NCBI GenBank assembly: GCA_035491955.1
Contig: DATJJU010000015.1
Location: forward strand, 30,440 to 94,439
DNA length: 64,000 bases
Source of the DNA: Minisyncoccota bacterium
GTDB taxonomy: Bacteria > Patescibacteriota > Minisyncoccia > Phycocordibacterales > UBA9973
Reading direction: 5' to 3'
The notes below the pieces were generated by a model that had not been told where the DNA came from, made no database searches, and was given only the letters and a program-made list of their open reading frames with translations. Made by a program: the position numbers and the translations under genes. This document shows positions 1 to 64,000 of the stretch, one piece after another; the first letter of the stretch is position 1; each line of letters starts with the position of its first letter.

Positions 1-2
1 TT

Positions 3-2435
3 AATGCGCTTGATATTTGGGTTCGTGATTCTTTATTCCAAGACTGTTATTTTGGTATTACCAACGGATATGGTGCGGGTAATTTCCGTGCCTACAATAA
101 TATCTTCAGGAATTCTACATATGCCGATATTCAGATTGGTAATACCGGAGAATTTGCCATCCGCGACAATACTTCAACCGATTCCAATATGTTTCTGTTT
201 GCAAGTTTTACAGAAAATCCAGCAAGCATTGTCATGCAAGGCAATACTGTTATTGACTATACCTATACTAATGCCGTAAAAATCGAAGATCAGACAATTC
301 TGACAATGATTGATAATATATTCCGTTCTAGAGCCGATGCATATCCGCCAGTTTTACAGATCACAGGGTATCCAAGTTCCAATGCTACATTGATAGGCAA
401 CAGTTTCAGTCTTCCGAATCCTTACATTGGTCCGAATATTGTGGCATTCCGTAACGAAAGTGTGGATCGAACCAGTTATCCGATGGCAAATCTGCAAGAA
501 CAAATCTTGCCAGGTGTTCGTCCAAATTTTCATCGACAGATTTTCGAAGTACCTACTAATGCGACTACTGCTCAGATCCAGGCAGTTATTAATCAGGCAG
601 TACTAGTATCAGGCAATCGTCCTATCGTTCATATACCAACTGGTACCTATAGTATTAATTCAACCATTTATATTCCGGCTAATACCGATATTCAAGTAGT
701 TGGTGATGGATACGGTCTTGAGAACGGAACCATATTACGATGGACGGGGGCTATCAAAGGACCGATGATCTCTATTGCCGGACCAAGTAAAGCAACCTTA
801 CGCAATCTCACTGTCTGGGGAACAACAGCTACTTCAACTGGTGTCTTTATCGGCAATGCCGACCAGGTCGGAGCTCGAGTCTTTAGTGACCAGCGATTTA
901 GTATTGACTCTACAGGCTTGTTAATGAACCAGGATGATAATGCTGAATATATAGGCGAAGGAGATCAGTTTGCTGGTGAAGCAAAAGCGGTCAGTGTTAT
1001 TGGTGGACCGAAAGCTCAGGCCGGTACTCCTGCGGCTGGAAGAACAGTCATTTATGGAGGTGCAGAATCAGGAAATGCTATTTCTCACGAAGTTACTAAA
1101 AATGGCAACTTGATGATTCGAGATGTGTGGTATGAAGGCAATCCTTCAACTAGTGCTAATCTTATTGATACTGGTACCTATACTTCCGATAATAACCATA
1201 TTGCTCCTGATATTGCGACCAATACACCTTCTGTCGTTATTAATAACTTTAACGGTAGGGCAACATTTGTTGGCGGTGATCTCTCTGATCGTATCTCTCT
1301 CAGTGGTGATGGTACAAATACTAAATTACTCGGTCTCGGCATGTTTGTTGAACAAAAACCTTTCTTAGCCGATGCAAGTAATCCTAGTGCAAATGTAGAA
1401 TTATTGAATGGTCGTTTCCGTGAACAGGATGTGAATACGGGAAGTGGCAGTACTCCCATGCCTGACGTTGGGACGCTCGATCAGTCTTTCGTTACTTCCA
1501 TGTTGACCGACTTCCGAGCAATACATGAGATTACACTCGCTCCATTGGCAGACGGTATTAGCGATGTTCGTATGTTCAGAATAATGACTGTCGGTAATAT
1601 TAGAGGTGTTGATGTGGAGCCTGGCACTAATACGGTGAATAATGTAAAACCTATTCTTGATGCTGGCAGCGACCAAACATTGCAGCTGCCTGACCATCAG
1701 ACCGCTATTCTTGCTGCGACCGCTACGGACCCTGATGGCAAGATTGTTTCGTATAACTGGACTCAGCTAAGTGGACCAACTGACGACACTATTGTTACTC
1801 CGACTACTGCTGCAACAAATGTTATTAACATGAGAACCGATGGTACGTATGTTTTCCAAGTAACAGTAACCGATGATGGCGGTTCACAGACTACTGATAC
1901 AGTAAGTGTTACTGTCAGCGGTACACCTCACGACCTTTCTGGTGGTGGCGGCGGAGGGGGCGGGGGCTCCGGAGGAGGTGGCGGCGGAGGCGGAAGCCAA
2001 GTCCTTAGCACCACTGTTACTCCTTCGGTAGCAAGCGTGCTTACCACTTCTGCAATAGCTACTACTCCTGTTGCTGGCTGTACAGCAACCACTGCATTTA
2101 GTCCGCTGTCTGGTAAGCCTTGTCCAAATTATTCCGCAGGCATTACAGGAACTCTTTCTTCTATCCCAGTCTTTACCAAGACATTAAATCCAGGCGCTCA
2201 TGATCCTGAAGTGATTTTGATCCAACAATATTTGAATGCTCACGGCTTTACTGTAGCAAAAAGCGGTGTCGGTTCTGCTGGTAAAGAAAGCAGCTATTAC
2301 GGTCCGGCCACAAAAGCTGCTATTGCTAAGTACCAAACTGCCCACGCCAAAGACACTCTTGCTCCCGCTGGTCTCAAAAAAGCTACCGGCAACTTCGGCG
2401 CCCTGACCATGGCTGCCTTTAATAGAGGGGAGTAA
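3..2435 (+). CDS. 5'-partial large surface/cell-wall-associated protein: N-terminal parallel beta-helix (pectate-lyase-like) repeats, PKD/Ig-like domain, poly-Gly(Ser) linker, C-terminal peptidoglycan-binding (PG_binding_1-like) domain
   Basis: Reading frame 3 is open from the first base of the window (no stop before the listed Met at 189), so the gene starts upstream of the window. Repetitive N/T/G-rich beta-helix-like segments are present. A PKD-like segment reads 'KIVSYNWTQLSGPTDDTIV...YVFQVTVTDDGGSQTTDTVSVTVS'. A run of 18 Gly (plus 2 Ser) follows. The C-terminus 'VILIQQYLNAHGF...YGPATKAAIAKYQ' resembles PG-binding domains. Confidence 0.6.
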   Translation, partial: NALDIWVRDSLFQDCYFGITNGYGAGNFRAYNNIFRNSTYADIQIGNTGEFAIRDNTSTDSNMFLFASFTENPASIVMQGNTVIDYTYTNAVKIEDQTILTMIDNIFRSRADAYPPVLQITGYPSSNATLIGNSFSLPNPYIGPNIVAFRNESVDRTSYPMANLQEQILPGVRPNFHRQIFEVPTNATTAQIQAVINQAVLVSGNRPIVHIPTGTYSINSTIYIPANTDIQVVGDGYGLENGTILRWTGAIKGPMISIAGPSKATLRNLTVWGTTATSTGVFIGNADQVGARVFSDQRFSIDSTGLLMNQDDNAEYIGEGDQFAGEAKAVSVIGGPKAQAGTPAAGRTVIYGGAESGNAISHEVTKNGNLMIRDVWYEGNPSTSANLIDTGTYTSDNNHIAPDIATNTPSVVINNFNGRATFVGGDLSDRISLSGDGTNTKLLGLGMFVEQKPFLADASNPSANVELLNGRFREQDVNTGSGSTPMPDVGTLDQSFVTSMLTDFRAIHEITLAPLADGISDVRMFRIMTVGNIRGVDVEPGTNTVNNVKPILDAGSDQTLQLPDHQTAILAATATDPDGKIVSYNWTQLSGPTDDTIVTPTTAATNVINMRTDGTYVFQVTVTDDGGSQTTDTVSVTVSGTPHDLSGGGGGGGGGSGGGGGGGGSQVLSTTVTPSVASVLTTSAIATTPVAGCTATTAFSPLSGKPCPNYSAGITGTLSSIPVFTKTLNPGAHDPEVILIQQYLNAHGFTVAKSGVGSAGKESSYYGPATKAAIAKYQTAHAKDTLAPAGLKKATGNFGALTMAAFNRGE

Positions 2436-2436
2436 T

Positions 2437-2465
2437 TTGACAATATTTTACTATTTCTTTATACT
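2437..2465 (+). promoter_or_regulatory. sigma70-type promoter TTGACA-N17-TATACT upstream of rpoB
   Basis: Perfect -35 TTGACA, a 17-nt spacer, then -10 TATACT, about 110 nt upstream of the rpoB ATG. Confidence 0.5.
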
Positions 2466-2575
2466 ATGTGCCTTACAGTGTGAGGAAGGGTTGCGGTAGA
2501 AAACCTGTATATTAGAGCGAAATTTATAGGTAACGCCCACGAGAGGGGACTTCGTGTGGCATTTTTCCATTTTTA

Positions 2576-5500
2576 ATGTCTAAAACAAAAAATACGGACG
2601 TTCGTCCAAAGAAGTACTTTGCGAAGTACAAGAAACCATTTATAGAATTTCCAGATCTTATCCATCACCAGCGTGACTCATTCAATTGGTTGGTAGAAAA
2701 AGGTTTGACTGAAGTATTTAAGGAATTCACTCCTATTCAAGACTATTCTGGCAAGAAATTCCAACTCGACTTCGTATCATTCCATTTGTCTGAGCCGAAA
2801 TTCGATGAACACTATGCCAAGGAAAACAAGCTCTCACTCGAAACACAAATCAAAGCTCGCGTAAAACTCACCAACAAGCAAACTGGTTCTGAAAAGGAGC
2901 AAGAAATTTTCATGGCTGATCTTCCAGTTATGACTCCTCACGGCACCTTCATTATTAACGGTGTTGAGCGCTCAATCATTCCTCAGCTTTCTCGTTCAAG
3001 TGGTATTTTCTTTACTGAGCTTGAAGTGAAAGGCAAGCGCTACTTTGGTGCAAAAATTATTCCAAACCGTGGTGTCTGGATTGAAATCGAATCAGATCCC
3101 GATGGCTCTATATATGTACGTATCGACAAGAAGCGAAAGTTCCCAGCTGTTTCTTTGTTGCGCGCTCTTGGTCTTGAAAATGATGAAGCTATCAAGAAGC
3201 TTTTCAAGAATGAAGCTGCTGCAAAAATGATCGCTCACTCTATCGAAAAAGATCCTGCCAAGAATGCTAGTGATGCATTCGTAGAAATCTACCGTAAGCT
3301 CCGCGATGGCGACCTTGCTACTCCAGACAATGCTCGCGACTTCGTGAACAATCTCTTTTCTGAAGAGCGCTACGACCTTTCTCCAGTAGGACGTTTCCGC
3401 TTCAACAAGCGTTTCGGTCTCGACATGAGCGACAAGGAAATGGAGCGCAAGACTCTTTCTGCTCAGGATATTGCCATCATCCTCAGCAATATCGTTGAAC
3501 TCAACACTACTCCTGGCTCTCATGCTGATGATATCGACAACCTCGCGTCTCGCCGCGTTCGTTTCGTTGGTGAAATGCTTCAGCAGAAGATCTTCACTGG
3601 TTTGACTCAGATCAAGCGTAATGTGCAGGATCGCATGTCTACTATTGATGCATCAAATGCATTGCCTATTCAGGTGGTAAACCAGCGTCCATTGCAGGCT
3701 CGTATCAAAGAGTTCTTCACTACCAACCAGCTTTCACAATTCATGCAGCAGGATAACGTCTTGTCTGAAATTGAAGAATTGCGCATGTTGACCGCATTGG
3801 GTTCAGGCGGTTTGACTCGTGAGCGCGCAACATTGGAAGTGCGTGACGTGCACCCATCTCACTATGGCCGCGTCTGTCCTATTCAGACACCAGAAGGTCC
3901 AAACATTGGTTTGGTATTGCGTCTCTCTATCTACGCTCGCGTGAATGCCTTCGGTATCATCGAAACTCCATACGTCAAAGTAAAGAACGGTAAGATTACC
4001 GGCGAAGTGGAATACTTGAATGCTGCAGAAGAAGAAAAGTGCATTATTGCTCACGCAAGTAATGACTATGATGACAAGGGCAACCTTTCTGAAATGGTAG
4101 AAGCTCGTATTCGTACTAGTCCAGGCATCGTAAAAAAAGAAGAAGTGAACTACATTGACGTTGCTCCAAACCAGGCCTTCTCAGTCGGTACATCAATGAT
4201 TCCATTCGTTGATCACAACGATGCGAACCGTGCCTTGATGGGAAGTAACATGCAGCGACAAGCGGTGCCATTGATTCGTCCAGAAGCACCATTGGTTGGT
4301 ACTGGTGTAGAAGAAGCGGCAGCTCCATATTCAGGACGCCTTATCTTGGCTGAAGAAGCGGGAGAAGTCACTTATGTTGATGCTTCAAAGGTTACTGTCA
4401 AGAATGAAAAAGGGAAGGATAAGACTTATACTCTTGTTTCATTCCAGCGTAACAACAACTTCAATGCATTCCACCAGCGCCCAGTAGTGACACTTGGTCA
4501 GAAATTGAAAAAGGGAGATCTCATTGCTGACATGTCTACTACTGATCGCGGACAAATCGCGCTTGGTCAGAATATGTTCGTAGCATTCATGAGCTGGAAC
4601 GGTGCAAACTTCGAAGACGCTATCATTCTCTCAGAGCGTATTATCAAGGATTCAAAATTCACTTCTATTTATATTGCTGAGTTCGTGTCCGTTGTGCGCG
4701 ACACCAAGCTTGGTCCAGAAGTCACTACTCGTGATATTCCAAACGTTGGCGAAGCTCGCTTGAAGGACCTCGATGAAGACGGCATCATTCGCGTTGGTGC
4801 AGAAGTGAAGGAAGGCGACATCTTGGTAGGTAAGATTACTCCGAAAGGCGAGACAGAACTTACTCCTGAAGAGCGTTTGCTCCGCAGTATCTTCGCCGAA
4901 AAAGCTCGCGATGTGAAAGACACATCATTGAAGATGGATCACGGCAAGCGCGGACGTATTATTCGCGTAAAAGTATTCTCTCGCGATCAAGGACACACCC
5001 TTGAATCAGGTGTGATCAAGAAGATCGTTATTGAAGTCGCTCAGCTTCGAAACATTTCAGTCGGTGACAAGCTGGCTGGCCGCCACGGTAACAAAGGTGT
5101 TATCTCAGTGGTGCTCCCAGAAGAAGACATGCCATACATGGCAGATGGTCGTCCTGTTGATGTTGTGCTGACACCGCTTGGTGTGCCATCACGTATGAAC
5201 CTCGGACAAATTCTCGAATTGCACTTGGGTATGGCTGCAAACGAACTCGGCTATCAGGCCATTGTTCCTCCATTCGCAGGAGCAAGTGATATTGAAATCA
5301 AAGAAGAACTTGTGAAAGCAGGATTGCCAGAAAACGGTCGCGTGCCACTCTTTGATGGACGCACTGGTGAAAAATACGAACAGGATATTGCTGTGGGCTA
5401 CATGTACATCTTGAAGCTGCACCACATGGTCGAAGACAAAATCCACATGCGCTCAATTGGTCCATACTCTCTTATTACTCAGCAGCCATTGGGCGGTAAG

Positions 5501-5779
5501 GCACAAGGCGGTGGTCAGCGTTTCGGAGAAATGGAGGTCTGGGCATTGGAAGGATACGGCGCAGCGCATACGCTTCGCGAAATGCTTACTATTAAGTCCG
5601 ACGATATTCGCGGACGTGCAGCGACATTCGATGCCATTATCAAGAATGAGCCGATAGGTGAACCGAATGTTCCAGCCTCATTCTCGGTCATGTTGAATTA
5701 TCTCCGCGGATTGGCATTGGACGTTGAATTGATCAAGCCAGCACAGGTCGAGGAAGAAGAAGTTAATAACACCAAATAA
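2576..5779 (+). CDS. rpoB: DNA-directed RNA polymerase subunit beta
   Basis: 1067 aa. Conserved RpoB blocks are present throughout (e.g. 'GRHGNKGV', 'PFMxDG', 'NMQRQAVPL'). Confidence 0.97.
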   Translation: MSKTKNTDVRPKKYFAKYKKPFIEFPDLIHHQRDSFNWLVEKGLTEVFKEFTPIQDYSGKKFQLDFVSFHLSEPKFDEHYAKENKLSLETQIKARVKLTNKQTGSEKEQEIFMADLPVMTPHGTFIINGVERSIIPQLSRSSGIFFTELEVKGKRYFGAKIIPNRGVWIEIESDPDGSIYVRIDKKRKFPAVSLLRALGLENDEAIKKLFKNEAAAKMIAHSIEKDPAKNASDAFVEIYRKLRDGDLATPDNARDFVNNLFSEERYDLSPVGRFRFNKRFGLDMSDKEMERKTLSAQDIAIILSNIVELNTTPGSHADDIDNLASRRVRFVGEMLQQKIFTGLTQIKRNVQDRMSTIDASNALPIQVVNQRPLQARIKEFFTTNQLSQFMQQDNVLSEIEELRMLTALGSGGLTRERATLEVRDVHPSHYGRVCPIQTPEGPNIGLVLRLSIYARVNAFGIIETPYVKVKNGKITGEVEYLNAAEEEKCIIAHASNDYDDKGNLSEMVEARIRTSPGIVKKEEVNYIDVAPNQAFSVGTSMIPFVDHNDANRALMGSNMQRQAVPLIRPEAPLVGTGVEEAAAPYSGRLILAEEAGEVTYVDASKVTVKNEKGKDKTYTLVSFQRNNNFNAFHQRPVVTLGQKLKKGDLIADMSTTDRGQIALGQNMFVAFMSWNGANFEDAIILSERIIKDSKFTSIYIAEFVSVVRDTKLGPEVTTRDIPNVGEARLKDLDEDGIIRVGAEVKEGDILVGKITPKGETELTPEERLLRSIFAEKARDVKDTSLKMDHGKRGRIIRVKVFSRDQGHTLESGVIKKIVIEVAQLRNISVGDKLAGRHGNKGVISVVLPEEDMPYMADGRPVDVVLTPLGVPSRMNLGQILELHLGMAANELGYQAIVPPFAGASDIEIKEELVKAGLPENGRVPLFDGRTGEKYEQDIAVGYMYILKLHHMVEDKIHMRSIGPYSLITQQPLGGKAQGGGQRFGEMEVWALEGYGAAHTLREMLTIKSDDIRGRAATFDAIIKNEPIGEPNVPASFSVMLNYLRGLALDVELIKPAQVEEEEVNNTK

Positions 5780-5780
5780 T

Positions 5781-8700
5781 ATGAAAACATTAGACACAAC
5801 AAATTTTGATAAAATCTCTCTCAAGATCGCAAGTCCTGACGCTATTCGCGAATGGTCATATGGAGAAGTAACAAAACCGGAAACAATCAACTATCGTACT
5901 GGACGCAGTGAGCGCGGAGGCCTCTTCGATGAGCGCATCTTCGGTCCTGAAAAAGACTATGAATGTTATTGCGGTAAGTACAAGCGTATTCGTTACGCTG
6001 GTATTATCTGCGAAAAATGTGGCGTGGAAGTAACTATGGCTATCGTTCGCCGCGAACGCATGGGCCATATTGAATTGGCTTCTCCTGTTGCACATATCTG
6101 GTTCTTGCGTGGCGTACCGTCTCGTATGAGCATCTTGCTTAATGTTTCTCTCAGTGACTTGGAAAAGGTTGTCTACTTTGCCGGCTACATCATTACTACT
6201 GTGCATGAAGACGAACGAGAGCGCATCGTAGCTGAACTTGATGCTGAATTTAAGAACAAGCTCAAGAATGCTGCCGATGAAGACACTCGCGAAAAGTTGC
6301 GCACCCTCCTCACTAATACAAAAAAGGAAATTGCAGAAATCCGCGTTGGTAAGGTATTGAATGAAATCTCATATCACCACTACTCATTGAAGTATGGTTC
6401 TGCATTTGAAGCCGGTGTTGGTGCTGAACCAATTTACCAGCTCTTCAAAGAAATGGATCTTCACAAGCTTAAGGAGTCTACAGAAAAGATGCTTGAAAAG
6501 GCTGGCGCAGCAGAACGTGAAAAGCTTCACAAGCGTTTGTCACTCGTGCGCGGCATGATCTATGCAAACATTCGCCCTGAATGGATGTTCCTCACTGTTA
6601 TTCCAGTTATTCCTCCAGCCATCCGTCCGATGGTGGCATTGGAAGGTGGCCGTCATGCTACTTCCGATATCAACGACCTCTATCGTCGCGTGATCAACCG
6701 AAACAATCGTTTGAAGAAATTGAAAGAAATCGGCGCTCCAGATGTGATCTTGCGTAACGAAAAGCGTATTTTGCAAGAAGCAGTAGACGCATTGATCGAC
6801 AACTCTATCGCCGGACAAGACAGTCCTGCTATGAGTCAGGCTCAGCGTCGTGCGTTGAAGTCTTTGTCAGACAACTTGAAGTCAAAACAAGGTCTCTTCC
6901 GTCAGAACTTGCTCGGTAAGCGTGTTGACTACTCAGCCCGCTCTGTGATCGTTGTTGGTCCGACCCTTCGTTTGAATCAATGCGGTCTTCCAAAGCATAT
7001 GGCCTTGGAACTCTTCCGCCCATTCGTAATCTCAAAGATCATTGAACAAGAGCTTGCGTACAACATTCGCGGTGCCAACAAACTCATCGAAGATGGTATT
7101 CCAGAAGTCTGGGCTATCTTGGAAGAAGTGATCAGAGGCAAGTACGTTATGTTGAACCGTGCTCCGACCTTGCACCGTCTTGGTATTCAGGCCTTCATGC
7201 CAGTATTGGTTGAAGGTAATGCGATCAAGGTGCACCCACTCGTTTGTCCTGCGTTCAACGCCGACTTCGACGGTGACCAAATGATGGTGGCATTGCCTCT
7301 CTCTGATCTTGCTCAAAAGGAAGCGCGTGAATTGATTGCCGCTGACAAGAATATCTTGAAGCCTCAAAACGGTGACTCAATCGTGTCATCAAAAATGTTG
7401 GACATTGTCCTCGGCTGTTACTGGATGACTACTGCTATTGATGGTCAAAAAGGCGAAGGCATGTACTTTGCAAGTCCAAATGAAGCGATCACTACGAACG
7501 ACTTTGATGCTGTTTCTCTTCGTGCCAAGATCAAAGTCTTGGGTACTCAGAAAGGCAAGTACGCTGCGTTTGAAAACAAGCCATTCGAAACAACTATCGG
7601 ACGACTGCTCTTCAATGCAGTATTGCCAAGTGACTTCCCATACATGAACGAAGATATGACTGGTAAGAAAATGGCCGGTGTCGTGGATTCATTGATTGCG
7701 AAATACGGAGTAGACCTTGTCGCTCCAATGCTCGACCGCATTAAGGACTTCGGATACAAGTACGCTACTCGTTCAGGTACAACATGGAGTATTGATAATG
7801 TTATTGTGCCAAAAGAAAAGCCAGCTATCATTGCCAAGTACAAACAGCTTGAAGCCGACATTCGCTCACAGTTCGAAGAAGGTTTGCTTTCTGAAGACGA
7901 GCGCTATGAAAAGGTTATCTCTAACTGGAATAAGGCAAAGAATGAGATTGAAAAAATCTTGCCTGATACTATCGAGAAGCACGGTTCTGTCTATGATATG
8001 GTCATCTCTGGCGCCCGAGGTTCTATGAGTAACGTTACTCAGATGGCGGGTATGAAAGGTTTGATTCAAAACACAACCGGTCGTACTATTGATTTCCCAA
8101 TCATTCCATCATTCAAGGAAGGTCTTTCACCGCTTGAATACTTCATTACTACTCACGGTTCACGTAAAGGTCTGGCCGACACAGCATTGAACACTGCTCG
8201 TGCTGGTTACCTTACTCGTCGTCTTGTTGATGTCTCTCAGGATATCGTGATCACTGAAGAAGACTGTGGAACAAAAGGCGCAAAGCGCATGACTCCTGAA
8301 GTCATCTCTGGTTTGGAAATTCCATTGAGCAAGAGTATTCGTGGACGCGTTTTGGCCAAGGATCTTGTTACAGAAAGCGGTGAAGTGCTCTTCAAGCGTG
8401 GACACCTGCTCGGCAAAGATGATGTAGCATTGGTGGAAGAAAAAGGTGTGAAGGAAGCATATGTTCGTACTCCAATGATATGTAAGACTATCTACGGTAT
8501 TTGTCGACAGTGTTACGGTCTTGATCTCGGACGTAACCACCTTGTCAATCGCGGTGAAGCGGTTGGTATCGTGGCGGCGCAAGCGATCGGTGAGCCAGGT
8601 ACTCAGTTGACTCTTCGTACATTCCACGCCGGCGGTTTGGCAGGTGTCGACATTACATCAGGTCTTCCTCGTGTTGAAGAAGTCTTTGAATGTCGCATTG

Positions 8701-9404
8701 TTAAGAATCCTGCAGCCGTCAACAAGTATGCCGGTACTGTTTCAGAAATTAAAGACAATGCAGGTGAGAAGACTATCGTTGTACTCTCAAACAAAGACAG
8801 TGATGCTAAGAAAGATTCTGTTGAATACACTGCAGGTCCTCGTCGTGTGCCAATCGTAAAAGTGGGGCAAGAAGTAGCGAAGGGCGAATTGCTCACAGAC
8901 GGTTCTGCAAACGTTGAAGAAGTGTATGAATACGGCGGACGTGAAGCAGCGGAAGATTACATTATTCGTGAAATTATCAAAGTGTATGAATTGCAGGGTG
9001 CATCTATTGCCCGCAAGCACTTGGAAATCATCGTTCGTCAGATGTTCTCACGCCGCAAAGTGAAGGATGCTGGAGATACTTCATTCTCACCAGGAGATGT
9101 TATTGAGGCAACCGAGCTCATGGAAGAAAATGCTCGCATGCGTGCAACCGGCCTCAAGGAAGCAAAGGGCGCGCTCATTATCTTGGGTATTACTCAGACT
9201 GCATTGAATGCCAAGAGTTGGATCTCTGCCGCTTCATTCCAGAACACAAACCGTGTCCTCATCACCAACGCTGTGAAGGGCGGTACTGACACACTTCGCG
9301 GTCTTAAGGAAAACGTAACTGTCGGACGATTGATCCCGGCTGGTACAGGCTTCCGCGAGCGCAGTGCTCTCGACATCAACAATATTAAGTTTGACGAGGA
9401 ATAA
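5781..9404 (+). CDS. rpoC: DNA-directed RNA polymerase subunit beta'
   Basis: 1207 aa. A Zn-finger '[23 protein letters not shown]' and the catalytic 'NADFDGDQM' motif are present. The start is 1 nt after the rpoB stop. Confidence 0.97.
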
Positions 9405-9406
9405 GA

Positions 9407-11143
9407 ATGGATAACAGGCTGTTCGAACAAATAAAGAATCGCCTGCCTATCACCGAAGTCCTGTCTACCTATATCACGCTGGAACCATCTGGATCTCAGT
9501 ATAAGGCTCGATGTCCCTTTCACAATGAAAAGACTGCGTCGTTTTCGGTCTCACCGGAACGCGGTCTTTACTATTGCTTCGGCTGTGGAGCAAAAGGAGA
9601 CATCTTTAACTTTGTTGAACAATTCGAAGGTGTAGATAGAAAAGGTGCGCTGAAGATATTAGCCGATAGGGCAGGTATTCCACTTACCGCATATCGTACT
9701 ACTGATGACTCATCAGATAGTCTATATGATGCAATGGAAAGTGCTACAAAAAAATATACCACTATCTTGCAAAGTAATACTGAGGCAGTGAACTATCTCA
9801 AGCAGAGAGGGGTAAACGATCAAACTATTGAAGAATTTCGCTTAGGCTATGCTCCGACTGAATGGCGCACACTCTCTTCGAGTCTTGATCAAAAAAGCGC
9901 AGGATTCTATGAACAAGCTGGCCTTGTAAAGAAAACGGAGAAAGGATATTACGACAGATTTCGTGGACGCATTATCTTTCCTATGGCAGACAGCAGTGGC
10001 CGTATCGTGGCATTTTCAGGAAGAATTTTTCCTGAAACGCCCAAAGGAGTCCAAGAGGGGCCGAAATATCTTAATAGTCCAGAAACGGAACTATTCCAAA
10101 AGTCTCGCATACTCTTTGGTTTTGATAAAGCCAAAGCTGCTATTAAAAAACATAACTTTGTCATCTTAGTGGAAGGACAGATGGATCTTATTCTCAGTCA
10201 TCAAGCCGGATTTAAAAATACTGTTGCCACATCTGGTACTGCTGTATCCGAAACCGTTATCGGTGATACAGGTGCGCAGCTCTCGGTGATTGCGCGCCTC
10301 ACACCAAATATCTTCTTAGCATTCGATGGAGACAGTGCCGGACAAAAAGCCCTTGAACGTGCAGCTCTTGTCACATTGTCGCTCGGTATGAATCCAAAAG
10401 TGGTAGCGCTACCGGAAGGTATGGATCCAGCAGATTTTATTGGTGTCGGAGGTCCTGAGCAAAGCGAAGCGTGGAAAGAATTATTGAAAAAAGCTGAACA
10501 CTTTATTCCGCATGTTTTGCATAGTATTCAGCAGGCTAGCACGTCTGCTCATCAATTGAAGCACGCTATTCGTACCAGACTTTTTCCATTTCTCTTGCGC
10601 GTTCAATCAGCAATCGAAAGAAATGTGTATCTTAATCTCATTGCTTCTGAATCAAGCCTTGGTATTAAGGAGGTGAATGATGACTTTTCTAGCTTTATGC
10701 AAGAGAATCAAAAAGAGAAGCAAAATGAATATAATCAAAAAGAAGCAATCGCCATACCTGATGCATTCATCCGCAAGCCCATTAGTCATAGCGAGCGCTT
10801 CATGTCTATCGTGGAAGTGTATCCGGATGAAATGGCAAAAAGCTATCACACAAACCTCGCAAACTATCGCTTCAATAATACACCGATTGATCTTCCTTTG
10901 TTTGAGGGAGATCACAAGGATCGGGCAATCGCTATCATTGAAAGAGAGCTTGCAGGCCTTGATGAAAACCAAAGAGAGGAAATTTTGAAGGAATTGCACG
11001 ATACTATTATTGCGCAATTCTTGGAGCAATTGCGTTTTGAATACGCCATGAAGATGAGCGAGGCGAAACGACAGGGGAATGAGGAAGAAGAACTACAGTA
11101 TCTAGCGCTTCTTCAGAAGATTCACCAGCAATTGAAGATTTGA
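9407..11143 (+). CDS. dnaG: DNA primase
   Basis: 578 aa. A CHC2 zinc finger ('[13 protein letters not shown]...[11 protein letters not shown]') and a Toprim region ('ILVEGQMDL', 'DGDSAGQKA') are present. The gene starts 2 nt after the rpoC stop. Confidence 0.9.
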
Positions 11144-11189
11144 CTTTTTCCATTATTTAAAGGATGATACGAAAAGCATTTTAAAAAGT

Positions 11190-12503
11190 ATGCCAAAAAA
11201 ACCCGTTAAGAAATCACAACCAAAGAAAGCAGTAAAGAAGGCGACCGCCTCAAAAAAGACCCAGCTGGCAAAGGGTAAAAAGCCAGCAAAGAAAACAGTC
11301 GTTAAGAAGACTGTAAAAAAAGCAAAAGTTGTGAAGCCAGTAAAAAAGGCTGCTACTCCTCCTAAGAACAAACCAAAACCAATCACGATTCGTCATGCCG
11401 GTACTGCTCCGCGTCGCGAAAACAATAGTGAGAAGAAAATAAAAGAAATGGAAGTAAAGTCCCAAGAGCTTATTGTCAAAGGCAAGAAGCGCGGCTTTAT
11501 TACGTATGATGAAATTTTAAAAACATTCCCGGATATTGAAAACAATATCATGTTCCTCGATGAACTGTACGAAAAGTTCAGCGTAGCAGGCATTGATATT
11601 TTGGAAGGTGGAAATCTGCTCGATATCGATAGCAATGAAGACCTTTCAAAATATGTCAAAGACAGCCACAGTTTCAGTTCGGTGCAAATGTATTTGAAGG
11701 ATATCGGACAGTACCCATTGATCAATGCGGCTCAAGAAAAAGAGTTTGCGAAGCGTATCGCAGCCGGAGACTTGGAAGCAAAGAATCTGCTTGCTCGTTC
11801 AAACTTGCGCTTGGTAGTGTCCATTGCCAAGAAGTACGCTAACCGTACCGCTGACCTGACATTGCTTGATCTTATTCAAGAAGGAAACATCGGGCTCTTT
11901 AAGGCAGTTGAAAAGTTTGACTATACCAAAGGCTTTAAGTTCTCAACCTATGCGACATGGTGGATCAGACAATCAATCACTCGTGCACTGGCTGACCAGT
12001 CACGTACCATTCGTATCCCTGTGCACATGGTAGAAACTATTTCTAAGTATAAACAGGTCATGCGTCGTTTGGCACAAGACTTAGGCCGTGATCCAATGCC
12101 GGAAGAAATTGCAAATGAAATGGGTATCGAAGTTGAGAAAGTTCATGTTATTGAGCAGATCAACCAAGAGACTCGTTCATTAGAGTCTCCGATCGGTGAC
12201 GATGAAGACAAGTCTACATTTGGTGAGTTCATTGCCGATGATAAGATTCTTCGTCCTGACCAGGAAGCCAGTCGTCGCATGCTGCAGGATGCTATCCGCG
12301 CCGTGCTTGAAGAGCTTTCTCCAAAAGAGAAGCGTATCCTTGAAATGCGCTACGGTTTGATTGACGGTGTACAGCACACCCTCGAAGAAGTCGGTAAAGA
12401 GTTTGGTGTCACTCGCGAACGTATTCGTCAAATCGAAGCCAAAGTTCATGAAAAGCTTCGCCAAAACGACCGCATCCAACGCCTCCGCAACTATTTCGAC
12501 TAA
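11190..12503 (+). CDS. rpoD: RNA polymerase primary sigma-70 factor with a ~70-aa lysine-rich (histone H1-like) N-terminal tail
   Basis: Regions 2-4 are conserved ('[10 protein letters not shown]', 'TYATWWIRQ', region 4 HTH '[19 protein letters not shown]'). The N-terminus '[23 protein letters not shown]...' consists of KKxx repeats instead of an acidic region 1.1. Confidence 0.9.
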
Positions 12504-12542
12504 AATCCCATAGGAAATTCCTATGGAGTTTCAACATAAAAA

Positions 12543-12572
12543 CAAAAGCCGTCCAATCAGGGACGGCTTTTG
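12543..12572. terminator. bidirectional intrinsic terminator between convergent rpoD and dsbA-like genes
   Basis: Hairpin AAAAGCCGTCC-aatcag-GGACGGCTTTT with a U-tract on both strands. A second perfect palindrome, CCATAGG-aaatt-CCTATGG, lies at about 12506-12524. Confidence 0.6.
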
Positions 12573-12589
12573 ACCTTTTTATTTCACGA

Positions 12590-13360
12590 TTACTTCAAAA
12601 GGGAATCGATATCCTTCTCAACCGCATCAAGAGGGTATGAACCAGGAATAATGATTTGTTTGCCGGTCTTGGTATTTACGATAATGCTGAATGGCGTACC
12701 TTGCGCGCCGATTGATTCAGATTCTTTTATACTTGCGTCAATTGTTGCACTAGTTGCTGGATTAGCAACACAAGTATTGAAGGCATTCTTATCAACACCT
12801 TGTTCAGATGCGAATGTTGCTAATGTGTTGAAAGTGTCTTTCGTAGGAGAAAGGGTAACATTCATAATGGCATCAAGAAAACCGTTAAATGCTTTTGCTC
12901 CGCCAAGCTGACCGACACAATCTAGGGCCTCTGCTTCATTATGAGAGTCCGGGTGAATATCAAGAGGGAAGTAGCGATACACCCATGCCACTTTTCCTTT
13001 GTAGTCTTTCACCACCTGTTGAAGGACGGGGTGAAATTGCTGACAGAACGGACAGTCACTGTCAGAGTATTCGAAGATCAAAATTTGCGCATTTGCATCC
13101 CCGCGGATATGCGCCATATCGCTCGCGCGAAGAGTGGTAACGCTGGCCGGAATACTTGTCGGGGTCGTAGGTGCTGAGCCTGCCGTATTGCCTGTAGCGC
13201 TAGTACTTCCTGATGGATGTAAAGCGATAATAAGCGCTAATGCGATCATTGCTGCGCCCGTTACTATTGCAGCCGCAATAGTAAGAGGGGCTTTGCTCTT
13301 TATTTGTGTCTCTTGCTGCTGAATTTCAACAGGCTGTTCTTGATTTTCTTGTGGTTCCAT
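12590..13360 (-). CDS. membrane-anchored DsbA-family thiol:disulfide oxidoreductase (thioredoxin fold)
   Basis: An N-terminal TM helix is followed by a thioredoxin-like domain carrying the CPFC active site ('DSDCPFCQQFHPV'). Confidence 0.7.
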   Translation of the reverse strand: MEPQENQEQPVEIQQQETQIKSKAPLTIAAAIVTGAAMIALALIIALHPSGSTSATGNTAGSAPTTPTSIPASVTTLRASDMAHIRGDANAQILIFEYSDSDCPFCQQFHPVLQQVVKDYKGKVAWVYRYFPLDIHPDSHNEAEALDCVGQLGGAKAFNGFLDAIMNVTLSPTKDTFNTLATFASEQGVDKNAFNTCVANPATSATIDASIKESESIGAQGTPFSIIVNTKTGKQIIIPGSYPLDAVEKDIDSLLK

Positions 13361-13398
13361 ACCCGCAGTATATCGTATTTTCTATCTGGAAAAAATAG

Positions 13399-13422
13399 GC
13401 CCTTCATGCTAGTATGAAGGGC
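13399..13422. promoter_or_regulatory. perfect 9-6-9 palindrome GCCCTTCAT-gctagt-ATGAAGGGC in the divergent dsbA-like / GT2 promoter region
   Basis: Read directly. It ends 2 nt before the GT2 start codon. It could be an operator or an RBS-sequestering hairpin. Confidence 0.3.
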
Positions 13423-13423
13423 A

Positions 13424-14674
13424 ATGACCGTAGGGGAAATAATAACGTATGCAGTCATATTTTTGGCTGTCTATGTGCAGGTATTCCTTTTTGTGACCTA
13501 TCTCGAGCATCGCAAAAAGCTGCCACAATTGATGAGTCAGGACGTACCGGAGATCCATAATCCTCCAAAGGTGGCTATTATCGTGCCTTGTTGGAACGAA
13601 GAAAAGACTGTCCATGGCACCATCGCTTCCATCCTAGCGCTTGATTATCCACAGGACAGACTAGAAGTAATTGCTGTTGATGATGGGAGCACGGATACCA
13701 CATGGCAAGAGCTGCAATATTACAAGGACAATCCGCGCGTGCGCATCTTCCAAAAAGAGAATGGCGGCAAGCACACTGCTATTAACTTTGGTATTGATAA
13801 TACGGATGCAGAAATTATTGGAGGACTTGATGCAGACTCATTCGTAGCCCCTGATGCTTTGAAGCGTATGGTCGCCATGTTTCAAGCGGACCCCGCTGTT
13901 ATGGCCGTCACGCCATCGCTGATTGTTCACAATCCTAAAAATCTTCTTCAGTATGCTCAGCGCGTAGAGTACAACATGAGTACTTATAATAAGAAGATGC
14001 TGTCATTCCTTGGCGCTATTCACGTAACACCAGGACCTTTTTCTCTTTTTCGAAAGTCACTCTTTGATCAGATTGGCAAATTCCGCAAAGCTCACAATAC
14101 TGAAGATCAGGAACTTGCATATCGCATGCAGAAAAATCACATGAAGATTGAGCACTGCGTCAACGCATATGTGTATACATCTTCTCCTAATACTGTGAAG
14201 AAATTATATAAACAACGCTTGCGCTGGATCTACGGCTTCATTCAAAATACTATCGACTATCGCCAGCTTGTATTCAATCGGGAGTATCTCAATTTCTCTT
14301 TCTTTACCTTGCCGTCAGGCATTATTTCTATCATTGCTGTCGTTTTCCTGTCAGGAACATTCTTATACGATCTTATCGTCTTTATCATAAAGAAGATTAC
14401 CCAATACTCTACGATCGGCTTTACAACAACACGCTTTCATTTTAACTTCAGCCTTTTCTATATCAATACTCAGACGGTGTTCTTCATTACCATCATTCTG
14501 TATGTTCTCCTTATTTTTTCTATTGTCATGGGCACTCGGCTCAACCAACAGGGTAAGGGGTTTGATTGGCATATCATTCTCTATATAGTCGTGTACAGCA
14601 TCATTGCACCATTCTGGCTTTTGAAAGCAGTATGGAATACAATTACAGGACGACGACAGCCGGCGTGGCGATAA
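13424..14674 (+). CDS. family-2 processive beta-glycosyltransferase (cellulose/chitin/PNAG-synthase-like), membrane-integrated
   Basis: GT2 core 'IVPCWNEE...AVDDGSTD', the 'DADSF' DxD motif, a QxxRW motif 'QRLRW', and multiple C-terminal TM helices. Confidence 0.8.
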   Translation: MTVGEIITYAVIFLAVYVQVFLFVTYLEHRKKLPQLMSQDVPEIHNPPKVAIIVPCWNEEKTVHGTIASILALDYPQDRLEVIAVDDGSTDTTWQELQYYKDNPRVRIFQKENGGKHTAINFGIDNTDAEIIGGLDADSFVAPDALKRMVAMFQADPAVMAVTPSLIVHNPKNLLQYAQRVEYNMSTYNKKMLSFLGAIHVTPGPFSLFRKSLFDQIGKFRKAHNTEDQELAYRMQKNHMKIEHCVNAYVYTSSPNTVKKLYKQRLRWIYGFIQNTIDYRQLVFNREYLNFSFFTLPSGIISIIAVVFLSGTFLYDLIVFIIKKITQYSTIGFTTTRFHFNFSLFYINTQTVFFITIILYVLLIFSIVMGTRLNQQGKGFDWHIILYIVVYSIIAPFWLLKAVWNTITGRRQPAWR

Positions 14675-14678
14675 TACT

Positions 14679-15398
14679 ATGAAGGATTTTAAAAAATATT
14701 TTATCGTACTTCTTATTACGGCCGGACTCTTTGCGGTTGCATGGTCTGCCAGTGAATACTTTAACGACCAGAAGATTGCTGAAATTCAAAAGGCTCAAGA
14801 TCAGGCAACGGTAGATGTTATGTCCTCTGAGACGCAGTTTGACTTGCTTGAAGAGCAGTCATGCCAGGATATTGGCAACAATTACTTGGCGCAGGAAATT
14901 TCTGATCTTGCAGATAAGATCTCATATGCTGAGCAAAATATTAACGACCAAACGCAGATTGCACTGTTGAAACAGCAATATTCAGTGCTAGAAGTAAAAG
15001 ATTTTCTTTTGAACAAGCAGATCAGTGCTCGCTGCAAGACACCGATTGCTACTATTTTATATTTCTACAAAACGGACAATACCTGTGCAGATTGTACCAA
15101 GCAAGGGTATGTTCTTGATGCGCTCCGTCAAAACTATCCTCAGATTCGCGTGTACTCATTTGATGCAGGTCTCGACAGCTCTACTATTAGAGCATTGCTC
15201 ACTATTTATAAAGTTCCGGACAATCTACCAGCACTGATTATTAATGGCAAAACAAAAAGTGGTTTTATGAGTATGGATGATATTACAAAGCTTCTCCCAA
15301 AAACTGTTATCAATCCGGTGACCCCCAAGGCAACAACTTCTACTCCGGCCGTAACTTCAAAAAAGCAGGTTATTCCTACTAGTCAGACCAGTCAATAA
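14679..15398 (+). CDS. membrane-anchored hypothetical protein, possible thioredoxin-like fold (CADC), Thr/Ser-rich C-terminal tail
   Basis: An N-terminal TM helix is present. 'YFYKTDNTCADCTKQG...LPALIINGK' resembles a thioredoxin/glutaredoxin-like CxxC fold. The gene is translationally coupled to both neighbours. Confidence 0.4.
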   Translation: MKDFKKYFIVLLITAGLFAVAWSASEYFNDQKIAEIQKAQDQATVDVMSSETQFDLLEEQSCQDIGNNYLAQEISDLADKISYAEQNINDQTQIALLKQQYSVLEVKDFLLNKQISARCKTPIATILYFYKTDNTCADCTKQGYVLDALRQNYPQIRVYSFDAGLDSSTIRALLTIYKVPDNLPALIINGKTKSGFMSMDDITKLLPKTVINPVTPKATTSTPAVTSKKQVIPTSQTSQ

Positions 15399-16837
15399 TG
15401 AAAGGGTTTTTAAAATCGCATTGGATACTGATCACTACCATTGCAGCGTTTGCGCTGGTTCGTATTGTCACCTTGACCTATCATGGTGTGCCGTACTGGG
15501 ATGCTGCTATTTATATAGGCATGGGAAAGTATCTCTTTTCTCACGGCATTATTGGTACATGGGAAATTCTTCGCCCGGTTGCATTGCCAATCGTTTTGGG
15601 ATCTTTTTGGAAGCTGGGCATTAGTCCGTATCTTGCCGGCACAATCATTAGCTTGCTCATTAGCTGCGCCACTATTGTCTTGGTCTATTTTTTTGCAGAA
15701 GATATTCGCACAGGAGCAGGAGATATTGCAGCTGTAGTTCTGGCTGGTTGCGGAGTCTTTTTTACATATAGTGCTGTTCCTATCACCGATATTATTTCCA
15801 CATTCTTTTCATTGCTGGCGTTATGGCTTACGTACAAAGCTGATAAAAACAGGCAGTATTTTCTTGCCGGCATTACCGTAGCAATAGCATTTATGTTTCG
15901 TTTCCCGCAAGGACTACTTTTGCCATCTACGATGCTTGTGACATTCATAAAAATGTTTCAAGAAAAAGGAAAATGGAATGACAAAATCGTTCGCATGTTG
16001 GAAAGAGTATTTTTGATTGGTGCGGGCTTTTGTATCATAGTTGTACCGTTTCTTGTAGTAAACTATTCTTTTTATCACAATGCTTTCTTGCCATTCATTG
16101 AAGGCACGGCAAGTATTAAAAGTTATCCGAGTTTATACGGCAAAGGCGTATGGTTCTATCCGCTACAGCTATTGAAAGAAGATTTTCTATTGATACTTGG
16201 CATTCTGCCTATCGCTTTATTTTATAAGAAGCAGTATCGATCAAAGGCTGTTATTGCTGTCACAGTGGCGATAGTGATTGTTGGAGGATATTTCGGTATC
16301 TATCAATGGCATAAGGAACTTCGCTATGCATTAGCGTTTCTGCCGTACCTCGCTATTCTTGCTGGTGCAGGCATTGTGTATGTATTGGAGTGGACAAAAA
16401 TGCCGCGCATGCTTTTTTTTGGATTGTTTCTCATTGCCGCATTTATGGTAGCTGCACCACTCTTTGTTTATCGAAATATTGATTCAGATGCGCCGATGTT
16501 CTACAAGTTTGATACATACTTCACGCAAACGCCCGGTGCCCATATCCTGACCACCTCTCCATATACACTCGCATATAGTAGCGTCTATATCACTCACAAC
16601 TTATATGCTGATTGGAATGCTGCATACAGCGATTACAATTCGTTCAAATCTACTAATGACTACATCGCGCTTAACAGTTGCAGTCTTGAGCTTAACTGTC
16701 CCGATGATGGGGGACACTGCACTGACGACAAGCAAAAACTCCTCGCTGAACTAAATAAAGAAGACACTCTCGTCCTCACAACCAAAACCCCTGCACCGAA
16801 TAATTGCGTACTCTCAATATACAAAATAAACCACTAG
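15398..16837 (+). CDS. GT-C fold glycosyltransferase, PMT_2/ArnT-like (GT39/GT83 family)
   Basis: About 11 predicted TM helices. An N-terminal luminal loop 'HGVPYWDAAIYIGMGKY' resembles the D/E motif loop of PMT/ArnT family enzymes. A Cys-rich C-terminal soluble domain is present. TAATG start overlaps the upstream stop. Confidence 0.55.
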   Translation: MKGFLKSHWILITTIAAFALVRIVTLTYHGVPYWDAAIYIGMGKYLFSHGIIGTWEILRPVALPIVLGSFWKLGISPYLAGTIISLLISCATIVLVYFFAEDIRTGAGDIAAVVLAGCGVFFTYSAVPITDIISTFFSLLALWLTYKADKNRQYFLAGITVAIAFMFRFPQGLLLPSTMLVTFIKMFQEKGKWNDKIVRMLERVFLIGAGFCIIVVPFLVVNYSFYHNAFLPFIEGTASIKSYPSLYGKGVWFYPLQLLKEDFLLILGILPIALFYKKQYRSKAVIAVTVAIVIVGGYFGIYQWHKELRYALAFLPYLAILAGAGIVYVLEWTKMPRMLFFGLFLIAAFMVAAPLFVYRNIDSDAPMFYKFDTYFTQTPGAHILTTSPYTLAYSSVYITHNLYADWNAAYSDYNSFKSTNDYIALNSCSLELNCPDDGGHCTDDKQKLLAELNKEDTLVLTTKTPAPNNCVLSIYKINH

Positions 16838-16861
16838 AAAAATCCCCTTTTGGGGATTTTT
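16838..16861. terminator. bidirectional intrinsic terminator AAAAATCCCC-tttt-GGGGATTTTT
   Basis: A perfect 10-bp stem with A/T tracts on both sides. It terminates the GT-C operon on + and the tRNA operon on -. Confidence 0.7.
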
Positions 16862-16863
16862 CT

Positions 16864-16940
16864 GTGGAGCCGGAAGACAGGTTGGGCTGACGAGATCCTT
16901 CGCTTTATACAAAAGGTCACTACAACTGAACTATTCCTCT
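16864..16940 (-). pseudogene. degenerate tandem copy of tRNA-Thr (tRNA relic)
   Basis: The minus-strand sequence aligns along its length with the adjacent tRNA-Thr (shared TAGxTCAGTTG, TTTTGTAxAAAGCGAAGG, GTCAG...CTGTCTTCCGGCTCCA). It has indels, an unpaired acceptor 5' arm and a CCCAACC in place of the T-loop. Confidence 0.5.
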
Positions 16941-16944
16941 AATG

Positions 16945-17017
16945 AGCCGGAAGACAGACTTGAACTGACGACCTTCGCTTTACAAAAGCGTTGCTCTACC
17001 AACTGAGCTATTCCGGC
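16945..17017 (-). tRNA. tRNA-Thr (anticodon UGU)
   Basis: Minus-strand read GCCGGAATAGCTCAGTTGGTAGAGCAACGCTTTTGTAAAGCGAAGGTCGTCAGTTCAAGTCTGTCTTCCGGCT. It folds as a cloverleaf with a 7-bp acceptor stem and an anticodon loop TTTGTAA. Confidence 0.8.
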
Positions 17018-17031
17018 ATACTGATATTCAG

Positions 17032-17454
17032 CTAAGCTACAATATCAGGTTTTTGTTCTTCTTGCAAACCTTCTGAAGGTTTTTTTCTTCTCGCATACAC
17101 CCTTCTCGGCTTCTCTCTTTTGGAGAGGCTCGCCAAGAAATATGAGGATGGTCCGTGTTCAAGGCCGGTCAAAAGGTCTTGTTCGGCAAAAGCTGCTTTA
17201 GCGCGAGGAAAGACTGTAGTAAATACTGTCTTGGCTTTTTTATTGCCCCACACGGCAGCTTTCTTGCTATAGCGAATGCTTTCGTACCAGCTTCGACGGG
17301 CAAGGCGGGCGGTTTTGTTCCAGTGACGTACAACATCGCCGCGCTTCAATGTCTTGCGCTCTAGGCCTTCTTCAGTCTGCCACCACAGCGCCATAGTAGA
17401 AAGCCATAGCGCGATGAGCAGTACTGCCAAAATGCATACTAAGATAAGTATCAT
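17032..17454 (-). CDS. hypothetical small basic membrane-anchored protein
   Basis: An N-terminal TM helix with a Lys/Arg-rich remainder. ATGA overlap with the tsf stop. Confidence 0.4.
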   Translation of the reverse strand: MILILVCILAVLLIALWLSTMALWWQTEEGLERKTLKRGDVVRHWNKTARLARRSWYESIRYSKKAAVWGNKKAKTVFTTVFPRAKAAFAEQDLLTGLEHGPSSYFLASLSKREKPRRVYARRKKPSEGLQEEQKPDIVA

Positions 17455-18236
17455 GCACCTACAGTATACAATACGAAGGTATCAACAGTAGCACCGTTTT
17501 CTTTGGCGTACTGTTCAATGGTCTTTTCTGGGGCCTTGAAAAATGGCTGATTAAGAAGTGTCTGTTCTGCAAAGAAGCTATTGATCTTGCCTTCAAGCAT
17601 CTTGTCTTTGATTTCTTGAGGCTTGTCGCTCTGAGCAACCTCTTCCTCCATCACTGCTTTCACTTTATCCTTTTGCTCTGCTGAGATATCAGCACTACTA
17701 AGGAATGAAGGCTTCATAGCAGCCACATGCATAGCGATATCTTTTGCTACTTCTGGAGTGCCACCTTTCAATACCACTGCAGCAGCAGATTTCTTGTCGA
17801 AGTGAGTGTAGTTGCCAACGACTTCACCTTTAAGATCTTCTGCGCCGCCGAGCTGAATGTTTTCACCAGTCTTCAACACAACCGCATTGATCATTTCTGG
17901 CGCAGCTTCCTGCATTTTTTCTACACCTTGTTCCCATGCGAGAGCGAGAAGTGCATCTGCAAGATTAACGAAGTCGTCGTTCTTTGCTACGAAGTCGGTT
18001 TCGCAGTTCAATACGAGTGTTACAACGCGTGAGCCATCAGTACGCATAACAACAATGCCGTCAGCTGCTGAACGGTCTGATTTCTTTTGTGCTGCTTCGC
18101 CGCCCTTCTTCTGAAGAATGATTAAAGCTTTTTCCATGTCGCCATTGGCTTCTTCCAATGCTTTGCGGCACTGCATGATAGAAATGCCTGTCTTGTCGCG
18201 AAGTTCTTTTACTTGTTCTGTGGTGATTGTACTCAT
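17451..18236 (-). CDS. tsf: elongation factor Ts
   Basis: The N-terminal UBA-like motif 'VKELRDKTGISIMQCRKALEEANGDMEKA' is typical of EF-Ts. Confidence 0.93.
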   Translation of the reverse strand: MSTITTEQVKELRDKTGISIMQCRKALEEANGDMEKALIILQKKGGEAAQKKSDRSAADGIVVMRTDGSRVVTLVLNCETDFVAKNDDFVNLADALLALAWEQGVEKMQEAAPEMINAVVLKTGENIQLGGAEDLKGEVVGNYTHFDKKSAAAVVLKGGTPEVAKDIAMHVAAMKPSFLSSADISAEQKDKVKAVMEEEVAQSDKPQEIKDKMLEGKINSFFAEQTLLNQPFFKAPEKTIEQYAKENGATVDTFVLYTVGA

Positions 18237-18390
18237 TGTTTTTATAATTTATCTAATTAATCTAGTGTTCTAGTGAAGCGGAAATAGAAATACCTTGAGA
18301 AATGCATTGCGCAAGGCTGACTGAGCCGAGCATAGCAAAATTTCAGCAGAAATTTATGCGCGTATTTCGAAAGGTGATTTCTATGAGAGC

Positions 18391-19062
18391 TTACCTTTGA
18401 AATGCGTCTTTTAGTATACCAAGAATTGCAGAAATAGAAGAAGCAGAACTGTCGTTTGCAATGATAGGATATTGGACAGCGCGAGTAGAACAGTCAGTGT
18501 TGCCGATAGCGATCACTGGAATATTAGACTTGCGAGCTTCTGCTACTGCAATGTGCTCTTTCTTTGAGTCGATAACAACTACTGCATCAGGAAGCTTCGT
18601 CATACCAACAAGACCGTTGAAGTATTTGTTCAAACGATCAAGTTCGCGAGTCAAAAGAAGCTGCTCTTTCTTGGTGAACTTTTCGTATTCGCCAGATGCG
18701 CGCTTTTCTTTCATTTCTTCAAGCTTGTTGATACGGCGCTTGATTTCACCGAAGTTGGTAAGCATGCCGCCGATCCAACGTTCAGTAACATATGGCTGAT
18801 GAAGAACGCCCGCTGTTTCTTGAATAGCATTGCGAGATTCTGGCTTCACACCAATAAACAATACTGTCTTGCCGGCAGCACTGAGTTCAGCCAGGAATTT
18901 ACCAGCGGCTTCCATCTGAGGAATAGTCTTTTCAAGATCAATAATGTCGATCTTGTCTTTTGTTCCATAGAGGAACTTGGTCACGGTTGGGTGACGGCGA
19001 GTACGTGAGTATCCATAGTGGACACCTGCCTCCATGAGGGCTTTAGGGTCTATATTTTTCAT
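18391..19062 (-). CDS. rpsB: 30S ribosomal protein S2
   Basis: 'GVHYGYSRTRRHP...' is the conserved S2 N-terminus. rpsB-tsf synteny is present. Confidence 0.95.
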   Translation of the reverse strand: MKNIDPKALMEAGVHYGYSRTRRHPTVTKFLYGTKDKIDIIDLEKTIPQMEAAGKFLAELSAAGKTVLFIGVKPESRNAIQETAGVLHQPYVTERWIGGMLTNFGEIKRRINKLEEMKEKRASGEYEKFTKKEQLLLTRELDRLNKYFNGLVGMTKLPDAVVVIDSKKEHIAVAEARKSNIPVIAIGNTDCSTRAVQYPIIANDSSASSISAILGILKDAFQR

Positions 19063-19240
19063 ACAATCTGTAGCAGGAAGGGAACTAGCCCGACCTTAAT
19101 TACTGAATAATTTCATCAAAAGATGAGCCGTAAATATAGCATCCACAGGCGTTTTTGACAAGAAGCTATACTTGACTTTTTTATAAAATAGTGTTATTAT
19201 TTAATCAAGTAAAAATCGTTTTAAAATTTAAAAAATCAAT

Positions 19241-19387
19241 ATGAAAAATCTTCATGCACTAGGAATCATTTTTGCTCTCCAGTCCATAACTCTTGCAATA
19301 ATCCATGCTCCAGGAGCAGCAACAGTCGTGGGCTCATTAGGAGTAATCTGTGTTATTTGCCAAGCATTTTTAAAATCAAAAGAATAA
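19241..19387 (+). CDS. small hydrophobic protein (48 aa), possible membrane peptide
   Basis: ATG...TAA read by hand. Not in the ORF track because it is under 60 aa. Preceded by TTGACT-N17-TATTAT. Confidence 0.3.
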   Translation: MKNLHALGIIFALQSITLAIIHAPGAATVVGSLGVICVICQAFLKSKE

Positions 19388-19501
19388 AACCCGTAATTAA
19401 GAACTAAACTCCTCGATTAAGAATCGAGGAGTCTTTAGTTCTTATTGACTTTTGAGTAAATGTGTTATAATATAGACAGGAATCCAAAACAAATAAATAC
19501 C

Positions 19502-19702
19502 ATGATTAAAAAATCCTTCTGTATTCTTTTTGCCATTGTTGGCATTGTAGTAATCTATGTAGCGTGTTTTACGCTTACTTTCAATGATAATCGTGCCTAT
19601 ACCGCAATGATCGGTATTGTCACAGCTATGATTGGAGTATATTGGTTTCCCTGGGAAACCTTGTCGAAGCCTGGATCAGCAGCAGCTATCCGCCGTTTTT
19701 AA
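19502..19702 (+). CDS. small 2-TM membrane protein (66 aa)
   Basis: I chose the internal Met start because the listed ATG at 19460 lies inside a TTGACT...TGTGTTATAAT promoter. A hairpin terminator follows at about 19727-19756. Confidence 0.35.
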   Translation: MIKKSFCILFAIVGIVVIYVACFTLTFNDNRAYTAMIGIVTAMIGVYWFPWETLSKPGSAAAIRRF

Positions 19703-19810
19703 AGAAGGGAAGATAATCGTGAAGAGGCCTGCCTACCTAATTGGCAGGCTTTTTTATTTGCTTTTTAAGGTAAATATGGTAAAAGTCATACAGATTTAAA
19801 TCTTCGAAAA

Positions 19811-20029
19811 ATGGCAAAGTTAAAGAAATCTACGAAATGGCTGATAGTGGCAATCATGATGATGGTAGTCGGTATGGGTTTAATGATGTATTGCTACACA
19901 CAAGAAAAACGCTTTATTCCAGTGTATGGACCCCTTTACGGATCAATCGGATGGGGGATGATGCTGATAGGAATGATTATGGCTGCTGCTATAGTCGCTA
20001 CTACAAATAGACCGTCGCGATATCACTAG
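19811..20029 (+). CDS. small 2-TM membrane protein (72 aa), Met-rich
   Basis: The ORF has two hydrophobic helices. Confidence 0.4.
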   Translation: MAKLKKSTKWLIVAIMMMVVGMGLMMYCYTQEKRFIPVYGPLYGSIGWGMMLIGMIMAAAIVATTNRPSRYH

Positions 20030-20109
20030 GTAATAAAGTGAAGATATATAAAGTCTCAATAAAACGAGGCTTTTTTTATTTGGTTTTTTATGCCAATATA
20101 TAAGGACAT

Positions 20110-21555
20110 ATGAGCGAACAGCATGAAAAGGCTATCACGCCTCGCGGGGAAGATTATTCACAGTGGTATTTGGACGTTATTGCGGCAGCAGACTTGGCAG
20201 AATACGCCCCAGTAAAGGGGTGTATGATCATTAAGCCAAATGGCTATGCTATTTGGGAGCGTGTACAAGCTATTCTTGATGCTCGATTTAAGGAACTTGG
20301 AGTACAGAATGCATATTTCCCATTACTTATTCCAGAACGATTGCTTAAGCGTGAAGCTCAGCACGTGGAAGGTTTTGCTCCTGAAGTAGCTGTTGTTACT
20401 CATGCAGGGGGAGAAAAACTTGAAGAACCGCTTATTGTTCGTCCTACATCTGAAACAATTATGTACGAGGTGTTCTCCGGATGGATTCATTCATACCGAG
20501 ACCTTCCTCTACTGATAAACCAATGGGCAAACGTTGTGCGTTGGGAAATGAAAACCAAGCCATTCCTCCGTACTACAGAATTTTTGTGGCAAGAGGGTCA
20601 CACCGTGCATGCTACAGAAGCAGAAGCTGATGCATATGCGCGACAAATGCTCGGAGTATATGAATGGTTCTCTCGCGAATACATGGCTATTCCTGTTATT
20701 ACAGGTCCGAAGTCTGACAATGAGCGTTTTGCCGGCGCACTCCGTACTTATAGCTGTGAAGCAATGATGCAGGATGGCAAAGCTCTGCAGTATGCAACGT
20801 CACACAATCTCGGTGATAATTTTGCCAAAGCGTTTAATATTCAATTTCTTGATGATCAAAATACTCCGCAGTACGGCTGGCAAACAAGCTGGGGCCTTTC
20901 TACTCGTTCAATTGGCGGATTGATTATGACCCATAGTGATGACAAAGGTTTAGTGATCCCTCCACGTATGACAAATACACCAGTTGTTCTTGTTCCTGTA
21001 TTTACTGCTGACAATAAAGAAGAAGTTATGACGAAAGCCACTGAGCTTGCTGATATGATTTCTAAAGGCACAGGTCGTCTTGTAAAGATAGATGATCGTG
21101 ATCACTTGCGCGTAGGGGAAAAGTTTTTTGAATGGGAAAAAAGAGGTGTACCGCTCCGTATTGAATACGGGCCAAAGGATATTGCCGCAGGTCATTGTGT
21201 AGCGGTGCGCCGTGATACAGGAGAAAAACAAACACTCAGTGTGGGCGATGATATAGGTGGAGAAGTAAAAAACATTTTGGAGAACATTCAGTCTTCACTC
21301 TATGAAGTAGCGGAAAAACGTTTGAAAGAAAATACTATTAAGGTAGACGGTTGGGATGATTTTGTTAGTGCAATTGAAAACGGAAAATTTGTTTTAGCAC
21401 ACTGGGACGGTACAACTGAAACTGAAAAGAAAATTAAAGAAGAAATTGGCGCAACTATTCGTTGTATTCCATTTACTCAAGAACAAGAAGATGGGGTATG
21501 TGTGAAGACAGGTCAGCCATCACAAGGTCGTGTCTTGTTTGCTAAGGCCTATTAA
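20110..21555 (+). CDS. proS: prolyl-tRNA synthetase, archaeal/eukaryotic type
   Basis: 481 aa class II aaRS with motifs typical of archaeal-type ProRS and no bacterial INS editing domain. Confidence 0.9.
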   Translation: MSEQHEKAITPRGEDYSQWYLDVIAAADLAEYAPVKGCMIIKPNGYAIWERVQAILDARFKELGVQNAYFPLLIPERLLKREAQHVEGFAPEVAVVTHAGGEKLEEPLIVRPTSETIMYEVFSGWIHSYRDLPLLINQWANVVRWEMKTKPFLRTTEFLWQEGHTVHATEAEADAYARQMLGVYEWFSREYMAIPVITGPKSDNERFAGALRTYSCEAMMQDGKALQYATSHNLGDNFAKAFNIQFLDDQNTPQYGWQTSWGLSTRSIGGLIMTHSDDKGLVIPPRMTNTPVVLVPVFTADNKEEVMTKATELADMISKGTGRLVKIDDRDHLRVGEKFFEWEKRGVPLRIEYGPKDIAAGHCVAVRRDTGEKQTLSVGDDIGGEVKNILENIQSSLYEVAEKRLKENTIKVDGWDDFVSAIENGKFVLAHWDGTTETEKKIKEEIGATIRCIPFTQEQEDGVCVKTGQPSQGRVLFAKAY

Positions 21556-21557
21556 TC

Positions 21558-22601
21558 ATGTTCAAAAAACTCTACCAACGCTTCTCAAATGATATCGGTA
21601 TCGATCTTGGTACTGCTAATACGCTCGTCTATGTCAAAGGCCATGGCATTGTCATTAATGAACCAAGTATTGTAGCGGTCAATCAAAAGACGGGACAAAT
21701 TGTTGCTATCGGACGTGAAGCAAAAGAAATGTGGGGCAAGGCGCCGGAGCATATTAAGATTGTGCGACCGCTTTCAGAAGGCGTTGTCTCAGACTTCGAA
21801 ATGACAGAAGAAATGCTGACATACTTCATTCGCAAAGTAGAAAAGATGTCTAATAAATTTTTCCGTCCACGCGTTGTTATTGGCGTACCTTCAGGTATTA
21901 CGAATGTGGAAATGCGCGCTGTGTATGATGCGACGATTGATGCTGGTGCGCGCGAAGTATATCTCGTAGAAGAAGCTATGGCTGCGGCTATCGGCGTACG
22001 ATTGCCGGTATTAGGATCAAATGCCAGTTTCATTGTAGACATTGGCGGAGGCACAACAGATATTGCGCTGATTGCTCTAGGAGGCATTGTACGTTCGATG
22101 AATTTGCGTGTAGCAGGAGATCATTTTGATGCTCGTGTTGTGGACTATTTGCGCGATGAATTTAAGCTCTTGGTGGGTGAGCGAACAGCGGAGTCTGTAA
22201 AGCTTTCACTCGGCTCTGCTATTGAAACTGACTATATGGAAATAGAAGTGCGTGGCCGTGATCTCGTTACAGGTTTGCCAAAAGCCTTGATGATCACTGA
22301 TGGCGATGTGCGCGAAGCATTTGCGCGTACCGTTGCATTGCTTATCGCAGGTATAAAAGAAGTGCTTGAAACAGCTCCGCCAGAAATGGTCTCAGATATT
22401 TTACAAACAGGCATTGTTCTTACTGGCGGAGGCGCAAACCTTCGCGGCTTGCCAATGCTTCTCGAACAAGAATTGCGTTTACCTGTACACATTGCAGAAG
22501 ATCCATTATCAGCAGTGGCGCGTGGTACCGGCATTATTCTTGAGCAATTTGATGAATATAAGAGTACACTATTATCACTAGAGGATCATGCCGCGTTATA
22601 A
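21558..22601 (+). CDS. mreB: rod shape-determining protein MreB
   Basis: Actin-fold motifs 'GIDLGTANT', 'DIGGGTTD'. Confidence 0.9.
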   Translation: MFKKLYQRFSNDIGIDLGTANTLVYVKGHGIVINEPSIVAVNQKTGQIVAIGREAKEMWGKAPEHIKIVRPLSEGVVSDFEMTEEMLTYFIRKVEKMSNKFFRPRVVIGVPSGITNVEMRAVYDATIDAGAREVYLVEEAMAAAIGVRLPVLGSNASFIVDIGGGTTDIALIALGGIVRSMNLRVAGDHFDARVVDYLRDEFKLLVGERTAESVKLSLGSAIETDYMEIEVRGRDLVTGLPKALMITDGDVREAFARTVALLIAGIKEVLETAPPEMVSDILQTGIVLTGGGANLRGLPMLLEQELRLPVHIAEDPLSAVARGTGIILEQFDEYKSTLLSLEDHAAL

Positions 22602-23352
22602 AAAACCAACTCAAAAAGTAAGACCGTTGCGCACCTGGCATCCATTATTGAAATGGGGTCTTATTATCGGTGGAGCAGTTATTTTAATTGCACTCGCAGC
22701 ATTTTTTGTAAAAAGAATTGCCAGTCACGTACCGCCTATCTACGGCAGCACGGTCAGTGGAGAGTTTTCATCAAAGCGCGCACTTATTAGCAAAGTGAAT
22801 GCATTAGAGTCACAAATCAATAGCGATCAGGCGCGGCTCAGCACGCTTGCTCAGCTACAAAATGAAAATGATACGTTGAAAGCAGAGCTTGGACGCGTAC
22901 CTCCACCAAAAGGTATCTTGGCAAATGTGCTGTCTCTGCCCAACAGAAGTTTTTATGACACAATGAATATTGATGCTGGCAGCGCAGAGGGCGTGCGAAA
23001 AGATATGATTGCCTATGCCTTCGGTTCTGTGGCACTTGGCACTGTTTCTTCTGTTACTGCTCATACCTCTACGGTAGTGCTCTATAGTGCGCCAGCCAGA
23101 CAAACTACCGGTACAGCAGTCGGCAGCAATGTAGCAGTGACTTTGCTCGGACGCGGCGGAGGAGAATATGAAGTGCGGCTTCCTCGCGATGTACCCTTTG
23201 ACATAGGCGGTACCGTTGCTCTCCAGTCGACCGACGCCGCGACGCTTGCTACTGTTCAAAAAATCATTACCGATCCTCGCGATCCTTTCCAGCGTCTCCT
23301 CGCCAAAGCTCCTGTAAATCTTCAGGCATTGAAGTGGGTGATAGTGCGTTAG
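22588..23352 (+). CDS. mreC: rod shape-determining protein MreC
   Basis: N-terminal TM helix, coiled coil and a beta-rich C-terminus. It overlaps the mreB stop. Confidence 0.6.
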   Translation: MPRYKKPTQKVRPLRTWHPLLKWGLIIGGAVILIALAAFFVKRIASHVPPIYGSTVSGEFSSKRALISKVNALESQINSDQARLSTLAQLQNENDTLKAELGRVPPPKGILANVLSLPNRSFYDTMNIDAGSAEGVRKDMIAYAFGSVALGTVSSVTAHTSTVVLYSAPARQTTGTAVGSNVAVTLLGRGGGEYEVRLPRDVPFDIGGTVALQSTDAATLATVQKIITDPRDPFQRLLAKAPVNLQALKWVIVR

Positions 23353-23410
23353 TGATCAGGCATATTGACGAAGAACTGAAATACTGTAGAGTAAGAAAAA
23401 ACTAAATAGT

Positions 23411-23812
23411 ATGAAAATAGATCTTGAAAGATTTCGTCACGGTACGGGATCATTATCCTTTATAGGACAGAAACAAGGACAAGACGCTCGGACAATATTA
23501 AACCTTGATACGTTTGATACTAACGAGGACGTATGTACCTTTACTATCCCTCCTGACACAGTATCCTTTAATCCAAGTTTTTACTTAGGGCTGCTGCGCA
23601 AAAGTCTGGAAGTATTGGGTGAAGAAGCATTCAAGAAGAAATACTTGTTTGAAATTCAAAGGAAGATTGTTATTGTTGTTATTCCTCAGGATAAAAAAGA
23701 AGAAGATAAAGAAACTAAAAGGTATGACACAGTTTCAAAGAACCTTGTAGACGGATTTAGAAATATGCAGAATATGATTGCTCTCAAGGGTCCCCTCTGG
23801 CTTTTAAATTAA
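23411..23812 (+). CDS. hypothetical protein (possibly STAS-like / DUF4325-like)
   Basis: 133-aa cytoplasmic ORF. It is followed by the terminator hairpin AGCCTTCAT-ggt-ATGAAGGCT at 23834-23863. Confidence 0.35.
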   Translation: MKIDLERFRHGTGSLSFIGQKQGQDARTILNLDTFDTNEDVCTFTIPPDTVSFNPSFYLGLLRKSLEVLGEEAFKKKYLFEIQRKIVIVVIPQDKKEEDKETKRYDTVSKNLVDGFRNMQNMIALKGPLWLLN

Positions 23813-23833
23813 ACAATAAGCTATCTAACAACT

Positions 23834-23863
23834 AGCCTTCATGGTATGAAGGCTTTTTATTTT
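23834..23863 (+). terminator. intrinsic terminator
   Basis: A 9-bp stem followed by a U-tract. Confidence 0.6.
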
Positions 23864-23908
23864 ATAAAAAAGCAGTATCTAGGGGTTACCATCGATACTG
23901 CGAAACTC

Positions 23909-24549
23909 TTACTGGGGCAATAGAACTTTTTCACCAGGAAGAAATAATTGGTGACACACTTTTTGTTGCATGTCTTTCCAAACAACTAATCTGTTCTGTG
24001 TACCGTCTCCTTTATTGTGACCCATTCGCCAACTTGCTAAAGGAGGACAGTGTTCAGCCGTGGAACGGTCGTCAATTGAAAAAGGAATTCCTTGTAATTC
24101 TTCAAGAACTGCTTCCTTGACTTGAAATGAAAAATTATTTTGCCTGAAGTGTATTCAAAATACTTGTTACCATATTTCTGAACGATACTTTCATAGCAAC
24201 TATCTCTTTGGATTTCAAACGAGTGTAAAAATGGCCCGATGTGGCAGGCTACTTTCTCTGTTTCAAAATGTTTAAGCATCTGCTCAAGTATTCCGTTTAA
24301 GAAACCTCTCCATCCTGCATGGCAAATGCCAATATTTTTTTCATCCCAGAAAGCAATAATGCAGCAATCTGCGCCGTATGCACCAAGTGCGATATTTTTC
24401 TTTTCAGTAATTAAACCATCAGCATTTTGTACCCACTGTATATCAGGATCTTCTGTGATATTGGCATCCATAATCACGACGTTCGTGCTATGAATTTGCT
24501 TCATGACTATTAATTTGTACATAGTATATTGATTTCCACCACCATACAA
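23909..24549 (-). pseudogene. YfiH/PgeF (DUF152, purine-nucleoside phosphorylase / peptidoglycan-editing) family gene, N-terminally short and frameshifted
   Basis: The listed ORF (24037-24549) carries 'QIHS', 'GADCC' and 'CHAGWRG' (the His/Cys/His site). The conserved C-terminus ('...IPFSIDDRSTAEHCPPLASWRMGHNKGDGTQNRLVVW', matching E. coli '...FGGDRCTYTENETFFSYRRDKTTGRMASFIWL') continues in the +1 frame down to a TAA at about 23909. The shift lies near an A5 run at about 24125-24133. A TTG start is used. Confidence 0.5.
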
Positions 24550-24601
24550 CCTGTTTTCGATTTTAGCAATAGTTCAATAAGTGTGTTATAAAAGGTGAGC
24601 A

Positions 24602-25804
24602 ATGCTGAAGTTTACGATTGAGAAAAAACTTGAAGGAACGCTTGCGAGAGCAGGGGAGATTGAGACCAAGAACGGTGTTATCAAGACACCGGCTTTTGTA
24701 GTGGTGGGAACGAAGGCAACAGTGAAAGCACTGACAGCGGAGCAAATCAGAAGTTTAGATGCGCAGGTAGTGTTGGCGAATACGTATCATTTATATTTGC
24801 AGCCAGGTCCTGAGATTGTCGAGAAGGCCGGAGGCTTTCCAAAGTTTATGGACTGGCATGGTCCGACTATGACAGACTCGGGCGGCTTTCAGGCATTTTC
24901 ATTGGGAGCGGCGTTTGGCAAGGCTGTCAGCAAAGTGGCGGCAGCAGATGCAGCGAAAGAAGAAACGGATGAAGAGTATCAAAGCGATATGCCCGACGAA
25001 CGCCTGGCAAAGGTGACAGATGAAGGTGTGACATTCAAATCACATCTTGATGGTAGCAAACATTTGTTTACTCCAGAGTCTTCGATGGAAGTACAGTGGA
25101 AGCTCGGTGCGGATATGATTTTTGCATTTGATGAATGCACCAGCCCGACTGCGCCATATGAATACCAAAAGAAATCTCTTGCTCGCACATACGAATGGGC
25201 CAAGCGCAGTCTGGCTCGTCATGAGGAGTTGGATACTGAGAAAAAGCAATCGCTCTTCGGTGTTGTGCAAGGTGGGCGACACCAAGATCTTCGCGAAGAA
25301 GCTGCGCGCACTATCGGTGCATTAGATTTTGATGGATTTGGTATTGGCGGTTCATTTACCAAAGACGATATCGGTACTGCTGTCAGTTGGGTAAACAAGC
25401 TGTTGCCTGAAGACAAGCCGCGCCATCTTCTTGGCATCGGTGAACCATCAGATCTTTTTGATGCTGTAGAAGCCGGGTGTGATCTTTTTGACTGTATTGC
25501 TCCAACTCGCATGGCGCGCCACGGCACAGTACACACTACTACCGGTCGTTTGAATATGAAGAATGCACAATACGTCGATCAATTTATTCCGCTTGATGAA
25601 GGCTGTACCTGTTATACCTGTCAGCATCACACTCGCGCATATATTGCTCACCTTTTCCGTGCAGAAGAAATGACTGCTGCCACACTAGCGTCCATCCATA
25701 ACCTTCACTTTATTCTTCGTCTTGTTGAAAATATTCGCGAAAGCATTTTGAATGATACCTTTCACCAATACAAGAAGGATTTTTTAGCAAAATACTATAA
25801 ATAG
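24602..25804 (+). CDS. tgt: queuine tRNA-ribosyltransferase
   Basis: A TGT barrel with the Zn site 'CTCYTCQHH...H'. The RBS 'AAGGTGA' is preceded by TGtTATAAA. Confidence 0.9.
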   Translation: MLKFTIEKKLEGTLARAGEIETKNGVIKTPAFVVVGTKATVKALTAEQIRSLDAQVVLANTYHLYLQPGPEIVEKAGGFPKFMDWHGPTMTDSGGFQAFSLGAAFGKAVSKVAAADAAKEETDEEYQSDMPDERLAKVTDEGVTFKSHLDGSKHLFTPESSMEVQWKLGADMIFAFDECTSPTAPYEYQKKSLARTYEWAKRSLARHEELDTEKKQSLFGVVQGGRHQDLREEAARTIGALDFDGFGIGGSFTKDDIGTAVSWVNKLLPEDKPRHLLGIGEPSDLFDAVEAGCDLFDCIAPTRMARHGTVHTTTGRLNMKNAQYVDQFIPLDEGCTCYTCQHHTRAYIAHLFRAEEMTAATLASIHNLHFILRLVENIRESILNDTFHQYKKDFLAKYYK

Positions 25805-25836
25805 GCAACACTTGACGCCTTCTATATAATAGAAGT

Positions 25837-27894
25837 ATGAAGTTCGAAATTTCTGACCATTTTAAGCCAGCAGGTGACCAGCCTAAGGCCATTGAAAGCC
25901 TTCTAAAAGGCTTAAAAGATGGCGAGCAGCTTCAGACATTATTGGGCGGTACAGCGACTGGTAAGACATTTACTATGGCCAATATTATTCAGGCAGTGCA
26001 GAAGCCGACACTGGTTATTGCTCACAACAAGACATTGGCAGCACAGCTAGCCAGTGAGTTCAAAGAATTCTTTCCAAACAATGCTGTGCACTACTTCGTA
26101 TCGTACTACGACTACTACCAGCCTGAGGCCTATATGCCGGTGACGGATACCTATATTGAAAAGGATGCACAGATCAACAAAGAAATTGATCGTCTTCGCC
26201 ACGCTACCACGCAGTCCTTGCTGACACGCAAGGATGTCATTATTGTGGCTTCTGTTTCTTGTATCTACGGGTTGGGTTCTCCTGTTGAATACGAAAAAGT
26301 AAATTTCAAAATTGAAAAAGGTATGAGCCTTTCTCGTACTGATGCCATGCAGCGTCTCATCAGTATCCATTTCTCACGAACTAATGCAGACCTAGATTCT
26401 GGTCAGTTCAGAGCGCTTGGTAACAAAATCGAAGTCATGCCAGTGTCAGGTACTGAGCAATACATGATCGAATTCACAGGCAATACTGTTAGCAGTATCC
26501 TAAAGATCGATCCGGTGTCTTCTCGTATTCTGGCAGAAGAAGAAACAGTCTTTATCTTCCCAGCCAAGCACTTCATTACTAATGAGGATGAAAAGGATCG
26601 CGCCATTAAAGACATCAAGCATGAGCTGGATGAGCAATTGAAGCATTTTGAATTGGAAGGAAAGCTTCTCGAAGCTGAGCGCATCAAGCGTCGTACAAAC
26701 TATGACTTGGCCATGATCAAAGAGATTGGCTATTGTTCTGGTATTGAAAACTATTCTCGACACATGTCGGGCAAGATGGCAGGCGAACCACCAGAAACAC
26801 TATTGTCCTACTTCCCGCACAAAGCCGACGGTTCTGCTGACTTCATGCTCTTCATCGATGAAAGTCATGTGACAATTCCACAATTGCAGGGCATGTATGC
26901 CGGCGATGCGTCTCGCAAGCAAACGCTCGTAGACTTCGGCTTTCGTTTGCCAAGCGCTAAAGACAATAGGCCATTGAAGTTTGAAGAATTCAAGGAGCGT
27001 ATTGGTCAGACCATATTTGTCTCTGCCACACCAGGTAAATATGAGCAGGAACATTCTACAAAAGTAGTTCAGCAAATTATTCGTCCGACTGGTCTGGTTG
27101 ATCCAATGGTAGATGTTCGTCCTATTTTGGAAAATGGCGATTATCATGGACAGGTTCATGACTTCATTAATGAAGCAGAAAAAGAAATCGCTAAGGGTGG
27201 TCGTGTACTTGCTACGACGCTGACAAAGAGAATGGCAGAAGACCTAACGGATTATTTGAAAGAAAAGAAAATCAAAGCTGGCTATTTGCACAGCGATGTG
27301 AAGACTATTGATCGTATCAAGATTATTACTAACTTCCGAAAAGGGGAGTTTGATATTCTGGTTGGCGTGAACCTGCTTCGTGAAGGTCTTGATATGCCGG
27401 AAGTATCATTGATTGGTATTCTTGATGCCGATAAGGAAGGCTTCTTGCGCAGTGAAGTTTCACTCATTCAAACTATTGGTCGTGCAGCTCGTAACGCTAA
27501 CGGCCGCGTTATACTATACGCCGACAACATGACCGGCTCTATGGATCGTGCGATCAAGGAAACGACGCGTCGTCGCGATATTCAGCTGGCCTACAACAAA
27601 GAGCATGGCATTACGCCGAAGACTATTGAAAAGAAAATTCTTGATATTACGCAGGGTATGGAAAGCGATCATGCTAAGGCGGTGAACGCAGAGCTAGCGC
27701 TTGATATTGAACTCTTTGCACAATTGGAAAAAGACAATAAAGGCAAGCGCGGCAAAAAGAATCCTATTGAAAAACTGATCGCCATGAAAGAACAGGAAAT
27801 GAAAGAGTCTGTAAAGCTCTTGGATTTCGAAACTGCCGCCATCTTGCGTGATGAGATTAAAGTGCTGAGAGAAAGAACATATATTAATCCGTAA
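25837..27894 (+). CDS. uvrB: excinuclease ABC subunit B
   Basis: Helicase motifs 'GGTATGKT', 'DESH', and a C-terminal UVR domain. Confidence 0.95.
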   Translation: MKFEISDHFKPAGDQPKAIESLLKGLKDGEQLQTLLGGTATGKTFTMANIIQAVQKPTLVIAHNKTLAAQLASEFKEFFPNNAVHYFVSYYDYYQPEAYMPVTDTYIEKDAQINKEIDRLRHATTQSLLTRKDVIIVASVSCIYGLGSPVEYEKVNFKIEKGMSLSRTDAMQRLISIHFSRTNADLDSGQFRALGNKIEVMPVSGTEQYMIEFTGNTVSSILKIDPVSSRILAEEETVFIFPAKHFITNEDEKDRAIKDIKHELDEQLKHFELEGKLLEAERIKRRTNYDLAMIKEIGYCSGIENYSRHMSGKMAGEPPETLLSYFPHKADGSADFMLFIDESHVTIPQLQGMYAGDASRKQTLVDFGFRLPSAKDNRPLKFEEFKERIGQTIFVSATPGKYEQEHSTKVVQQIIRPTGLVDPMVDVRPILENGDYHGQVHDFINEAEKEIAKGGRVLATTLTKRMAEDLTDYLKEKKIKAGYLHSDVKTIDRIKIITNFRKGEFDILVGVNLLREGLDMPEVSLIGILDADKEGFLRSEVSLIQTIGRAARNANGRVILYADNMTGSMDRAIKETTRRRDIQLAYNKEHGITPKTIEKKILDITQGMESDHAKAVNAELALDIELFAQLEKDNKGKRGKKNPIEKLIAMKEQEMKESVKLLDFETAAILRDEIKVLRERTYINP

Positions 27895-27895
27895 A

Positions 27896-27921
27896 TAAAA
27901 AAAGCCGGGAAGTATCCCGGC
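27896..27921. terminator. hairpin GCCGGGA-agta-TCCCGGC between convergent genes (U-tract on the minus strand)
   Basis: Read directly. Confidence 0.5.
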
Positions 27922-27928
27922 TCCAAGT

Positions 27929-28267
27929 CTATTTCTTGTGAACTGTTAGTGTGGCTCTTGGCCTGTTCTCGCGATACATTTCAAGACCGTGTGTTTCAGG
28001 TATTTCTAAGTCTAGATCAGAAAACGCATCGATTATCTTTTTAAATCTCAGCACCTTTCTTTGAAATGCGTTAATATTTTTAACTCTTCGAAAGTCCTTA
28101 AGAAATTCTTCAAAGTAATCTTTCAAGGCTTCTTTAGCGTACAATAACTTTATAGTTTTTCTCCAAAAGGTAATAGTAGCTTTTCTGGTAGTTAAGTTCA
28201 TTTGGATACGTATAGTATCGCCCTCTTGTAATGTAGTTTCCTGATCTTTAATCTTAAGCTGTATCAT
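27929..28267 (-). CDS. hypothetical protein
   Basis: 112-aa ORF with no family I recognise. Confidence 0.35.
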   Translation of the reverse strand: MIQLKIKDQETTLQEGDTIRIQMNLTTRKATITFWRKTIKLLYAKEALKDYFEEFLKDFRRVKNINAFQRKVLRFKKIIDAFSDLDLEIPETHGLEMYRENRPRATLTVHKK

Positions 28268-28365
28268 TATTCTATTGTTTTGTATTCCTATTGTTTATAG
28301 CACAGTATTAGAAAAAAGTTGACTTTTGTGGTATAATGGGTGCCGTGGAAAAAGGAAGGAGAAAA

Positions 28366-30984
28366 GTGGAGAGTGCGGCTGAGACCATTGTAGTTAAAGG
28401 TGCCCGTACTCATAACCTTAAAAATATTAGTGTAGAAATGCCTCGTAATGCCATGGTGGCTATTACGGGAATGTCAGGTTCAGGCAAGAGTTCCTTAGCA
28501 TTTGATACTATTTTTGCAGAAGGCCAACGTCGATACGTTGAGTCGCTCTCTTCTTATGCGCGGCAATTCTTGAACCAAATGCCAAAGCCTGATGTTGATG
28601 AGATCACCGGTCTCTCACCAGCCATCTCTATCGACCAAAAATCTCGCTCAAACAACCCCCGCTCAACAGTTGCGACTATTACCGAGATCTATGACTATCT
28701 TCGCGTGTTGTATGCTCGTGTTGGTAAGGCATACTGTCCTGTTTGTGGCACTCTGATTCAGAAGCTTTCGATGGAAGAAATTAATGGATTCATTCTGGAC
28801 AAGATCAAGGATCTTTCTAAAGCAAAGAATAAAGAAGTCATGGGTGTTGCATGGAACGATACTCGCATTCAGATTTATGCGCCTGTTGTTCGCGGACGAA
28901 AAGGTGAGTACTACCAGTTGCTTTACGATTTGCTCGGACGTGGCTTTTCTACCGTACGTGTTGATGGGCAGCTCAAGAGTCTCCGTGAGCGCATTGAAAT
29001 GAATAAGACTACTCCGCACACTATTGAAGTATTGGTGGACGAACTTGCTGTGCACGAATTCAAAGATACTCCTCGTGATGCAGAGCTTCGCTTATCAGAA
29101 GCGGTAGAACGTGCTCTCTTGGAAGCTGATGGTTTGGTGCAAGTAACATTTGGCACGTCGCCAGATTTCTCAATGGATACAGACTTGCTACAAGAATTTC
29201 TTCTTTCAAGTAAATTTGCTTGTCCAAATGACGGCTTCTCATTTCCAGAAATTGAACCGCGACTCTTTTCATTCAACAGTCCGTATGGCGCATGTCCTAC
29301 CTGTAATGGTATCGGTACAAAGTTTTTTGGCGGCACAGAACCGTGTGAGACCTGTCACGGCAAGCGCTTGCGCCCTGAGGCATTGAATGTTTTTCTCGGA
29401 GAGCATTCTGCTACAAAGCACGGTCAGAATATTGTTGATGTAACAAGTATGTCTGTAGAAGAAGCGTTTGATTTCTTCGTATCATTGAAACTCTCTTCAA
29501 AAGATAAGGAGGTTGCTCGAGCAGTATTGAAGGAAATCGAAGACCGCCTGAATTTCTTGCTGAATGTTGGTCTGGAATACTTGGCGCTCAGTCGTACCGC
29601 AAATACTCTTTCTGGCGGAGAAGCACAGCGTATTCGTTTAGCTTCACAGCTTGGTTCACGTCTCGTGGGGGCAATGTACGTCTTGGATGAGCCAACCATT
29701 GGTCTGCACCAGCGCGACAATGAACGCTTGATCCGTACGCTCGAAGACTTGCGCGATATCGGCAACACTATTCTTGTTGTCGAGCACGATGAGGATACTA
29801 TTTTTGCATCAGACTATATTGTTGATATCGGTCCAAAAGCTGGAGTGCATGGCGGAGAAGTGGTGGTGTCAGGCTATCTCGATAAATTGCTTGCAGCGAA
29901 AACTAATCCTTCTGGTTCGCGAACGCTCGCATATCTCCGAAAGGAAGAGCAGATAGAAGTGCCGGAGAAGCGGCGAGATGATGACAAGGGCACTATTAAA
30001 GTCGTCGGAGCAAATCTTCACAATATTCATAATCAAAACATTGATGTACCGCTCGGACGCATGGTAGCAATCACTGGCGTGTCAGGTTCAGGGAAAAGTA
30101 CATTCTTGTACGATATTTTGTATAGCAATCTTCAGGCTCGCTTTGAACGTAAAATGCGCAGTGCGAAGACATTTAATTGCGCGTCATTTACAGGCAGTGA
30201 ATACTTAGCGCGCGCTATTCTTATTGATCAATCGCCGATCGGCCGTACGCCGCGTTCAAACATTGCTACATACACTGGAGCGTTTACCCATATTCGCGAG
30301 CTCTTTGCTTCCACCGAAGAAGCGCGCTTGCGCGGCTGGAAAGTAAACCGCTTCTCCTTCAATGTTAAAGGCGGACGCTGTGAAGCGTGTGAAGGCAATG
30401 GTGAAATTGCCGTAGAGATGCACTTCTTGCCGACTGTCTATGTGACGTGCGATGTCTGCGGAGGAAAGCGCTTCGATAAAGAAACCCTAACAGTGAAATA
30501 CAAGCGCAAGAGCATTTACGATGTCTTGCAATTGACCGTAGAAGAAGCTATGGAATTCTTCCAGGATATTCCAGCTATTTCAGATCGCCTTACAACACTG
30601 AATGACGTTGGTCTTGGCTATGTGAAGCTTGGACAAAGTGCTACCACGCTTTCTGGTGGCGAAGCGCAGCGCGTAAAGATTGCCTCAGAACTGTATCGCC
30701 CATACCTTGAAAAGACTATTTACCTGCTCGATGAGCCAACTGTTGGCTTGCACTACGATGATGTGAAGAATCTTATCGGTGTTTTGAATCGTCTTGTTGC
30801 CAAAGGAAACACTGTTGTTGTGATCGAACACAATCTTGATCTGATCAAAGCTGCCGACTGGCTGATCGACTTCGGCCCCGAAGGTGGAGTTCACGGTGGT
30901 AAAATCGTTGCTAAAGGCACACCTGAAGCTGTCGCCAACAACAAAAACTCCTTCACTGGCCATTATCTAAAGAAAATTTTATAA
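28366..30984 (+). CDS. uvrA: excinuclease ABC subunit A
   Basis: Two ABC ATPase modules and Zn fingers are present. I chose the GTG start at about 28366 (RBS AGGAAGGAG 5 nt upstream; N-terminus 'MESAAETIVVKGARTHNLKN'). The track's ATG at 28336 sits inside a TGgTATAAT extended -10 box. Confidence 0.92.
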   Translation: MESAAETIVVKGARTHNLKNISVEMPRNAMVAITGMSGSGKSSLAFDTIFAEGQRRYVESLSSYARQFLNQMPKPDVDEITGLSPAISIDQKSRSNNPRSTVATITEIYDYLRVLYARVGKAYCPVCGTLIQKLSMEEINGFILDKIKDLSKAKNKEVMGVAWNDTRIQIYAPVVRGRKGEYYQLLYDLLGRGFSTVRVDGQLKSLRERIEMNKTTPHTIEVLVDELAVHEFKDTPRDAELRLSEAVERALLEADGLVQVTFGTSPDFSMDTDLLQEFLLSSKFACPNDGFSFPEIEPRLFSFNSPYGACPTCNGIGTKFFGGTEPCETCHGKRLRPEALNVFLGEHSATKHGQNIVDVTSMSVEEAFDFFVSLKLSSKDKEVARAVLKEIEDRLNFLLNVGLEYLALSRTANTLSGGEAQRIRLASQLGSRLVGAMYVLDEPTIGLHQRDNERLIRTLEDLRDIGNTILVVEHDEDTIFASDYIVDIGPKAGVHGGEVVVSGYLDKLLAAKTNPSGSRTLAYLRKEEQIEVPEKRRDDDKGTIKVVGANLHNIHNQNIDVPLGRMVAITGVSGSGKSTFLYDILYSNLQARFERKMRSAKTFNCASFTGSEYLARAILIDQSPIGRTPRSNIATYTGAFTHIRELFASTEEARLRGWKVNRFSFNVKGGRCEACEGNGEIAVEMHFLPTVYVTCDVCGGKRFDKETLTVKYKRKSIYDVLQLTVEEAMEFFQDIPAISDRLTTLNDVGLGYVKLGQSATTLSGGEAQRVKIASELYRPYLEKTIYLLDEPTVGLHYDDVKNLIGVLNRLVAKGNTVVVIEHNLDLIKAADWLIDFGPEGGVHGGKIVAKGTPEAVANNKNSFTGHYLKKIL

Positions 30985-31694
30985 AAAACAGCGACCTGGT
31001 CGCTGTTTTAATTTTAATTTATCTACCTTTGCTAGACTCATTTTTAATGAGAAAACAGAAGTTTGGGGTTGGTGAAAAATTTCACGTATTTAATAGAGGT
31101 GTTGATAAAAGACATATTTTTTTAGATAAGAATGATGTCGAAAGATTCCTGCTTTGCATGAAAATCTTTAATGATGTAGAGCTGTCTGGAAGTCTCAAGA
31201 AAGCACTTTCTAAAAAGTATATGAAAAGCGACGCAGTTCCGCTGGTTAATTTTATTGCACATTCACCCGAGATAAATCATTTCCACTTTATCCTTGAAGA
31301 AGCGGTGGAAAATGGAATTAGTAAATTTATAAAAAGAGTAACTGGTGGCTATGCCTGGTACTTTAATAACAAATACAAAAGATCAGGTACTTTATTTGAA
31401 TCTCCTTTTAAAGCAAAACATATTGGATCAAACGAGTACTTATTATATGTAAGTGCCTATGTAAATCTAAATGATCAACAAAAACAATACAGCGACCTGG
31501 TCGCTGGAATATCTAGCTGGGGGGAATATAAGACTAATAAGCCCACATTCTGTACTCATAAACATCTTGTACTTGATCAATTCGAATCGCCGGAAGATTA
31601 TGAAAGGTATGCCTTAGAAGTGCTTGAACAGGTAAAACTTAACAAGCAAAGATATAAACTTTTAGATCTATAAAAAACAGCGACCTGGTCGCTG
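30982..31694 (+). mobile_element. REP/RAYT-like unit: IS200-like HUH Y1 transposase bracketed by three copies of a palindromic repeat
   Basis: TAAAAAACAGCGACCTGGTCGCTG occurs at 30982-31005 and at 31671-31694. A diverged copy (CAGCGACCTGGTCGCTG) lies at 31490-31506 inside the ORF. The TAA of the repeat provides the stop codons of both uvrA and the transposase ORF. Confidence 0.6.
31029..31673 (+). CDS. IS200/IS605-family Y1 (HUH) transposase, REP-associated tyrosine transposase (RayT, COG1943)-like
   Basis: N-terminus 'FHVFNRGVDKRHIFLDKNDVERFL', HUH motif 'NHFHFIL', and a Tyr-containing helix 'WYFNNKYKRSGTLFESPFKAKHI...YLLYVSAYVNLN'. Confidence 0.65.
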   Translation: MLDSFLMRKQKFGVGEKFHVFNRGVDKRHIFLDKNDVERFLLCMKIFNDVELSGSLKKALSKKYMKSDAVPLVNFIAHSPEINHFHFILEEAVENGISKFIKRVTGGYAWYFNNKYKRSGTLFESPFKAKHIGSNEYLLYVSAYVNLNDQQKQYSDLVAGISSWGEYKTNKPTFCTHKHLVLDQFESPEDYERYALEVLEQVKLNKQRYKLLDL

Positions 31695-31733
31695 AGTCTT
31701 TAGAATTTCTTCCATGTTTCTTGAGGGGCTATT

Positions 31734-32633
31734 TTGTATGCTAGGGGCATGATGTCATTCGAAGAATTTAAACAGTGGTTTGATCAGCAATTTTTTGCAT
31801 TATTAGAAGAGAAAGGGAATGAGTTTGCGTCATATAGCAATGAGGCAAGCATAAAAGATATTGTTTCGTATATCTCAGTATTTGCCAAAGGAGGGAAGCG
31901 CTTGCGACCATATATGGCATATGTTGGATATGTTACAGAAGGCGGAGAGCATGATCTGTTTGAGTTGTTCGCAAGCATTGAGCTCCTTCATTTATTCTGT
32001 CTTGTGCATGACGATATCATGGACAATGCCTTTGCTCGTCATAACACCAAAACTATTCACGAGAAGTTTGATAGATCGATTGCTATTCTTGCCGGAGATT
32101 TGCTCTTAGCCTGGTCATTTGAATGCATGCAGGTCGTGGCAGAGTATGAGCCATACACGAGCGATGATGCAATGAAAGAATATAATCTTTTATTGAAAGA
32201 AGTGATACACGGTCAAATGCTTGATGTATTGCCTACGAGCACTACTCCCACAAAAGAACTCTTGGAAAAAGTTATTGAATTGAAAACAGCTCGCTATTCT
32301 TTTTACCGTCCACTTGCACTCGGCATGATATTGGCTGGCGGCGATGAAGAAGCGCTTGATTTCGCTAAGAGCTTTGGCGTTCAGATCGGTATAGCATTTC
32401 AGCTTATTGATGATCTCTATGACTGGCAGGATGATAAGAAAAATGGCCAGCACACCATGGTGACATGGTATGAAAATGCCCACCCTGATGATTCGCCTCA
32501 AGATATTCGTCATCATATCCAAGCGCTTATTGCCAACGCTGTAGAAGAGGCTCAAGAAGCCATATATGCTGCTAATAAAGACTCAGATCCGGTCTGGGAG
32601 GAAATTGTTGATCGATTTGGTATACTGAGGTAA
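31734..32633 (+). CDS. trans-polyprenyl diphosphate synthase (FPP/GGPP/long-chain type)
   Basis: First Asp-rich motif 'LVHDDIMD' and second 'FQLIDDLYD'. The start may be the internal ATGATG at about 31749. Confidence 0.85.
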   Translation: MYARGMMSFEEFKQWFDQQFFALLEEKGNEFASYSNEASIKDIVSYISVFAKGGKRLRPYMAYVGYVTEGGEHDLFELFASIELLHLFCLVHDDIMDNAFARHNTKTIHEKFDRSIAILAGDLLLAWSFECMQVVAEYEPYTSDDAMKEYNLLLKEVIHGQMLDVLPTSTTPTKELLEKVIELKTARYSFYRPLALGMILAGGDEEALDFAKSFGVQIGIAFQLIDDLYDWQDDKKNGQHTMVTWYENAHPDDSPQDIRHHIQALIANAVEEAQEAIYAANKDSDPVWEEIVDRFGILR

Positions 32634-33592
32634 TGAAAAAGGAGCAATTACCGACATTAGAAAATGAAGAAAATAATGAGCCTATTATAGAACAGGATCC
32701 GATGAAGGACCCTCAGTACAGTGAGATGTACAATGAGGCTCAAGAAAGTTTTTATAAACAACAAGAACAAGAAGATAGCGAGAAAGCCAAGGCACTCCAT
32801 GCTGATATTCTTGAACATACAAAGGATCGCCAACTTTCTGATACTGTCGTAACTCCTGAAGGAAAGCTCGAAGGAACTTCCTTTAATGCATCGGTAAAAG
32901 AAAAAAAGCCAAAGGCATATTCAATGAAAGGCATGCGACTTCTTGCAGTGGCAGCATTGGCGCCGATCTTGAGCATGCTACCTCTTCATTCAAAAGCAGG
33001 TGGTACAGAAAAGGGTGGAGATAAGGATAAAGATGTTGCCAAGGTTGAAAATGTTGCTCCTACTCCGGAACCTGTTTTTCATGGAGTAACTGATGAGAAT
33101 AAAAGACATTGGAATAAATATATTGATTATCTGGATTCAATCGGTCTAAAAGGGAGTCCAGAATTGAACCATCGCGCAGTATCTGAAAAAACGATGAAGG
33201 ATTTTATTAAAAAGAATCCTGGCACAACCTTCAGTAAAGATTTAGTCGTAAAAATTCAAACGGCATTGAAAGATTACCAAACAAAGTTGAATGAATTAGA
33301 AAAGAAGGCTGAAGCAAAAGGTAAGACTATTGCATTGCGAGCGGACAATGGCGTAAAAGGGTACACATTCATGGACGATCTTAATAAGACCGACACAGAC
33401 GGTTTCGCTGGGCAATTTACGACCAGATTTAAGTTTCCAGGTGAAAGACATACCTTTAAAAAAGAAGAGTATATGACTGGAAAAATTCCCGGTAGAGACC
33501 TTAATGTAGATAGATTAATTAATGACCCTAAACGTACTATAAAGAACACTTACAAAGAATTTGCTGAGCCAACTGACGAGTCCACTAATTAA
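32633..33592 (+). CDS. hypothetical protein with acidic N-terminal region, internal TM/signal-like helix and extracytoplasmic C-terminal domain
   Basis: TAATG coupling to the upstream gene. The hydrophobic stretch 'LLAVAALAPILSMLPL' sits near residues 104-119. Confidence 0.4.
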   Translation: MKKEQLPTLENEENNEPIIEQDPMKDPQYSEMYNEAQESFYKQQEQEDSEKAKALHADILEHTKDRQLSDTVVTPEGKLEGTSFNASVKEKKPKAYSMKGMRLLAVAALAPILSMLPLHSKAGGTEKGGDKDKDVAKVENVAPTPEPVFHGVTDENKRHWNKYIDYLDSIGLKGSPELNHRAVSEKTMKDFIKKNPGTTFSKDLVVKIQTALKDYQTKLNELEKKAEAKGKTIALRADNGVKGYTFMDDLNKTDTDGFAGQFTTRFKFPGERHTFKKEEYMTGKIPGRDLNVDRLINDPKRTIKNTYKEFAEPTDESTN

Positions 33593-33600
33593 TACTATCT

Positions 33601-34866
33601 ATGATCCGGCAAGAGTTAGACAAATTAGCATTGCCGAATGAGCCGGGAGTATATTTCTGGAGAGACGGTAATGATCATATCCTCTATATAGGAAAAGCGA
33701 CATCATTGCGCGATCGCGTGCGCTCTTATTTTGCGCCTGATGTTATCAAGACTCGCGGTGCGCATATTGTGGACATGGTCTTCAAGGCTACGACCGTGAC
33801 CTATGAAGTGACACATACTGTCTTGGAAGCACTTATCTTGGAAGCTAATCTCATTAAAAAATACAAGCCGCACTACAATACCAAGGAAAAGGACGATAAG
33901 AGTTTCAATTGCGTAGTTATCACCAAAGAAGATTATCCACGCGTTATTTTGGTACGACAAAAAGATATCGATAGCCGAACAAAGACTGTGACATTGCCGC
34001 GCCTGGGTTTGAATAAGACAAAATATGATGTTGTTTTCGGTCCATTTCCGAGCGGTCCTAGCATACGCGAAGCATTGAAAATTATTCGTCATATTTTCCC
34101 GTTTCGTGATCGGGCAAGTGCTCAAAAAGACAAGGAAGCATTTTATCGGCAAATTGAGCTTTCACCGGATGTTTCAAATAAAGAAGTAGGAAAAGAATAT
34201 AGAAAAAATGTTGGCCGTATCAAAATGATACTGCAAGGCAAGATGCAATCATTGATCAAAGGATTGAAAAAAGAAATGATGATGGCTGCCAAGAAAGAAG
34301 ATTTCGAGGAGGCGGAAATTTTAAAGCAAAAAGTATTTGCCCTTGAGCACATTCAGGATATTTCATTGATCAAGCGCGACTTGGAACGGGCGAGCGGAGA
34401 ATCAGTCTTTCGATTGGAGGCGTATGATATTGCGCACTTGTCCGGCAAGCAGATGGTGGGCGTGATGACGGTAGTGGAGAACTCCACAACGAACAAAAAT
34501 GAATATCGAAAATTCATCATTCGGGGTTTTGATAAAGCTAATGACGCCGGTGCGCTTCGCGAAGTACTAGTGCGTCGCTTAGCTCATACTGAATGGCCAT
34601 ACCCGAACGCTATTGTAGTAGATGGAAATGTCATTCAAGTAAATGTTGCCAAAGATGTATTAGGAGAACTGCAACTTGAGATACCTATTATTGCAGTGAC
34701 AAAAGATGAGCGCCATCGCCCGAAGTCTATCTCTGGTCCGCAGGAAATCGTTGAAGCGCATAAGTTCGCCATTCTTCTTTCTAACTCTGAAGCGCACCGT
34801 TTCGCCATTACTTTTCATAAGCAAAAGCGTTCAAAGGCTCAGTTTGGAGATACAGTAAAAAAGTAA
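33601..34866 (+). CDS. uvrC: excinuclease ABC subunit C, short form lacking C-terminal (HhH)2
   Basis: GIY-YIG domain 'GVYFWRDGNDHILYIGKATSLRDRVRSYF', a UVR domain and an RNase H-like endonuclease domain are present. The 421-aa ORF ends before any HhH motif. Confidence 0.8.
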   Translation: MIRQELDKLALPNEPGVYFWRDGNDHILYIGKATSLRDRVRSYFAPDVIKTRGAHIVDMVFKATTVTYEVTHTVLEALILEANLIKKYKPHYNTKEKDDKSFNCVVITKEDYPRVILVRQKDIDSRTKTVTLPRLGLNKTKYDVVFGPFPSGPSIREALKIIRHIFPFRDRASAQKDKEAFYRQIELSPDVSNKEVGKEYRKNVGRIKMILQGKMQSLIKGLKKEMMMAAKKEDFEEAEILKQKVFALEHIQDISLIKRDLERASGESVFRLEAYDIAHLSGKQMVGVMTVVENSTTNKNEYRKFIIRGFDKANDAGALREVLVRRLAHTEWPYPNAIVVDGNVIQVNVAKDVLGELQLEIPIIAVTKDERHRPKSISGPQEIVEAHKFAILLSNSEAHRFAITFHKQKRSKAQFGDTVKK

Positions 34867-34890
34867 AAGGGCGCAAGTGCGCCCTTTTTG
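34867..34890. terminator. intrinsic terminator AAGGGCGCA-agt-TGCGCCCTTTTT
   Basis: Read directly. Confidence 0.7.
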
Positions 34891-34891
34891 C

Positions 34892-35077
34892 TTAGTACGG
34901 ATCTTCGCCGAAAATGGTTATGGTCGGTTTATCATCGTCCGGCTTATCTTCTTTTTCCTTCTCTAGCTCGCTGATTTCTTCAGCTTGCTCATGAGTCTCC
35001 TCCTGAAGCTCTTCTACTCTCTGCTGAAGATCTTCATTGCTTGGAGTAGTCTCCTCGTCATCGCCTGGTGTTGCCAT
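34892..35077 (-). CDS. possible small highly acidic protein (61 aa)
   Basis: Glu/Asp-rich ORF. Whether it is translated is uncertain. Confidence 0.2.
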   Translation of the reverse strand: MATPGDDEETTPSNEDLQQRVEELQEETHEQAEEISELEKEKEDKPDDDKPTITIFGEDPY

Positions 35078-35182
35078 AATTTTCTATATTAAATGTTAAT
35101 ACATAGTATTCATATGTATATACGTAATAGTACGCCCATATTTTACATCGTCAAGAATATGAGCTCCTGCTATACTATATGC

Positions 35183-36142
35183 ATGCAACGAGTCGGCATC
35201 CTCCGCGGAGGGGTCAGTCCTGAATACGACATATCGCTTAAGACAGGAGCGACTGTTCAACGCGCCTTGCATGAAGCAGGACTGGAAGCGGTAGATATGC
35301 TGCTTGATAAGGATGGCGTGCTCCACATCAAAGGCATACCGGCTGACATGTCCCGAGCAAAAGATTCTGTCGATATGGTATGGAATGCTTTGCACGGAGA
35401 ATTTGGCGAAGACGGCCAAGTGCAGGCCTTGTTTGAAAGCTACGGTATTCCGTATACAGGATCGTCCGCGGAAGTAGCACAGCTAGCCTACAATAAGCAG
35501 TCAGCTAAAGAGCACGCTAAGGCTCTTGGTATCAACACCCCGCAGTCTCTCTTGATTTTACCCGAAGGTACTGAGTCAGTGTCGGAGGTAACGCAGCGCA
35601 TCTATAAAACAATGGCACCGCCATGGGTCCTGAAGCCGTTGAAAGGAGGAGGGTCAGTTAACACATACTTTGCATTTACTCCGCTTGAATTAGCGCAGTT
35701 CGTTGAAGAAAGTATTTCTGATGCACAGCCATTTTTGGCTGAACAATATATAGTCGGAAGGGAAGCGTCAGTTGGTGTGATCGATAATTTTCGCAATCAA
35801 GATCCATACGTACTGCCTGTCATAGAAGTAGCGTCGCCTTCTCGTGACATTTTGAAAAACGAAACACGCAGAAATGTTGAAGAACAGTATGCGCGGCTTC
35901 ATGGAGGATTTACTAAACAAGAGCGCGATGTATTGAGCGAGCTTGCAAAAAAACTTCACCAGCACTTTGGTGCTAAAGATTATTCCCAAAGTGAATTCAT
36001 TGTTGATCGCCGCGGCAAGCCATGGTTTATCGAGCTTGATACTCATCCGCACCTCACCAATAACTCGCCATTCCTCGCCGCTCTCGAATCAGTCGGCATA
36101 TCGCTCCAGGAGTTTGTAAGATCTATTGTAAATAAGAAATAA
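35183..36142 (+). CDS. ddl: D-alanine--D-alanine ligase (ATP-grasp)
   Basis: 'RVGILRGGVSPEYDISLKTG' is a Ddl N-terminus and the remainder is an ATP-grasp fold. I chose the internal ATG because the first 30 codons of the track ORF look non-coding. TATACT lies 6 nt upstream, so the transcript may be leaderless. Confidence 0.75.
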   Translation: MQRVGILRGGVSPEYDISLKTGATVQRALHEAGLEAVDMLLDKDGVLHIKGIPADMSRAKDSVDMVWNALHGEFGEDGQVQALFESYGIPYTGSSAEVAQLAYNKQSAKEHAKALGINTPQSLLILPEGTESVSEVTQRIYKTMAPPWVLKPLKGGGSVNTYFAFTPLELAQFVEESISDAQPFLAEQYIVGREASVGVIDNFRNQDPYVLPVIEVASPSRDILKNETRRNVEEQYARLHGGFTKQERDVLSELAKKLHQHFGAKDYSQSEFIVDRRGKPWFIELDTHPHLTNNSPFLAALESVGISLQEFVRSIVNKK

Positions 36143-36192
36143 AAATACCGCAGAGATGGGGTATTTTACATTCATTTACTTTCTCACTTTTT

Positions 36193-37347
36193 ATGGTAAA
36201 GTCGAGGAAATTGAACTTAAACAATAGCATTATGGAAACAGTAGAAAAAGAAACTATTTCTCTCGAAGAATTTCGCAAGACTCCAGTACAGGCACCCCTT
36301 ATGGAAGAGCTCAGAAAACTATATCCCGGAGCATATGACTTAAAGAATACTGTTAAAAATCCCATACCTGTTTTTCATGAAAAAGAGGATGGCGTCATAT
36401 ACGTTATAAAGGCCGATGATCTTGAATGGAGAGCTTCCTGCTACATCTATGTGTTATGGGACGGATCCGTTTTCCATGAAATTTACAAGGACGAATATCC
36501 GCTAAGATATATAGGTAATAATATGTTTGTTAGCGTAGATGAAAAAAACCTTTGGAAAACCGTGACAATAACCTGCGAGAATATTTTTCCCATTAAGAAA
36601 AAAGGAAGTTATCGTTCCGCAAGTCACTACTTTTCGAAAGATACCCAGGCCTTTCATCATCTTACTGACCTAAGGGTCACTAATGCCGGTATATATATTT
36701 CCGGTACAGATAGAAAGTCTGAATCCGCGAAAATAGGATTCTTTCCTTTCGGCGGATATCATGAACTTCATATTATTCAATTTCCTGAATGGGCAGATGT
36801 CAGCACTTGGCAGCCAGCATATGATGGAGAGGAAATATTTTTTTCGGATGAATTCACCATTTACACACTTTCATTCTCAGAAAAGAAAGACAATGTAAAA
36901 GTGATTGTCCATCCAAAAGATGTGGATGTCCGTTTAGGTAAAAAACATAGATGGATGCAGTTGCCCAAAGTAGGCACTCAACTGGATGTGTTTGGACCGG
37001 TACACAAATTCATTTTCATTCAAGATAATTATCAACATTATAATTATCTTTCAGATGGAAGAGAGGTCTCGGGTATAATGATGTCTACTTATCGCAAGCA
37101 CTGGATACCATTCAACGATGGGTTCATATGTGCTGAGGAGCATGGAAATAACCCGATTACTCTTCGATATTATTTCTGGATAGATGGTTCCTGGCAAAAC
37201 GTTACCATCCTTAGAGATAAAAAATATAAAGATGATTTTCAAAAAATCATGCTTTTAGAAAAGGATGAGGAATCGTTCTATTTTGGATTTAAGGAAGAAT
37301 GGTATCTTATCAATCAAAAAATGATTAAAGCTGCTGTTTCTAAGTAA
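36193..37347 (+). CDS. hypothetical cytoplasmic protein (384 aa, aromatic-rich), no recognisable family
   Basis: Long clean ORF, followed by a strong terminator at 37367-37399. Confidence 0.5.
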   Translation: MVKSRKLNLNNSIMETVEKETISLEEFRKTPVQAPLMEELRKLYPGAYDLKNTVKNPIPVFHEKEDGVIYVIKADDLEWRASCYIYVLWDGSVFHEIYKDEYPLRYIGNNMFVSVDEKNLWKTVTITCENIFPIKKKGSYRSASHYFSKDTQAFHHLTDLRVTNAGIYISGTDRKSESAKIGFFPFGGYHELHIIQFPEWADVSTWQPAYDGEEIFFSDEFTIYTLSFSEKKDNVKVIVHPKDVDVRLGKKHRWMQLPKVGTQLDVFGPVHKFIFIQDNYQHYNYLSDGREVSGIMMSTYRKHWIPFNDGFICAEEHGNNPITLRYYFWIDGSWQNVTILRDKKYKDDFQKIMLLEKDEESFYFGFKEEWYLINQKMIKAAVSK

Positions 37348-37366
37348 GGATAGTGCACTACAATGT

Positions 37367-37399
37367 AAGGCGCTCAGCAAAATGCTGAGCGCCTTTTTA
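37367..37399 (+). terminator. intrinsic terminator
   Basis: AAGGCGCTCAGC-aaaat-GCTGAGCGCCTTTTT. Confidence 0.7.
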
Positions 37400-37416
37400 A
37401 TTGCTATACTAGATAC

Positions 37417-37941
37417 ATGGAAAAAGCAAAATCACCAGTTATGAAATGGTCTCTCATTATAGGCATCGTTATTGTCCTTAATCTCTTTTTCAATTACGCA
37501 TTGTCGTTGGTGTATAAAATGCCAGACTATAATCAGTATTTCCCACAGCAGCAAGTGGTACCGTCGATCACTACTGAAGAACAGTGCGTAGTAGTAGGAG
37601 GGCAGTGGAACTCTAATGTAGTATCTGGACCAAACGGAGAGACAAAACCTCAAGGCTACTGCAATCCTGATTTCAAGAAACAGCAGCAGTTTGATCTGGC
37701 GCAGAAGCATTATGATCGTACCGTGTTCATCGTACTGGTTATACTTGGCGCGCTGAGCCTCATCGTTGGTATGGTTTTCGAAAACACTGTCCTCTCACTT
37801 TCATTTTCATGGGGTGGAGTCCTCTCTCTTGTCATTGCCTCAATGCGGTATTGGTCAGATGCCAATAACCTTCTGAAGGTTGTTATTTTGGCTGTAGCTC
37901 TCGGGGGTCTTATCTATACTGCTATAAAGAAGTTTGCGTAG
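37417..37941 (+). CDS. hypothetical membrane protein (3 TM)
   Basis: Hydrophobic helices are present. Confidence 0.45.
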   Translation: MEKAKSPVMKWSLIIGIVIVLNLFFNYALSLVYKMPDYNQYFPQQQVVPSITTEEQCVVVGGQWNSNVVSGPNGETKPQGYCNPDFKKQQQFDLAQKHYDRTVFIVLVILGALSLIVGMVFENTVLSLSFSWGGVLSLVIASMRYWSDANNLLKVVILAVALGGLIYTAIKKFA

Positions 37942-37979
37942 TTTGCTGAAAAGGGTTTTTTGTGGAAAAATGATTATAT

Positions 37980-40900
37980 ATGAAGCCAAAACAGGCAAAA
38001 CCTGCCCATTATGATCACGCCAAGGTAGAAAAGAAGTGGCAGAAGGCTTGGGAAGAAAAGGGGACCTATAAAACTGAGGATCCCACCAAAAATAATAAAA
38101 AGCAAAAGAAAAAGATGTATGTCCTGGATATGTTCCCATATCCGTCTGGAGCAGGACTTCACGTTGGTCACCCTCGCGGCTATATCGGCAGCGACGTCTA
38201 TGCTCGCATGAAGCGCATGAATGGCTTCAATGTTTTGCATCCTATGGGCTTTGACTCATTCGGTTTGCCAGCCGAACAGTATGCTATTGCCACAGGTAAG
38301 CACCCTGGTCCTTTTACTGACAGTTTGGTGAAGCAATACAAAAAGCAGTTGGAAATCATCGGCTTCTCTTATGATTGGTCACGCGAAGTAGATACTCATC
38401 GTCCTGAGTATTACAAGTGGACGCAATGGATTTTCCTACAACTCTATGATGCTTGGTATGACAAAAAGAAAAACAAGGCCCGTACTATTGCTGAGCTTAT
38501 TGCTCTCTTTGAAAAAAGCGGTAACAGATCTGTGGATGCTGTAACCGATATAGAAGAAACATTTTCTGCAAAAGAGTGGAGGACATTTTCTCAGTTAGAA
38601 AAGCAAGAAATACTGATGCACTATCGCTTGGCATACGAAGGCTTCGGTGAAGTGAACTGGTCTGAAGATCTTGGTACAGTGCTAGCGAACGATGAGATTG
38701 TTGATGGTCCGAATGGTCCTGTGTCAGAACGCGGAGGATTTCCTGTTATCAAAAAAGCTATGCGTCAATGGTTCATGCGCATCACTGCCTATGCTGATCG
38801 TTTGCTTGAAGGCCTGGAAGATATTAATTGGCCAAACAATATAAAAGAGATTCAGAGAAATTGGATAGGAAGAAGTGAGGGGTCAGAGATAGAGTTTCAA
38901 TTAGTGGCTGCGCCGAAAGAACCTTTGGCTGGCCAGACCCCGCCCACACCCCATCCAAAGGTTCTTTCGTCTTCGCCACTAGGCTCAGTAGGAGTTTTTA
39001 CTACTCGACCAGATACATTGTTTGGTGTGACGTATATTGTCTTAGCTCCGGAACATGCTTTAGTAGAGGATTTGAAAAACGCTATTACAAACTGGTCTGA
39101 AGTAGAGAAATATATTAAAGATATTTCTAAGAAAGATGAAGCAGAGCGAACAAGTGCTGAAAAAGTAAAAACTGGCATCCAATTGAAAGGTATTACTGCG
39201 ATCAATCCAGCTAATGGCGAAGAGGTACCAGTATGGATTGCTGACTATGTCTTAGCTGGGTACGGCACTGGTGCAGTCATGGCTGTGCCGGCACACGATG
39301 AGCGCGACTTCGCATTTGCTACGAAATACAAGCTGCCGATCAAAGAAGTTATTCGCCCGGTTATTATTGATGACAAAAATCCCCATCAAAAAGGCAAGCC
39401 GCTTGTTAGCAGGAATGTAGTACATGCTCTTGTCTTTGATCCGAAGCAGAAAAAATATCTCATCATTCGAAATAAGAAATTCGGCTGGGATACTACTATC
39501 ATTGGAGGTATTGAAGGTGATGAAAATCCTGTTGATGCAGCATTGCGCGAATTGCGCGAAGAGACTGGATATATTGATCTCACTTTTAAACGACTGCTAG
39601 GAGGCACCACTAAGGCTGCATATTATACAAAGCACAAAGGAGAGAATCGTATTGCCGTTGCGCAGCCGGTGTATTTTGAACTAGCGAGTGATAAACGTGT
39701 TGCTATCGGTAATGATGAAGACGAAGCTAATGAAATTTTGTGGGTCAGTGCAAAAGATTTTGTGCCGGAAAAAATGGTTAATTCAGAATTTGCTATTTGG
39801 CTCGCCAGACTTTCAAATGAGCACGGGGCTGCATATACAGGTGAAGGTGAATTAATTAACTCGGATGACTTCAACGAGCTTTCTTCAGAAGAAGCAAAAA
39901 AAGCTATCACTGTATTTGTAAAAGGAAAGATTGTTACCAAATATAGAATGCGCGATGCCATCTTTGCTCGTCAGCGCTATTGGGGTGAGCCGATACCATT
40001 GCGCCACCAAACAAATGGATTGATCGCGCCTTTGAAAGAAAAAGAATTGCCACTCGAATTACCAAATGTGAAATCGTATCAGCCTGCAGGGACAGGAGAG
40101 AGCCCTTTAGCTTCAGTGAAGTCGTGGGTGAAGGAAGGATACGAAACCAATACTATGCCAGGCTGGGCAGGCTCCTCGTGGTATTTTTTGCGCTACATGG
40201 ATCCAGCAAACGCCAAGGCGTTTGCTGGTGAGAAAGCCTTGAACTACTGGAAAGATGTCGACATGTATGTCGGTGGAGCAGAACATGCCACAGGACACTT
40301 ACTCTATAGTCGTTTTTGGCACAAGTTCCTTTTTGATATGGGCTATGTACCGACCAAGGAACCATTTAAGACATTAAAAAATCAGGGACTTATTGGCGGA
40401 GCAGACGGCCGAAAAATGAGTAAGCGGTGGGGGAATGTTATAAATCCTGACGATGTTGTCAAAACATACGGTGCCGACTCTTTGCGTGTGTTTGAAATGT
40501 TTCTTGGTCCGTTTGAATCACATCTGCCATGGAGTACAGAAGGCATTATCGGATCGCGCCGTTTTATCGAGCGTGTTTGGCGCTTGGCGACGAGTGTTCG
40601 AATAGCGAATGAAGGTTCTACTCGTATCCTTCATAAAACTATCAAAAAAGTCACCGACGACATAGAAAATTTTGCGTTCAATACAGCAGTGTCATCGCTA
40701 ATGATTTGTTTAAATGAATTTGAAAAGTCAGGAGTGTCTGAAAAGGATTTTGTAATCTTTTTGCAGTTGCTTGCACCATTTGCTCCCCATGTTGCTGATG
40801 AGTTATGGAATGAGCTTGGCGGAAAAGGAAGTATCCATACTTCTGCATGGCCAAAACACAATCCGAAATACCTCGTTGAAAAAGAGGTAAGCATCGGCGT

Positions 40901-41072
40901 GCAGATCAATGGCAAGGTCAGAGGCGAGCTGACGATAGCGGCAGATGCTGACCAAAAATCAATTGAATCTGCCGCGCTGGCACTCCCTCGCATCCAAGAA
41001 TATCTGGCTGGAAAAACTGTCAAAAAGGTCATAGTTATCCCCGCCAAAATTGTTAGCATTGTGGTAGAATAA
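37980..41072 (+). CDS. leuS: leucyl-tRNA synthetase with an inserted complete Nudix hydrolase domain
   Basis: HIGH-type 'HVGHPRGY', the CP1 editing domain ('TTRPDTLFG', 'AVPAHDERDF') and 'KMSKRWGN' are present. Between the CP1 exit ('PIKEVIRP') and the 'NSDDFNEL' block lies a ~150-aa insert with a perfect Nudix box 'GGIEGDENPVDAALRELREETGY'. Confidence 0.93.
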   Translation: MKPKQAKPAHYDHAKVEKKWQKAWEEKGTYKTEDPTKNNKKQKKKMYVLDMFPYPSGAGLHVGHPRGYIGSDVYARMKRMNGFNVLHPMGFDSFGLPAEQYAIATGKHPGPFTDSLVKQYKKQLEIIGFSYDWSREVDTHRPEYYKWTQWIFLQLYDAWYDKKKNKARTIAELIALFEKSGNRSVDAVTDIEETFSAKEWRTFSQLEKQEILMHYRLAYEGFGEVNWSEDLGTVLANDEIVDGPNGPVSERGGFPVIKKAMRQWFMRITAYADRLLEGLEDINWPNNIKEIQRNWIGRSEGSEIEFQLVAAPKEPLAGQTPPTPHPKVLSSSPLGSVGVFTTRPDTLFGVTYIVLAPEHALVEDLKNAITNWSEVEKYIKDISKKDEAERTSAEKVKTGIQLKGITAINPANGEEVPVWIADYVLAGYGTGAVMAVPAHDERDFAFATKYKLPIKEVIRPVIIDDKNPHQKGKPLVSRNVVHALVFDPKQKKYLIIRNKKFGWDTTIIGGIEGDENPVDAALRELREETGYIDLTFKRLLGGTTKAAYYTKHKGENRIAVAQPVYFELASDKRVAIGNDEDEANEILWVSAKDFVPEKMVNSEFAIWLARLSNEHGAAYTGEGELINSDDFNELSSEEAKKAITVFVKGKIVTKYRMRDAIFARQRYWGEPIPLRHQTNGLIAPLKEKELPLELPNVKSYQPAGTGESPLASVKSWVKEGYETNTMPGWAGSSWYFLRYMDPANAKAFAGEKALNYWKDVDMYVGGAEHATGHLLYSRFWHKFLFDMGYVPTKEPFKTLKNQGLIGGADGRKMSKRWGNVINPDDVVKTYGADSLRVFEMFLGPFESHLPWSTEGIIGSRRFIERVWRLATSVRIANEGSTRILHKTIKKVTDDIENFAFNTAVSSLMICLNEFEKSGVSEKDFVIFLQLLAPFAPHVADELWNELGGKGSIHTSAWPKHNPKYLVEKEVSIGVQINGKVRGELTIAADADQKSIESAALALPRIQEYLAGKTVKKVIVIPAKIVSIVVE

Positions 41073-41077
41073 GCATT

Positions 41078-43462
41078 ATGTATCAGAATACCATTCGCAA
41101 ATTTAACATTATTTCTTTTAGTATTATCACTGGTCTTTGCATACTTTTGCCGTTCTTTTTTCTTCCCGCAACCTTGAGCGGTCTTGGAGCGACTAAGGCC
41201 GTCCTCTTATATGTTGCAGTATTCTTGGCATTCTCATTTTGGCTTATCGCGCAATTTCTAGAAGGAACATTCAAAGTTCCAAAACACAAAGCGTTGCTTG
41301 CTCTCGGTATTTGGGTAGTGCTCGCATTTGTTGGAGCGCTGACATCAAAGAACGTAAACGTGTCACTGTGGGGCAGAGGCTTTGCGCTGGATTCATTTGC
41401 AACCGTTCTTGTGATCGGACTCTTTACTTTTCTTGTTGCATCCTTTGCTCGCGATCAGCGTCGCTTAGTTCAGCTTTTCCTCGCCGCCTTTGGCGGTTCT
41501 GTTATTACAGTATTTCTTCAGGTTATTCTGTATGCTTGTCGGAATATCTCGTTTGTTTCAAAATATCTTGCTCATGTTACGACGCAAGGCACATTGGTCG
41601 GTTCTTGGATAGATTTTGCATACTTTGTCATCTTCACATTCCTTCTGGCCTTGATGATGTTTGAAGTGCTTGCTCCAAAAGGCCTCTTTAAAAAGCTGTC
41701 ACTTTTTGCCATCATTCTTTCGTTGGTTGTATTGGTATTCTTGAATTTCTCATTGGCATGGGTCATTACGATCGCTTCTGCATTGCTTGTCTTCGTGTAT
41801 AAGTCTTCTGTCGAGCGCTCACTTTCGAAAATGTTTGCTGCTAAGCGCGGTACTGACCAAGAGCTTGAAGGGGATCCCTCACAGCGTTTTCCTCTAATGT
41901 CTTTCATCTCGTTATTGGTGGGACTATTCTTCTTCTTGAGCAATGGTTCAATCGGTGCAAGTATCGCTCGTTCCGTTGGCATTTCATTTACTGATATCCG
42001 TCCTTCATTTGGCACTACTATGCATGTCATGCGCGCTTCATTAGCTCACAATCCTATCTTTGGAGCAGGCGCTGGCCGTTTTGCTGATGCATGGAATTTG
42101 TACCACCCGCTCACTATCAATAGCACCGTCTTCTGGAATACATCATTTGATACAGGGTACAGCTTCTTGCAGTCTATCTTCACTACCAACGGTATCTTGC
42201 CAACCCTCTTTCTTTTGGCTGCGTTGGTGCTTGTTATCATGCACGGTTTTAAGCTTTTCAATTATCAGTTTCCAGATCGCTTCAGCCGTTTCATTGGTGT
42301 AGCATCGGTGATCACTGTTGTAGCATTCCTATGCTTGATCATCTTTGCTTCTCCTGGCCTGGTTCTTGTCACTATCGGCTTCCTTTACTTCGGCCTACTG
42401 CTCGGTGTTTCAACATTGGTAGGCAAGACTAAACTTACCTCGTTTAACTACCTCCAAGATCCTCGCGCAAGCTTCTTCGCTATCCTGGCTATCGTGGTAG
42501 CTGCTATGGCAGGGTTCTCAGCGGTCTATTTCAGCGGCAATCGTTTCGCTAGTGTTATCTATTACAACCGTGCTCTTGCGGCACAAGATCAAGCCACTGC
42601 TCTCGATCGTTTGAACAAATCTATTTCTCTTTCCCCGAACGATATTTATTGGCGTACACGCACTCAGCTCTTTACCGGTGAATTTAATACGGCAGCACAT
42701 CAGACGAGTCCTGATAAAAGCCAGCTTCAATCACTCTTTAGTGGTGCAGAACAAAGTGCTCAAGGAGCAGTAGCGTGGGATCAGCACACGGCTGATAACT
42801 GGCTTGCACTTAGTCAGGTCTATCAATTGGTAGCAAATGCTCAAAACGCCGATGCATATACGCAAGGCAAAGCTGCTGCGGATCAAGCCATTGCTCTTAA
42901 TCCTAGCAACCCTGTCTACACGTTGAACGAGGCACAGCTCGCGCTGACAAAGCAGGATACAAGTAGCGCACTAAGCTATATTTCAAAAGCTTTGTCTTTG
43001 AAGCGAGATTATCTCGATGCATATGTTTTGAAGGCTCAGATTGAACTATCACAAGGGGATACCAATGCAGGCGTACGTGAAATGACTGCATACACACAAG
43101 TTGCGCCATATGATGATCAAGGATACCTATTGCTCGGCCAAGTACAGTTGCAGCAAAAAGATTATAACGATGCTCTGTTCGCATTTGCACGCGCTCGCGA
43201 TCTTGCTCCAACCAATCCAAACGACTACATCCAATACATCAGCGCCCTGGAAACTGCAGGACAAAATGCACAAGCTATCAGCGCTCTCCAAGACTTCCAT
43301 AAGCGCTTCCCAAATATTAACGGTGTTGATCAACAAATACAGCGACTACAGAATATGCCTACGCAGTCTAATCCTCTTGTTGCTCCTACTGCAGCAAACA
43401 CTGTTCCCTCTATCACTACCAACGCTTCTTCTGACGCTGCTACAGCGAAAAAGAAGAAGTAG
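41078..43462 (+). CDS. O-antigen ligase (Wzy_C)-like polytopic membrane protein with C-terminal TPR repeats
   Basis: About 12 TM helices. A Wzy_C-like loop 'HNPIFGAGAGRFADAW' and C-terminal TPR-like repeats are present. Confidence 0.55.
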   Translation: MYQNTIRKFNIISFSIITGLCILLPFFFLPATLSGLGATKAVLLYVAVFLAFSFWLIAQFLEGTFKVPKHKALLALGIWVVLAFVGALTSKNVNVSLWGRGFALDSFATVLVIGLFTFLVASFARDQRRLVQLFLAAFGGSVITVFLQVILYACRNISFVSKYLAHVTTQGTLVGSWIDFAYFVIFTFLLALMMFEVLAPKGLFKKLSLFAIILSLVVLVFLNFSLAWVITIASALLVFVYKSSVERSLSKMFAAKRGTDQELEGDPSQRFPLMSFISLLVGLFFFLSNGSIGASIARSVGISFTDIRPSFGTTMHVMRASLAHNPIFGAGAGRFADAWNLYHPLTINSTVFWNTSFDTGYSFLQSIFTTNGILPTLFLLAALVLVIMHGFKLFNYQFPDRFSRFIGVASVITVVAFLCLIIFASPGLVLVTIGFLYFGLLLGVSTLVGKTKLTSFNYLQDPRASFFAILAIVVAAMAGFSAVYFSGNRFASVIYYNRALAAQDQATALDRLNKSISLSPNDIYWRTRTQLFTGEFNTAAHQTSPDKSQLQSLFSGAEQSAQGAVAWDQHTADNWLALSQVYQLVANAQNADAYTQGKAAADQAIALNPSNPVYTLNEAQLALTKQDTSSALSYISKALSLKRDYLDAYVLKAQIELSQGDTNAGVREMTAYTQVAPYDDQGYLLLGQVQLQQKDYNDALFAFARARDLAPTNPNDYIQYISALETAGQNAQAISALQDFHKRFPNINGVDQQIQRLQNMPTQSNPLVAPTAANTVPSITTNASSDAATAKKKK

Positions 43463-43465
43463 TAC

Positions 43466-45172
43466 ATGGTCTCCAAGATAATAAAATTTTTAAACCGCGA
43501 TCTTTTTACTATGAACCAGGCTGCCCTGGTTCTTGCGGTTTTTTCTTTTCTTTCTCAAGTTTTCGGCCTCTTGCGCGATCACTTACTGGCTTCTCTCGTC
43601 GGTCCTGGTACTAGCCTTGATACATACTATGCGGCCTTTCGTATTCCTGACCTGGTATACAACTCATTCGGCATGTTCTTTTCTGTGACCGTCTTGATTC
43701 CTTTTATCGCACAGTATGTAGAACAGGAAAAAATAGATGGGCACAATGGCGCTATGAAGCGTTTCCTCAATAGCATTTTCAGTGTCTTTATGATCGGCAT
43801 GGTCGCACTATCATTGATATTGATCATACTGATGCCATGGCTTACTCGTGTCATAGCACCAGGATTTAATGGTGCTGAACATATGCACCTTGTCTTCTAT
43901 TCTCGCATCATGCTGATCTCGCCGTTACTTTTTGGTCTTGCAAGCTTGCTTAGTTCCTTCTCTCAGGTACAGAAAAAATTCTTTGCCTTTGCTATTGCGC
44001 CAGTCATGTATAATTTCGGTATCTTGCTTGGCATTGTGGCATTACGACCAATCTTCGGAATAACCGGCGTGGTTTTCGGCGTAGTGATTGGCGCTATTTT
44101 GTACTTTGGCGTACAGGTGCCGACATTGATCAAATTGGGGAAAATACCAAAATTTACATTCGGTATTGATTGGCCAACGATCAAGAGGGTCATCCTTTTA
44201 TCATTGCCGCGAACACTGAGTTCTTCTCTAAACTACATCACCTTCATTATCATCGGCGCTTTTGCTTCATTGCTTGCAGCCGGCTCTATTTCTATTTTTC
44301 AATTTTCATACAATATAGAAAACACTCCGTTGCTTATTATTGGCGTATCGTATGCTGTCGCAGCATTTCCTGCTATGACCAAAGTCTATGCAGCAGGGGA
44401 TAAGAAAGAGCTGATGAATATTTTGTATCGTACAACGCGAAATATTTTCTTTCTCTGCATTCCTGTATCACTGCTCATGATTATCTTGCGCGCTCATATC
44501 GTACGACTATTGCTCGGTGCAGGGGTATTCTCATGGAACGATACGCGCTTGGTAGCGGCAGCTGTGGCATTATTCGCACTGTCTATCGTGGCGCAGTCTC
44601 TGGAACTCCTTCTCATCAGAGCATTCTTTGCCATAGGAGACACCAAGACACCGCTTATCATTAACAGCTGGTCTACTGTCCTGACTATTGGCTCTGCTGT
44701 CGGATTGGTATTTTTTTATCACTACAATTTCTTCTTTAATGCTTTTATAAACAGCCTGATGCGCATTGACGGTACGGTAGGGGCGAGCGTTATATTGCTG
44801 CCGCTCGGATTTTCAATAGGAGAAAGTATTAATGCCTGGGCACTGTGGGTGGCATTCAAGAAGAAGCTACAAGTATCAAAAAGCGAAGATAGGACATTTA
44901 CGCGCAATATCATGTATATGATAGAAGCAAGTATTCTGGCTGCCGCAGCAGCATACGGCATGCTTATGGTGACAGGGGGCAATACGGTAGTGCAAACGCG
45001 CTTCTTCGGAGTACTTCTTCAGGCAGTTATTGCAACGGCAGTGGGCGCAGCAGTCTACGGTATCGTACTGAAAGCACTGCGCAATGAAGATCTTGCACTG
45101 TTTATGGAAACTGCAAAATCCCGCTTCTGGAAGCAGAAACCTGTCGTTGTTCAAGAACAGCAGGAACTATAA
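43466..45172 (+). CDS. murJ: lipid II flippase MurJ (MviN)
   Basis: A 14-TM MOP-family protein with the N-terminus 'LLRDHLLASLVGPGTSLDTYYAAFRIPD'. Confidence 0.85.
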   Translation: MVSKIIKFLNRDLFTMNQAALVLAVFSFLSQVFGLLRDHLLASLVGPGTSLDTYYAAFRIPDLVYNSFGMFFSVTVLIPFIAQYVEQEKIDGHNGAMKRFLNSIFSVFMIGMVALSLILIILMPWLTRVIAPGFNGAEHMHLVFYSRIMLISPLLFGLASLLSSFSQVQKKFFAFAIAPVMYNFGILLGIVALRPIFGITGVVFGVVIGAILYFGVQVPTLIKLGKIPKFTFGIDWPTIKRVILLSLPRTLSSSLNYITFIIIGAFASLLAAGSISIFQFSYNIENTPLLIIGVSYAVAAFPAMTKVYAAGDKKELMNILYRTTRNIFFLCIPVSLLMIILRAHIVRLLLGAGVFSWNDTRLVAAAVALFALSIVAQSLELLLIRAFFAIGDTKTPLIINSWSTVLTIGSAVGLVFFYHYNFFFNAFINSLMRIDGTVGASVILLPLGFSIGESINAWALWVAFKKKLQVSKSEDRTFTRNIMYMIEASILAAAAAYGMLMVTGGNTVVQTRFFGVLLQAVIATAVGAAVYGIVLKALRNEDLALFMETAKSRFWKQKPVVVQEQQEL

Positions 45173-45194
45173 AAGTATGGTATAGTCAGGCCAC

Positions 45195-46985
45195 ATGAAG
45201 CTCAAAAACATTAGAAATTTCAGCATTATTGCGCATATTGATCACGGCAAGTCCACTCTGGCAGACCGCATGCTTGAGGTCACAGGAACCATTGAGGCAC
45301 GCAAAATGCGCGATCAAGTTCTCGACAATATGGAGCTTGAACGGGAACGCGGCATTACTATCAAGATGCAGCCTGTTCGTATGCTTTGGAATTCATACAT
45401 GCTCAATCTTATTGATACTCCCGGCCACATCGACTTTTCATACGAGGTTTCCCGTGCCCTGAAAGCTGTTGAGGGTTCATTGCTTTTAGTGGACTCAACG
45501 CAGGGCGTGCAGGCTCAAACGCTTACCACGCTGGCTATGGCTCGTGAGTCAGGTCTAGTTATTATTCCATGTCTTACAAAAGTTGATTCACCATTGGCGC
45601 GCATTGAAGAAACAACATTGGAAATCTGCAAGCTTATCGGTTGTGATATTGATGATGTATTAAAAGTTTCCGGAAAAACAGGCGAGGGTGTGAAAGAGTT
45701 GCTGCAAGCGATTGTTGATCGCATCCCTGCTCCTGCCGAGCCAACCGAAGAGATTGGTACAAAAACCCAAGCACTCGTCTTTGATTTTAGTTATTCGAAC
45801 CATAAAGGAGTTATCGTCTTTGTGCGAATGTTTGGTGGGCGAGTGGCAAAAGGCGACACATTACTCTTCGCTGCAAGTAAACAGCAGTTTCAAGCGCTGG
45901 AGGTAGGAGTCTTTACTCCCGATGCAACAGCTCAAGATACAATTGAGTCCGGTACTATTGGCTACATTGTGACAGGTATCAAGCAGCCGGGTATTGCTTC
46001 TGTCGGTGATACGATTGTTTCTTCAAAGAACAGCGCCGTTGCATTGCCAGGTTATAGCCAACCTCGTCCTGTAGTATGGGCTTCTATTTATCCTGAGAGT
46101 CAGGACGACTTTGATGAGCTTCGCATGGCATTGGGCCGCCTTCGCTTATCTGACTCGGCGTTTTCTTTTGAAGAAGAAGTATCAGGAGCATTGGGTCGCG
46201 GCTACCGCTGTGGCTTCTTGGGTATGTTGCACTTGGAGATTATCACTGAGCGTCTTCGTCGTGAGTTCAATCTGGAGCTGATTGTGACCATGCCATCTAT
46301 TACGTATGAAATTGAAACACGCAAACACGAGCGCATCATTGTGTACTCTCCGCACCTTTTCCCGGACGACGGCACTATCACCACTGTTTATGAACCCTGG
46401 GTAAATGTCTCTATTATTACTCCTGAGAGCTATGTAGGGGTGCTCATGCCGTTTCTCTATGAGCACGAAGCAACGGTGGAAGACATGGAACAATTTGGTG
46501 ATGACCGTGCTAAGATCGCAGCGGTCATGCCGCTCCGTGAATTGATGCGCAATTTCTTTGACGGGATGAAGAGCCTTACCTCTGGGTATGCATCTATTGC
46601 CTATGAGCAGGGAGCATTACGCGAGGCTGATGTGGTGCGCATGGATATCATTATTGGCGATGAAGAACAGCATGCATTTACTCGCATTGTTTCTCGTCGT
46701 CGCCTGCAAGACGAAGCCGAAGAGTTTGTTGAGCGTCTCGAAAGGATCATGCCTCGCCAGCAGGTGGTGATGAAGATTCAAGCAAGAGCCTTGGGAAAAA
46801 TCATTGCCTCACGCACGCTAAAAGCTTTTCGAAAGGATGTTACCGCTCATTTATATGGCGGAGACTACTCTCGAAAACTCAAGCTTTTGGAAAAACAAAA
46901 GAAAGGAAAGAAGAAGATGCGGGAGAACATGAATGTTAACATTCCGCACGACGTCTTTATTAAAGTAATGAAGCAAACTGACTAG
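45195..46985 (+). CDS. lepA: elongation factor 4
   Basis: GTPase motifs 'AHIDHGKST', 'DTPGH', and a LepA C-terminal domain. Confidence 0.95.
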   Translation: MKLKNIRNFSIIAHIDHGKSTLADRMLEVTGTIEARKMRDQVLDNMELERERGITIKMQPVRMLWNSYMLNLIDTPGHIDFSYEVSRALKAVEGSLLLVDSTQGVQAQTLTTLAMARESGLVIIPCLTKVDSPLARIEETTLEICKLIGCDIDDVLKVSGKTGEGVKELLQAIVDRIPAPAEPTEEIGTKTQALVFDFSYSNHKGVIVFVRMFGGRVAKGDTLLFAASKQQFQALEVGVFTPDATAQDTIESGTIGYIVTGIKQPGIASVGDTIVSSKNSAVALPGYSQPRPVVWASIYPESQDDFDELRMALGRLRLSDSAFSFEEEVSGALGRGYRCGFLGMLHLEIITERLRREFNLELIVTMPSITYEIETRKHERIIVYSPHLFPDDGTITTVYEPWVNVSIITPESYVGVLMPFLYEHEATVEDMEQFGDDRAKIAAVMPLRELMRNFFDGMKSLTSGYASIAYEQGALREADVVRMDIIIGDEEQHAFTRIVSRRRLQDEAEEFVERLERIMPRQQVVMKIQARALGKIIASRTLKAFRKDVTAHLYGGDYSRKLKLLEKQKKGKKKMRENMNVNIPHDVFIKVMKQTD

Positions 46986-47112
46986 TGAGTCAGGAGAGGA
47001 ATAATGGTAAACAGAAGCATCCCGACAATCATGATGACGGAAAATATTTTCCATGCCAAATCTACCTTTTTTCTGTTATGATTGAATAGCATAACCCTCA
47101 TGCTACCACGCT

Positions 47113-47517
47113 ATGGCAAAAAAGCAATTTCAGCAAACAATCCATGAACCAGTCTCATCCAAGCGCCTTTTAGGGGCTGCGGTAGCGCTCATAATCTTCT
47201 TTTTATTGTTGATGTCAGTTATTCGTTTGGCGGATAAATTTTTCACCATCAAAGCTCGAAGCAAGGAATTGAAAGAAGAGCAGGCTACTCTGACCTCCAA
47301 TCAAAATGAGCTGGTGGCTACCAATTCTTTCTTATCCACGCCAGAAGGCACAGAGGAGTCTCTGAGAGAGCGGTATGACTACTTGAAGCCAGGGGAGGAA
47401 ATGATCATTGTCAGCCCTAATACTGAGGCTACACCACCTCCAGCGCCTCAGCAGACAGGGGTAGCCTATTGGTGGGATGAATTATTAAGAGGCTTAGGCC
47501 TGCGAAAGTCCCCGTAG
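47113..47517 (+). CDS. FtsB/DivIC-like septum formation initiator
   Basis: One TM helix, a coiled coil and the motif 'EESLRERYDYLKPGEEMIIV'. Confidence 0.5.
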   Translation: MAKKQFQQTIHEPVSSKRLLGAAVALIIFFLLLMSVIRLADKFFTIKARSKELKEEQATLTSNQNELVATNSFLSTPEGTEESLRERYDYLKPGEEMIIVSPNTEATPPPAPQQTGVAYWWDELLRGLGLRKSP

Positions 47518-47598
47518 GCCCTGAGCAAACCGAAGGGTTGACGACAATGCTATACTATAAGTATAGAAGATGAATTAATAGGAAAAAGAGTTATTACT

Positions 47599-47856
47599 AT
47601 GAAAGATGTAACAATCTATACAACCAATACCTGCCATTTCTGCAACTTAGCAAAGGCTTTCTTCAAGGAGCACAATGTTGCGTATACTGAATACAATGTC
47701 GGTACTGACGTCGAAAAGCGCCAGGAAATGATCAATATGACTCATCAGCTCGGTGTACCTGTTATCGTAGTGGGCGACACAGCAATGGTTGGATTTCAAG
47801 AAAATAAGGTAGCAGAATTGCTCGGCATCAATCAAACAATGCCAATGGCGGCTTAA
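47599..47856 (+). CDS. glutaredoxin-like protein (NrdH/YruB type)
   Basis: 'TCHFC' CxxC motif in an 85-aa thioredoxin fold. Confidence 0.7.
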   Translation: MKDVTIYTTNTCHFCNLAKAFFKEHNVAYTEYNVGTDVEKRQEMINMTHQLGVPVIVVGDTAMVGFQENKVAELLGINQTMPMAA

Positions 47857-47891
47857 TGGTCATCAGACCCTGAGGGGCGTAGTCCCGAAGG

Positions 47892-47963
47892 GCTCTTGTA
47901 GTTAAATGGATATAACTGCTCCGTCCTAAGGAGTAATTGTCAGTTCGATTCTGGCCAAGAGCA
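47892..47963 (+). tRNA. tRNA-Arg (anticodon CCU)
   Basis: GCTCTTGTAGTTAAATGGATATAACTGCTCCGTCCTAAGGAGTAATTGTCAGTTCGATTCTGGCCAAGAGCA. Its D-arm and anticodon arm closely resemble E. coli tRNA-Arg(CCU). Confidence 0.85.
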
Positions 47964-47964
47964 C

Positions 47965-47998
47965 AAAGAAAATACCCTTAACGGGGTATTTTCTTTGT
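47965..47998 (+). terminator. intrinsic terminator
   Basis: AAAGAAAATACCC-ttaacg-GGGTATTTTCTTT. Confidence 0.65.
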
Positions 47999-48046
47999 GC
48001 TCTTAAATTAAATAGCCACATGTAGCTGATTTGTTATAATTAGGGC

Positions 48047-48334
48047 ATGGATCCCGATTTAGAAGCACGTCTCGATAACATAGAAAAAATGGTTAGCGAT
48101 AACAACAAGATGCTTACTCGCATGCGTCAGGTTCAGCGCAGAGCGGCATATGTGAGAATCTTGTACTGGGTTATTGGTATCATTTTGGCTATTGCCGCCT
48201 GGTACTACGTACAGCCGTATTTCGAGTCCGTAACGAACGAATATAACACTCTGACAGGAAAAAATACCTCTGGTACCACTACACCTCCGGGCGAGATTAT
48301 GAACCTTATAAATCAGTATACGGGGACGAAGTAG
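48047..48334 (+). CDS. hypothetical small membrane protein (1 TM)
   Basis: The plus-strand ORF contains a predicted TM helix, whereas the overlapping 48059..48430 minus-strand ORF is Cys/Arg-rich low-complexity sequence. Confidence 0.35.
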   Translation: MDPDLEARLDNIEKMVSDNNKMLTRMRQVQRRAAYVRILYWVIGIILAIAAWYYVQPYFESVTNEYNTLTGKNTSGTTTPPGEIMNLINQYTGTK

Positions 48335-48463
48335 CGTTGCTTTTCGGGGGTTTTTGCGGTATATTTGGGTCTGCTCATGTAAGATCTGTACCGGTATACA
48401 GATCTTTCCTGAGCTTCGTTCGGACGTCACAGAAATATAAATATTTCTGTGCGCTCCTCATTC

Positions 48464-48536
48464 GCTCAGGTAGCTCAGTTGGTAGAGCGCTCCCCTGAAG
48501 AGGGATAGGTCACCAGTTCGACCCTGGTCCTGAGCA
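48464..48536 (+). tRNA. tRNA-Phe (anticodon GAA)
   Basis: GCTCAGGTAGCTCAGTTGGTAGAGCGCTCCCCTGAAGAGGGATAGGTCACCAGTTCGACCCTGGTCCTGAGCA. An 11-bp palindrome CACAGAAATAT-aa-ATATTTCTGTG lies immediately upstream (48427-48450). Confidence 0.85.
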
Positions 48537-48560
48537 CAGAAGAATCAGAGTAAAATACAC

Positions 48561-48592
48561 AAAAGGGCGCGCCGTCGGCGCGCCCTTTTGTG
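48561..48592. terminator. bidirectional terminator AAAAGGGCGCGCC-gtc-GGCGCGCCCTTTT
   Basis: A GC-rich 13-bp stem between tRNA-Phe (+) and hsp20 (-). Confidence 0.75.
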
Positions 48593-48612
48593 TTAAATAC
48601 TCAGTGTTTAAC

Positions 48613-49176
48613 CTATATGGACTTGATCTTGAGAGCGGCTTTGCGGCCTTTGTCGAGCTTAGGAAGCTTGATCATGAGGAGCCCGTGGCGTTCGATCGCC
48701 TCGGCATTATCGATGTCTACTTCGATAGGAAGATTGATGACACGTTCAAATGAACCCCAGTAGAGTTCCTGAACATGGTAGCTGTCTTGAGAGATAGCCT
48801 TGTTTTCTTCGCGCTTGCCAGAGATGGCAATAACATCGCGAGTAATATCGATCTTAAGGTGCTCAGGGAGTACGCCCGCTATAAGTGTCTGAATGATAAC
48901 TTCATGAGGGGTCTCGTACACATCGACAGGGAGTTGTCCGATTTCTTCCTCCTCTTGTAAATGTATAGCAGCAGGACCTTCCTCGTCTTCATCCTCTTCT
49001 TCACGCAAAAAGTTACTTACAGGCAACTCGCGTCGCTTCTCAGGTTCAGGTGCGCGTTCTGTTAAAACGGCTTTGCGCACAGGACGCACGTCTTCTACTT
49101 GCTCGTCCATCTCATCTTCAACGTCATTGAAGCGGAGATTGCCGGCTAGTCGTTCAAAAAATGATCTCTTTTTCAT
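48613..49176 (-). CDS. Hsp20/alpha-crystallin family small heat-shock protein
   Basis: An ACD domain 'VDVYETPHEVIIQTLIAGV...ISGKREEN...GSFERVINLP', with an acidic N-terminal extension. Confidence 0.85.
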   Translation of the reverse strand: MKKRSFFERLAGNLRFNDVEDEMDEQVEDVRPVRKAVLTERAPEPEKRRELPVSNFLREEEDEDEEGPAAIHLQEEEEIGQLPVDVYETPHEVIIQTLIAGVLPEHLKIDITRDVIAISGKREENKAISQDSYHVQELYWGSFERVINLPIEVDIDNAEAIERHGLLMIKLPKLDKGRKAALKIKSI

Positions 49177-49883
49177 GTTGTTTTCAGAATTTCAGCTTGC
49201 TGCATAGGTATGCGTCGAAGCTTTTCAAGAATTATGTGACTAATAATAGCGGCGATCCACAAAAAGCCGTATATCTGGAGCATGCTTGCGGTATCGTTGT
49301 TAAGTATAAAGAAGTTAAACGTTGCATGCAAGAAAATTGCGCCTGCAATACCGACAATAATTGCAAAACCGCGAATAGATTTTGGAAGTATGCTGATACT
49401 AATGCCGATAAAACAGCTTGCAATGGTGTGGAGTAAGGTAGAACCGAAGAATCGCAAGCCTCCTGTCAGTACAATAGCAGTAACATTGCCAACAAGATTC
49501 GGTTGGAAGACATAAAAAATATTTTCTAATGCTGCAAAGCCGAGTGCTACAGCAATAAGGTAGATCGGAGGTTCAATCGGCTTATCATCAAATGCGCTTT
49601 TGTATGCCACGAAATAAAATACGCCAAATTTCACAATCTCTTCTACCGCTGCCCAGGCAATGACCTGATTGTGAGGGTCGGTAATGAGGCCTTTTAAGGA
49701 TTGCTGAACGAATGTTGCTACCAATACGCCTGCTCCCCCTAAAACAAAACATGTTAAAAGCAATCCGAAGGGTTCAGGATGTTCTTTATCAACGTTTAGC
49801 CAAAATAGTAGCCAAATAATAGAAGGAATAAATCCTACCAAGAGGGGAATAAGTAGTGAAGAATTGGCTAGTTGATTGGCCAT
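49173..49883 (-). CDS. polytopic membrane protein, PrsW/CPBP-like intramembrane metalloprotease
   Basis: Seven TM helices with motifs 'VEEIVKFG', 'FAALENIFY', 'FLHATFN' (EExxK / HxxxN-like). Confidence 0.45.
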   Translation of the reverse strand: MANQLANSSLLIPLLVGFIPSIIWLLFWLNVDKEHPEPFGLLLTCFVLGGAGVLVATFVQQSLKGLITDPHNQVIAWAAVEEIVKFGVFYFVAYKSAFDDKPIEPPIYLIAVALGFAALENIFYVFQPNLVGNVTAIVLTGGLRFFGSTLLHTIASCFIGISISILPKSIRGFAIIVGIAGAIFLHATFNFFILNNDTASMLQIYGFLWIAAIISHIILEKLRRIPMQQAEILKTT

Positions 49884-52060
49884 ACTTCCGTCATCAATAA
49901 ATTATCTTTGCCCAATAATTGCCAGATAGCTTCGGTTACGAATGGCATGAAGGGGTGGAGAACGGTAAGATTTTCACAGAGAATAGTAAACAGTAATTTC
50001 TGGCGCGATTGTTTAACAGCTATATCTTCACTTGCCAGCAACGGCTTACTTTCTTCCAGGATCTTATCAGCAAAAGTGGTCCAGATGTATTGGTAAATAT
50101 CTTCTGCAGCAACATGAAGACGATATGCATCGATATCGGCAGTGATTTTCTTTGCAGTTTCGTGCCACTGTGCAGCAATAACAGTATCATCAGGAGTAAA
50201 TGCTGCATTCACTGATGTGCTGTCGAAGTTGCTTAGGACGAAGCGAGTAATATTCCAAATTTTGTTTGCAAAATGTTTCTGTCCCTTGATCTTCTCTTCG
50301 GAAATCTTGCTATCAGTTCCTGGTGCTGTGCCAATGATGAGCGCCATACGTCCTGCATCTGCTCCGTATTTTGCTGCAATATCAAGAGGGTCCATAGCAT
50401 TGCCAAGAGACTTGGACATTTTTTTGCCCTGCGCATCTCGCACTAAGCCATGGAGGTATACTTTTTTGAAAGGAATATCGCCGAGAGTGTATCCTGTCAT
50501 CAATATCATGCGGGCAATCCAGAAGAATAAAATATCGTACCCAGTCTCGAGAACGCTCGTCGGGTGATATATTTTTAGATCTTCAGTCTGTTCCGGCCAG
50601 CCCATGGTTGAGAAGGTCCATAGTCCTGATGAGAACCATGTATCCAATGTATCTTCATCCTGTGTCCATCCTGCGCCTTCTGGTGCCTCAATACCGCAAT
50701 AGATTTCATTTTCCTTGTACCAGACAGGGATGCGATGCCCATACCAAATCTGACGGCTAATACACCAATCTCGAAGATTATCGATCCAGTGAAAATAGGT
50801 CTTGCTGAAATAGTCAGGAATAATATCTATTTGCCCGGTACCAACAGTAGTACGCATGATTTCCTTTAATGTGGTTTGTGAGCCTGATGCAATATCGTTA
50901 ATATTGGAATCGGCAAGCGTGAATGGCTTATTAACGTCAATAAACCATTGCAATTTTGGCAAAGGTTCAATAATGCCGCTAGTACGTTCGGCGGTTGCAA
51001 CGTTTTGATCAATAGCTTCTTCTTTTTCGACCAAGCCCTCTTCTTTCAGCCAGTTCACGATTATGTCGCGAGCTTCAGCAACTTTTTTACCCATGAGGCG
51101 CTCATCGCCAACCATCATCTTGGCATATTCATTAATAACCTGTGGACGAGGGAGATCGTGACGATCAGCAATTTCCCAGTCGATCATAGAGTGCGCAGGA
51201 GTGACGCCAAGTGCTCCAGTACCAAATTCTTTTTCCACTGCTTCATCAGCAATAATTTTTATATGAATAGGAACACCGCAGAATACGACATCGTATTCTT
51301 TGCCAACATATTCCTTGTATCGTTCATCATCAGGATGCACTGCTACGGCCACATCACCGACTTTTGTTTCCGGGCGAGTAGTAGAAATAGCGATAGGGAA
51401 ACCTTTCGAGTATTTAAATGTGTACAATGTTGCTTTGCGAGCTTCATATACTATTTCATCATCTGAAATAGTAGTCTGACCCTTCGGGTCCCAGTTGATG
51501 ATTTTGTTCGATCGATAGATCAATCCGTCATCGTACATTTTTTTGAAAACAGTACGAACAGCCAGGGTGCGCTTTTCATCCAAGGTGAATGCTTCGCGGC
51601 TCCAGTCCAATGATGCCCCCATGACTTTCATTTGGTTTACGATAGTGTCGTGACTATCCTGTGCAAATGCGTTTACACGATTGAGCATTTCTTCTCGTCC
51701 AAGATCATGACGGCTTTTGCCTTCGGCTTTTTGGACCTCTTTTTCAACTTTTGATTGTGTAGCGATAGCAGCATGGTCGGTGCCGGGAAGCCAGAGCGTG
51801 CGAAAACCGCGCATGCGCTTATGGCGAATGAGAATATCTTGGACAGTCAGCATCATGGCGTGGCCCATGTGAAGGATACCAGTAACGTTGGGCGGGGGAA
51901 GGATAATAGTAAAAGGCTCAGCATCAGCTTTTGTCAGACCGTCCTTAATCATATTTTCAGGAGTGAAATATCCTGACTCCTCCCATTTCTTATATATAAG
52001 ATTTTCCTCTTCAACAGGGTTATAGGGCTTCAAAAGCTTTTCAGGGATTTCTGAATTCAT
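49868..52060 (-). CDS. valS: valyl-tRNA synthetase (compact, no C-terminal coiled coil)
   Basis: 'PPPNVTGILHMGHA' HIGH-type, 'GTDHAAIATQ', 'KMSKSLGN'. 730 aa. Its 3' end overlaps the downstream gene by 16 nt. Confidence 0.93.
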   Translation of the reverse strand: MNSEIPEKLLKPYNPVEEENLIYKKWEESGYFTPENMIKDGLTKADAEPFTIILPPPNVTGILHMGHAMMLTVQDILIRHKRMRGFRTLWLPGTDHAAIATQSKVEKEVQKAEGKSRHDLGREEMLNRVNAFAQDSHDTIVNQMKVMGASLDWSREAFTLDEKRTLAVRTVFKKMYDDGLIYRSNKIINWDPKGQTTISDDEIVYEARKATLYTFKYSKGFPIAISTTRPETKVGDVAVAVHPDDERYKEYVGKEYDVVFCGVPIHIKIIADEAVEKEFGTGALGVTPAHSMIDWEIADRHDLPRPQVINEYAKMMVGDERLMGKKVAEARDIIVNWLKEEGLVEKEEAIDQNVATAERTSGIIEPLPKLQWFIDVNKPFTLADSNINDIASGSQTTLKEIMRTTVGTGQIDIIPDYFSKTYFHWIDNLRDWCISRQIWYGHRIPVWYKENEIYCGIEAPEGAGWTQDEDTLDTWFSSGLWTFSTMGWPEQTEDLKIYHPTSVLETGYDILFFWIARMILMTGYTLGDIPFKKVYLHGLVRDAQGKKMSKSLGNAMDPLDIAAKYGADAGRMALIIGTAPGTDSKISEEKIKGQKHFANKIWNITRFVLSNFDSTSVNAAFTPDDTVIAAQWHETAKKITADIDAYRLHVAAEDIYQYIWTTFADKILEESKPLLASEDIAVKQSRQKLLFTILCENLTVLHPFMPFVTEAIWQLLGKDNLLMTEVWPIN

Positions 52061-52099
52061 AACAAAATAATACCAATTTGTAAGGGATTTTGGTAGTTA

Positions 52100-52127
52100 T
52101 TGACGTTTTAATTAAAAATGATATAAA
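52100..52127 (+). promoter_or_regulatory. TTGACG-N16-TATAAA promoter in the valS/52221 divergent region
   Basis: Read directly. Confidence 0.4.
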
Positions 52128-52220
52128 TTCAGACAAATAGGGTGAATAGAGAAACTCCCATATGCCGCTAAGGAAAAAAATGATCTCGGATTCGCACGGT
52201 GCGATTAAACCTTTAAAAAA

Positions 52221-52724
52221 ATGAATAGCATAACTAAAATCGGCAAAATTGCCCTTTTAAAAATCTATGAAAAGAAACCATGGTCTTCTGGAGGAAAGAA
52301 ATACACTACCACAGTTATATTTTCTACGAAGCCAATTGACTTAACAACAAAAGAGGATGAGTATAGAGAGCCGAATGTAATCGGTTTCATACACTGTGAA
52401 GCATGGTCAATTGCACTGGGACAGATTTCAGTAGGGTGTAGAGACAATCAGACTCTACTGAGAGGAATGGTTAAGAAACTATTGAGCTTGAAAAAACCAA
52501 GCGCACCTTCTCATTACATAATCCGAAAAACAATTGAAATAAGTAAAACCGAGTACAACTTTGTGGTAACAATATTTCGCCTCACAAGAGAACAGGAAGA
52601 TGAAATATATTACGACTATCTGACACCTGCAGCGCAGAAAAAAGAAAAAGCTTTAAACTATGAAAGAGTAGAAAAAGTAAAACGTCTTCAAGGAGAAATA
52701 AAAGAAATTAAAGAGCAAATGTGA
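52221..52724 (+). CDS. hypothetical protein (possibly OB-fold/DUF3127-like N-terminus, Lys/Glu-rich C-terminus)
   Basis: 167-aa ORF with no family I recognise with certainty. Confidence 0.35.
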   Translation: MNSITKIGKIALLKIYEKKPWSSGGKKYTTTVIFSTKPIDLTTKEDEYREPNVIGFIHCEAWSIALGQISVGCRDNQTLLRGMVKKLLSLKKPSAPSHYIIRKTIEISKTEYNFVVTIFRLTREQEDEIYYDYLTPAAQKKEKALNYERVEKVKRLQGEIKEIKEQM

Positions 52725-52762
52725 ATAGTTCCCCAAATAACCCCCAATTAGTTTGCGGGGTT

Positions 52763-54064
52763 TTATTCTGTCTCAATCGAAAGGTTGCCGTTGGCTTTGA
52801 GATCGGAGGCGGGAGTGGTGGAAATAGTGCCGGTCATGCCGCGAGCAAACGCAGCGAGGCCGATCATGACAGCGTTATCGGTAGCGAGCCATGGTTCAGG
52901 AAATAGCACGGTAACACCAGAGAGTTTATTTTGCACTGCAAGAGAGAGCTGTTCGCGAAGAAATGAATTGCCTGCGACGCCTCCGCCAACGACGATAGTC
53001 TGAATATGAAATTCTTCGGCAGCGCGAAGTGTCTTCTTTATAATGACATCCACAACAGCATCTTCGAAGGCGCAAGCTAATGCCATTTTTTCATCATCAG
53101 TAACTTCGTGGCCGAGATCGCGAATGGTATAGAGCATCGCTGTTTTAATTCCGGAAAATGAGAAGTCATAATCACCTGAATGAATCATTGGACGAGGCAT
53201 TTCAAATTGCTGAGATTTTCCTGTTGTTCTGAATTCCTTTGCTAGTCTTGAAACAGCTGGTCCTCCTGGATATGGCAATCCAAGCATGCGCGCTACTTTA
53301 TCAAATGCTTCGCCAACGGCGTCGTCGCGAGTCTGCCCGATTTTTTTATAGTCACCGTAACTATCAGTAAGAACTAATTCGGTGTGCCCGCCTGAAACGA
53401 GCAATGCAAGGAGAGGGAATTGTAGTTCACGGAATTCGTATGTTTTTTGAATTTCCGACGCAGACGGAACAATATTCCCATTTTTCTGATCCTCCCGTGC
53501 AGTCCGCTGGGAGGTGCTGCCAGCAGACAAATGGGAATGTTGTGCAGTCTGGAAGGAGGAAATACCATTTTTTTCTACGACTGCAGCCGTTACTACATGT
53601 CCCTCCATATGATTAACAGCAATAATCGGAATACCCCACACAGCATTAAGAACTTTTGCAGCATTAATGCCTACCCATAATGCCGGCTCAAGACCTGGAC
53701 CTACTGTTACAGCGATGTAGTCGATATCAGGTTTTTCGTATGTATTAAAAAGATCGACAAAATCGTTTACCATTTCGTCTTCACGGGTGCAGATAGAGAG
53801 AATAGTCTCTCGCGCATCTGTACCAGATGCGCTGAGGGTAGTACCAAGCAACCCAGCCTGTCCCAAAGCCTCCTTCATAAGAGCCACAATCTTCTGTGCA
53901 TGCGCCCGTTTAGCCATAGCAGGGAAGACACCTCCATACTGGGCGTGGAGCTCTATCTGAGAAGCCAAAGCGTTGCCAAGAAGGGCAATAGCACCCTGAT
54001 CGGTATCTGCCAAGACGGCAATACCAGTCTCATCGCAGCTGGTTTCTATACTAAGAATTTTCAT
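52763..54064 (-). CDS. tsaD: tRNA N6-adenosine threonylcarbamoyltransferase TsaD (Kae1/YgjD) with a ~50-aa low-complexity insertion
   Basis: 'MKILSIETSCDETGIAVL', 'HMEGH', 'SGGHTEL', 'GGVAGN'. The insert 'QTAQHSHLSAGSTSQRTAREDQKNGNIVPSASEIQ' lies between the HxEGH and GGHT blocks. Confidence 0.88.
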   Translation of the reverse strand: MKILSIETSCDETGIAVLADTDQGAIALLGNALASQIELHAQYGGVFPAMAKRAHAQKIVALMKEALGQAGLLGTTLSASGTDARETILSICTREDEMVNDFVDLFNTYEKPDIDYIAVTVGPGLEPALWVGINAAKVLNAVWGIPIIAVNHMEGHVVTAAVVEKNGISSFQTAQHSHLSAGSTSQRTAREDQKNGNIVPSASEIQKTYEFRELQFPLLALLVSGGHTELVLTDSYGDYKKIGQTRDDAVGEAFDKVARMLGLPYPGGPAVSRLAKEFRTTGKSQQFEMPRPMIHSGDYDFSFSGIKTAMLYTIRDLGHEVTDDEKMALACAFEDAVVDVIIKKTLRAAEEFHIQTIVVGGGVAGNSFLREQLSLAVQNKLSGVTVLFPEPWLATDNAVMIGLAAFARGMTGTISTTPASDLKANGNLSIETE

Positions 54065-54136
54065 GGTCTAATGATAGCACATATTGACCAAGTGTAAAAT
54101 TGTGTTATTATATTAAAAAATTAATTTAATAAAACT

Positions 54137-54370
54137 ATGAGTACACAATTAGAATCATCGCCTGAATTGGAAAACATCTTAGCGCATATGGAAACAGATA
54201 AGCATTCCATCGCACCGTATCTCAATGGGTATGTTATTGCTCCAAACAGTAAAAAAGCTAAAAAAGCCGCCACGCTTAAACCAGAATCAAGACGCTCTAT
54301 TGCTGGGCATTCCGGCCACATTTTTGTCGAAAAGTCTGATTGGGAAAAAGTAAAAGATGTTCGAGTTTAA
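54137..54370 (+). CDS. hypothetical small protein (77 aa)
   Basis: ORF followed by a terminator at 54392-54420. Confidence 0.3.
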   Translation: MSTQLESSPELENILAHMETDKHSIAPYLNGYVIAPNSKKAKKAATLKPESRRSIAGHSGHIFVEKSDWEKVKDVRV

Positions 54371-54391
54371 AATTAAACTTAAACTAAAATG

Positions 54392-54420
54392 GTCCCCTTT
54401 ACCAAAAGGGGACTTTTTTC
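54392..54420 (+). terminator. intrinsic terminator
   Basis: GTCCCCTTT-acc-AAAAGGGGAC followed by TTTTTT. Confidence 0.7.
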
Positions 54421-54468
54421 TTGCCAAATTCTGAAATCGTGGTAATGTTTTGAAAAATTAACAACCAG

Positions 54469-55089
54469 ATGGAAAACAACAAACTCGCCCTTCACGGCCT
54501 GGCTGGGACTGGCAAGTCTCACACCGTTACAAATCTATTGGGGTATCATAAGGATCATACGCATTATTCCACAGGCGATACTGCTCGAGAGATTGCTAGG
54601 TGCCACGGCATGACAGTTGATGTCTATATGGTATACGCAAGAGATAACGGCATACCAATCGATAAAATATTGGATGATTCGCTCTGCGCGCTTAATGACA
54701 ATCCGACTCCTCATATTATTGATTCTCGTTTAGGGTTTTTCTTTCTCAAGCATGCCTACAAGGTGTATCTATTTGGAGAGCCGAGAGTGCTCGCCAAACG
54801 ACGTTGGAAGCAGTTACGAAAAGAAAACTATAAAGAGCATAAGCATCTTACTATTGCTGAAACTGAAAAGAAGATGGCAGAGAGGAATAAAAACGATATT
54901 ACAAAGTATCGGACCTTATACGGAGTAACCTGCAATGATTTCGTACACTACGATCTGATCATAGACACCACCAATCTTACTGTCGAACAGGTAACAACAA
55001 TCATTGATAGTAACTATTCGGCCTGGTGCAAAGGAGAAGCTCCTCGTCGCGCATTATATAAAAGAGTTGCTGATCCGGAATTCATATAA
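54469..55089 (+). CDS. cytidylate kinase-like (family 2) P-loop NMP kinase
   Basis: 'HGLAGTGKSH' P-loop and 'HYDLIIDTTNLTVEQV', characteristic of the cytidylate_kin2 family. Confidence 0.5.
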   Translation: MENNKLALHGLAGTGKSHTVTNLLGYHKDHTHYSTGDTAREIARCHGMTVDVYMVYARDNGIPIDKILDDSLCALNDNPTPHIIDSRLGFFFLKHAYKVYLFGEPRVLAKRRWKQLRKENYKEHKHLTIAETEKKMAERNKNDITKYRTLYGVTCNDFVHYDLIIDTTNLTVEQVTTIIDSNYSAWCKGEAPRRALYKRVADPEFI

Positions 55090-55147
55090 GTAAGTTGTTT
55101 TTTTGTTTTTTAAAATCCCCAGACGCAGATTGCGGTGGGGATTTTTT

Positions 55148-55753
55148 TTATCGCATGAGATAATCTCTTATCTTGCCGACAGTTTCGTAGAAGTGGCCAT
55201 TAAGATTTTCGAAGTGTCCTTCAGGCGGTACAAGCTCTATGCATTTTTTGATATTCATCTGCCAGGGTTCGGGCTGGTCGTATTCTTCTGCTTCATACAT
55301 CAGGAACTGTCTGTAGCTCTGAGGGGTTTTGAAGTCTTGAGGACGAGCAACCATTCTTCGATAGCGAACTTTTTTTGGTGCATCAATAGCTATTGGTTTG
55401 AAAACTGCATGAGGATATTTTTCGCGCAATTCTTGCAGATACATAAGTTCGCCAGGGCAGCGGATTGATTCAAGGATGTATACTCCCGGAATATTCTTCC
55501 AAAGAATATCGCTGTAGACTTTTTTTACCAACCATTCTGGCCCTTGGTCTTTTCGAATTTCATTGGCAAATTCTCCAAGTTCTGTTTGGCTGAGTGGCTC
55601 TCTTTGGTAGTCAGTGTAGAACAATCCTGTCAAAACCTCTCTGGCAGAAACAGACTTCATGCCAAGCTGTTTGCCGAGCTCAAGAGCAATGCTTGATTTG
55701 CCGGCTGCATTAGTGGCTGTAATGGGGGCGATTATTATACTGTCTTTTTTCAT
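55148..55753 (-). CDS. P-loop deoxynucleoside/nucleotide kinase-like protein
   Basis: 'APITATNAAGKSSIALEL' Walker A. An 'ILESIR' ERS-like motif and an Arg-rich lid 'KKVRYRRMVARPQD' resemble the dNK/dNMP kinase family. Confidence 0.45.
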   Translation of the reverse strand: MKKDSIIIAPITATNAAGKSSIALELGKQLGMKSVSAREVLTGLFYTDYQREPLSQTELGEFANEIRKDQGPEWLVKKVYSDILWKNIPGVYILESIRCPGELMYLQELREKYPHAVFKPIAIDAPKKVRYRRMVARPQDFKTPQSYRQFLMYEAEEYDQPEPWQMNIKKCIELVPPEGHFENLNGHFYETVGKIRDYLMR

Positions 55754-56263
55754 TGTCTCAGGTTTTTGCTTATTTTGCTTTTTTCAGGCAAAAAGTCAAT
55801 TTTGCACTTCACACAAAAATTCTGCTATATTCAATAAAACAAAGAACAAAATAATTATGGAGAAGAAAGTGAAGCAAAATCCATCGGACGAGGTACCAAA
55901 TGGATATGAAGAGATGACATATCTTAAGGAAGAAGGGGACTCATTTCCAATTTTTGAGCCTGCTATTAAAAATGAAAGAAACATACAAGAGTTGGTTAAA
56001 TTTGAACCAACACACTAATTAAGATATAAGGCACTCCCTGCGGGGCGCCTTTTTGTTTACAATCAGGTGTTATTGAACCTCAAGGGTCAGACACTATTGA
56101 CAAATATAAAAAACAGTTTATTATTTTAATATTCCGAAAATGGAATTATAGGGTGAAGAAATACATCCTCAATGGCGAGTTGCAACAAAAATCCGCTTGT
56201 TCCTGTGGCGGTTACTAGGAATAGTCCCGTATGGTGCTGGGACGATAAAATGCACATACAGTA

Positions 56264-57211
56264 ATGAAAATCTTATTTGTTCTTTTAGAAGAAAGCTTTA
56301 CTGACTGGCAGGTAGCAGTTCTTATCGCAGTATTTCTAATTGCTATATTTTGTATTTACAAAATATTCTTTAGCAAAGATAAAAAAGAAGATTCTACACC
56401 CTCTGATCTCGCTCTGTATTTAGCAGATGAAACGGGATGGGATGATGGTGAAAATAAGACTTCGGAACAAAAGCAGGAAGAAGTAAAAGAAACTATTCCA
56501 GAGCCGGATGAATACGTTGTAGATGAAAACGATGCGAATCTATTTCACAACAAACGCTACAGCGACTTCAGTCTTAGAATGGTTTTTGCAATATCTACTG
56601 TCAATAAAAAGGATGTGATGATATTGACTTCCTCATTACCTTTACAGTTCAACAAGAGTACCTTCAATATTGAAAAAAAGGAGTTACTCGCGACCATTCC
56701 TCAAATTGTTAATGTAACTAAGAGCGAAGATCACGGTATTGCTCTTCAAAAATCGCCCGCAAGTAAATGGGACGATATCAAGGATGCTATCCTTAGATTT
56801 TTCTTTATTCATATGCATCATGTATATGCGTGGAAATTTGAAAAGCAAATCGTACTCATTTCGACGGTTCCAAATCCCGATATGCTTAATTTTGAGATGC
56901 GTCTCGAAACGAAGTATCATCTTGAACTTGGCCGAAAGCTTTGCGCTATAAAAGGGATGGGTGGAAGCAGTAGTTTGCATGATGGACTTCCTATATGTAT
57001 GGATCATGATAAGCATTATGATTTTGGATTAGGAAAAGCAACGGCATATACCTGGAAAGAATTGCTTCCTAAAATTAAAAAGGTCTTTGAAGATTACTTT
57101 CCTGCAGGGGTTGAATTTAAAAGTGCTCCAAGTCAATACTCGGACGAAGATTTTCAGAGGATTCATCGTTCTCGTCATCACGACGATTTCTTTATGGAAT
57201 CACTTCGATAA
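56264..57211 (+). CDS. hypothetical membrane-anchored protein (N-terminal TM; His/Cys-containing C-terminal region)
   Basis: 315 aa. 'CMDHDKHYDF', 'HRSRHHDD'. Confidence 0.4.
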   Translation: MKILFVLLEESFTDWQVAVLIAVFLIAIFCIYKIFFSKDKKEDSTPSDLALYLADETGWDDGENKTSEQKQEEVKETIPEPDEYVVDENDANLFHNKRYSDFSLRMVFAISTVNKKDVMILTSSLPLQFNKSTFNIEKKELLATIPQIVNVTKSEDHGIALQKSPASKWDDIKDAILRFFFIHMHHVYAWKFEKQIVLISTVPNPDMLNFEMRLETKYHLELGRKLCAIKGMGGSSSLHDGLPICMDHDKHYDFGLGKATAYTWKELLPKIKKVFEDYFPAGVEFKSAPSQYSDEDFQRIHRSRHHDDFFMESLR

Positions 57212-57333
57212 ATCTAATTATTTAAATATGGCCATCTCTTTTATAAGAGATGGCTTTTTATTTTGAACAATAGGGTCAGGCACCATTGACTTTTATTGAT
57301 AATAAGGCAATATGATGGAAACTCATTTAAATT

Positions 57334-57786
57334 ATGGAACAAAAAGAAATAACTTTGAGATGCCTGCTTATGCCGGCTCAGACTCTCCACCTTTCTTTTT
57401 CACAAGAAAAGATCGACCCCGAACAAGATCGTTTTCAGGCAAAAAATCACCTTATGACTCAGTCTTGTTTTTTAAGAATTCTACCGTTCACAAAAGAGTC
57501 TGCATTTCAGATTGAACAGAAATGGATGAAAACGATATTCGAAGAAGGTCTCAAATGTCCAACATTCGGATACAATCTCTATGACTACATTTGGATATCA
57601 CCTGCGGCGAAGCAACAATATGGAAACCTTATGTTCCATTACAATGAAGCTGGGGGAATATTCCTTTCCCTTGTAGGGGAACTACTCCGTCGTCAGCAGA
57701 AAAATGGATTGATCGATGCTGCCGAAAACTCTGCCTGGTTTCTCGAAAACTATTCATCACTTCTACCGAAACAGGAAAGTGTTTGA
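57334..57786 (+). CDS. hypothetical protein
   Basis: 150-aa ORF. Confidence 0.35.
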   Translation: MEQKEITLRCLLMPAQTLHLSFSQEKIDPEQDRFQAKNHLMTQSCFLRILPFTKESAFQIEQKWMKTIFEEGLKCPTFGYNLYDYIWISPAAKQQYGNLMFHYNEAGGIFLSLVGELLRRQQKNGLIDAAENSAWFLENYSSLLPKQESV

Positions 57787-57826
57787 AGAAATTGAACTGA
57801 GGAATATAAAATTAAATCATTAAAAG

Positions 57827-58204
57827 ATGGGAAAGGTACTAGTAATTGCAATCGTTCTATTTTTTGTGATAAAGGAAATCCTTATTAGAAAAAGTAACAA
57901 GTTGGCAAAAGAGAATCTCGAGTTAAGAAGTGAGCTTCTACTAAAAGAAGCTAAATTAGAATTAGAGCACGAAGCAGGTGAAGATCCTTTCGAATTATTA
58001 TTAAAGGATCTCGAAGACAAGAATTTCACCAAAACTCAAAGTTCTGATTTTATTCAGAAGACACATGCAAAGATATTAAAGGCTATCGACTTAACACAAA
58101 GACTTTTAAAAATCTACAAAAAGGAGAAAAACATTTCTGGTATAGAAGAAGAAACTATGTATCTGAACCGATTACTGGAAATAAAGAAAAATCTTGAATC
58201 TTAA
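57827..58204 (+). CDS. hypothetical TM + coiled-coil protein
   Basis: An N-terminal TM helix with a Leu/Glu/Lys heptad-like remainder. A terminator lies at 58227-58262. Confidence 0.4.
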   Translation: MGKVLVIAIVLFFVIKEILIRKSNKLAKENLELRSELLLKEAKLELEHEAGEDPFELLLKDLEDKNFTKTQSSDFIQKTHAKILKAIDLTQRLLKIYKKEKNISGIEEETMYLNRLLEIKKNLES

Positions 58205-58226
58205 TAGCGACGCCTTTGCTATTATG

Positions 58227-58262
58227 ACCCTTACATTTTTATGATGTAAGGGTTTTTATTTT
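58227..58262 (+). terminator. intrinsic terminator
   Basis: ACCCTTACAT-ttttatg-ATGTAAGGGT followed by TTTTATTTT. Confidence 0.7.
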
Positions 58263-58276
58263 ATCAAAATATTCTT

Positions 58277-58352
58277 GGTGCGCGATACAGGAATCGAACC
58301 TGTGACCTCAGCAATGTCAATGCTGCGCTCTAACCATCTGAGCTAACCGCGC
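58277..58352 (-). tRNA. tRNA-Val (anticodon GAC), CCA encoded
   Basis: Minus-strand read GCGCGGTTAGCTCAGATGGTTAGAGCGCAGCATTGACATTGCTGAGGTCACAGGTTCGATTCCTGTATCGCGCACCA. Confidence 0.85.
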
Positions 58353-58391
58353 GAACGGTTGGTACCAGGCAAGACCTAGTACGGCAATCAG

Positions 58392-58421
58392 TTTGACAAA
58401 AAAAGTTGATTTAGGCAAACT
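58392..58421 (+). promoter_or_regulatory. conserved 30-nt upstream motif TTTGACAAAAAAaGttgATTTAGGCAaACT (copy 1)
   Basis: Near-identical to the copy at 59012-59041. It contains a perfect -35 TTGACA. Confidence 0.45.
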
Positions 58422-58444
58422 TAGGTAGAAAGGAACTTTATCAT

Positions 58445-58990
58445 ATGAACGAAACGGATTATTTCCGCAAAGATCCGCCAGAGGTAACTTTTGTAGAATA
58501 CCACCCAAGTAGGTTGCCTTACTGCACAAGCCCGCTTCTTCTTCATCGCAAGCCAAAGCCAAAATCGTATTGGATCGCTCCACACCCTGACATACTTCGC
58601 TGTATCAAGGAAAAGAATGACTTCTATCATTACGAAGTTTGGACATTGGAATACCTTAAGGAAGAATTCAAAAACGCAGGATTTTCTCAAAAGCTTAAAA
58701 ATCCAAAAAGCTTTGTCAGGTCCTGTCGGCTTCTTATTAGTAAAAGAATCGCACAAACACAAAAGCCTCTTGTAATTATTACATGGGGAGCAGTCATCAG
58801 ACTCGTGGCTCCGTCACTTGGGCAGGAGTTACCACGCGAGATTCTTTTTGAAAAAAATTTCTTTAAAGATTCTATTTTTGAAAAAACATTCATTTATTTT
58901 CAGGGAGGCAAACCTTTCCAAAAAGACGCCAACCCGATCTTAAATGACATCTCAAAACTTATCGTAAAAACAGAACTCGTATCCAATTAG
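58445..58990 (+). CDS. hypothetical protein
   Basis: 181-aa cytoplasmic ORF preceded by the shared motif. Confidence 0.4.
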   Translation: MNETDYFRKDPPEVTFVEYHPSRLPYCTSPLLLHRKPKPKSYWIAPHPDILRCIKEKNDFYHYEVWTLEYLKEEFKNAGFSQKLKNPKSFVRSCRLLISKRIAQTQKPLVIITWGAVIRLVAPSLGQELPREILFEKNFFKDSIFEKTFIYFQGGKPFQKDANPILNDISKLIVKTELVSN

Positions 58991-59011
58991 GGTACGGGTT
59001 TATTTTTATAA

Positions 59012-59041
59012 TTTGACAAAAAATGCGCATTTAGGCAGACT
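59012..59041 (+). promoter_or_regulatory. conserved 30-nt upstream motif (copy 2)
   Basis: TTTGACAAAAAAtGcgcATTTAGGCAgACT. Confidence 0.45.
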
Positions 59042-59058
59042 GAAAAAAATACATTGAT

Positions 59059-59520
59059 ATGGAGCAGTATGAATTTTCAGCAGTGTTTATTCCTTGGGAG
59101 AGGTTAAAATTCCCAGGAAAGTTAAATGGGCGCGGTATCGACTTCAGTCTTCCTGTTTATTGGGCGCATATCCCTGTCAGCATTGATCCTTTTCAGACTG
59201 TTGCTTTTGTTTTAGAGGAAGATGACTTCAATAATATTCCAGTATTACTGACCGAATTAACTCAAAGTATTATAAGAAATCAGGGCAAGGTGATAGTCTT
59301 TGGAACGAACGACCAGATCAAGTTAACCCTCTTTTTGTTTGACAAGGCATGTATGTCTACTAAAAAAGAGATGTCAGTTAAACTACAGCTGCATTACGGC
59401 AAAAAAGACAAAAGAGAAAGAGTTAGTCGCTACTATATTCAATGCGATGAACAAAGGGAAAGATCACAAATGGCTTATTTACTTGATGGAGAGTTTGAGA
59501 GCTTTTCTTCAACTAGCTAA
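59059..59520 (+). CDS. hypothetical protein
   Basis: 153-aa ORF preceded by the shared motif. Confidence 0.4.
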   Translation: MEQYEFSAVFIPWERLKFPGKLNGRGIDFSLPVYWAHIPVSIDPFQTVAFVLEEDDFNNIPVLLTELTQSIIRNQGKVIVFGTNDQIKLTLFLFDKACMSTKKEMSVKLQLHYGKKDKRERVSRYYIQCDEQRERSQMAYLLDGEFESFSSTS

Positions 59521-59616
59521 AATTACAGCCTCTAACCGTCTAGAAATTTCTAGACGGTTTACTTTTTTCATTTTTTATTTATAATACTGTCACATTACTT
59601 ACTCCAAGTAATAAAT

Positions 59617-59688
59617 GGCCCTATCGTCTAACGGTTAGGACGCCGGCTTTTCAAGCCGTTAATCGGGGTTCGATTCCCCGTAGGGTCA
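59617..59688 (+). tRNA. tRNA-Glu (anticodon UUC)
   Basis: GGCCCTATCGTCTAACGGTTAGGACGCCGGCTTTTCAAGCCGTTAATCGGGGTTCGATTCCCCGTAGGGTCA. Confidence 0.85.
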
Positions 59689-59693
59689 CACGC

Positions 59694-59726
59694 AAAAAAC
59701 CACCGCTCCTGTATTGGTGGTTTTTT
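59694..59726 (+). terminator. intrinsic terminator
   Basis: AAAAAACCACC...GGTGGTTTTTT. Confidence 0.6.
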
Positions 59727-59808
59727 GCATGGAGATCTAGGGGGTGACAATATAGCTCGTGACCGATTGCGTCCTTTACTATACAATCAAGCTATATAAA
59801 TTGATTGA

Positions 59809-60510
59809 GTGCTAACATTTATGAGTAAGCTTGAGGAAAATTTTAATAAATTTAAGGAGATTACCAGAGAGGAATTTTTTATTGCTGAGGAAATTAAAAA
59901 GCATGTAGAGATTACAGGTACCAGTACAATTCTCGATGTTGGGTGCGCTAGTGGAGACCTCTCAAGATCATTGGTAGGGGATTCAAGAAATATCACTTTC
60001 TTAGATGTAGATGAATTTAATTTTTCTCCTCAAGAAAAATTTATTCACTCTTCATTTGAAGATGCAGAAATTGATGAAAAGTATGATTTCATTTTAACTT
60101 CGCATGTCTGGGGTCATTTTTACAGAAACAATACTTTTGATTTTTGTTACAAGAAATGTCATGACTTGCTCAAAGACAGTGGGAAGTTAATCGTAGTCCA
60201 TAATTCAAACAATGATTTTATAGGGAAATTAATTGAATTCTCAAAAACCCTATTTAAGGAAATAGAATTCGATGTTTTCCTTGATCAATTTTTAGAAAAC
60301 GAAAACTATACTCAGCATTACTTTGATGTGCACTTTAAAGCAGAATCATTTGCAGAATTGGCAGAGCTTGTTCAAGTATTATTAGTTGTTCCTGACTCAC
60401 TGTATTACGAAAGAATTCAAGAGGTCGCTGACTTTTTGGAGAAGAATTTAGAGAAACCAGAGTTTCCAATCAATCAAAGACTTTTGGTTATAGAAAAGGG
60501 AGCTCACTAA
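59809..60510 (+). CDS. class I SAM-dependent methyltransferase
   Basis: Motif I 'ILDVGCASGDL'. Confidence 0.6.
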   Translation: MLTFMSKLEENFNKFKEITREEFFIAEEIKKHVEITGTSTILDVGCASGDLSRSLVGDSRNITFLDVDEFNFSPQEKFIHSSFEDAEIDEKYDFILTSHVWGHFYRNNTFDFCYKKCHDLLKDSGKLIVVHNSNNDFIGKLIEFSKTLFKEIEFDVFLDQFLENENYTQHYFDVHFKAESFAELAELVQVLLVVPDSLYYERIQEVADFLEKNLEKPEFPINQRLLVIEKGAH

Positions 60511-60625
60511 TAATGTACTTCCAGTGCTGACTATAATCATCAAATAAAAAACCGCCTTCATACAAAAGCGGTTCGGGGTATTTTTTCTAACTTTCCATTC
60601 AGTGATGGTCAATTATGTAACCATT

Positions 60626-61045
60626 TTATTTTTCTCTATACAGTATGGTCAGTCTGTTATCCTCATCAGGGTCGGCAGGAAGATCTGTTTTCTGCACAGG
60701 TTCGATTGATGCATCGTAGGGGCCGAACGACAATAAAAATAATGTTGTTTCGATTCTATCGGTGCTTAGAAAAGCAATATAGCTGTGCTTATACGGTGCT
60801 TCTTGCAGTCTTTCTCTTGTGCCATAAAAGACACGCAATGAGTCCTTAGCAGGGTCACCTTTTTTCAAGCGCAATACAACATAGTACAGTTCATCGTCAT
60901 CTCTTTGAGCGATGTACTGCTGGCAGTATCCCTTTGGGAGATTGTCCACCAACGGGATATGATCATCAAATCTAAGACGAAGATCTTGAGCATTTGTCGC
61001 CAATACTATAAAGGCCACAAAGAAGGTGGTAAGGAACTTTTTCAT
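60626..61045 (-). CDS. hypothetical secreted protein (signal peptide)
   Basis: 'MKKFLTTFFVAFIVLATNAQ' signal-like N-terminus. Confidence 0.4.
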   Translation of the reverse strand: MKKFLTTFFVAFIVLATNAQDLRLRFDDHIPLVDNLPKGYCQQYIAQRDDDELYYVVLRLKKGDPAKDSLRVFYGTRERLQEAPYKHSYIAFLSTDRIETTLFLLSFGPYDASIEPVQKTDLPADPDEDNRLTILYREK

Positions 61046-61149
61046 CGCATACAGTTTTTCTTACCATAGCGGAAAAATGGCCTCAGTGTCAAACAAATAA
61101 AAAACCCGCTATCGGATGTAATAGAGGGTCCTTATTCGTATACGGCAAA

Positions 61150-61278
61150 TTATCGTTGTATTTTGCCAATGATGCAGGCAATGGCTACTAGGAAGCCAAC
61201 GGCTACAAGGATGCGGAAGAAAATCATCGAAGCTTTTCCTATTCGCCCAAGAGGTTTTTCAAGTTCTTCAGTTTCCAT
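61150..61278 (-). CDS. possible small single-TM peptide (42 aa)
   Basis: Hand-read METEELEKPLGRIGKASMIFFRILVAVGFLVAIACIIGKIQR. Not in the ORF track. Confidence 0.25.
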   Translation of the reverse strand: METEELEKPLGRIGKASMIFFRILVAVGFLVAIACIIGKIQR

Positions 61279-61337
61279 GTCGATCTTTTTAAGTTCAGTA
61301 GTACTATATCATATATAAGTGTAAAAGTCAATGAATA

Positions 61338-62270
61338 ATGACTGATTCCTTTGTAAATAGAGCATATTATGGTACATTAGAACGCATGAAAAAATATCGT
61401 ATCCTCCGTTGGATCGGAGAAAAGTGGAATATCCCTCGCTTTGTGGTCATTATAGGATCACTTTTTGCTGCTATAGGACTTGTCTTTACGCTCGTCTTTT
61501 TCGGCATGCAATTCGGCGTATTTAATGTCAAAGGCTCTAGTGCCAGTAGAAATGCATCGCTAGGGACAGTACCAAAGTCTGTCATGACTAGTACATGCTT
61601 GCCATTGAGTACCGGTACGCCAAAAGCCTGTGATTGGGACAAAACTCAGGAATGGGCAGTGCTCAATAGCGCGCTTCAAAAAGACAGCAGCACTCTTGAT
61701 CAAGTTTCTAATCAAACGGGAGTGCCTGCGCGCATAATCGTTTCTGCTGTTGTCCCTGAACAGCTGCGTTACTTCACTTCTAATCGTGAAAGCTTCAAGA
61801 AATATTTTGAACCACTAGAAATTCTTTCTTCTTTGACGAAATTCTCACTCGGCGTATCTGGTATCAAGCAAGACACTGCTACTCAGATCGAGCAGTATGC
61901 CAATGATCCAACCAGTCCGTTTTATCCAGGACCAGAGATTGCACCGCTTATCGCGTATCCAGCAGGCGTTGATCATGACACAGAGCTCTACAATCGCCTG
62001 ACAGCCAAAGATCACTACTACTCATATTTGTACACTGCTATCTTTCTTAAAGAAATCGAAGCGCAGTGGTCAAAGTCTGGTTTCGATGTCAGTCAGCGTC
62101 CTGATGTTTTGGTGACGCTCTTCAATATTGGCTTCGGCGCATCACACCCTAATGCCAATCCGCAAGTGGCTGGCTCAGTCATTACGATCGGAGGACACGA
62201 CTATTCTTTCGGCGAGCTTGGCGTGATGTTCTATCAGTCCAATGATTTGCTCGACGTTTTCCCTCGCTAA
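61338..62270 (+). CDS. hypothetical membrane-anchored extracytoplasmic protein
   Basis: An N-terminal TM helix with a 250-aa soluble domain. Confidence 0.4.
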   Translation: MTDSFVNRAYYGTLERMKKYRILRWIGEKWNIPRFVVIIGSLFAAIGLVFTLVFFGMQFGVFNVKGSSASRNASLGTVPKSVMTSTCLPLSTGTPKACDWDKTQEWAVLNSALQKDSSTLDQVSNQTGVPARIIVSAVVPEQLRYFTSNRESFKKYFEPLEILSSLTKFSLGVSGIKQDTATQIEQYANDPTSPFYPGPEIAPLIAYPAGVDHDTELYNRLTAKDHYYSYLYTAIFLKEIEAQWSKSGFDVSQRPDVLVTLFNIGFGASHPNANPQVAGSVITIGGHDYSFGELGVMFYQSNDLLDVFPR

Positions 62271-62291
62271 TAGAGGTGATATAGTACTGCT

Positions 62292-63467
62292 ATGAATGAT
62301 CGAGAGGTTGAACAATTACTCGAAGCAGAAGCAAAAAGACAGCAGGATGTTGTTAATCTTATTGCTTCAGAAAACTATGCATCAGAGGATGTTCTAAAAG
62401 CGCTCGGCAGCACTCTTACCAATAAATACGCTGAAGGCTATCCAGGAGCTCGCTACTATGGCGGCAATGTTCATATTGATGCCATTGAAAATTTAGCTCA
62501 ACAGCGCGCATTAGAGCTGTTCAATCTTTCTCCTGCAGAATGGTCTGTAAATGTTCAAGCCCTTTCTGGTACTCCTGCCAATATGGCGGTCTATAGTGCA
62601 TTGCTACCGCACGACGGCGGTTCTATTATGGCGCTTTCGCTTGATCAGGGCGGGCATCTTAGTCATGGCCATGCCGTATCAATGACAGGGAAGCTGTGGA
62701 AGCAAATTCCATATACGCTTGATCCTGAAACAGAAATTATCAACCACGACATCGTGCGTGATATCGCTCTTAAAGAGAAGCCAAATATGATTGTGGCAGG
62801 ATACACCGCATACTCTCGTATTGTGGACTGGGACGCTTTCAGAGCCATTGCAGACGAATGTGACGCACTGCTGCACGTCGATGCTTCCCATATTGCCGGT
62901 CTGATTGCTGGCGGTGTCTATCCAAGCCCTTTTGCCTATGCTGATACGGTAGTGATGACTACGCACAAGACTTTGCGGGGCCCGAGAGGAGCATTGATTT
63001 TTTCACGCAAGCAGTTGTCAGACAAAATCAATAAGGCCGTATTTCCAGGCTTACAAGGCGGTCCGCATATGAACACTATTGCCGGTATTGCTGTAGCGCT
63101 ACACGAAGCTATGCAGCCGGAATTTCAGGCGCATGCACGACAGGTCATAGATAATGCAAAAGCCCTTGCTACTGCGCTAGAAGAAAAAGGCTGGCGTATT
63201 GTTTCTGGAGGTACTGACACGCACCTTTTCTTAGTTGATACATTCATACGAGGCATAGGCGGACAAGCGGCCAGCGATGCATTGGAGAAAGAGGGTATTA
63301 TTGTAAACAAAAATGCTATTCCATTCGATACGCGTTCGCCAATGGATCCATCAGGTATCCGCATCGGTACGCCGGCTGAAACAACGCGAGGGAAGAATGA
63401 AGAAGATATGCGCGCGATTGCAGAACGCATTGATAGTATTTTAAAGGTATTGGAACATGATAATTAA
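62292..63467 (+). CDS. glyA: serine hydroxymethyltransferase
   Basis: 'TNKYAEGYPGARYYGG', PLP-lysine 'THKTLRGPRG'. Confidence 0.93.
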   Translation: MNDREVEQLLEAEAKRQQDVVNLIASENYASEDVLKALGSTLTNKYAEGYPGARYYGGNVHIDAIENLAQQRALELFNLSPAEWSVNVQALSGTPANMAVYSALLPHDGGSIMALSLDQGGHLSHGHAVSMTGKLWKQIPYTLDPETEIINHDIVRDIALKEKPNMIVAGYTAYSRIVDWDAFRAIADECDALLHVDASHIAGLIAGGVYPSPFAYADTVVMTTHKTLRGPRGALIFSRKQLSDKINKAVFPGLQGGPHMNTIAGIAVALHEAMQPEFQAHARQVIDNAKALATALEEKGWRIVSGGTDTHLFLVDTFIRGIGGQAASDALEKEGIIVNKNAIPFDTRSPMDPSGIRIGTPAETTRGKNEEDMRAIAERIDSILKVLEHDN

Positions 63468-64000
63468 CGGCAATGAAATAAAAGAAAAAGTTCTCGATGA
63501 CGTCAGGTCATTAGCGCAAGGAACTGCTAAGCGGGTGTGTTTCGTGCAGTTCGGCAGTGATGAGGCAAGTGCCGCATTTATCAAAATGAAGTTGCGAGTG
63601 GCAGATGGCCTTGGTATTCAGGCTGATGTTATTCACAAAGATCCTGCAGATACTGCCGAAGCCCTGCTACTTATGGGAGAGATTATAGAAAAAAACTATG
63701 ACGGTATCGTAGTGCAGCTGCCATTGCCTCAGCATCTCGATACCGACCTTATTATCGACAGTATTCCGACTGAAATGGATATCGATATACTGAGCGAAGA
63801 TGCTAAGGCGCACTATCGTGCTGCTACCACTGAACGCGTAGCCCCTGTAGCAGGAGCAGTGCAGGAAATATTATGGGAAAACAAAATTATTCTTATTGGT
63901 AAAAAGATTGCTGTTCTCGGAAGAGGGAAGTTGGTTGGCGAACCGATCATAATGCTGCTTGATCGCCAAGAACTCCCGTACACTGTCATTGATATCACTA
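63457..64000 (+). CDS. folD: bifunctional methylenetetrahydrofolate dehydrogenase/cyclohydrolase, 3'-partial (runs off the window)
   Basis: Hand-translated: MIINGNEIKEKVLDDV...KMKLRVADGLGIQADV...DGIVVQLPLPQHLD...IAVLGRGKLVGEPI. The frame is open to the window end. It overlaps the glyA stop by 11 nt. It is absent from the ORF track because it has no stop. Confidence 0.8.
   Translation, partial: MIINGNEIKEKVLDDVRSLAQGTAKRVCFVQFGSDEASAAFIKMKLRVADGLGIQADVIHKDPADTAEALLLMGEIIEKNYDGIVVQLPLPQHLDTDLIIDSIPTEMDIDILSEDAKAHYRAATTERVAPVAGAVQEILWENKIILIGKKIAVLGRGKLVGEPIIMLLDRQELPYTVIDIT

Follow-up and report, generated by a model that had tools for sequence, protein, structure and literature searches.

The window analysed here is a 64,000-nt stretch of DNA from a Minisyncoccota bacterium (assembly GCA_035491955.1, contig DATJJU010000015.1), of which positions 54,065-62,291 are shown. 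At the centre of this part lie two small genes enclosed by two tRNA genes, flanked on one side by the genes that follow tsaD and on the other by a short run of genes leading to glyA and folD. The features, with their coordinates and strand, are the following:

54137-58204, no single strand: tsaD to tRNA-Val segment, with a 77-aa ORF, 54469, 55148 (minus strand), 56264, 57334 and 57827
58276-58352, minus strand: tRNA-Val(GAC), found by ARAGORN and by Rfam (69.8 bits)
58390-58421, no single strand: dyad copy 1, 32 bp, AGTTTGACAAAAAAAGTTGATTTAGGCAAACT, containing the first 30-mer (58392-58421)
58445-58990, plus strand: gene 58445, 181 aa, type A of the inter-tRNA protein family
58973-59001, plus strand: intrinsic terminator of 58445, a 12-bp stem followed by a T-run
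59010-59041, plus strand: motif copy 2, AATTTGACAAAAAATGCGCATTTAGGCAGACT, containing the second 30-mer (59012-59041)
59059-59520, plus strand: gene 59059, 153 aa, type B of the inter-tRNA protein family
59534-59559, plus strand: terminator of 59059, overlapping the tRNA-Glu promoter
59558-59585, plus strand: tRNA-Glu promoter, TTTACT-N16-TATAAT
59617-59689, plus strand: tRNA-Glu(TTC), found by ARAGORN and by Rfam
59809-61278, no single strand: variable slot past tRNA-Glu, with the SAM methyltransferase gene 59809, 60626 (minus strand) and 61150 (minus strand)
61338-62270, plus strand: gene 61338, 310 aa, with an N-terminal transmembrane segment
62292-63467: glyA, 3' of 61338
from 63457: folD, 3' of glyA

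All the ORFs listed in an earlier, sequence-only reading of this DNA exist, and both tRNAs that it placed as interruptions of the run (tRNA-Val on the minus strand and tRNA-Glu on the plus strand) are confirmed by ARAGORN and Rfam. The same is true of the terminators which it assigned to most of these ORFs, since strong terminator-like hairpins are located at the positions it gave, 3' of 54137, 56264, 57827, 58445, 59059 and the methyltransferase gene (a terminator scan returned 20 where about 10 were expected). For 58445 there is no match in Pfam, PHROG, PADLOC or NCBIfam. The description of the ORFs as unrecognisable does not hold for three of them, whose families are recognised: an archaeal-type (d)CMP-kinase-like protein (54469), an AAA_18 kinase (55148) and a class I SAM methyltransferase (59809, a gene with a GC content of 0.33). 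Additionally, 56264 encodes a membrane protein, 57827 a transmembrane/coiled-coil protein, 60626 a protein with a signal peptide and 61150 a 42-aa transmembrane peptide.

In at least ten related Paceibacteria/Nomurabacteria genomes, tRNA-Val, the motif, a small gene and tRNA-Glu are found in the same order and orientation. The layout in these relatives is tRNA-Val, AGTTTGACAAAAAAA-N3/4-(A/T)TTTAGGCAAACT, one gene of 146-181 aa, a terminator, the tRNA-Glu promoter and tRNA-Glu, with the two divergent tRNAs about 610-750 bp apart and the single small cytoplasmic gene between them equipped with its own promoter (in the closer relatives, the 30-mer motif) and terminator. The tRNA pair surrounds a single ORF in L002, L005, L006, L007, L010, L011, L013, L016, L023 and L025, and also in L086, L092, L097, L102 and L103-106. 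A longer backbone is present in L102, L103 and L104/L105 (kinases, tRNA pair, 61338 homologue, (glyA-)folD, GT2, VTT, TrxB and FtsZ); 61338, whose homologues in L102 and L103 are 70-72% identical and lie directly 5' of folD, is a conserved backbone gene and not an accessory one. Real variation is seen in two parts, namely the filler genes that separate tsaD from tRNA-Val, and the slot directly past tRNA-Glu. The former segment spans 1-8 kb across relatives and is mostly unmatched; homologues of its genes nevertheless occur near tsaD or the tRNA pair (54137 in L003; 54469 in L002; 55148 in L025, L005 and L103; 56264 in L029; 57334, weakly, in L006 and L103), and the genes of 54137-58204 are fast-evolving, with a partly conserved position. 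For the genes of 59809-61278 no homologue was found in any relative examined; at this slot, L103 has a glyoxalase, L102 an AAA_15/AAA_21 ATPase pair and L104 two small ORFs.

The near-identical 30-mers with a -35 TTGACA that had been reported ahead of 58445 and 59059 are real: they match at 25 of 30 positions, are spaced 620 bp apart, and their degenerate pattern occurs twice in the window and never in 100 shuffles. Their distance to the ATG, said to be equal, differs between the copies when counted from the motif end (23 nt for 58445, 17 nt for 59059), and ranges over 17-28 nt in the relatives. On the plus strand, copy 1 offers a -35 TTGACA (58393-58398), a 17-nt spacer and a -10 CAAACT (58416-58421), ahead of 58445, and copy 2 offers TTGACA (59013-59018) and CAGACT (59036-59041), the weak -10 retaining in both cases the critical A2 and T6. 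At the same position, distant relatives have TTGACA-N17-CAAAAT, CACAAT or CATAAT, and others TTGCTT or TTGCCA with TGgTATTAT, TATAAT, TATAAA or TGtTATAAT. From these near-canonical or canonical promoters at the orthologous position, we infer that the motif would be a sigma-70-type promoter whose -35 is perfect, whose spacer measures 17 nt and whose -10 is weak.

Except for the central 3-4 bases, the 32-mer is identical in L002, L025, L085, L086, L092, L097, L102 and L104-106, while the L103 variant has two further changes in the A-tract. In 20-nt windows over six relatives, majority-base agreement reaches 0.96 in the motif, 0.85-0.94 in the tRNA-Glu promoter (the block GGTTTACTTTTT..ATTTTTATTTATAATAC is 85-94% conserved) and about 0.3-0.6 inside the ORF. 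A metagenome-wide scan with the 19-base core gave 21 matches, of which only four contain the full motif, all of them adjoining tRNA-Val; the motif is thus specific to this locus, and does not recur as a generic promoter of unrelated genes. Between a common regulator and a duplicated promoter, the two explanations previously offered for the pair, the second was right: both genes lie behind copies of one promoter and would be transcribed alike.

Together with its flanks, the first 30-mer forms a 32-bp imperfect palindrome (58390-58421), missed in the earlier reading, with 22 of 32 positions self-complementary (11 of 16 pairs, P about 3e-4 to 6e-3). Its minus strand carries a -35 TTGCCT (58418-58413), N14 and an extended -10 TGT-CAAACT (58398-58390), directed toward tRNA-Val, which has its 5' end 37 nt from the dyad and is transcribed away from the motif. 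This strand is probably an overlapping divergent promoter for tRNA-Val. In L025 and L103, the 5' end of tRNA-Val is only 68 and 66 nt from the ATG, respectively, and no second -10-like box was found between the motif and tRNA-Val, so the promoters of tRNA and gene must overlap there. The reverse -10 lies 15-38 nt from tRNA-Val, a distance comparable to those of tRNA-Glu (31 nt) and tRNA-Thr (23 nt). A different tRNA-Val promoter is possible nearer to the tRNA in the window (TTGCCG-N17-TACCAA), and L086 has a TACTAT box close to its tRNA. Copy 2, with no tRNA to serve, has a degraded dyad (18 of 32) and reads CTGCCT-N14-TGT-CAAATT on the minus strand.

In the mechanism that we propose, one DNA stretch would act as two fully overlapping divergent promoters (the less certain part of the explanation), with RNA polymerase able to bind the dyad either way round, each mode of binding excluding the other. 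This double duty, added to the service of a tRNA, would keep the spacer near-invariant while the adjacent protein diverged to 25-50% identity; in copy 2, the forward promoter would be kept and the reverse half would decay, as no tRNA is located there. Double duty does not fully account for the retention of the conserved spacer (A-tract and ATTTAGG) in copy 2, which could point to a bound factor or to gene conversion.

Divergent bacterial promoters are classically sorted as back-to-back, overlapping or face-to-face. As in overlapping pairs, the opposite genes share a short intergenic region (here 66-92 nt) and both RNA polymerase sites would occupy the same DNA, so that polymerase bound for one gene should keep it from binding for the opposite one. 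Unlike in those pairs, the predicted overlap is complete and symmetric (each -10 shares 3 bp with the opposite -35), a tRNA gene is one of the partners, and the putative arrangement has been conserved in several genera belonging to an uncultured lineage. In the -10-symmetry bidirectional promoters described by Warman, Grainger and colleagues, the -10 elements overlap and the divergent starts are mostly separated by 18 bp, with spacings of 10 or 23 bp also occurring (PMC12825309). The dyad would resemble them as pseudo-symmetrical DNA able to engage RNA polymerase both ways for divergent transcription; its -10 hexamers, however, stand at opposite ends of the 32 bp, with predicted starts about 46 bp apart, and its geometry is therefore not the one that defines -10-symmetry promoters.

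A rather improbable alternative is that the dyad serves mostly as the operator of a dimeric DNA-binding regulator, which might be the inter-tRNA protein controlling its own promoter. The regulator would co-ordinate the small gene with tRNA-Val, and the conservation would then be due more to protein binding than to the promoter's double duty. The length of the palindrome (11 matches within its 14-nt arms), its invariance in relatives, spacer positions included, and the spacer kept in copy 2 without a tRNA all fit this proposal. Nevertheless, the centres of the outer half-sites, AGTTTG and CAAACT, are separated by 26 bp, about 2.5 helical turns, and thus lie on opposite helix faces, a poor arrangement for a simple dimer; the spacer of the plain tRNA-Glu promoter is equally conserved, making such conservation normal for tRNA promoters in this clade; a helix-turn-helix or other DNA-binding domain was not found in 58445 or 59059; and distant relatives have ordinary promoters in place of the motif. 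That the dyad works instead as an RNA hairpin (a leader, attenuator or small RNA) is hardly credible: the inverted repeat could pair as RNA, but the predicted structures are weak (-3.2 and -4.6 kcal/mol, z-scores -0.05 and -1.2), copy 2 does not form the hairpin, Rfam matches only tRNAs even at E up to 1, and no upstream promoter transcribes through the dyad.

Although 58445 and 59059 had been called orphans, and a word-indexed search with them returned only the proteins themselves, homologues were found by tblastn on the relatives and by a full HMMER search. Identities for 58445 are 52% with L085, 33% with L103/P0006 and 26-27% with L002/P0003 and L102/P0004; for 59059, 38% with the inter-tRNA ORF of L025 and 32% with L086. 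BLASTP and the first thin-profile hhalign runs between the two proteins found nothing; hhalign of type A against type B gave 92-95% probability (E 5e-7 to 2e-8, 124-135 collinear columns; 0% in the reversed control), on profiles that are thin (Neff about 2-2.5), and an iterative HMM search joins the types through L097 and L086. The two proteins look like old, diverged tandem paralogues and appear to form one very rare, fast-evolving family: its profile matched 4 proteins among 5.8 billion, and gave nine matches in a set of 1.84 billion cluster representatives, two of the nine being long repeat proteins hit spuriously. The protein 58445 is predicted to be cytoplasmic and alpha/beta (AF2 model with pLDDT 55 and pTM 0.55), and no signal peptide, catalytic signature or DNA-binding signature was found in the inter-tRNA proteins. 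They do not look like core-metabolism enzymes; as a best guess, they act inside the cell as an accessory factor that is dispensable, is co-expressed with the tRNAs and evolves under relaxed or diversifying selection. CPR/Patescibacteria have fast-evolving families of hypothetical genes that are restricted to single lineages, and the present one resembles them in comprising small proteins without a Pfam family, in a narrow clade, at a conserved position and with highly diverged sequence. It differs from them in being tied to one fixed slot between two tRNAs and to one conserved promoter, and in its copy number (0, 1 or 2 among relatives).

The sequence-only reading had regarded the stretch as a tRNA-bounded accessory island and its supposedly co-regulated pair, with the neighbouring genes, as the likeliest place for an undescribed system, if the window had one. 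That 54.1-62.3 kb, or the inter-tRNA segment, was horizontally acquired as an island or mobile element integrated at a tRNA now seems very improbable. Many genes lack recognisable families, the slot past tRNA-Glu varies among relatives (with a defence-like ATPase in L102) and, as in tRNA-associated islands, the tRNAs adjoin poorly conserved genes of lower GC, the genes in 54.1-61.3 kb averaging 0.385 against 0.431 elsewhere. Similarly low-GC hypothetical genes are, however, scattered in the window (e.g. 31029, 0.335, and 27929, 0.342). Unlike such islands, the stretch has no integrase, recombinase or transposase and no att repeat, neither tRNA 3' end being repeated anywhere in the window; moreover, such elements insert at tRNA 3' ends, whereas the two divergent tRNAs turn their 5' ends toward the segment that they enclose. 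The backbone order common to L102, L103 and L104, a shared gene order of the kind that the earlier reading had itself named as refuting its view, also argues against an island, and for the inter-tRNA pair (58353-59616) the idea is largely refuted by the orthologous placement of gene and promoter in the relatives, a conservation that leaves the proposed new system unsupported as well. We consider it likely that this is a conserved, lineage-specific, fast-evolving locus of Paceibacteria (CPR) with a doubled promoter-gene unit; the case is ordinary, neither an imported island nor a new system.

The promoter-gene-terminator unit occurs twice in tandem in the window, with a period of 620 bp, and the second unit would have arisen by duplication long ago or by capture of a second allele; the 30-mer is the sole DNA similarity remaining between the units, which fits both origins alike. 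Capture from a relative's genome that had the other type of allele, through recombination with conserved tRNA-Glu and promoter DNA as anchors, would make the locus a cassette-exchange hotspot; we regard it as unlikely, if still worth serious consideration. Each typed relative has one type only (A in L002, L085, L102, L103 and L104; B in L025, L086 and L013), all share the 32-bp motif except L013 (TTGACA-N17-CACAAT), the conserved flanking tRNAs could serve as recombination anchors, and the two units have no similarity left in their coding DNA, yet 83% identity in their promoters. Against capture, no relative with two units was found, and both window copies have ATTTAGG where most relatives have TTTTAGG, a single-base argument hinting that copy 2 was derived from, or homogenised with, copy 1 in this lineage.

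The window belongs to a metagenome-assembled genome of Candidatus Paceibacterota (CPR); the open reading frames (ORFs), tRNA genes and 30-nt motifs that a sequence-only reading had listed between tsaD and glyA are all present in it. That reading proposed a tRNA-bounded accessory stretch and named it as the likeliest place for an undescribed system, should the window hold one, centred on two co-regulated genes, 58445 and 59059 (named, as all genes here, after their start coordinates; NCBI locus tags VL576_03385 and VL576_03390), which lie between a tRNA-Val and a tRNA-Glu gene. Based on the comparison with related genomes, the "island" is core architecture of a Paceibacteria clade: a conserved, fast-evolving locus which, in this genome, carries one extra tandem unit, and neither an island nor an undescribed system of several genes.

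Relatives were collected by searching 185,579 species genomes with TsaD as the anchor. This gave about 36 from the CPR, their TsaD being 40-71% identical (the collection does not include the genome of the window, and the closest TsaD is 71% identical). In L002, L005, L006, L010, L011, L013, L023 and L025 (loci fetched from these relatives, as are all L numbers), a divergent tRNA-Val(gac)/tRNA-Glu(ttc) pair is found a few kb from tsaD, with 606-674 bp between the two genes; in L007 and L016 the pair is present in inverted orientation. A single ORF of 110-189 aa, on the strand of tRNA-Glu, fills the gap where there is one. L102, L103 and L104-106, reached via protein homologues, have the same layout of tRNAs and motif as the four motif-bearing loci described below. 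Using tblastn, a homologue of 59059 was found in the inter-tRNA slot of L025 (38% identical) and one of 58445 in that of L002 (26% identical) and, since the relatives carry both the tRNA-flanked ORF and these homologues, the inter-tRNA segment is ancestral. The gene and its promoter recur in at least 10 relatives. In L024 (8073-8303) the divergent tRNA genes are separated by only 83 gene-free bp, so that the inter-tRNA gene is dispensable in at least one relative. What is peculiar to the window is the length of the segment (1264 bp) and its two genes; a second motif copy was found in none of the relatives examined.

The surroundings of this slot are also largely shared. On the far side of tsaD, all relatives keep the order ValRS, PrsW-like gene, tRNA-Phe and tRNA-Arg. 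For most ORFs on the near side the relatives offer no match, and several hold their position, as listed here with the variable methyltransferase gene:

54137: ORF whose position next to tsaD is kept in L003
54469: archaeal-type (d)CMP-kinase-like protein, position kept in L002
55148: AAA_18 kinase, position kept in L025, L005 and L103
56264: ORF whose position is kept in L029
57334: ORF whose position is kept weakly in L006 and L103
59809-60510: class I SAM methyltransferase

The description of these ORFs as unrecognisable fails for 54469, 55148 and 59809. The matches of the kinases and the methyltransferase to pVip-kinase, dCTPase and mad2 models (PHROGs, PADLOC, NCBIfam) are at the level of domains only, and were set aside. 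The backbone order is common to the window, L102, L103 and L104. The 310-aa protein encoded at 61338-62270 (with an N-terminal transmembrane segment, and no match in Pfam, NCBIfam or PDB) is the product of a well-conserved core gene. Its homologues in L102 and L103 share 70-72% identity and lie immediately before folD; in every case the gene immediately precedes one-carbon genes (glyA-folD or folD). In L104 and L105, glyA-folD follow at the corresponding place; in the window, folD starts at 63457, overlapping the last 11 nt of glyA, and continues past the window end (64000).

Some of the fillers between tsaD and tRNA-Val vary among relatives and, beyond tRNA-Glu, the only truly variable part is the slot right after this gene (59809-61278 in the window). 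It contains the methyltransferase, a secreted protein and a transmembrane peptide in the window, a glyoxalase in L103, two small ORFs in L104 and, in L102 (980-2907), a 181-aa protein and a 459-aa SMC_N/AAA_15/AAA_21 ATPase. The L102 pair resembles anti-phage defence cargo, which suggests that this slot is a small variable hotspot. The methyltransferase gene has a GC content of 0.326 (nearly the lowest of the window's genes), its product matches PADLOC model mad2 in the methyltransferase portion (E 1e-12) and no homologue was found in any fetched relative; it is the stretch's best candidate for a truly acquired gene.

Two usual marks of an integrated element, an integrase gene and an att repeat, were not found. 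No integrase, recombinase or transposase was detected by Pfam, PHROGs or NCBIfam among the ORFs of 52.2-63.5 kb, and a search of the window for the 3' 23-25 nt of tRNA-Glu and of tRNA-Val, tolerating up to 3 mismatches, found one occurrence of each, leaving no att repeat. A 19/22 match to the T-arm/acceptor part of tRNA-Val at 60695-60716 (+), inside ORF 60626 (minus strand), is inverted and on the wrong side for an att site, and was judged to be due to chance. The mean gene GC of the stretch is 0.385, against 0.431 (sd 0.038) for the other genes, and hypothetical genes of similarly low GC are found in other parts of the window too. The inter-tRNA gene, its promoter and the backbone are all found at the same site in relatives, with the same genes in the same order (the inter-tRNA cassette in at least 10; the backbone in L102, L103 and L104), which contradicts the accessory reading and removes the tRNA-bounded island as a false lead.

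The duplication of the promoter, by contrast with the island, is real. The degenerate pattern described for the 30-mers is matched exactly at 58392-58421 and 59012-59041, with 25 of the 30 positions in agreement between the copies and no match expected by chance; either half of the motif was sought across the 64 kb window, with no further occurrence. The distance to the start codon, said to be equal, is so only approximately (23 nt for copy 1 and 17 nt for copy 2). The two downstream genes are adjacent and in the same orientation, with a repeat period of 620 bp. BLASTP detects no similarity between their products, and early hhalign comparisons with thin profiles (2-3 sequences) gave no link. 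The family can be divided into type A (58445 with L085, 52%; L103/P0006, 33%; L002/P0003; L102/P0004; and P0005-P0008, the P numbers being proteins from profile search) and type B (59059 with L025, 38%; L086, 32%; and L013), with L097 intermediate. An iterative HMM search, run on a set with decoys included, joined these types, and hhalign aligned 126 collinear columns between 8 sequences of type A and 4 of type B (probability 92.5%, E 5e-7); omitting the window proteins from either side gave 95% and 92%, and the reversed control 0%. The shared blocks, in the same order, are an N-terminal strand (vFIEY / vFIPW), LP, YW..IP, a central K.lvvF..D strand and YYV.F. The genes 58445 and 59059 are, on these alignments, probably diverged tandem paralogues, a view held with moderate confidence because the direct BLASTP was negative. 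Outside the 30-mer no DNA similarity was found between the two 620-bp units, so the event is an old one, unless a relative with the other type was the source of a captured second unit. Both window copies carry ATTTAGG where most relatives have TTTTAGG, which weakly favours origin or homogenisation in the window's lineage. A resemblance to the tRNA-Glu promoter at the unit junction (about 58990-59011) is of low complexity, and nothing is claimed from it.

The protein family itself is very small. A profile search found 4 family proteins among 5.8 billion, and one of 1.84 billion cluster representatives gave 9 matches, two of them spurious long repeat proteins, delimiting an orphan family of about eight clusters among billions of proteins. 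Word-indexed searches with single proteins returned self-matches only, a misleading result, since tblastn at syntenic loci did find homologues. No family of Pfam, PHROG, PADLOC or NCBIfam matches 58445 or 59059, and no signal peptide or transmembrane segment is visible in their sequences. The AF2 models are poor (58445: pLDDT 55, pTM 0.55, alternating beta-alpha; 59059: pLDDT 38). A TIR domain, considered from weak MyD88 matches, disappeared with a richer profile, and Pfam also argues against it. In the same relatives in which ValRS is 80%, GlyA 77% and the 61338 protein 72% identical, the inter-tRNA proteins diverge fast; this divergence, the copy number of 0, 1 or 2 and the absence in L024 suggest a dispensable accessory factor and not a core enzyme. 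With its fixed slot and fast divergence, the family offers a tidy case for gene birth and turnover in reduced genomes.

In what concerns the motif, the -35 box TTGACA is exact in both window copies and in every motif-bearing relative, the spacer is 17 bp long, and the -10 hexamers CAAACT/CAGACT match TATAAT at 3 of 6 positions (A2, A4 and T6), and a promoter scan with a threshold of at least 4/6 per hexamer did not call it. At other exact intergenic TTGACA boxes of the window the partner is TATACT, TATTAT or TATGGT, indicating that the organism uses sigma-70-like promoters and that the motif's -10 is atypically weak. The motif is near-identical ahead of the L002 and L025 genes (TTTGACAAAAAAATGCATTTTAGGCAAACT and TTTGACAAAAAAATCGATTTTAGGCAAACT); at the same position, more distant relatives have TTGACA-N17- with CAAAAT (L005), CACAAT (L013) or CATAAT (L006), and L011, L023, L016 and L010 have TTGCTT/TTGCCA followed by TGgTATTAT, TATAAA or TGtTATAAT. 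This substitution series is the one expected of an orthologous promoter (TTGACA, a 17-nt spacer and a weak -10 keeping A2 and T6), and from its -35 box, spacer and -10 we infer that the motif is a sigma-70-type promoter. A scan of a metagenome collection with TTGACAAAAAA-N6-TTTAGGCA gave 21 matches. In 17 of these the rest of the motif is missing and the contexts are unrelated; the other four (L085, L086, L092 and L097) carry the complete AGTTTGACAAAAAAA-N3-A(T/A)TTTAGGCAAACT and all adjoin tRNA-Val(gac), with tRNA-Glu about 610-690 bp off wherever the contig extends that far. As far as these matches go, the motif is specific to the inter-tRNA locus, and a generic promoter ahead of many unrelated genes, which the earlier reading had named as one outcome that would count against it, is not what the scan returned. 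Comparatively supported promoter anatomy in uncultured CPR bacteria is rare; in this example the -35 is canonical and the -10 degenerate, and the spacers of the tRNA-linked promoters are conserved.

Together with two flanking bases, copy 1 forms a 32-bp imperfect palindrome (58390-58421) with 22 of 32 positions self-complementary, i.e. 11 of 16 pairs (P ~3e-4 to 6e-3). Its minus strand reads TTGCCT-N14-TGT-CAAACT, in which a 17-nt spacer separates a -35-like box from an extended -10 facing tRNA-Val, so the single 32-bp stretch would provide two divergent promoters, one for 58445 (+) and one for tRNA-Val (-). The reverse -10 lies 15-38 nt from the tRNA, comparable to the window's tRNA-Glu (31 nt) and tRNA-Thr (23 nt), and a conserved CCGTAC box is found where the tRNA-Val start would fall. 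The tRNA-Val 5' end is 68 nt from the ATG in L025 and 66 nt in L103, and the 15-18 nt between motif and tRNA in these two loci contain no other -10-like hexamer; with such a short gap, the two promoters must overlap there. Against a shared promoter, the window has a possible alternative nearer the tRNA (TTGCCG-N17-TACCAA).

Copy 2 keeps its spacer though it has no tRNA to serve, which could also point to a bound factor. In a comparison of six relatives by 20-nt windows, the majority-base agreement is 0.96 for the motif, 0.85-0.94 for the tRNA-Glu promoter (spacer included) and about 0.3-0.6 for the ORF; as the tRNA-Glu spacer is conserved too, near-invariant spacers are a property of the clade's tRNA promoters, and the motif fits as one of them. 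We regard the dyad as probably a symmetric promoter shared with tRNA-Val. It is quite improbable, in our judgement, that the palindrome goes beyond a promoter and serves as operator in a switch by which transcription of tRNA-Val is coupled to a family of intracellular proteins, specific to the clade and diversifying rapidly (0-2 copies per genome). On this reading the family might itself bind the palindrome or act in phage/host conflict, and the doubled unit would show cassettes caught in the course of diversification at a hotspot anchored by tRNAs. A role of the dyad as RNA structure was rejected by RNA-structure analysis. In bidirectional promoters by -10 symmetry (PMC12825309), the -10 elements of the two strands overlap, and about 18 (10 or 23) bp lie between the divergent starts. 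The dyad falls outside this Warman/Grainger class: its -10 hexamers are at 58390-58395 (-) and 58416-58421 (+), with predicted starts about 46 bp apart. Packing two divergent promoters in 32 bp suggests a compact, symmetric solution for a streamlined genome. No major question is opened by the locus; its modest points of interest are this putative promoter and the orphan family, which is very rare and keeps to a fixed slot between two tRNAs.

Some additional features of the stretch can be described. The 433-aa TsaD (tsaD, 52763-54064) matches its Pfam model in three stretches and has an insertion of about 50-90 residues around residues 160-215, missing in the non-CPR matches (about 320 aa) of the same scan. 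The tRNA-Val gene (58276-58352) encodes its 3' CCA (GCGCACCA), and the tRNA-Glu gene (59617-59689) apparently has no encoded CCA, the sequence running ...GGGTCAC-acg. Two 41-nt stretches (54084-54124 and 54421-54461), 73% identical, precede the adjacent genes 54137 and 54469, with TTGACC-N14-TGT-TATTAT and TTGCCA-N14-TGG-TAATGT, respectively, each followed by TT(A/G)AAAAATTAA; look-alike promoter/leader regions at neighbouring small genes may be a recurring feature of this stretch.
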